This document shows positions 1 through 64,000 of a stretch of DNA of 64,000 bases, piece by piece. The stretch lies in the NCBI RefSeq assembly GCF_009914755.1, contig NC_060933.1. One strand, given 5' to 3'. Source of the DNA: the human T2T-CHM13v2.0 reference genome, Homo sapiens. Under the pieces are notes generated by a model that was not told where the DNA came from, did no database searches, and was given only the letters and a program-made list of their open reading frames with translations. Position 1 is the stretch's first letter; the number at the start of each line of letters is the position of its first letter. The translations under genes and the position numbers were made by a program.

Positions 1-310
1 CTCTGGAGAACCCTGACTAGAACAATACAGTCCTTCTAGGTCTTTCTTGGCCATCATCTATTGAGTTTCCCCTTGGTGGTTCTAAACCTCTCCTCTCTTT
101 TCTACTGGTTCTCACTTTACTGGAGCAATTGAGTCCCTCAGAGTTGTCCTCAGCCTTGTCTCTGCCTCTAAAATCCTCCCTCCTTAGCCCATCCTTCCCA
201 CCACCTCTCCTTCTTCTATGACTTCAACCTCTATCTTCGGCATACAAATGTATTCAAGCATTCAAGTCTCTCTTACCTAAACATCACCCCAACCTTAGAG
301 CCCTCTCTAG

Positions 311-1890
<1,580 letters not shown>

Positions 1891-2200
1891 TTCCATCCCT
1901 CAACCTAGTGCAAACTGATTTCCACTCCTGGCATCCACTGACATCTCTCTCACCAAGGTGACCAGGGAACTTGATGGCCAAGAGCATCTGCTCAGCTCTC
2001 ATTCTTCACCTTTCTGCTAGTCACTCCTTCCTTCTGCAAACTCTGCTTGACTTCCATCACCCAGCTCTAACTGAACCCTCTCCAATCTCTCTGACCCACC
2101 CCTCTACCTCCTTCACATATAGCCATCCTCCAAGATTTAGGCCTCAGTCCTTCCCTCTCTAGTCTCCATCTGTGGTCCCACTCTCTCCTATACACACTTC

Positions 2201-2648
2201 TGTTGGGAGCCGAAAAGGCCAAAGGGATCGTGACCAACTCAGCATTCCACTGGAGGCTATATGATCAAACAGCAAACTGTTTATCATGAATGTAGGATGT
2301 GAGCAAACACACTGCACCTGCCACCAAAAGGTTTGCTGATGGACATCACTCCTTGGTGCAGGGCTCCTTGAAGTTATCTAAGAAATCTAGCACCTATTGT
2401 TCAAAAGATGCAGTCTCACAAGCCTGCTGTGAACCAAACCTCTAACTGACAATTACCGACAATCACCCCCCCTTTCTCGCTCTCTTTTGCCTACGAAATA
2501 CGGAGGGATGTGTAAAACTCAGGGCCCTTGTCCACTAGAGGCAAAGTGCCCCCTGACCCCTTCTTCCAAATATACTCTTTTGTCTTGTCTTTTATTCCCA
2601 TTGCCCACCCACCTTTGTTCAGTCCACCAGGGATCATGGCAGGCTACA
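2201..2648 (+). mobile_element. Solo ERV LTR, LTR3-like (HERV-K HML-6 group)
   Basis: TGT...ACA termini, 6-bp TSD CACTTC (2195-2200 and 2649-2654). The start TGTTGGGAGCCGAAAAGGCCAAAGGGATCGTGACCAACTCAGCATTCCACTGGAGG resembles the LTR3 consensus as I recall it. Confidence 0.8.
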
Positions 2649-4599
2649 CACTTCTAGTTCCTGGACATCTTCTAAATCTTCTGTCTCCCAGCAATCACCT
2701 GGGCTCCCCCAAAGCCCTCAAACTAATGGTTCTGGCAATTTCACAGATTCATGATTTATGACCCCATCCTTTCCCCTTGCCTTTTTCCCAGCCCGTACCT
2801 CTGGTCGGTCACCAAGTTAGTCACTTCCCTACTGGGACCCGCTTTCCCATCAACGCTCCCCACTCAGCTCCATACCTCTGCCCTGCCCAGACCTTCATCA
2901 TGTCACTCCTGACATCTCTGCCCACAGCCTCTGCCCCATCCATCCTGCAACCAGGGACCCGATTAACCTCCTAAGCAGCAGTTGATCAAAACATTCCTTT
3001 ATCTGAAACCTTCTATGGTTCCTTATTGCCATTAAGATTCCTTAACATGGAATGCTTTCAGGGCTCCAGAATCTGTCCCCAGATTTTCCTTCAATTATTC
3101 ATCTTGCTGAGCTCTTCAGACTCCAACTAATTTACTCACTGTCCCCAAAACATGCCAAACATTTTCCCACCTCTGAACTTTTACATGACACTAACATTAG
3201 ACCCTCATTATTGACTCTTCTAAACGTTCCCCATATTTCAAAACTGAGCTCCAAGCCACCTCTGTGAAATCATCCGTAAACACATCAGCTATTCCTCCAA
3301 TTTTGAGTGTATACTTGTTTGTTGCTTTTGCATAATATGTAATGCCTCCTCTAGCAAGGGAATCACAGGAGAGTTTCTCCCAAAGTCATGCATTTCCCCA
3401 AAAAGAATGCTGTCTGTTCCGGAGCTACTACTGTTGTGAGCAACTAAAAGTTGTCTTCCTTGGGCTCTCTCATAGTAGTCCCTGCCCCTCTTTTCCTCAT
3501 GAGACTATGTCAAGGCTAATGTGAAAATACTTCATGCACTGTTGCCAATGTATGTTAGGGATGAGCATAAAACAACAGACAAGGGGAAACAGAATCAATT
3601 GCAGACCCTAACATTTTAACTTTCTTAAATGTTTTTCTTCAACACTTTCCTATGGTTCATACTTTAAATGACTTTAAAATTATGCTTTAAGTAAATATAT
3701 GCTTTAAATAATTTTTATTTGCTTCATTTTTCCTTCATAGCTATCCCTTTTTTTTTGTCATCAAAGATATGTGCGTTTTTTATAAAAACACTTTCTTGTC
3801 CCCTGCTGACTACCTCTGGAAGCTTCTTGTTGACCTCTGGTTTTTTGGTTTCTTTTTTTGGCTTTTCATTTCTTAGGGTGGTGGTGGTGGTAGTGAAGGA
3901 GAGGGGTCTTCTGGTGGCCCCTGCATAAGCACTCCCCCTCAACATGAGCATGATTAACTGGAACCACTGTTATTTCTGTGGTGTAGACAAAATGAGCCAT
4001 GTAGCTATTAACATCTCCCTGATTTAAAAAGAAACACGGAACTTTCTTTTTCCTGCTGTCCTTAGGGAGGAAAGGTGTAAATATAAGAGACTGTAGCTAG
4101 TATCTTGGAAGTCCCCAGGAGACAGGCGTTTCCTCTTGGTCACTGACTCTCTGGGTCACTGACGCTCCTTGAACAGCAGGGCCACCGTGTCTCCCTTTGA
4201 AGCAAGTGATCCTTAAGGAATTTTCCAGGTTTAGTAACTTCTGTCTAGCTCCGAAAAGACGTAATGGCTGCAAAAGTGCTTCGTTGAAGAAGATAAGATA
4301 TATTCATTTTTAAATAAAAATACTTATGGGCGAGAAAAATCGGAGTGGACTGAATCAATTACAGTAAATCTATGGGCTCTAAGGGAGCAAATAATCCAGG
4401 CTGGCTGAAAGAATTAAATATTTTAAATTTATAAAGCCAGGGACCCTCAAATCCATAAAAGGATTCAATCTTCTTCTTCTTTTTTTTTAGGATTCAATCT
4501 TCTAATAATCCCGGGAGGGGGCGCAAGAGCAGGATTCTTGTTTCTATTTTACGAATGAGGAAACTGAGGTTCAGAAAGCCTAAGTGGCATGCCTCTTCA

Positions 4600-5560
4600 G
4601 TAATCGGCCAATCGTCGCTGCCCTAACTTCACCTCACCTCCCAGTGCAGCACTAGAGTCCCCTCAGGGGTGGCCGTCCCTGGTCAGTCCAGCTCCAGCAG
4701 ACGGGGTGGGTAGGACGCTCCCTATCAGGCAGCACTTCCGCCTCCCGGGGCCCGCGCAGCTCACCTCCCTCACCTCCCGCCCTACCCCAGTCACGAGTTG
4801 TTTTAGGGGGACCGCCCCTCCACTTGCTGATTGGGTAGCTCCTGAACCATTGTTGTCCTCTGATTGGTTGTTCCCTTTTCGGCTCTGCAACACCGCCTAG
4901 ACCGACCGGATACACGGGTAGGGCTTCCGCTTTACCCGTCTCCCTCCTGGCGCTTGTCCTCCTCTCCCAGTCGGCACCACAGCGGTGGCTGCCGGGCGTG
5001 GTGTCGGTGGGTCGGTTGGTTTTTGTCTCACCGTTGGTGTCCGTGCCGTTCAGTTGCCCGCCATGGCTGAGCTGGATCCGTTCGGCGCCCCTGCCGGCGC
5101 CCCTGGCGGTCCCGCGCTGGGGAACGGAGTGGCCGGCGCCGGCGAAGAAGACCCGGCTGCGGCCTTCTTGGCGCAGCAAGAGAGCGAGATTGCGGGCATC
5201 GAGAACGACGAGGCCTTCGCCATCCTGGACGGCGGCGCCCCCGGGCCCCAGCCGCACGGCGAGCCGCCGGGGGGTCCGGGTGAGAGTGCGGGCGCGTTTG
5301 GGGCGAGAGGACTTGTCTGGAAACTCGGTCCACAGTGGGTCCGAGAGCTTCTGTGTGACTCGTGCTCCTTGCTGAATTAGGAGGTTAGGGAGCAGTGCAA
5401 ACAGGAAACGAGACCCTGGCCCGGTCTTTCAGAAACCTAGGCTCGAGAAGCCTGTTCGGTTCTCAGCATGTTTGAGTGCTTCTGGGCGCGGGCGGAGCGA
5501 GAAAGCAAGTGTAGGGTGGCAGGCTCCGGAGCCGGAAGAAGCCCGTTCAATTCAGCAACT
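4600..5560 (+). promoter_or_regulatory. CLTA: CLTA CpG-island promoter / first exon region
   Basis: High GC and CpG density around exon 1. CCAAT at 4608-4612, inverted CCAAT (ATTGG) at 4830-4834 and 4863-4867, ETS-like CACTTCCGCC at ~4733-4742, GC boxes CCGCCC at ~4777 and ~4812. No TATA box seen. Edges are approximate. Confidence 0.85.
5063..5279 (+). CDS. CLTA: Clathrin light chain A, coding exon 1 (217 nt)
   Basis: Kozak GCCATGG. Encodes MAELDPFGAPAG...EEDPAAAFLAQQESEIAGIEND (the conserved light-chain segment that binds HIP1/HIP1R)...EPPGGP. Donor G|GTGAGA. Confidence 0.98.
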
Positions 5561-7975
5561 TTTCATTAAGCATTTGCTGTGCCTTTAGTCCGGTCTCTGA
5601 AGCAACCGCATTGGCGCAGTTTTTCCAGACTTATAAGCTTATAAGTCTGAGCCGAGCACAGAACTCGTTATTAGAAAAGGAGGGCGGAAAAAAATAAGAA
5701 TGGAAATATCGTTTTTGAGAGATACAAACAAAAGTAGCAATGCAGTTCAGCATTTAAGCACTTAAGGTGTACAGAGTGTTGGATTACGAGGAGGAAGGAG
5801 GGAGTAGGGAACTCGAAAGATGATCTAGGTCTGGAGAAAGAACTGCCAAGCGCGGTAGGAGTTTGCTATCGTTGAGCGATTGATTTACAGCTAGGACTTC
5901 TGGAGCTCTTCCTCTGGGAACAGCTTTGGTAGGCAATATTGCCTAAGCAGAACCCAAGATTAGCCTAAACCAATCAGGGAGGGATGAAGAGGTGAATAGA
6001 GAATGTTCTCAGCCAAACTCAAGTAAAAATGGGGCAGGTAGGATGGCAGTTTGACCTTTGGATGCCTTAACCTGTGTGTGATGCTTAGGATCATGAGTGG
6101 AAAAGACCTACTTAATAATACAAAGAAGTAGGAAATTTAGCTAGAAGAAATGAAATACGGCTTTTCATTCACTTAAAAAATTCCAACTAAGGGAGAATAG
6201 GGCACTACTGGGGCATATAGGAGTAGTGTCTACCCTAAATTCAAACCTTAAGGAGCCAGGTAGGTAACATATACGAGAGAAGCTGGCTTGACATGAGACA
6301 GTAGAAGTGTTGGAGACTGAGGCTTTGCTGCACTATAGTAGTGCTCTGTGTAAAGGCATTCAGATCCAGCAGTCTCAAGTTACTGTGCCAGCCAGGCGGA
6401 ACCTTTTGATGGATGGGTTGGTGGGTGTGCTGCTAGTTTGCAGCCTCTTGAGTTTTTGACTGCACCATGTTGCTTCCTAAACAAATCAGTCCCCCAATAA
6501 GAACTTAGTGGGAACATGTAATATGCCCGAATATGCAACTTTATAGCGGGTAGGTTGGACTAAACTAGGCTGTGATTGTGAGATGAAGTTGGCCTTAAGT
6601 GATTAGGGGATATTTTCATTGGGTGGTCTCTAACATTTGTCTGAGAATTTTAAAATTGACTTCTTAGACCCTTAGTTTAACCTTCCTCATTTAATAGAAG
6701 AGAAGCAATCCTAGAGAGAAACGACTTGCTTAAAAAAGCACGAGTTAATAGCTGAGCCCCAAGTCTACCCACTCTTAGAATATACCACATTCTGTTGCAG
6801 TGTTTAGTTGTTTTAGCAGGGGTGTAGTGCGATAACAGACAGGCAGCTGTGGCTGTCCCAGGTGGAACAGATTTGGGAGAAGCAGAACCCAAGATCTGTA
6901 GTTGGAAGATTGTCCTGATTCAAGGACAGTGTTACCCTTACTGTTTTATCTCCACTGCCTAGCAGTGTGTCTGACATGTAGTAGATGCTCACGTTTGACA
7001 AAGAAATGGGCAAAAATGTCAGATCCAAGGGTCCTATGTAGAACTGACAGATCTTGGTGACGGGCAGTTAGGGAAGGTAAAAGGGAGAGAATAGAGTTGG
7101 ATGCTCGGTCCTTTGTGCATCAAGCCTTCGGCAAAGGGAAGGAAAGAAATGGTTGCTGACTTAGTTCCTAGGAGGGACTTTCTTAGTGAACTAAGCATTT
7201 GGTGACTTAAAGCCAGATTCCTGACAGTGTAATTGAAGTTGGTAATATGCAGTGGTCAGCATTTCCTTTGGAGTTTAGAGAACTGATTGGACACTTTTTC
7301 TCTCTTAGTTTTCTTTTTCCTTCTTTTTTTTTTTTTTTAAAGATATGCTCTAGTGGTTAAGATTCTATGCTATCCTAAACTGCTTGAGTGTGAGTTTAGC
7401 TTTGTGATCTCAGACAATGTATATAACTACCACCACTGCCCGGCCTCAGTTTTCTCCTTTGTAAAAGTTGCATAATATAATTTATAATGCTATGTGGCAT
7501 CTTTAGGATTACATTAAAGAGTGTCTATAAAGTGCTTACAGTTATATTAAGTATCTAGTGAATTCCAGCTACTATTAGTGGGAGAAAGGAGTTACAAGGC
7601 CTTTAGGCTTTGAAGTGTACTGAGTAAATTGAGGTTTTAGGCGGGAGCTCTCTTTCTGATGTATTATACAGAGATATATAGGCAGTCAGCTATGACAGAT
7701 TGATGAGAGGAAAATAAACTGGCCCCAGCCTTGCGGAAAGCGTCTATGGAGGATGGGCACAGGCAAAAACCAGAGGGGTTAGGGCTAAGCCTTGGATGAC
7801 TCCTTTGGTTGTTAAGAGATCCAGAAAAGAGACGTAGGTTTAGAGGCAGGAAGAAACCAGCTGGGTGAAGTGATATTGAGGTAACCAGCTGTGGGGGATA
7901 TTGAGGAAGAACAGGTGGTCATGAAGGAGGCAGCACAAGTGGAGCTGTTGAAAAGCTCTCAATCATGAGGGCTGA

Positions 7976-8330
<355 letters not shown>

Positions 8331-9690
8331 TGACAAGTTATTTCTTGTAGGAGAAGAAAGAGACATGGGTGAATTAAAGGGAAGCTTTCTGGAGAAGTAA
8401 TTTTATTGGTAGCAGTGGTGGAGGGAAGTTTAGGGAAATCTCATGCATGATAGTTAATTGTACTGCACATTTGCTGTATACCAGGTACACTTTCAGATCC
8501 CAGCAGTAGCTCCACAGGTTAAGTGGTAGTGTCATATTTCAGATGAGAATGGATCGGTGTGGAAGTTGAGCAGTGTCACTAAGGTAGCAAGGTAATAAAT
8601 GGCTCAAGTGCAGCTTCAAACGTAGGTCTGCTTGACTTCAAATGTTTCTGGAATGTGGAAAGTTGAAAGTGGGTTTGGGACAGTCTTTCACTTTTGAAAA
8701 CTGGCCCTTTTTCTGTCTGGAGTTCCTGAAAGGCCCTAGAAAGTTTCCTTCTGAAGCATCGTGTTGCTTAGTTTAGTTGTTGTAGTAAGTCAAGGCCCTA
8801 CATGTCCTTTCTGCATGTTTCCACAGCAACAGACGATCCCTTGGCTTGAGCCAGTTGATTCTTGTAAGAATGTTAGTGCAGTAATACAGTAACTAATAAA
8901 GAGGAAAGCAGATGCCAGTGGGTCTGGAGGAGCCTTCAGACAGCATGTGATTTTTAAGGAGATGTGGGATGAGGATTGCTTCTTGTTTTGTATATGGAGT
9001 AGTGATCAAAGTCTCTCATATTCCAGCCCAGGGCTGGACTATATTAGTGGATAGTTGGTATGTCAATTGTACTATATTAACCATAATGTAGGCCTGGCCA
9101 GACTAGCCACTGTAGGATCTAGGATTTAAAACTATCTCACTCTTCTGTCTTACACAAAAATAAATTCCAGGTGGATTAAAGAGAGACATTTAAAAAGTAA
9201 AAGAAGAAAAGTGAGTATTTGTCTATCTCATAATAGGAAAGGCCTTCAGCATAAAAGCAGATACAGAAATCATGAAGAAAAAGTCGATCATGTCTACATA
9301 CACAAATTAAGTTGTTCCAAGTGTTAAATACCATAAACCAAATCAAAAGAGAAACTAGGGAAAATATTTGACTATTAGAGAGCAAATACTTAGAGATCAA
9401 AAAATAGCAGGAAAATAGGCAAACTCAGAAAATTCAGTAAAGAAGAAAATCAGGTGTCGGGTATGTGATTACCTCACTGGAAATAAGATTGGCACAACAA
9501 AGCCACCATGAGTTTGTTTTTTTTTTCCATTATCAAATTAGCAAAAATTTTAAAACATGATCAAGCACAGTCCCTAGTATCAGGGAAGGTCTAAGAAATG
9601 GGGCACTTGTGCTGCTAGTAGTAATATAAACTGGTAGACTAATAGGAACAAGTGGGTAGAATTTTAGAAGTCTTTGAAATACATATCCTG

Positions 9691-10655
<965 letters not shown>

Positions 10656-10898
10656 TAACCCAGCAATTCTACACCAAGAAATTTATTACAGAGGCGAAAT
10701 TGAATATGCTTCCCCCATGCTTTCACTAGTTTGATAAACTTCATATTTCCAAAACTTTATAGAGTGCTTAAAAAACTACATAGGTAGGTGGCACATGCCT
10801 TAAAGTGGTAAAAGGCCACTGACAAACTATAAGAAACTCATTTTTGTACTGACATATAGGAGTAAAAGTCAACTAGGAAAATTAAGAAAAATATGAGA

Positions 10899-11181
10899 GG
10901 CCAGGCATGGTGGCTCATGCCTGTAATCCAATACTTTGGGAGACCGAGGCGGGTGGATCGCTTGAGTCCAGGAAATCGATAGCAGCCTGGGCAGCATGGC
11001 GAAACCCCCTTCCTACAAAAAAATAGAAAAATTATCCAGGCGTGGTGGCGCATGCCTGCAATCCCAGCTCCTGTGGGGACTGAGGTGGGAGGTTCGCTTG
11101 AGCCCAAAAGGTCGAGGCTACAGTAAGCCATGATTGGGCCACTTTGCTCCAGCCTGGGCGACAGAGCAAGACTGTCTCAAA
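10899..11181 (+). mobile_element. AluJ-type
   Basis: Diverged Alu with J-type features (CTTGAGCCC, GGCTACAGT). Confidence 0.85.
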
Positions 11182-11556
11182 GATGAAGCTGCAGGTCTCT
11201 GCTCACTATGGGTGATTCCAGGCCACACTTTTTTTTTTCCCTCATGCAGAATTTTCATAGAGAAACACTGTTCTCTTTCTGCTAGTCTTCCATTTGTTAC
11301 CACTGTAAAATAGAAAACAGAAAATAAAATCAAAAGCTTTTGGACTTGGGAGCTTAAGGACAGATGTGTACACATTTTGGTGAAATTTGTATATAAGCAC
11401 ATCTTGGTTTTATTTGTTGTATATAGCACCTACCACAGGGATAGCATTTAGTAGCTCAAGGTTCATACAGCATATGATGCTGTATTCTACTGTACAACCC
11501 TTTGGCCCAGTGTTTGACCAGTCCTTATTGATAGACCAAAATCTTATGTCTTGCAG

Positions 11557-11594
11557 ATGCTGTTGATGGAGTAATGAATGGTGAATACTACCAG
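11557..11594 (+). CDS. CLTA: Clathrin light chain A, exon 2 (38 nt)
   Basis: ttgcag|ATGCTGTTGATGGA...TACTACCAG|gtacag; encodes DAVDGVMNGEYYQ; phase matches exon 1. Confidence 0.96.
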
Positions 11595-12003
11595 GTACAG
11601 AGTACTCTGATTCTGTTCATTGATAGTGATTGAGAATCTTCCTTTCCTGTGATTTTAATTGACTGACCTAGAAAGAAACCCCAGTCCTTTGACTTTCCTG
11701 AATGTATTACTGGCTGGTGTGTTATCTACCAAAGTGGAAAGATTTAAAGAGAGGTAGCATTGATAAAAAGAGAACTGTTTAAAAATGTTATTTACCTGCC
11801 CCTAGTGTTATCACCTTTATTCTAAAGAAATCACCATTCAAATGATACTGTGTTGAGTGCAGTAAGTTAATACTAATACTTTAAATAATTCTCCTTCCAT
11901 CTTTGTTTATAGTCTGATTAGGTTAACCTGGTAATATTAATATTCCTTAGTTCAGTGAGTGGCATATGGAATAATTTTGTAAAGATTAACATTTATTTGA
12001 GTC

Positions 12004-12979
<976 letters not shown>

Positions 12980-12984
12980 TTAAG

Positions 12985-13102
12985 GAAAGTAATGGTCCAA
13001 CAGACAGTTATGCAGCTATTTCACAAGTGGATCGATTGCAGTCAGAGCCTGAAAGTATCCGTAAATGGAGAGAAGAACAAATGGAACGCTTGGAAGCCCT
13101 TG
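12985..13102 (+). CDS. CLTA: Clathrin light chain A, exon 3 (118 nt)
   Basis: taag|GAAAGT...GCCCTTG|gtaagg; encodes ESNGPTDSYAAISQVDRLQSEPESIRKWREEQMERLEAL. Confidence 0.97.
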
Positions 13103-13440
13103 GTAAGGAATCCCTTCTGTGTTTTGGTGTCTGTTTTCAGTGGAGTAGTTGAGCTGGACTCTACTTTTATTCCTTTTTAGCTCACATTAACCAGTGTCAT
13201 TGTCTGGTCTTTGGGAAGATATCTTCTCAGCCTGAAGGTTACAAGGCTACCTGCACAGAGATGCCTAATCACAGGCCATTGTGTGAGGAGTAGGGTAGCC
13301 GGAGATCCCCAAGATCCTCTCACAGGAAGAGCATAGTGATGCTGCTCCTGACCTCAAGAGTAGCCTCAGGTGGTGTTTATAGAGTGCTTTATAAACTTGA
13401 AGGATTCAAGTTTCCTATGTCCGTGGACTTTAACAGTCCA

Positions 13441-13759
13441 TTTTTCTTTTTTCTTTTTTCTTTTTTTTTTTTTGAGATGAAGTCTCACTCTGTTACCCAG
13501 GGTGGAGTGCAGTGGTGCGATCTCGGCTCATTGCAAGCTCTGCCTCCCGGGTTCACACCATTCTCCTGCCCTCAGCCTCCTGAGTAGCTGGGTCTACAGG
13601 CGCCCGCCACTACGTCCCGCTCATTTTTTTTTTGTATTTTTAGTAGAGACAGGGTTTCACCGTGTTAGCCAGGTTGGTCTCGATCTCCTGACCTTGTGAT
13701 CCACACACCTTGGCCTCCTAAAATGCTGGGATTACAGGCGTGAGCCACCGCGCCCGGCC
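13441..13759 (-). mobile_element. AluY-type
   Basis: Y-type features GCAAGCTC and GTTAGCCAGG...CTCGATCTCC. Confidence 0.88.
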
Positions 13760-14661
13760 TCCATTTTTTATTTGAAGGCTAAATGAATTTAAAGTAACAC
13801 GAGGAAAATGAGGTATGTTAGGAAAAAATGTACAATTTGTTTTTCCTACCTTAATATCTCTGTAAGGTAAGTTTTACAATTTTACAGGTAAGAAAAGTGG
13901 AGGAGAGGTAGAATAAGTATTTGGAATACTCAGCTAAGGAATGGTAAGAGTCACAATTTCAGCTGAAGTCTGCCTTGCTTCAAAGTCACTACCCATCCCC
14001 ATCAGCCACATTGCTTTCTAAACATTTAATGTGCGTGGCCATCTAGCCACACAGCCTGGCCTTTGATAAAGAGATGTGTACGTGGAGTGTCACCTGTTGG
14101 TTCATGATCAGGGGAGACTTGTGTCTGTACATGGTGGATTGGAGAAGTATGCAGAGTGTGAGGATATAATCCACATTGTGGCCTTTTCTTTGTTTTTTCT
14201 TTTTCTTTTTTTAATCAGCTGACTTTAAGATTCATCTTTTCTCAACTTTACAGAACAATTGAAAGGAGGAAAATAAACATGTGCACCCCCAGATTCAGTA
14301 ATTAATGGATTATCTTTATATAAATGATATGTTTTAGACATACACACACACAAATTGTTTTGGCTGACCTACTTTAAGATAAAGACATCATATACTTTGT
14401 GTCTAAATATTTCAATGTACACCTCCTAGAAATAATGACATTCTCCTATGTAACCACAACGTCAGCAGTATTATTCCCTCTTGGGAACTGTTGAACTAGT
14501 GAAAACATGAGTCCTTATTTTTCAGATGGGATAACTGACACCCAGAAATAGGAAGGGACATGACCCAGATGACACAGCCAATTAGTGCCAAATCATTTAT
14601 CTCTCTAGTCCAATTTAGGTGGCTTTCAGAACAAAGAATGCACTTAGTATTTGAACCTTTA

Positions 14662-14877
14662 TAGCACCATTCATTAGTGATTTCTTTGGTGGAAATATTC
14701 TGTATCTGTGCTGTCTCGTATGGTAGCCACTAACCACATGTAACTGTTAAGTACTTGAAGTGTGGCTTCACAATTCAAGTGTGACTGAGAAACTGAATTT
14801 TAAATTTTCTTTAATTTTAATAAATTTACATTGAAGTAGCCACATGTAGCTAGTAGCTACCATATTGGACAGTGGAG
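14662..14877 (+). mobile_element. MER3-like hAT DNA transposon relic
   Basis: GGAAATATTCTGTATCTGTGCTGTC...GGTAGCCACTAACCACATG...GTAGCTACCATATTGGACAG, with internal inverted repeats. Confidence 0.75.
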
Positions 14878-15835
14878 CTGTAGGAAGATGAAAATAGGTC
14901 CTAACAGCTTTGGTCCTTGCTTGTTCTTTGTGTCTCTTGAGTATGCTTAGAGGCAAGATTTAGCTGGTCTTAGTACTGCTGTAGTATTTTTCATGTTACA
15001 GAACCCAAATTTATCTTTTCTGTTTTACCAAGCTCTAGCAGTTTTTCTTCTCCATGGAGAGAGTCTACTTTGGTGTCTGGAAAGATTTAATTTTTCAATT
15101 ATGAAATTGGGTACTTGGGGAATACTCTTATGAGCTGTTTTCTTAATTCAAAGTGCTTTTTTTGAGAGAAGTACAACATTTGGCCTTGCATTCCAACTGA
15201 ATTGAATTCACTTGGTTCATGAACAAGGTGTTCCTTCAATTTCACCTTTTTTCCTTGCAAAAACTGTGAGAAAGCACGCGATGCTAAAAATAGAGAACCG
15301 GTGCCAGTGGTTTTCAGCCTAGCTGCTGGCTACATTCTCAAGTAATTTTCTTTTCTCTGACCAGTAACGAGGGTGGCCAGAAGGGAAGGCACCTGTGAAT
15401 GTGCTTTGCTCTCTAAGGGGACTCTTCCTCTTCATCCTCTGAGGGGAAGAATTCTAAATTAGTATTGCAGTGGCACTAAAGCTGCAAAAGCCAGAAGACC
15501 AATTTAAATGTACTATTTTATGCAGTAACCACAGTCTGTTCAGGAGGTCACCATTTTTATTTAATTTCATTTTTCAGAGATAAATTTTATATTTTAGTCC
15601 TAATGTATAGTAAATGTTAACATCAAAATACATTGAAAGAAAATACTGTCCAATCAAAAAGGTAATTATTTGGAAGTAATTTCACCATGATTGAAAAGGG
15701 GGCCTTACATTTTGAATTAGGTATTGTCACATGGCACTTCCAGCCCACAGCTTCTCATTGCAGCATAGCTAAATCTTGCATTCCACATCTGTACTTCATG
15801 CCATGGATAGACACATATTAGATGTTTACTGTAGA

Positions 15836-16133
15836 GGCTAGGTGGTGTGGCTCAGGTCTGTAATCCCAGCACTTTAGGAGGCTGAGGTGGGAGGATCACT
15901 TGAGCTCAGGAGTTCAAGACCAGCCTGGGCACCATAGTGAGACCCTATCTCTACTAAAAAAAAAAAATTAGCTGGGGGTTGTGGTGCACGCTTGTGGTCC
16001 CAGCTGCTTAGGAGATTGAGGTGGGAGGATCACTTGAGCCTGGGAGATTGAGGCTGCAGTGAGCTGTGATAGAACTACTGCAGTACAGCCTGGGCTACAG
16101 AGCGAGACCCTATCTCAAATAAAACAAAAAAAA
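15836..16133 (+). mobile_element. AluJ-type
   Basis: Diverged Alu consensus. Confidence 0.85.
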
Positions 16134-16783
16134 GTTTACTGTATATACTTTAGAGTCATCAGTGAAAAATCTGAGAAAATGATTCTTCTGAACGACAGAT
16201 CACCTTCCGACAAATTAGATACCGAGATGAACGTTCCTACTAACCTGAAACTTGGGGGAGTTTCTAGCTGCTATTAGGCTTTTTCTTATAGTTACACACA
16301 GCCTTTTGCAGGTTGTTACTATAAGACCTTTCTTGCAAAGGCCCTAAAAATGCCCAAGAATACTTCATTTTTCATCCCTTCTAGTAGTTACTTGACACCG
16401 CTACTGCTATCTACTCTCCTTCTCAAAGACACTAATTACAGTTTGGGCTCTTGGTCTGCACTTTCAAAACTCTGTCCAGATCACTGGTGGTCACGTTTTG
16501 TGATTATTTCTAGGCTTGCCTCCCTTTCTGTCCCTCCCTTTGGAGGAAGCATAATGAGGTAAGCAAAGTGTAAGCTTTACAGCCAGATCTGGGTTTGAAT
16601 CTTGGCTCTGTCACTTACTATAACCTTTAGGAAATTCACTCAAACTTTCTGAGCTTTAGTTTTTCTCACTGCTGAAAATGTGATCAGAGTTTACCTTCTT
16701 GGGATTGTTGTAAAGATTGAGTTAGATGTCTATAAAACACCTGCCAGACAGAAGAACTTGTTTAAAGTGAAGTATCAGGTTAA

Positions 16784-17169
<386 letters not shown>

Positions 17170-18073
17170 TGATGTATGTCTCTTCAGCTTAGTGTCTTAG
17201 AGAAAACCATATTTAGTCCTCAGAAACTTCATGTTTCATGTTTGAGAATCCAATCTAGCAAACCTGCTAGGTATGCATTTTCTTGCTGTCATTTCTAGAA
17301 CCTTTAGGTTAACTGTTAGCAATGATCCCATACCTCTACCCCCTGCACTTCTCTCCAGTGGAGTTTCTTTTGTAGCTCTGCCCTGGCTCTGCCACAAACA
17401 CACTGCAGACCAAGTAGGAGTAGATGCTTTGTGGTCCTCTCTAGTGCTAATATTCTGTGTTCTATCATTCTCTGGTTCCTGAATCATCTCTACCTTTGGT
17501 AATTGTCCTAATAGCACCCTGCCTCACAGAAGTGCTTCTACCATATTTAGTTATGAGAGTGCCACCTTGTGTTCCACAAAACCATTGTCAAACCTGGAAT
17601 ATGGACTAGTTTGGGAGAAGAGGTAAAAGATTAAGATGAATACCCTACTATGAACTAATATTGGCAGCATTGGTAAAGAATCATCTATAATTGTTTCTCC
17701 CCCAATTGGTGCCCAGAAGGCTTTTTTCCTATTAATAATAGAAGTCAGTATTTCCACATACACCCTTCTCTTTTGCTCTGCCCAAAACAAGACAAAACAA
17801 AACTAATGACCCACTAAGATGTCAGTGGACTGGGATAAGACCAGGAATAGGACTGTGGGAAAGACCAGGCAGGAATAGAAGCACTGAAATCAGAGTTGGT
17901 TGTGCAAACAGAGAAAACAGAAGTTTATCTTCCCCTCTCTACTCTTCTCCCCCAACAGGCACACAGACATGGACCTGCACCCACCACAAGTTCAGCAAGA
18001 CCAAAATAAACTGATGAACTTCAGTTTGCACTTTGCCTCAATTGTATTGTCTTTCTCTTCTCTCCCTTCAAAG

Positions 18074-18185
18074 ATGCCAATTCTCGGAAGCAAGAAGCAG
18101 AGTGGAAAGAAAAGGCAATAAAGGAGCTAGAAGAATGGTATGCAAGACAGGACGAGCAGCTACAGAAAACAAAAGCAAACAACAG
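18074..18185 (+). CDS. CLTA: Clathrin light chain A, exon 4 (112 nt), heavy-chain-binding helix
   Basis: caaag|ATGCC...AACAACAG|gtcagt; encodes DANSRKQEAEWKEKAIKELEEWYARQDEQLQKTKANNR. Confidence 0.97.
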
Positions 18186-19613
18186 GTCAGTCCGTGGTGG
18201 TTGTAGCACACTTTGTTTTCCAAAATTGAATCAAATCCATTCTCAGCATCCAGTCTCGGTTTTTGGCTTCTGCCTCCTTTAGTGTGAAATGTCTGCAGTT
18301 TTTAAAGAAAGTGCTTGAAACAGGTTGCAAGTCTCTCGGGTCTTGTGAGCATAATTCACCCTATTGTTTAGCCATCCCAATTGTAGTGAGCTTAGCTCTC
18401 TGAGAGTTTGGTTAATATGCATAACCTGTAATGGTGTGATTCAGCCAAGGGAAAAGTTACTTTCCATGGAACCCTGAAACGAAAGCTGGGTGTCATGAAT
18501 ACACCCAGATCTAGTTACTTTGGATATGATTATAGACTTGGTCATGTTGAGTCTCCTCAATATAGCCCTGCCCCCTGAAAGCCACTTCATGAAGGGGTCC
18601 GTTGGCAGGAATATGTGCTTTGTAATTAGGCAGCCAAGGATGTTCCAACATGATTATTTTAGAATTGAGGGTTCTGTGGGTACTTATTTGTGCCTTAAAA
18701 AGTCTTGAATTGACTTCTTAAAAATGTTCTGTTTGAAATAGATTTTATTTAGTTACTGATGGTTAAGGAGTTGTGAGGAGAAAAACGCTTTCATTCTCAT
18801 ATCACTACTCACCAGCAGCTGGGCTTTAATGCCCTACACTTAGAGCCCTTCTTGGAAGCAGCAAAGAGAGGATATGTGGTGTTGCTTCCCTCAGGGCAGG
18901 CAGGTTCAGAGCCCAACTTTCACTGAATAGTCAATCCATTCACTTCAGTGTATAAACGGGCCAGACCGAGCCTGGGGATATTTTTAATTTTCAGGGTAGA
19001 GCCTTGGGTTCTCGTATGCAGAGGCAGGAAGCAGGTTGGGTTAAGTGCCCTTGTCTCTGGCAGCTCTGTTAGACAGAGATGTGGCAGGAGAGAGAGCTAA
19101 CGGCTTTGCCAGCCAGCCAGTGCTATTGTGGGTCCAGTATGACAGAGCAGTTGGACTCTCTTTTATATGCTAGCAGCCCTTCAGCTCATTGGATTCCGGC
19201 TTGAGCCTGTGTCCTGGTCACTTTCCTCTGGGGGCGGTGTGCTCAAGGAGTGCCTGTCAGGTTCCATGTGGAGTCCACAGGACTCCACAGTCCCAGTCCC
19301 ACAGGACTGCTCTCTGGTGTGCAGGCTGGGTTGCCAGTGGTGATGGCTTCCATCAGCTACGTGGGGCTGTTGTTGAGCCTGTGGTCAGTAGGTGGTGCTG
19401 ACAGGTCCAGGCTCCTGTGTCCTCTGCTCCCTCAAGATGATTTTCTCCCAGGTGGAAGTTCAGATCGGTAAAGCCGAGTGGGGACTGTGTGCAAGCACCC
19501 TGCGAGCCCTGAGAACTCCCCCAGCCTGCGACCCCAGCATTTAAGTTTAGTCTGAAGTACTGTAGCTGTGCCGACCCTCCCCGCTCTGGGTCTGTGATGC
19601 GTCAATAACTTAA

Positions 19614-20065
<452 letters not shown>

Positions 20066-20572
20066 ATGACACCTGTTTTTAGGAGCTCAGTCTTAAAAGT
20101 TTAGTCCCTCCAGGCATTGAATTTGGGCCTTGGTACCTTTCTGTACTTGGAACTGTAGAATGCTGGGTAAGCTGGTCTCACAGATGAACCTCTTAAGTTC
20201 CAGAGAGAAGGAACTTCCCCACTGCTCACTGAGAATGTAGAGCTGCTTAGGAAGCAGGTCACTTGCCTTGTGGGAACCTTGCAGCACAGGGCTGACTCTT
20301 GAGAGCATAACGCTAGTGGCACACTAGCCATTGTCACCAGGGCTCTAGGACAGAAGAGATGGTTTTTACAGTTTATTCCAGTGATTCTTCACTGGTTGGA
20401 GGTGGGATCCATTTGAGAGTCACTTTGGGGGACTTCTTCCAAGGGTCTACACCCTCCCCTGGAGATTTTTATATTGCTGACTACTCCCCCTCTCCATCCA
20501 TGTTTGACTCTAAACTTTAGAGTTCAAAGGAATAGGTCCCATTTAGATGTATAAAGTAATTCATCCTTGTTA

Positions 20573-20932
<360 letters not shown>

Positions 20933-23272
20933 TCATTTCAAGCAAGTATGATTCTCTCTGGGTGACTTCTGCAGTAGCTAGATGTTAAGGGGACCCGAGA
21001 GATAAGGCAGAAAGATGAGAAGTTTGAAAGAGGAAAGTCGGAGACAGGAAGGGCATCCAGTTAATTGTGAGAGCATCCTCAGGCCTCCTGCCTTCCAGCT
21101 GCCTCACCACTGGGTCACCAAAGCACTAGGAGCACGTCGCGCCTGGCACTGCACTGGGGGTGGGTGTGCTGTACTCTATTGTCAGTCCCCAGACTGCATC
21201 TCCCTTCTTTTATCCCAAGTTGAGGCCTAAGTGTCACAGTACAAGAGCTGTGAATTATTCAGTGACAGCCATGGAAAAGAATTTCCTTTTCATAGCCAGC
21301 CAGCCAGAGCAGTGACTGACTCCTGCAGCTGGATGAGTTTGCTCATCAAGAACAACCCCAGAACATTTCCCCTATTACAGGTAGCACTTGTGCTTGTCAG
21401 CTCTTTCAAGGCTTGAGAAGGTTTGGGGAACCCACAGTTCTCAGAGATGGCAAACATTTTTTTCTGTGCCCACTTTGAGGCTGTTTATGGAATGAAGTTC
21501 TGCATTGTATTCGTGCCTCCAGAGCTTGTCCTAGGTCAGGTATTCCTCTTCCCTCCCCTCTCCTAAGCCTCCCTGAGCCCCTTCCTGCCTTGGCTGAGGA
21601 TTGCTACTTTCAAGTGAAGGACAAATAAGGGGAGGGCCACCTGTGTGTGTGTCTGATTTTCTGTTTGTTCTGGGCCTGCAACCTTGACAGGGGATGTGCT
21701 TGTCACTGAGGAGCTCTTTGGTCTTGGGCTAGCTGCAAAGGAGCAAGAGCCTGACATTCAAACTTTTGTTGTCTTAGTGATGATTTGACAGGAGTCATGA
21801 AACCTCTACTCTTCTTGTGGAGGGAAACCCAAGTTGAAATCGATCAGGTTTAGTCCTTTGTGTAAACTAAAAGGGTTATGGGTTTATAAGCCAGCCTGCC
21901 TTGCCTTTTCCTCCCACTCATTCTGCCCACAAACAACTCTGTTTTCCTGCTGAGTCACTTTAAGTTATAATCAGCCTGCTCTTTTTGCTTTCTTTAAATT
22001 TCCACAAAACACCTCCTGTGTATAAAACAAAATGGGAAAGAAGGAAGGGCATGTGTGAGCTTAAAAATTAACTTAAAATTACTAGAATTTGCCTTCAAAT
22101 AAGTATGTGAGGTTAGCTTAATGACCAGGCATGATTATCCTTGAAAAATGTCTTTCCCCTTGCCCACCCCAAATCGACTTGACAAAGGACAGGGTAAGAC
22201 TCCATGAGGGAGGTTCCATGTCCAGCCACAGTGGAGAAGAGTGGGCTGGCAGAGCCCAGGGAGTCAGTCCAGGACAACAGAGTCAAAGCCAGCCTGGCCC
22301 CTGCTGTCAAAATTTATCCACCCAGTCTGCCCCCTCCTTCCTGTCTGAGAGCCCTGCCATGTTGAGAGTTAAGAAGGGATGAAGTTCTGGATTCTGGGCT
22401 GCACCTTATCAAAGCCAATTGAGTCTGGTGTAAAAATATTCAGAAACTGTACCCGCTTCTTGAGTAGAGAGAGAGCCATATTCAGGAACAACAGAAGCCA
22501 GGGCCAGGATCCTAGTCCAGTGTTCTTCCCACCAGACCACTCACCTCCAGCCGTTTTTTCCTGTAAGGTTGAGATTTTAAAATGACGATATGTGTTCCCA
22601 GGATTCTGGAAGTGTATCCCACCCAGACAGTGTGGGGAAGCAGTAGTTAGATAATCCAAGATAAAACTGGCTTTGGGTCCTAGCGCATCTGGTGTCTGGC
22701 AGCATTCCTGCCCAGTGCATTAACTGAAACAGGAAGGTGGCGTGGCTTTCTGGGCACATACAGCAGGGAAGAAGCATGACTATACAGTAGAAAGAGCCCT
22801 GGACTTAGGGCCAGGCTGCCTTGGTTGTGAGTCCTGAATGCTGCCACTGTGGTGTAGCTGAGCAAGTTGTTCATCTCTAAGCCTCAGTTACCTCATCTGT
22901 ACAGTGGGGGTGAGAACAGTCAGGGTCATAGGTTGTTAACAGTTAAGGATTGAATCAACATAATGTATGTGAAAGGGCTTAGTCCATGATTGGGTGCTTA
23001 ATAAATGCCCGTGTTGCTGGGGTGAGCCAAAGGGATGAAGTTGGCAGTGCTTGCTCTGTCGTGGAGCAGTCCCCACGTGGGAAGGCCAGCGGGAAACCAG
23101 GCCTGCTGAAGTCTCCAGCGCTGGAAGCCTCACGGGGGTTAGGAAGGAGCCTTGGGAGCAGCTCCTCAGAGCACAGTTGTACCTCAATTGTGGATTTTAG
23201 ATGTTTCTGCTTCTCAATGTTCTCTCTTTTTTCCTGCCTGCTTGCCTGCCTTTTGGACCTCTTGCTGTCTAG

Positions 23273-23326
23273 GGTGGCAGATGAAGCTTTCTACAAACAA
23301 CCCTTCGCTGACGTGATTGGTTATGT
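23273..23326 (+). CDS. CLTA: CLTA alternative (neuronal) exon 5 (54 nt, 18 aa)
   Basis: tctag|GGTGGCAGAT...TATGT|gtatgt; encodes VADEAFYKQPFADVIGYV, the known brain-specific insert; phase 2-2. Confidence 0.95.
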
Positions 23327-24630
23327 GTATGTTGCAAAACTAATTCCTTTTTCTACATCTGATTCTTTCTACTTTTGTTTAGAGTTAATGCTCCTTTTAT
23401 GTCACAAGTTGCTTTGCTTTTTAAATTATTTCAAATTGGCACTTTGGGGGCTGCCTAAGAATTGATAAGCGGGGTATGATCTGTTGATGAATCTTCCAGA
23501 TTTGTGACTCCCTGCATCCTCTGATGGCCATTTTTCATATTTGGGGTTTTGGAGGGAAGAAAGCTAACTCGCTTTCAAAATGTGTCATTTGCGATCTTAT
23601 CTGGGAACGGTTTGAGGCTCGGGGGAACTCTGCTCTCTTGCTCTTGGCTGCCATCACTGCTGCCATGCCCTGTTGCCTGCCTGCCTCAGGTGGGAAGGAG
23701 GTTTCCCCACCTGGGAGCAGGTGGCAGTCCCAGGAGGTTAGGAGCCAGTGAGCAGCAGCACCTTGCATTGCCAAAATCAGAGCTGTGGGGCAGCATTTTC
23801 CATACTTGGTTCATTCAAACAATGTGGGGTCGTTTGCCTCTCCCTCAGGCAGAAGAGTCCAGAGCAGAGGGGGTTGTCTCCAGTGGGTGTCTATAATTGT
23901 TCCTCTGTGGTCTTGCATGTCAGAAATTGCTATTTAGTGGTCAGCTTCTGATGTCCTGTCTCCTAGCACAGGGAAGCCCCCAGCTTTGAGATCAGGATAG
24001 TCAAAGTGTCTTGATACGGGCCACTTGGGCTTCTCCCCCTGACCCCCCCAAAAGAAACCTGCATCTTCTCTGGAGAAGGTGTTTTTCTTATTCTTTTTTT
24101 TTTCTTTTTTTCTTTTTTCTTTTTTTTAAGGATTTCTTTTATCAAAGCAGTATTGCTGAAGAGTTGGAAACAGTTCTCATTGTCTCCTCCTTAAAAATTA
24201 GGGCTGGCTTTACATGAGAAGTAAGGGTGGAATGGAAGAGGAGAGGAACCTGTGGAAGGTGGGCGATGAGCTCAGGTCTGTAGAGCCTCTCAGGGCCTAT
24301 GACCTTGAGATGTTCATCCCCTTAGAAGATAGAACTGGGTTTCCTGGGCCCCCAGATGCATTTGCAGTGAGACTTGTGAAATGCTGGACTTACAGGTGGT
24401 GTTTGATTTGATTTCTGCACATTCTCTCTGGAGTAGAAATGGAGACTGGAAAGGTCGAGTCTGGTTTTGCTGGGCAGCTGGGTGGCCAGCAAAGCCAGCT
24501 GCACGTCCCCAAGCACAGATAGAGTGGCAAGGGCATGTCCAGCTTACTGACCATCTGCATTGAGCTCATTCTCATTTTCTATATCTGACTTAAAGTTTCT
24601 CTCGTTTCTTTTCTTCTCTTCACCTTTAAG

Positions 24631-24666
24631 CACAAACATAAACCATCCTTGCTACAGCCTAGAACA
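24631..24666 (+). CDS. CLTA: CLTA alternative exon 6 (36 nt, 12 aa)
   Basis: tttaag|CACAAAC...AGAACA|gttaagt; encodes TNINHPCYSLEQ, the LCa-specific second insert; phase 2-2. Confidence 0.93.
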
Positions 24667-25608
24667 GTTAAGTAAACCTTTCTCACTGCCCCTAACTGTG
24701 TGTGCCATGAAGTCGCAGTGTTGTAGTGGCTCTGGGCTTCAGCGGTGTTTGCCACGGCCATCCCTGTGATAGTGCCACCCCTCCGTCCCCACAGACCAGT
24801 CATCTCCATTGCTTTTGCTTTGCCCGTGATGCTTGTTGGAGTAGATGAATATAGTGTGTCTTAGCGCTGTCCTTTCCGGCTGTAGCTCCCACCAGTTAAT
24901 TCCGAACTGGGGGTGGGCTGACCTTGATGTGAAAGAATGTTGGAGCAGCATCCTGCCAAAAAGCAACTCACGTTGGCTCTCCTGCCAGTGTGCCCTGAGT
25001 GGCCCCAAGGCACCTGGCTGGAGGGAAAATGGCAAACTTTTGGCTGAACTGGAGAATGTCCTAACAAACCCCCTTCCAGAATGGCTTTAGTCTCTAGTGC
25101 TTGCTAGCATGGGAGCTTTGTCTTGAATTCCTTTTGATCTGCCCCGTTTCTCTCCAGCCTTAGGAATAAATCTAGAGGCTATTGTGCAATGATCTGTGGG
25201 CTTTTTAGAAGTCTCTAAATTTCCTTGAAATTCAGTACAGCCCAGCATAAACTACTCAAGTTCTTGATCAGCCTGCTGCTTTGTTCTTATTAATAAAAGC
25301 AGTGTGTAGCTGGCTAAGGACTTGTTTTATTAATGCTCCACAGGAGCAGAGACAGACAGAGAGACATAGTGAGCCTTGAACCAAACACCTGTATTCCAAC
25401 ATTTTACACAGCGGTCTGGGCACCCTGTGCCTAGGAGAGCCAGCTACGTGTCTACCTGAGTCTGACCTGGGCCAGGGGCTGTTATCTTGGGAAAGCCAGA
25501 ATGTCATTAAGAAAGGGACAAATAGGCAGTTGCTTGTGTAGCAAGGCAGCCACCAGGTTGCTCAAAGGGGGTTCTGCATAAACCAACATATTTTGTTGTT
25601 GCTTCCAG

Positions 25609-25780
25609 GGCAGCAGAAGAAGCCTTTGTAAATGACATTGACGAGTCGTCCCCAGGCACTGAGTGGGAACGGGTGGCCCGGCTGTGTGACTTTAACCCCA
25701 AGTCTAGCAAGCAGGCCAAAGATGTCTCCCGCATGCGCTCAGTCCTCATCTCCCTCAAGCAGGCCCCGCTGGTGCACTGA
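25609..25780 (+). CDS. CLTA: Clathrin light chain A, last coding exon (172 nt incl. TGA)
   Basis: ttccag|GGCAGCA...GTGCACTGA; encodes AAEEAFVNDIDESSPGTEWERVARLCDFNPKSSKQAKDVSRMRSVLISLKQAPLVH*. Exons sum to 657 nt (218 aa), or 747 nt (248 aa) with exons 5 and 6. Confidence 0.98.
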
Positions 25781-26041
25781 AGAGCCACCCTGTGGAAACA
25801 CTACATCTGCAATATCTTAATCCTACTCAGTGAAGCTCTTCACAGTCATTGGATTAATTATGTTGAGTTCTTTTGGACCAAACCTTTTTGTCTTTAGAGT
25901 TGTTCATTGTTTGTGATTGCATGTTTCCTTCCTTCAACTGTGTTCTCCCTGGCATTCAGAGAGGAGGGAGAGGAGGAAGAGGAAGGGGAGGGAAGCTTCC
26001 CAAGAGTAGCCTCAACCTGTGCTTCTGTGCATTATTCTGAG

Positions 26042-26047
26042 AATAAA
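26042..26047 (+). terminator. CLTA: CLTA polyadenylation signal AATAAA
   Basis: First AATAAA after the stop (~260 nt downstream), followed by T/GT-rich sequence. Confidence 0.85.
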
Positions 26048-26586
26048 TTTCTGTTTCAAACTGTATTATGTGAAGCTTCTTTATTGACCTCAAGATGTGT
26101 TGTAGTTTGGAGTGAGGTTGGAAGGAATTTCCAGGAGGAATTTCCTTGAAATTTCTAGGGCTGAGGAGGCACAGCCACTGGGCACACAGCCCTGCCTTGA
26201 ACTAAGATAGCACCGGGATCTAGAGTGGGATCCTGTGGACATTTTCATTTGAGAAGGGAGTTTAGTGGCTGAAGGTTAACCCCCTCATTATCTACCTAAG
26301 ACACAGCTGTGAATCCTCTCACCAACCTAGTCGTTTTCTCCCAGATGGGCTCTTGCTTGCCAGTGTCCCTCAGTTTAGGGTCTTGGATAGTATATTTCGG
26401 CAGGAGTCTGTGGGGCACGTAGACTCTAGTAAGACCTTGACTCCTTTGGATCCGGCCAGTAAGCCTGAGTCAGGACGGCATTCATGTGTGGCTAGCCCCA
26501 TTACTGTTGAGTCCTGTAGCACATGTTGGGTTCTGTGCCATCCCAAGCACTTGGTTCATATTTCTCTTGTAAAATCCTTCATCTAG

Positions 26587-26767
26587 ACCTGTGCTGTCCA
26601 GTGCAGTATTCACCAGGCCCATGTGGCTATTTAAATGAATTTAAAATACATTTCTAGTCCTAGTCACAATTCATGTGCTCAGTAGCCATATGTGGTTAGG
26701 TGGCACTCGGATAGCACAGGTTATAGAACATGTCCATGGTCGCAGAAAGCTGCACTGGACCATGCTG
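26587..26767 (-). mobile_element. MER3-like hAT relic
   Basis: Reverse-orientation homologue of the element at 14662. Confidence 0.65.
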
Positions 26768-27399
26768 ATCTACCACAGGTGTTTCCAGGAGCCCGTGCTT
26801 TGTTCAGACACCAGTAAGTTCATTATCTGTCTTCAGAACCTGGCATAGTACCTGGCTCGTTTTAGGTGATGTTCCAAGCAATTATTAAAGCTATATTTCA
26901 GTAATCTGCTTATAACTACCTGGTACTTCCAAACTGGAGATTGAGGTAAACTGTAATACTATGCTCAGGATGGGGGTTAGGTGTTGCCATTGCCAAGAAG
27001 GAAAGGCCACTATCTCTTCAATGTTAATTATTTTTGGCTGGAAGGAGCTTTCATTACTTTTCCTGCTACCTCCCCGTTTCCAAGCTTAGTTGGGCTTTCC
27101 TTGACCTGGCCCACATTTCTGGCCTCTGCTTATTCCTCCCCCTTTAGTCAAATCTTATTACAATCAAGCAATCATTGTTCCCAGACTTTTGTTCCTACGG
27201 GACCTGCTAATCCCATTCCAAATGTCAAAATCCAATTTAAGAACTAGTTCAAAGGCCACCCCCCTTCCCCTGAACTCCCATGGCCATCTACCTGGGGCAG
27301 CTTATTTTTGGTAGTCTTGGTGCCATCGTCTGGACCAGTCTTGCCTCCCACACCAGCTGGGCTTCTTGAGGTGGGAGGTGGCAATTTTAAATGTCAACA

Positions 27400-27820
27400 A
27401 AATCTGTGACATTCTCTAGATGGAGAGGTGACTGAATAATGTGACAAAAGTGATGCTGGGATGACTTCCAAGGCTAGGTCATAAAAGGCAGTGCTGCTGA
27501 TGGTTGATTTGTTGGAGCAACTAGCTGGTGGCCCTGAGCCGCCTCATAAAAAATTCTACCTTTGAAGCTACCCATGTGGTGAGGAAGCCCAAACTAGCCC
27601 ACAGAGAGGCCACCTGAGAGACCCTGTAACCACACACATTGGGAGATGCCTGGCCAGCCAGCCTCGTGCTATTCCAGCTGACAACTACAAGTGCAGGATA
27701 CTCTTGAGCTACAACTGTCAAGTTTGAGCCTTTCCCAAATCCTGACCCACAGAAACCACGACGTGAAACAATTACTGTTGTTTTAAGCTCTTCAGTTTTG
27801 AGGTTACACAGCAATAGTAA
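27400..27820 (+). mobile_element. MaLR (MLT1-like) LTR fragment
   Basis: GACTTCCAAGGCTAGGTCATAAAAGGC...GAGGAAGCCCAAACTAGCCC...TCCTGACCCACAGAA...GTTGTTTTAAGC; boundaries approximate. Confidence 0.6.
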
Positions 27821-27983
27821 TTTGGGATTGTTTCTAATGCCTGTATGAGACCCACATAGGGCCTCATAAAAAGAGGGAGTGGGTCTAGGGACTCAGTAAA
27901 TGCTTAACACTTAGTTTCAAACCTCTTTCTTGGGGGCTACTTTGCTTTTTTATGCCAAATTTTCAATGTTATATATAGCAATG

Positions 27984-28281
27984 TTTTGTTTTTGTTGTTT
28001 TTGAGACAGGGTCTCACTGTGTCGCCCAGGCTAGAGTGCAATGGCATGATCATAACTAACTTACTGCAGCCTCCACTTCCCGGGCTCAGGTGATCCTCCC
28101 ACCTCAGCCTCCTGAGTAGCTGAGACTGCACCATGCCTGGCTAATTTTTTTTGTATTGTTTTGTAGAGATGGGGTTTTGGCATGTTGCCCAGGCTGGTCT
28201 CGAACTCTAGGGTTCAAGCAATCTTTCTGCCTCAGCCTCCCAAAGTGCTGGGATTACAGGCATGAGGCACCATGCCCAGCC
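27984..28281 (-). mobile_element. AluJ-type in the intergenic gap
   Basis: Alu consensus. Confidence 0.85.
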
Positions 28282-28464
28282 ATGCTTTCTATTAATAGAC
28301 TTTTTTTGGTTAAGAAAGCAATGATATTAGAGGCCTTAAGGAAGTTATATAACCTTCAAAACGTAAGCAGTGCAACAATTAAATCTCTTCTGGGAAGGAA
28401 AATGCTTTTGGCTAATGAGTTACGAACAAAACAAAATACAACAGGATTTCAACAAGGAAATGTA

Positions 28465-28470
28465 TTTATT
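28465..28470 (-). terminator. GNE: GNE distal polyadenylation signal AATAAA
   Basis: TTTATT on + strand; a GT/T-rich downstream element follows on the - strand (TGTTGTATTTTGTTTTGTT). Confidence 0.75.
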
Positions 28471-29047
28471 TTTTCTTTAGAATTTGGCTCAGAACAGTAA
28501 CAAAAATATTTACATTAAAATAAATTAACATGCAATTACTTAACCATATGTAATAATTTACGTTGGAATATATTAGCCTTCCCATGAGTTTAATAAAAAC
28601 TAATATTTGGTTTTAGATTCAATACCATCCTTTCAAATATTTGGTATGAAACTTGGTAGCAATGCAATTGTCTGATGTACAGAGCAGATTTCACCATGAG
28701 AGATTACACCAAAGAACAGATGTCCCTTCCCAGAACATTATCTCACCCCAGACTCAGAAACTGAGCAGCCAAGCTTCCTTCCCAGGAATCACCATGGAAT
28801 GTCTGAACAATAACCAGGCCCTGGAGATTACTGCAGGGCTGGCAGAGTTTTAGGAATCAGCCAAACTCTTTTTCACACTAACCCACTAGGAAGGATATAG
28901 TTCAAATGTAATGTTGAGTCCTTCAGTTTATTTGAACACTGAAACAATATGTTGTAGAAACCTTCATTTTCCCAAAATAGAAATCTGAAAGATATATGCA
29001 CATGATTTCTTAGATCATCTAAAAGTACCCATAAAAACCTGTCACTA

Positions 29048-29329
<282 letters not shown>

Positions 29330-30267
29330 AACACCTGTCACTAGACCAAATACTATACTGGTAAAATTTCACAGCAGAGAGGAATATTTCATTAAATTCA
29401 GCTGATAGGGTCAAGGATACATTAAGTCATTTACAAATCAGATATTAGTATTAAAGTTTTTGGTGGCCTAGAGTGAATTAGAATATGTTAGCATTTTGAA
29501 AGTGTTTTTGAAATGAGAGGTTGTGTGGCTCAGCAGCAAAAGCACAGAGGGACCTGGGATCAAACCCTCTCTCTAGCCCCATAGCTTAACAGTCAAACAC
29601 ACCAAGTTCTATAAAATAAAAATTAAAACACCTACCTCATATGTTGAGATAATTTAGGATAATGTATATGAAGCACCTAGTTCAGAGCCTGGCACACAGT
29701 AGGCACTTAATAAGTGGTGGCAGTTAGTATTTCTTCCAAGTTAACAATTCATAGCCAGAACTTTGGCTTTTGTATTTTGACACCAATGAAAACACGAATC
29801 ATGTAGACAGAATCCTGATTCATGGCTCTGGGCTCTAGGTAAAACTCAAAACTTTAATGGACACCCTAGGGTGTTACTCAACACAGTATGAAAGGCTACT
29901 GAAGGAAGAAGTGTCTGCTGGTCAGTAGCAAAGATCCTTTTGGGACAGTTAATCTCCTTTTAAAGGCTCTAAGTCCCAGTGGCTTCTCAGCTGTCCTAAG
30001 AAGATAAGGACAAGGTCACTAAGGCCACTGTAATTTAGATCCCTGGTCTAAAGTCTCTTGTAAGTTCAGCTAGAGTAATAACATCTTTCAACAAATGGTA
30101 TCCAGGATTAGGGGGGATATCTGAGATGGGGGAGTGATAGATATGTCCAGTGTCTTGATTGTGGTGATGCTTTCACAGGTATACATATGTCAAGGCTTAT
30201 CAAATTGTAGGCTTTAAAAACAATAAAGCTGTTTTAAAAAAAAGTGTACTTAAGCCCTTCCTGGTAA

Positions 30268-30980
<713 letters not shown>

Positions 30981-31373
30981 TGGAAGGATTATTAATGCAA
31001 ACTTCAGGATGAAGTGATATCCCAGGCAAGGCCTGAAGGTCTCAGTGGTATTAATACATTAGTAAGCAGAGTTCTAAGAAGGCTTCCTCTCTATTATTGT
31101 AGCTGCTTTGGCACAGAAAATTGTGACTGTAACTTACAGGGTTTGAGCTAAAATGACCCCTAGTAAGAAGACATCAGAAAGAATAGCATCTACAAAAATA
31201 GGAGTGGGGAAAGGTGACTCTGGAAGAGGAGACCAAAAGTGAAAACATTTCTCTGCCAAAGTCACCTGCAGTTCAATACCAGATTTGATTGTTAAGAAAC
31301 GGTCATCCTAAAGACAAGAACTTGATTCCACTCAGGAGCTCTGGAGAGAAGGTCCATGTCTGTTCCTGGAGGT

Positions 31374-31609
31374 CTAGTAGATCCTGCGTGTTGTGTAGTC
31401 CAGAACCATGCTGGCAGCACCCAGCAGGGCGGGGTCAACCAAATCCGAAACCACCACATCCACGTCCTGCACGGAGGACAAGGCCTGCTGGCGAATGACG
31501 TCTTTGACAATGTGGATATAGTGACTGGCCAGGACTCCGGAGAGGATCACAAGGGAGGGATTCATGGTATGGAGGATGTTCACAACCCCAAGACCCAAAG
31601 CTGTTCCAG
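31374..31609 (-). CDS. GNE: GNE last coding exon 12 (236 nt incl. TAG), ManNAc kinase C-terminus
   Basis: ctatag|CTGGAACA...; encodes [29 protein letters not shown]...[14 protein letters not shown]; Met712 is the reference residue. Confidence 0.98.
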
Positions 31610-31928
31610 CTATAGGGAGACAAAAATTAAAATGAGTTTCTGAGAGAAGCCAAAATCAAAATACCAAAGAGGAAGGCAGAAAAGAGCCAGCAGCAGAAAT
31701 GTTAAAGAACATCCACGGCATGCAGTGGGAGGCAGTGTTTTAAAAGCAGTTCACGGTTGATTCTTAATATGAGAAAATGATCATGTGACAGCCTCAAGTG
31801 GAAAAAGCCGGGTGTACCACATGATCTCCACTAGGCAAAAAAATGAATAGAAAGACTCGAAGGAAATGTTAATAGTTGATACCTCCAAATGGGAAAACTA
31901 AGTGATATTTTTTCTTACAACTGTCCTA

Positions 31929-32417
<489 letters not shown>

Positions 32418-33763
32418 TCACAATTGCAAAGCTTATCGTTCACAAACATCTCTATACACTGCCCCTAAAGCCTTTGCTACCCTCTTGCTAATTGGTTGTA
32501 CATAACCCAGAACCTATCTTCCTGGAAAAACCTCAAGTCTGACGACAGCCTCCTACCCCTCTGGCTCCCTCACTTCTCACTTCCAGTAGCAGACAGTCTT
32601 TGAAGTGTTCTTTTCTCCAAATTATCACCCTCCTCCCACATTCACTCCTTCCTTACTCATCCCAGACACAATGCTGTGCCATCTGCCAGCGCCACGCGTT
32701 CTATGGCAGCGAGGCACAGTGGCTGAGGAACAGACACAGGCCTGGGGTCAGTGCCAGCTCTGCCACTCCCAGCTGCATGACCCCATGCCTGTCACCTCAC
32801 CTGTACACATTCCTCCTTCCTAGAAGATGAGACCAGTAGTGCCTCCCCTGGCAGGGTTATTTGAGGAACGGAATGAGATCATGGACATAAAGTATTTAGT
32901 TAAGTGCTGGCCACAGTAAATGCTCAGTAAGCAGCAGGTATTTCTGTGGTTATCTGTAGTCCTTGTCTTCTGCCCGTCACCAACTCAGATCAATCTGCCT
33001 CCTACTAATCTGCTAGAATATCTGGACCCTGAAGGAGAAAAATCCCCAGCTGTGCAAACTGCAACCTAGACATCAACTGGTGGTCTCCTGTCTCCCCTGG
33101 GCCCTCACAGCTCTCACCCATTCTCTCTGACTGCGCTTTTCTATACCTTCACCACCTTCCCAGTCCTTCTACCCCCACTGCCAACAGACGAGCATACTTC
33201 TTACCTCTCTCATAGGGGGCACCACCAGGCAGTGATCCCCTACCTTTTTGCTTCCTGTCCCATACACCCATCATCTCGGCTCGCCATGCCCTCTCGTGGA
33301 CCCTCTGCCTGGCTTTGCAGCTCATCTCTTCCCACCTCTTCAGAACCCTACTGTAGGGCTCTATACACTTCTCTCCTGCACTCTCGGCCTCCACTCCCCA
33401 TCTCTTTTCCTTCAGCATATGCTCACAAATTGGTTTTGGGGGCCAAAAATCTACACTGTTTTTATGTATGAAGCACAGATATACTACACATACAGTGCAT
33501 GTATGTGTGATATATACATAACATGTTTTGTCCATTTATTTCTTCATTAAAATGTGTATTAAGTACCCTCCCTGTGATACTGGCTGAGAAAACAAAACTG
33601 AAGGAAATCTTCCCTGCTGTCTTGGAACTCTAGACCTCTGTCCACCACCACCCCTGGGGAGGAAGAGTGGCAATATGGGTCAGCCAAGAAGACTGTGCAG
33701 TTTTAGTGCGAGGGAGCCCTGCTCTTTCCCTAAGAAGTGAAAAGGGGGAAACTTCTGGCTTCA

Positions 33764-34048
<285 letters not shown>

Positions 34049-35047
34049 TCACTGAGGGTGCTTTACCTGAAACAGAAAACTATGATATCACAACGCCTCA
34101 TCTATTTAGCAGAGCTTTGGCATGTGAGGGTCTATAGATACTTCTTTAGACAGCTGAAGCCCACTAGGCATCAAAGCATTCTCTGGCAGCATTTTGGATG
34201 GAAATGTTTTTAGCAGATCCTCTGATGCCCTGTGACCCATCTGCTTGGGTCACTGTGATTTCAAACACAGCTGTGGGGACAGTGCAGCAAAAATGCATGC
34301 CCACCTTGTGGGTAGCAGACCCCCTGGCCCAGCACACACTGTCCATCTTTCTGCACCAAGGCTTTCTCTAACACTGAAGCAAGAGCCTACTCAGCCACGC
34401 AGGCACAGCACCCAGGGGCAACCTGCAACCGAGGCAAGGCAGGAGCCGGCAGATCCACAGGACAATTCTGGATGCTGTTCTGCAGGCTTCTTAGGAGGTG
34501 CTAGTGGAGTTCAGCCCCCTTTGCCCTCAAGTCAACTTCAATAATGTTAATATATCCTTAATGGCTTTCTTCCTGCTCTGTTTCATTCTTCCCACTCACC
34601 CTCCTGCTTCTTGTGGTCACCTCCAAAAAACCATACCTGTACCTAAATCCTTGTCTCAGGCTCTGCTCTGAGGAATACCCAAGATAAGTCTTTTAAAATG
34701 TATCACACACTACCTGCTTCCTGAAGCAGAAAATATGAAATAATGATTTTGCCTTTTTTGATGCTGCCATGTCTAAAAATCTGTGATTCAATAATTATAA
34801 ATATCAGTGACTGTCTTTTGTTATGGCGTTTAGCAGTTACAAAGGAGTAAAGGGTATTGTGCCTGAGAAGGCTCTGCTTTTAAGGGTTGTCTTGCCATCT
34901 GTCACTTCTTGGGCACTTATTCCTCAACCCCTAGCCCTCTGATTTACAGCTTAGTCACTGCTCTGAGCCAGGAAATGGTATCCAAGTTTGCTAAAACTGT
35001 GTCTGGAACTAAAAGAGGATGAGCATGAGCTAAAGTACATGAGCTTA

Positions 35048-35339
35048 GGCTGGGTGTGGTGGCTCACCCCTGTAATCCCAGCACTTTGGGAGGCTGAGGC
35101 GGGCAGATCACCTGAAGCCAGAAGTTCAAGACCAGCCTGACCAACGTGGTGAAACCTTGTCTCTACTAAAAATACAGAAATTAGCCGGGTGTGGTGGCAC
35201 ATTCCTGTAATCTCAGCCATTTGGGAGGCTGAGGCAGGGGAATCACTTGAATCTGGGAGGCAGTGAGCTGAGATTGTGCGACTGCACTCCAGCCTGGGTG
35301 ACAGAGTGAGACTCACTCTTTAAATAAATAAATAAATAA
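35048..35339 (+). mobile_element. AluS
   Basis: Alu consensus; TSD AAGTACATGAGCTTA. Confidence 0.9.
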
Positions 35340-35649
35340 GTACATGAGCTTAAAGGGATAGTGGTGTAATGTAGAGTTTAAGCACATACAAGTTTTGAAG
35401 TTAGACATATCTGTATCAGATGCTGGCTTAACCGCTTATTAGCTAAGTCTGTTTCCTCATTTAAAAATCAAGTTATACACTTAAAATATATACAACAAAA
35501 ATAAAATAGAGTAAAAAAACAAAAGTAACAAATTGGGATGTCATAAAAAAATGACAGAGCAGGGAACTCCAAAGGTCCATTCTGCCACTAAAGTGAGGAA
35601 AAAACTGGTAAAAATGTCAGAATCAACCTTTTTGGAACTCTGGAAACTA

Positions 35650-35820
<171 letters not shown>

Positions 35821-36145
35821 CTAAAAACAAAACAAAACCAGCTGAATCTTGATAAGAGAACTTTCTGGTGTTGTAACCTACCCTGGTCCCATCACCCACT
35901 CTCCAGCTTGGTGGTGACCTTGAACAACAGTCCACACTCCCAGTACTGGTGTACAGAAACAGTACTGGATACCAGTACCTGACGGGGCAGGACGAACTTA
36001 TTTTCAAAAAATTGTGGTTGTTTGTTTTGACCTGCCTGTCACCTCCCTGGAGGACCACCTCAAAGGGCCTGCTTTCATCTTAACTAACTAGGAACTATCC
36101 TAGTGCTGAGGGGGTTACATGAAGGATGTTTATCAAAAACATTTC

Positions 36146-36477
<332 letters not shown>

Positions 36478-36675
36478 CTAGGGCAAAGGATAACAGCTGG
36501 GGCATCCAACACACTAACCAAAAAGACTGGGAGGAAAAGCTGGGAAATGAGAAGCTCTGGGAAATAAGAGCTTTGAATAGCTCTGACAAGTTCCTGGAAT
36601 TTAGAAGGCCACAGGCATGTCTAAGGCTGGGCACATGCTCAGAAAAGGCCACATGTGGCTCACCTTCAGGCTCTA

Positions 36676-37146
<471 letters not shown>

Positions 37147-37343
37147 TTAGACAGTTGTGAATTAAAGCCATAGCACCTTAAAGATTTCTAGAACTGTCAG
37201 TGCTTCTCTCCTAATGCTTGTTGGTGTCCCAGGAAGTCCCCATGCTTGGGGCCCACAGACAGCACCTAGAGCCATCTATGCACAGGGCAGACACTGACTT
37301 GATGCTCAGGCATGCATCACAAGTTAGTAAATTTTGTACATTA

Positions 37344-37511
<168 letters not shown>

Positions 37512-37710
37512 CTAAAAGAGAAAACAACAAGTTCCGTCTTACTGGTCTTAGCTAAGCAGCATATTGTGAGTGTTGTGATCTTTTTCATGACAAATTAGAC
37601 ACTGCTATAGGATGGCCCCGCAGTCTTAGATGACTGCTTGGGGAAGGACCCACTGCCTGGTCTGGGCCAGCCCTGGGGTAAGCTCAAGTAGTTCCTGTAA
37701 TCTGTCCTAA

Positions 37711-40492
<2,782 letters not shown>

Positions 40493-41250
40493 TTCTATTA
40501 GTTTTTAAAAGAGTATTTATAAGGGAGGCCTCTTGGCTTTTCTTGAGAAAATTATGTTTTGTTTTGCTTTCCTTATTTGACCTAATGGTATTAATAAATT
40601 TCCTACAACTTTACATTTAAAATCTTTGCTATTTCTCATCGTCTCTGGAAGCTTTATACACTCACACTATTTCAAACCAAGATTTTTCTAGTAGGTTTAT
40701 TCTAAGTCATTAGAGATCACTTTAACATGAACAGTTTGTTATTTTTATGAATGTTCTCTCACCTGTCAACACTGGGTGATGGTTTGGTTAACAGATTGAA
40801 GGTATGCTGTACTCAATAAAGAGCAGAACTGTAAAAATGCAAAATGGAAAATCCACACAACTGATCACATTCTAGAGAAGAGGCAGCTCCCTTCACCATT
40901 TGCTGATACCCCTCACCTGGGCAGTGATAGTAATCAGCATACTCCACACTCCAAGCTGTTACCAAGTATAGAATTTCAGGTCTTTTGGGTGGCAAAAGCC
41001 CGATCTGATGCCTAAAGGGGTCTTCCCACTGTCAAGTCTACCGTCTTGGATTCCCAAAGAATTTACTTCTTTGAAATGTTAATGATCAGTAAAATAGTGA
41101 GACAAACATTGTAAAGGATCCACAAGTCAATACTATCAGCAAATGATTACAAGCTCTTGTGTATGTTTCTAGTCTTACCTTCCAACTATATATACTTAAA
41201 AAAAAAATCAATCGCTCATATGGGATATAAAGTTAGGAGTTTAGGAGTTA

Positions 41251-41484
<234 letters not shown>

Positions 41485-41599
41485 TCAATTAAATTATATG
41501 CTTCTGCCATACATGTTAAGTGGTAGTGAGGGTATAATGTAATGGAAACTGAGACTTCAGGTAAAAATAATTCATGCTTCTTCCTAAAGTGACATCTTC

Positions 41600-42879
<1,280 letters not shown>

Positions 42880-43028
42880 TTAGCAATCCCTGTCTCCCCA
42901 GCAACTAGGGGCCCGTAGGCATAAGAAGGAAAGCTCTGTTAGGATGATTAAACAGTGATTGTAGCTTTAAAATGGTACTGAAGGTAGCTCCCCTTTTAAA
43001 TCACTCAACAAAGAATGTTTTATACTCA

Positions 43029-43226
<198 letters not shown>

Positions 43227-43704
43227 TCAGGTTAAGTCTTTTGTTAGGGAAAATTCAACTTTTCTACTTTATACCTTTTAAAGTACTCTTGGCAAGATTT
43301 CAGTACATCAAACACTTAAGGGCCCTAGGGTCCTTTATTCCCAAGGAGAACAAATCAAGTTTTTGTTTATTAAAATAAATAAGGTAGACCAACCTGGCAT
43401 CCACTTACCATTTGCCTAGTCATCTATGAGATTCACTCTCTTTCAACCTGCCCTGCCTTCCATCTACTCAGCCAGTGGTTCACTTGGCTGGTCAGGCAGT
43501 CACTTTCCCTCCAGACATTTCCTGACCAATATGAGGGAGTAAATCTAGCGAAAATGGCCACACTGTTCAATGGGTTTGGCTAAGAAGAGAAGAGTGGACG
43601 AGTAACATCTGGAGAGAGGTGTGGGGTCAAGAAAGGAGTTGTTTTGTGTTGTTTGTTTTTAAGATGTGAGAGGCTTAGGCATGTTTAAATGATGAGGAGG
43701 TTAA

Positions 43705-45484
<1,780 letters not shown>

Positions 45485-45799
45485 GACTATATTCTTCAGC
45501 TTGCCTTGCAGCCAGATGTGGCCATGTGACTAAGTTCTGATGGATGTGAGAAGAAAGATTTGCAACTTTCAGGTCTTGCCTTTAAAGTGAAAGGCATCTT
45601 CTCTTTTCCTTCTTCCAAAGGCTAAAACAGAGACTTGCAAGCAATAGCTAGAGCAACCACTAAGAAAATAGATGGGGGCTAAGTCTGATGATTGTGGAGC
45701 TGCCATCCACTGAGAAAGAAAGAACATTTAACTTATTTCAGCCACTATTATTTAGGGTCTCTGTTATAGCAGCCAAACTGACAACCAATTATGCATCAT

Positions 45800-46920
45800 C
45801 TCTATACCAATGACTCTCAAATTTCTATCTCCAACTCTAACTCTTCCTGGAACTATCTAGCTGTTTACTAGCCATGTCTGCTTTGATATCTAATAGGCAT
45901 CTCAAACTTCACATAGCTATAAGAGAACTCTTAATTCAATCCCTCCCCAAATCTGTTCCTCCCTCAGTGTCCCCATATCGCTGCCCAATCAGAAATCTAG
46001 GCTGTAATGGAAAAGTGTGTATCATTAAAGGAAAAAGAACTGGACTAGAACCAAGGAGATTAGTTCTAGCTCTGCTCTTTCTCCAATTCTTCATAATTGC
46101 CACCTTTCTGTTATATTTACATCTTCTTCCCTTCTCATTCCCAGCATATCACTGCCCAATCAGAAATCTAGGCTTCCTTGTTGATTCCTTTCACCTCCGC
46201 ATCCAAGCATCAGCAAGTACTATAACAAGACCCAAATCTAACTTTTTTCCATCTCTAATACTTCATCAAAGCCACTATCATCTCTCATCTGAGCAACTGA
46301 ATCAGCCCCCTTACTGGTCTCCCTGCTTTTATTCTTGCCCCCCCGCCCCCCCCACCGACATTCCATTCTGTATATTAGCAACCGGAGTGATCTTTCCAAA
46401 ATGCAACTCTTGTCATGTCATTCCTTCCCATTACACTTAGAAAAAATTCCAAATGACTTACCCTGGCTTACATGCATCTGTTTCCTTCTCTAACATCACC
46501 TGTATCACTCTGCCTCTTGCTCACTACTCTACAGCCACAATAGCGCTTCCATTTCTCAAATACACCAAGTTCACCTCCCGGCCCTCACACTGGCTGTTGC
46601 CACTGCCTCTCCCTGATCCTCACATAGCTGACTCCTTGTCATTCAGATTTCAGCTTAGGTGTCATCTCCTTAAAGAGGCCTTCCTTTAACCAATCTAATG
46701 GAGTCCATCATATACCTTGTGTTACAGCAGGCACAGCATATAGAATTCCTGATATTTTTCTTATTTCTTTTGTGTATGTCTATCATCTATCTCCTCTCCC
46801 ACTAGAATGTAAGTTACACGAGAGCCCAGCTCTTCTTGGTCTAGTTTATTGCCAAATCCCAGTGCCTAGTACATGGTAGGTGTTTACTAAATATTTTCTA
46901 AATAAATGAATTGAGGAATT
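45800..46920. mobile_element. L2 (LINE-2) 3' fragment
   Basis: Typical L2 motifs (GACTCTCAAATTTCTATCTCC, GGCATCTCAAACTT, CCCCACTAGAATGTAAG, CCCAGTGCCTAGTACATGGTAGG, AATAAATGAATTGA); boundaries approximate. Confidence 0.7.
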
Positions 46921-47125
46921 TGAAAGAATTTCCATCTCATGGCTTCCATTTTCTCTATGAAGTGGGGAGTAAAGTAATATGCTGGGAATGAGAAGGGAAG
47001 AAGATCTAAATATAACAGAAAGGTGGCAATTATGAAGAACTGGAGAAAGAGCAGAGCTAGAACTCATCTCCTTGGTTCTAGTCCAGTTCTTTTTCCTTTA
47101 ATGATACACACTTTTCCATTACAGC
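46001..47125. repeat. 149-bp inverted repeat (46001-46149 / 46977-47125), 146/149 identical
   Basis: Manual reverse-complement alignment shows 3 mismatches and no gaps. Confidence 0.95.
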
Positions 47126-47393
47126 TTCCATTAAATTCCACTGCATGTAAACAGGATTAGAACTTGAACTAATGTTAATAACAGGACCTAGCTCAGTTAG
47201 CAAATTCATTAATAATAATCCTACTTATACTTAAGGGGCACTTTACTTAGAACTACCATACTCTAAAGTACTGACTGAAGGGATTCTACATTAGGCCCAG
47301 AAAATAAAAGACTAGCATTCATATATTCATGAAACATTCAACCACATTCTCTCTTAAACACAGCCATGAAAGACCATAATTAAAAACCACTTA

Positions 47394-47761
<368 letters not shown>

Positions 47762-47902
47762 TCACTGTGTGCTATTTATCGACTATAGATTTTAGGCTTC
47801 AACTGGTTATTAACCTCATTCACTCACTTGTTCACAAAATATATGCTCAGTACTGATATATGCATACCTTATAACAACTCACGTATGTATAAAGCCTAGT
47901 CA

Positions 47903-48232
<330 letters not shown>

Positions 48233-48988
48233 CTAAAAAAACCTCACATCAGTTATTAGGGAAATAGTAATTTTAACTACTGGCTTTTTCATGAATGATG
48301 GATATCTAAAATGTCCTCTGCTTCACTCATCTAGGAACTCAAAAAGCAGCAGTTGGGACTTTTCAAACAGAACTAGGCAAAGCAAATAACTTTTATCAAT
48401 GCCCTAGTAAAAGCCTTTACCTTAAACAACAATTAAGAGGCTAAAGACAGGCCAACAGCCTGTATCTCTTAACCTGAGAGTTCCCAAATGGAACCCTCTC
48501 AGGCTCCACACACCAAGCTGATGAGAGAGCCTCTGCCCAGCTACACTCACCTTTACACTAACAAGAACTCGGTGGGATAGCACTCCCATTTATATGAACT
48601 AAACTCCAAGAAAATACACATAGATTCTGATAACTGTGGCTTCTATTTTAACTGCATGACTTAATAAAAATTTAAAGATACATGAAGGGGAGGCAATATT
48701 TAATGTCCCTCTGCTTGCCTCTCAACTGACCCCCTCCTAACTACCCCATACCTAGGGAGGAAAATTGCTAACCTGACTGGTTAGAAGGCAGAGGTCTGAC
48801 CACACCATGCTTACCACTGGGCAGGTGCCACTCATTTAACCAAAGCTGTGCATGCATGGTTCTCAATTTTTTTAACTTTTATTGTGTTGCAAGGTAGGTA
48901 AATGGACTCAGGGTCTAATTCCCTGGAGAAGGCCTGGCCACTTCTCTCTATATACAGTCTTGCCAGAGCATCATCTGTAATTATTGTA

Positions 48989-49229
48989 CAGGTTGAGCAT
49001 CCCTTATTCGACATGGTTGGGACCAGAAATATTTTGGGTTTCAAGTTTTTTTGGATTTTGAAATATTTGTTATTCTGTAATACTTACCAGATCAGCATCC
49101 CCAATCTGAACATCCAAAATCCAACTGCTCCAATAAACGCTTCCTTTGAGCGTCATATTGGTGCTCAAAAAGTTTGAGATTTTGGAGCATTTCAGATTCC
49201 AGATTTTTTGATTAGGGATACTCAAACTG
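48989..49229 (+). mobile_element. Tigger4a/Zombi-like Tc1-mariner MITE
   Basis: TIRs CAGGTTGAGCATCCCT...AGGGATACTCAAACTG, flanked by TA on both sides; ~240 bp. Confidence 0.8.
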
Positions 49230-50177
49230 TAGTACATGGCACACCAGAAGGCACCACTACTATTCCAAGATTCAGGTTTCGATTCAGTTGAAAGCCCCTC
49301 TTTGGCTTAAGGCTTCGATAATCCATTTTCCGGAGGGAGTCCTGTACTGGGGAACAGGGCACTAAGCCAGATAATGATAAAGTGATGCCTTGATTCTTAT
49401 TTTCCTATTGTTCCCTGTGTATAGCTTATCAAAAACCCTGTGGAGGGTAGAGGCAAGTGGCAGCCATGACTTAGATATACCTGGGACCCTTTACTTTCAT
49501 AGAAAAAAAATACCTCTAATTCTAAAGTATATACAGCCAGGAAAGTGTATTATAAACAGAATATATCATTGACAATGAATGCTGAACGAGAATGATACAT
49601 AGTTACATTACACATATTTATAAAAAATTTAAAGGTCAGAAAAGAATAAATATTAACATTTTTGAAATATTGATACATTACCTGGAAAAAATCTGGGTTG
49701 GGTATTCTTAAATTTTTTTCCAACTAATATCCTACTTTGTTCTCCCTAACAGAAAAGATTCTTCAAGGGAATACTAAGACAGGGGTTCTTTCAGAGTAAG
49801 TTGGTGATATCTTGACATTGCAGAGAATGGGTTCTGCCTCCTTTACCAAAAAAAAGCCTAAGAACTCAACAATGAGTGGTGTCAGCTAAAGATAACCAGT
49901 GTTTGGAAATTCTTCAGTGTTAGGCTATGTTCTGACATTTCTCATTAATATCTCACACCCCCATTAACTCGCCTAAGGTCTCAGCAGTACCAAAATCTAT
50001 AGTACCATCCACTGGTAAGCAAGTGATCAGCCAGGGCAGGCTTGAGGATGAACCGGTTGGGACTGGCTGGGGACTCCAGATTTAAACTGCTTCAGCTCAA
50101 GATTACTTTAAGGTATAGCTAACATAAATATGAAAGAAAGCAAGAAAAAATATTAGTGGCTATTTTACTGTGGATAG

Positions 50178-50508
<331 letters not shown>

Positions 50509-50835
50509 ATCTTTCACTTCAACTTCTAAGATTTATGTCTCTTGGCTTCTGCAGTTTCTTAACTGGTGGAAACTGGAGGGAAAATATTAGTACTAAACAT
50601 GAGACTAAAGTAGACAGTAGACAGACTTTTTATTATTAAGTTTCTACTGGACTTGGCAAAAACATTACAAACTTTTTGAGTTATAGCAAAATTGGTAATC
50701 CTTTGAAAATTGGAATGCATTTCAGAATAGAGTGCCCTTCAATGATAAGATGAGCAAGATAGGAAGGCAGTTAAAAGAAGTAATAGAAACATAAAATTGG
50801 GAAAAGTAGGTGGCATAATTTCATTTTCAAGTTCA

Positions 50836-50997
<162 letters not shown>

Positions 50998-51654
50998 TTA
51001 AAGAAAATCAAACCACATTGCTTCATTAGTTAAGAATCTTAAAAGAGAAAGAAGCAAATTCTGAAAGCAAGACTCTAAGTCTGTGCTTTTAAAAATTCTA
51101 CGATAGAAACAGTTTGTCAAATTGTGAACAGGGCATCCAAATTAGAGTCAAATGATAAGAATTTACAGCAACAAATCCAAGTATTCAGCAAACTTAACAT
51201 TTTACAAAGACATGCTGCCACAAACATAACTTTAAATAGCAGGCACTAGAAATTCACTGTTTTAAAACCCAAACTATTCCAAAGCACTCAAAAAATGTGA
51301 CTCTTCCCAATTTCTAACTAATGTTTTTAGTGAATATTCAGCAATATCAATGAATAATAATATGTTGCATATCAGGGCATTTTGAGGCTGAACAAGCATT
51401 AAACATATTTCCTAGAATGCACAGGAGCTTTCCTGTACTATCACCTACCAGATTCAACAAGTGGCAAGTGTTTCTAACTCTGTTAAAGGACTAGGAGAGT
51501 TTCGCTCATCCCTAGGCTGGGATCCCAAGGACGGTTCCTCAGCAAAAATTTAAAAGGTAAAAAGTTTAGATTGACAGTGCTATGTCAAACAACGCAAGGT
51601 ATTTACCAATAGGGCCTATATTATCCCATAAAACTGAAAGTGAGCTCCACTTAC

Positions 51655-59756
<8,102 letters not shown>

Positions 59757-60022
59757 TTAGGATCGTTCTTATAACTAATATATTTAATGGATTAAAAGCA
59801 TTCCATTCTATAAATATAGCAGAGATTTTTAAAACTCAATCCACTAAGCCTATTTTACAGAAAAGGTAAACCTCAGAGAGGTAAAGTCATACCACAGGGC
59901 AAGGTCTATGAACTAAAACCTTGGCCTTCTCATTGCTAACAGAGTATTCTATCCATAATAGTTTCCAAAAGGATTGAAATAGACGGAACATTTTCTGACA
60001 AAAACAGCCATTAGACTGACTA

Positions 60023-60529
<507 letters not shown>

Positions 60530-60669
60530 TTAAACACAGAGCCGTAACATGCAAGAAAAGCAATCTAACACCAACTCTGAAGTGAGAAACATTAAAATAA
60601 ATAAATTGAAGTATAACTTACAAACATAAAAAGCATAGACCATAAGTGTAAACAGCCTGATTAAGATTC

Positions 60670-62663
<1,994 letters not shown>

Positions 62664-63199
62664 TAATAACAAACCTAATGTCAGCAAAATAAATGTCAAT
62701 GGTGACAGTAATGTAACTCTCTACTTTACCTTGCAGATTAGATTTTTAAAATCTTGTTCCATATCTACTACTTTATATGCTGTTGGCCTATAAACCAGTT
62801 TTAAAGATTGCCATTACAGCTCACAAAACAGTTTACATGGAATCACATTATTATACTCATACAATATGTATTTATAAGTGGCATTTGTTTGAATGTAACA
62901 ACTAATAACAAACAGTAATATTATTTATAGCTACCATTTATCAATCATCTACTAAGCGGCATCATTGTGATGGATGCTCTATATCATGATCTCCATTCCT
63001 CACAATAATTTACAATATAAGTTTTCACTACATTATATAATGAGGAAACTGAGGCTCAGAGATGCTAAGTGACTACTCTAAGGCCACATAAAAACTAAGC
63101 AGCAGAACAGGAATTTGAAGCTGGGCCCATATGGCTACAAAACCCAAGCTCCTTCTAGCACACTGTTGCAATGAAGAATAAGAAAATGCTTTCATCTTA

Positions 63200-63457
<258 letters not shown>

Positions 63458-63605
63458 CTAAACTTTAAACTTCTCTAAATCAGAAATAGAAATTTTCAGT
63501 TTCAAGTCCTTAACCACTATTTAGTACAGTGATTCTTAATCTTTTTTTGCACCTCCACTTATGTGTGACTCTCCCATTGGTATATCCAGAGTTAAGAAAC
63601 TCCAA

Positions 63606-63999
<394 letters not shown>

Positions 64000-64000
64000 A

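What the first reader, a model, noticed from the sequence alone, without database searches (positions are those of the whole stretch)
45974..47125. Templated inverted duplication (149 bp, 98% identical) with a 30-bp target duplication: a template-switch scar and non-Alu hairpin in GNE intron 5
Seen: 46001-46149 is the reverse complement of 46977-47125 (3 mismatches, no gaps, 827-nt spacer). The left copy interrupts an old L2 and is flanked by a 30-bp direct repeat CATATC(G/A)CTGCCCAATCAGAAATCTAGGCT (45974-46003 and 46145-46174). Both junctions overlap the copied segment by microhomology (GCT and CATAT). There is no poly-A tail or TIR. Known: a local inverted templated insert with microhomologies plus re-replicated target fits replication template switching (FoSTeS/MMBIR) or Pol-theta templated insertion, not retrotransposition. 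Inferred: the ~2% divergence implies a young event, and the GNE pre-mRNA could form a ~149-bp near-perfect duplex, better paired than typical Alu-Alu duplexes. It could be an ADAR/PKR/Dicer substrate or promote local inversion. The part of the arm that looks MIR-like cannot explain 98% identity.
Basis: partly seen in the sequence, partly recalled or inferred. Interest (0 to 1): 0.8.

Follow-up and report, generated by a model that had tools for sequence, protein, structure and literature searches.

The report
Inverted copy-paste scar in GNE intron
A 141-149 bp piece of GNE intron 5 was once copied backwards into a spot about 0.8 kb away, duplicating 30 bp of the target; it is a clean scar of a known DNA copying error and is probably harmless.

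Summary
Window 46001-46149 is the reverse complement of 46977-47125 (146 of 149). The left copy is flanked by a 29/30 direct repeat, and both junctions share GCT and CATAT with the copied segment.

- **Uniqueness:** the whole T2T genome holds only these two copies.
- **Direction of copying:** the flanks of the left copy are collinear parts of one ancient interspersed repeat. The left arm is therefore the insert and the right arm the source.
- **Not retrotransposition:** there is no poly-A, no L1 endonuclease-type site and no terminal inverted repeat.
- **Microhomology:** chance microhomology this long at both junctions has p about 2e-4.

The best reading is one microhomology-primed switch-and-return copying event. 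This kind is already described in great apes, including the variant that duplicates the target (PMC7954356). What is unusual here is the template distance (802-951 nt) and the length (149 nt).

Whether the event was replicative or break repair cannot be told from sequence. Age could not be tested because no primate genomes were on hand. Four differences in 179 sites suggest roughly 3-30 My.

The GNE pre-mRNA can fold a 60+58+29 bp stem. That stem is no more stable than many Alu pairs in the same transcript. No editing or duplex data were available. This is a new member of a known kind, of modest interest.

The parts
45974..46003 (.). Target copy 1 (30 bp), the original position of the duplicated target. 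Its last 3 nt (GCT) are also the first 3 nt of the inverted arm.
   Evidence: 29/30 identical to 46145-46174. It lies at the end of the left half of the old repeat.
46001..46149 (.). Left arm, the inserted inverted copy. The net new sequence is 46004-46144 (141 bp). GCT and CATAT at its ends are shared with the target copies.
   Evidence: 146/149 to the reverse complement of 46977-47125. It interrupts a collinear old repeat. Longest A run is 5, with no terminal inverted repeat.
46145..46174 (.). Target copy 2 (30 bp), the re-copied target. Its first 5 nt (CATAT) are the last 5 nt of the arm.
   Evidence: The old-repeat profile resumes inside it at 46163.
46150..46976 (.). Spacer of 827 nt, the loop of the RNA hairpin. 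It holds the continuation of the same old repeat, in the same orientation as the left flank, so it is not inverted in this assembly.
   Evidence: Profile hit 46163-46406 is on the + strand and collinear with 45812-45976 on the + strand.
46977..47125 (.). Right arm, the source (template) of the copy.
   Evidence: No flanking direct repeat was found around it. It is the only other genomic match of the left arm.
45812..45976 (+). Left half of the interrupted ancient interspersed repeat (profile positions 3-179).
   Evidence: nhmmer E 3.6e-19 with a profile of 13 genomic paralogues. There are 12 non-self genomic matches at 72-83%.
46163..46406 (+). Right half of the same ancient repeat (profile positions 221-485).
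   Evidence: nhmmer E 9.3e-11. There are 5 non-self genomic matches at 72-84%.
46001..47125 (-). Predicted hairpin in the GNE pre-mRNA. The stem is 149 positions (146 Watson-Crick, 1 G-U, 2 mismatches; helices of 60, 58 and 29 bp) with an 827-nt loop.
   Evidence: The MFE and centroid folds of 45990-47136 (- strand) both pair the arms, MFE -473.4 kcal/mol. Duplex energy is -266.9 kcal/mol.

Best explanation
A single DNA-templated, microhomology-primed switch-and-return copying event.

How it went:
1. A growing 3' DNA end inside an old interspersed repeat left its template after ...AGGCT (46003).
2. It paired through GCT with the complementary strand about 0.95 kb away (47125).
3. It copied 141-149 nt backwards, down to 46977.
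4. It came back through CATAT to a point 30 nt behind where it had left. Those 30 nt were therefore copied twice.

Read on the other strand, the same product arises if a 3' end ending in ATATG snaps back onto its own strand about 0.8 kb upstream.

The outcome is a 171-bp insertion, made of a 141-bp inverted copy plus a second 30-mer. It created a 149-bp inverted repeat with an 827-bp spacer in GNE intron 5.

Shown: the anatomy, the uniqueness, the direction (the left arm is the copy) and the microhomologies.

Inferred: that one event made it all, and that the template was DNA. Whether the 3' end belonged to a stalled or collapsed fork (FoSTeS/MMBIR-like) or to a resected, staggered double-strand break (polymerase-theta-type snap-back synthesis) is not decided by the sequence.

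The scar is most likely neutral. Its one predictable consequence is a long intronic RNA duplex that should be an ADAR substrate if it forms.
For: - Arms match 146/149 with sharp ends, and the target repeat matches 29/30.
- Only two copies exist in the 3.1-Gb assembly.
- The flanks of the left arm are two collinear, same-strand halves of one old repeat family:
  - profile 3-179 maps to 45812-45976 and profile 221-485 maps to 46163-46406;
  - 2 of 12 fetched paralogues (L005, L010) span both sides, with the window about 130 nt longer between the matched blocks.
- There is no poly-A (longest A run 5), no TTTT/A-like target edge and no terminal inverted repeat.
- Microhomology of 3 and 5 nt at the two junctions has joint chance about 2.4e-4.
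- No other local repeat hints at extra switches: 3 direct families and 2 inverted pairs in 45500-47600, all accounted for.
[quoted passage not shown] Template-switch patterns up to 318 bp are reported in human haplotypes (preprint 10.1101/2021.11.26.470150, passages read).
Against: - No outgroup or second human haplotype was available, so the empty site is inferred, not seen.
- The template lies 802-951 nt from the target. That is far beyond the +-100 to 150 nt that the published short-range searches examine (PMC7954356, PMC8421209, preprint 10.1101/2021.11.26.470150). Membership in the 'same fork, short-range' class is therefore not established.
- In 794 high-confidence human-chimp events, types with point 4 before point 1 were not seen (PMC5453318, section 6 read). 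The later study attributes this to the method.
- Two of the 3 arm differences are transversions. This is odd for neutral drift but n=3. They could be copying errors, which would make the event younger than the estimate.
- An RNA template of identical sequence cannot be excluded.
Confidence: 0.8

Rival explanations
1. An RNA-templated patch. The nascent GNE pre-mRNA was transcribed through 47125-46977 about 0.8 kb before the polymerase reached the target. It then served as template for reverse transcription from the broken minus-strand 3' end (...ATATG pairs with CAUAU in the pre-mRNA). This would be a local version of class 2 templated sequence insertions.
For: - The left arm read on the + strand equals the sense GNE intron RNA of the right arm, so the geometry works with a transcript known to exist.
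- Microhomology at the junctions fits class 2 features (PMC5110952, abstract and passages read).
Against: - Class 2 insertions are described without target duplication and from distant donors (PMC5110952). Here there is a 30-bp duplication and a donor 0.8 kb away in cis.
- A DNA template of the same sequence is equally close.
- Nothing in the sequence, such as a splice junction or an untemplated tail, points to RNA.
Confidence: 0.08
2. Capture of a ready-made DNA fragment at a staggered break by microhomology-mediated end joining, rather than priming and copying at the break. The fragment would be a displaced flap, an Okazaki-sized or nucleosome-sized piece, or over-replicated DNA from 46977-47125.
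For: - The insert is 141-149 nt, the size range of such fragments (sequence; the size comparison is from general knowledge).
- The 30-bp target duplication suits a staggered break that was filled in.
Against: - The source is intact, so the fragment would itself have to be a copy.
- Both junctions lie exactly at microhomologies, as expected for priming or annealing of a nascent end.
- This reading differs from the best explanation only in the order of synthesis and joining.
Confidence: 0.07
3. An L1-mediated insertion in trans of a non-polyadenylated intronic RNA fragment (class 1 type, target-primed reverse transcription).
For: A target-site duplication is present. Class 1 insertions have duplications of at least 5 bp (PMC5110952).
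Against: - There is no A tract (longest A run 5, longest T run 3).
- The target edges read TCCC|CATATC and AGGCT|TCCTTG, not TTTT/A.
- A 30-bp duplication is longer than usual (recalled).
- The donor lies 0.8 kb away in cis.
Confidence: 0.02
4. Two old copies of a repeat family, or a pre-existing imperfect inverted repeat made alike by gene conversion (the classic quasi-palindrome correction).
For:
- nhmmer gave a non-significant hit of the old-repeat profile inside the left arm (46047-46095, E 0.71).
Against: - No further copy was found in the genome even at E<=10.
- The left arm is extra sequence between two collinear halves of another repeat and is bracketed by a 30-bp duplication. Conversion does not produce that.
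- Similarity ends abruptly at both arm ends.
Confidence: 0.02

Closest known systems
Short-range template-switch mutations, four-point model (Loytynoja & Goldman 2017, PMC5453318; Walker et al. 2021, PMC7954356)
   Same: - One switch-and-return event inserts a reverse-complement copy of nearby sequence and creates an inverted repeat.
- When the return point lies behind the departure point (4 precedes 1), the result is one large insertion plus a direct repeat. That is exactly what is seen here, in order 4-1-3-2 or its mirror 3-2-4-1.
   Different: - The published sets have a median copied length of 12 nt and a maximum of 128 in the great-ape gold standard (PMC7954356). The longest in human haplotypes is 318 bp (preprint 10.1101/2021.11.26.470150).
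- Those studies look for templates only within about +-100 to 150 nt.
- Here the copy is 149 nt and the template is 802-951 nt away, so 'same replication fork' is not a given.
MMBIR/FoSTeS templated insertions (MMB-TI; Osia et al. 2021, PMC8421209)
   Same: An inverted insertion close to its template, flanked by microhomologies at both junctions.
   Different: - MMB-TIs as defined and searched have templates within 100 bp.
- Disease-scale FoSTeS/MMBIR events involve kb-Mb copy-number changes and often several switches.
- This is a simple 171-bp event at an intermediate range.
Polymerase-theta / synthesis-dependent microhomology-mediated end joining with snap-back templated inserts (PMC2943611, PMC7165422, PMC11724301; search listings only)
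   Same: A 3' end primes on a short complementary stretch in cis, is extended, then pairs with the other end through a terminal microhomology.
   Different: Reported inserts are mostly a few to a few tens of nt (5-34 bp in the yeast study's abstract). Here the insert is 141-149 nt, from about 0.8 kb away, with a 30-bp duplication that needs overlapping ends.
Templated sequence insertion polymorphisms (Onozawa & Aplan 2016, PMC5110952)
   Same: A copied, non-repeat genomic segment inserted elsewhere with the donor left intact. It has a target duplication like class 1 and microhomology like class 2.
   Different: - It fits neither class. Class 1 needs poly-A and TTTT/A, both absent here. Class 2 lacks a target duplication, which is present here.
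- Those donors are distant and thought to be RNA-derived, whereas here the donor is 0.8 kb away.
Inverted-Alu duplexes and other intronic long dsRNAs (dsRNAscan preprint, PMC11838218); template-switch-born miRNA hairpins (PMC10710096, abstract read)
   Same: - An intramolecular duplex in an intron of an expressed gene.
- A hairpin born in one mutational step.
   Different: - It is not repeat-derived and is 98% paired, putting it among the 31,017 of 5,134,754 predictions above 96% paired.
- At 149 bp it is below the >300 bp used for MDA5 candidates.
- The stem is far longer, and the 827-nt loop far larger, than a miRNA precursor.

Membership tests
Template-switch mutation (four-point model) | The inserted fragment is the reverse complement of nearby sequence | tested here: met
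   146/149 to the reverse complement of 46977-47125
Template-switch mutation (four-point model) | One switch-and-return explains the whole difference from the ancestral sequence | tested here: inconclusive
   The flanks are collinear halves of one old repeat and no other local repeats were found. The ancestral allele itself was not available.
Template-switch mutation (four-point model) | Short range: template within tens to hundreds of nt (same fork) | tested here: not met
   The template lies 802-951 nt from the target in the pre-insertion sequence (coordinates). Published search spaces are about +-100 to 150 nt (PMC7954356; preprint 10.1101/2021.11.26.470150).
Template-switch mutation (four-point model) | Derived state absent in an outgroup | not testable with these tools
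   No primate genomes are held. The genome search states that the assembly has no relatives here.
MMBIR/FoSTeS templated insertion | Microhomology at both junctions | tested here: met
   GCT and CATAT, joint chance about 2.4e-4
MMBIR/FoSTeS templated insertion | Dependence on replication or break-induced replication | not testable with these tools
   This needs experiment. Sequence alone does not separate fork-based from break-based priming.
Polymerase-theta-mediated end joining with templated insert | Short terminal microhomology and an insert templated from flanking DNA in cis | tested here: met
   However, the insert (141-149 nt) and the distance (about 0.8 kb) far exceed typical reports (PMC11724301 abstract in the listing: 5-34 bp).
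L1-mediated insertion (class 1 templated insertion) | Target-site duplication | tested here: met
   30 bp, 29/30
L1-mediated insertion (class 1 templated insertion) | Poly-A tail after a polyadenylation signal | tested here: not met
   Longest A run is 5 and longest T run is 3 in the 141-bp insert, and neither sits at an end
L1-mediated insertion (class 1 templated insertion) | Insertion at a TTTT/A-type site | tested here: not met
   The edges read TCCC|CATATC and AGGCT|TCCTTG
Class 2 templated insertion (RNA-derived patch at a break) | No target duplication and a distant donor | tested here: not met
   A 30-bp duplication is present and the donor is 0.8 kb away in cis. Features as given in PMC5110952.
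Interspersed repeat / mobile element copies | Further copies elsewhere in the genome | tested here: not met
   Only the two arms matched, with 2 of 2 candidates scored, also at E<=10 with a 401-nt query. The tool warns that very common words are skipped, but it did find the 98% partner.
ADAR-edited intronic long dsRNA | A long intramolecular duplex in a transcribed strand | tested here: met
   MFE and centroid both pair the arms. Helices are 60/58/29 bp with energy -266.9 kcal/mol. This is prediction only.
ADAR-edited intronic long dsRNA | A-to-I editing clusters on both arms | not testable with these tools
   No editing catalogue was on hand. The only GNE hyper-editing found in print concerns the 3'UTR (PMC5355282, passages read).

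The most novel reading that the evidence does not exclude
The template was not DNA but the nascent GNE pre-mRNA. A transcription-associated break at 45974-46003 would have been patched by reverse transcription of the intron RNA that had emerged about 0.8 kb earlier from the same polymerase. That would make this a fixed germline example of transcript-templated break repair in the human lineage. The geometry (ATATG-3' on CAUAU, with a sense transcript known to exist) allows it, and nothing in the sequence excludes it.

A milder novel reading: events of this range (about 1 kb) form a class that current tools miss systematically. Template-switch tools look only within about 150 nt, and structural-variant callers see just a 171-bp insertion.
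Probability: 0.08. Interest if true: 0.65.

Novelty: new member of a known kind. Interest (0 to 1): 0.3.

Why it matters
This is a very clean, fully readable example of a switch-and-return copying error at an in-between scale: a 149-nt copy, a template 0.8-0.95 kb away and a 30-bp re-copied target. Published short-range searches would not find it, because they look only within about 100-150 nt. A structural-variant call would list it as a plain 171-bp insertion.

If many such events exist, they are an under-counted source of new long hairpins in introns. That extends what has been shown for short template-switch hairpins and new miRNAs (PMC10710096).

For GNE itself there is no sign of consequence. 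The hairpin lies wholly inside intron 5, 803 nt from exon 5 and about 2.9 kb from exon 6. It encloses no exon. It is no more stable than the many inverted Alu pairs of the same pre-mRNA.

Tried and rejected
- **Primate or other mammalian orthologues:** none held. The assembly 'has no relatives here'. The age and the empty site are therefore untested.
- **MAFFT alignment of the window with two spanning paralogues:** it split the gap and did not place the insertion cleanly. I relied instead on blastn block coordinates and an nhmmer profile.
- **Rfam scan of 45500-47600 at E<=1:** 7 matches, none reaching a gathering score. The two on the right arm are chance-level (MIR2118, 20.1 bits against 85; DAOA-AS1_2, 17 bits against 43). 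The others belong to the neighbouring Alu.
- **Paralogue search for the right arm's surroundings (46900-47300):** nothing but the two arms. I therefore could not show independently that the right arm sits in its native repeat context, nor confirm its 'MIR-like' look.
- **Literature searches for this locus:** these combined GNE with inverted repeat, dsRNA, inverted duplication, templated insertion, A-to-I editing and intron 5. No paper on this structure turned up. One hit was a false match in a reference list (PMC13501140). One concerns GNE 3'UTR hyper-editing (PMC5355282). Supplementary tables such as the dsRNAscan predictions were not opened and may list this duplex.
- **The 18 nt left of the 30-mer:** they resemble the end of the insert in 10 of 18 positions (D2). 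Both stretches are pyrimidine-rich, so I treat this as possibly helpful homeology but not as evidence.
- **Classic quasi-palindrome correction and L1-mediated insertion:** both considered and rejected (see rivals).

Full report
**1. The observation**

Reading the sequence and the repeat finder confirm the anatomy. A base-by-base comparison shows that window 46001-46149 is the reverse complement of 46977-47125. It has 146 of 149 matches, no gaps and 827 nt between the arms.

The three differences lie at 46061/47065, 46086/47040 and 46120/47006. Two are transversions. Similarity ends abruptly at both arm ends (extension strings), although repeat finder stretches the pair to 160 nt at 96%.

The left arm is bracketed by a direct repeat, 45974-46003 and 46145-46174, with 29 of 30 matches. 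The one difference is G/A within a CpG. The last 3 nt of the first 30-mer (GCT) and the first 5 nt of the second (CATAT) are also the ends of the arm. The net new sequence is therefore 46004-46144 (141 bp).

By the hub's exon table the feature lies between exons 47929-48141 and 43030-43117, which is intron 5 of NM_005476.7.

**2. Is it more than chance, and is it a repeat family?**

- A search of the whole 3.1-Gb assembly with the left arm found two places only: itself and the right arm (2 candidates, 2 scored).
- A 401-nt query around the right arm at E<=10 again found only itself and the left arm. The tool warns that very common words are skipped, but it did find the 98% partner, so another copy that similar would have been seen.
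- Within the window, 139 inverted pairs of at least 80 nt lie within 5 kb of each other. Among the 25 longest listed, the other 24 are 72-89% complementary and this one is 96% over 160 nt.
- A scan of my own looked for perfect inverted matches within 3 kb that are not multicopy or low-complexity. Of 422 raw matches, 7 rows survived. Three are segments of this pair (60, 29 and 24 nt), three are one short palindrome at 5626-5649, and one is a 17-mer at 57629/58198.
- Rfam has nothing at a gathering score on either arm.

**3. Which arm is the copy?**

The left flank (45800-46003) has 12 non-self genomic matches at 72-83% identity. The right flank (46145-46420) has 5 at 72-84%. Both are therefore parts of an ancient, abundant interspersed repeat.

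Of 12 paralogous loci fetched, two (L005 and L010) match on both sides of the left arm, on one strand and in order. The window is 131 and 129 nt longer than the paralogue between the matched blocks.

A search with the spanning paralogue gave 123 candidates, of which 40 were scored and all matched. From these I took the 13 with long coverage and built a profile. The result:
- profile positions 3-179 align to 45812-45976 (E 3.6e-19);
- profile positions 221-485 align to 46163-46406 (E 9.3e-11);
- both hits are on the + strand.

Position 46163 lies in the second 30-mer, and its twin in the first is 45992. Without the 171 bp the old repeat therefore reads straight through, with about 26 profile positions missing at this spot. 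The left arm is thus an insertion into one old repeat, and the 30-mer is that repeat's own sequence present twice.

I recognise the family as the 3' part of L2. That name comes from recall, not from a tool.

The same result shows that the spacer has the orientation of the outside flank, so it has not been inverted in this assembly. No direct repeat brackets the right arm.

**4. What kind of insertion?**

- The insert has no A or T tract (longest runs 5 and 3).
- Its ends are not inverted repeats of each other.
- The target edges read TCCC|CATATC and AGGCT|TCCTTG, not the TTTT/A preferred by the L1 endonuclease.

Two of the three features that define L1-mediated templated insertions (PMC5110952) are therefore absent.

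Chance microhomology of at least 3 and at least 5 nt at two junctions has a joint probability of about 2.4e-4. This argues for priming or annealing at both joins.

**5. Mechanism**

The simplest account is one switch-and-return. A 3' end leaves after ...GGCT at 46003 and primes through GCT on the complementary strand at 47125. It copies back to 46977, then re-anneals through CATAT 30 nt behind its point of departure, so the 30 nt are copied again. In the pre-insertion sequence the template lay 802-951 nt from the target.

In the four-point notation this is order 4-1-3-2, or the mirror 3-2-4-1.
- The first survey did not see types with 4 before 1 among 794 high-confidence human-chimp events. 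It noted that these need the new duplex to be reopened (PMC5453318, section 6 read in full).
[quoted passage not shown] It described them as single large insertions with a direct repeat, likened them to strand invasion in break-induced replication, and explained why the earlier method missed them (PMC7954356, passages read).
- Copied lengths there have a median of 12 and a maximum of 128. A human haplotype survey reports up to 318 bp (preprint 10.1101/2021.11.26.470150, passages read).

These searches examine only about 100-150 nt around the cluster, and so does the MMBIR-insertion search tool, which uses 100 bp (PMC8421209, passages read). The event here is therefore of a described kind. It is ordinary in length at the upper end and unusual in range.

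Sequence cannot say whether the 3' end came from a stalled or collapsed fork or from a resected, staggered break. In the break model, a minus-strand 3' tail ending in ATATG snaps back on its own resected strand 0.8 kb upstream. The overlapping 30-nt ends then give the duplication.

An RNA template is geometrically just as possible, because the sense GNE pre-mRNA carries the same sequence. I hold it as a low-probability rival. Described RNA-derived patches lack target duplications and come from distant donors (PMC5110952).

**6. Age**

There are four differences in 179 compared sites (149 + 30). This gives K = 2.3%, with a Poisson 95% range of 0.6-6.0%. That corresponds to about 11 My (3-30) at 1e-9 per site per year, and twice that at 0.5e-9.

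If some arm differences are copying errors, the event is younger. If conversion has kept the arms alike, it is older. No outgroup was available, so this remains an estimate.

**7. RNA consequence**

Folded as the GNE pre-mRNA, 45990-47136 pairs the two arms in both the minimum-energy and the centroid structure. The MFE is -473.4 kcal/mol; no shuffles are given above 1000 nt.

On this strand the stem has 146 Watson-Crick pairs, one G-U and two mismatches. Its helices are 60, 58 and 29 bp, the duplex energy is -266.9 kcal/mol, and the arms hold 41 and 52 adenosines.

- The 24 other long inverted pairs in the window are far less well paired (72-89%).
- Yet they are as stable or more stable, with totals of -272 to -476 kcal/mol, and -1.33 to -1.76 per nt against -1.72 here.
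- Several contain runs of 52-57 contiguous pairs.

In a genome-wide prediction, 31,017 of 5,134,754 dsRNAs are above 96% paired. Candidates for MDA5 were set at above 300 bp, and 96% of predicted dsRNAs in protein-coding genes are intronic (PMC11838218, passages read).

A 149-bp intronic stem is thus a plausible nuclear ADAR substrate (general knowledge of ADAR, recalled) and an unlikely trigger of cytoplasmic sensors. It encloses no exon: it lies 803 nt from exon 5 and about 2.9 kb from exon 6. I had no editing, duplex or small-RNA data. The only GNE hyper-editing I found in print is in the 3'UTR (PMC5355282).

**8. Novelty and verdict**

It is a new member of a known kind.

Two searches for this locus in print found nothing on it. 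Supplementary prediction tables were not opened and may list the duplex.

Interest is modest. It is a textbook-clean mid-range example that current detection windows would miss, but it is a single event, probably neutral, with no functional evidence.

Noticed in passing
window 45694-45721 (- strand): A 28-nt stretch matches profile positions 173-200 of the old repeat in inverted orientation (E 0.0014). This is roughly the part of the profile missing at the insertion target (positions 180-220). It could be an unrelated inverted fragment of the same family or the trace of an older rearrangement.
   Followed up: no
window 46339-46357: A C-rich tract (C7 G C8 A CC) lies inside the spacer. On the GNE-sense strand it is a G8-C-G7 run that could form a quadruplex, in DNA on the minus strand or in the hairpin loop of the pre-mRNA. 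It lies about 165 nt from the target in the pre-insertion sequence, so it is not at a switch point.
   Followed up: no
window 61874-62053 and 62323-62502: An inverted pair, Alu-like by recall, only 269 nt apart. It is 88% complementary with a run of 57 contiguous pairs and -316 kcal/mol as GNE-sense RNA. It is a stronger and tighter duplex than the finding, in a more 5' GNE intron between exons 63201-63406 and 60040-60491.
   Followed up: partly
window 47395-47600: An Alu starts about 270 nt right of the right arm: a direct repeat of its two monomers (D1), with sub-threshold Rfam matches to SRP RNA and to Alu-derived miRNA families (mir-1268, 53.8 bits against 83).
   Followed up: no
window 46061, 46086, 46120 versus 47065, 47040, 47006: At all three arm differences the source-arm equivalent is G and the copy has T, A or C. 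With n=3 this is not significant. It would fit misincorporation during error-prone copying if an outgroup shows the source arm to be ancestral.
   Followed up: no
window 5626-5649: A short near-perfect palindrome (CAGACTTATAAGCTTATA...) in unique sequence near the CLTA 5' region.
   Followed up: no
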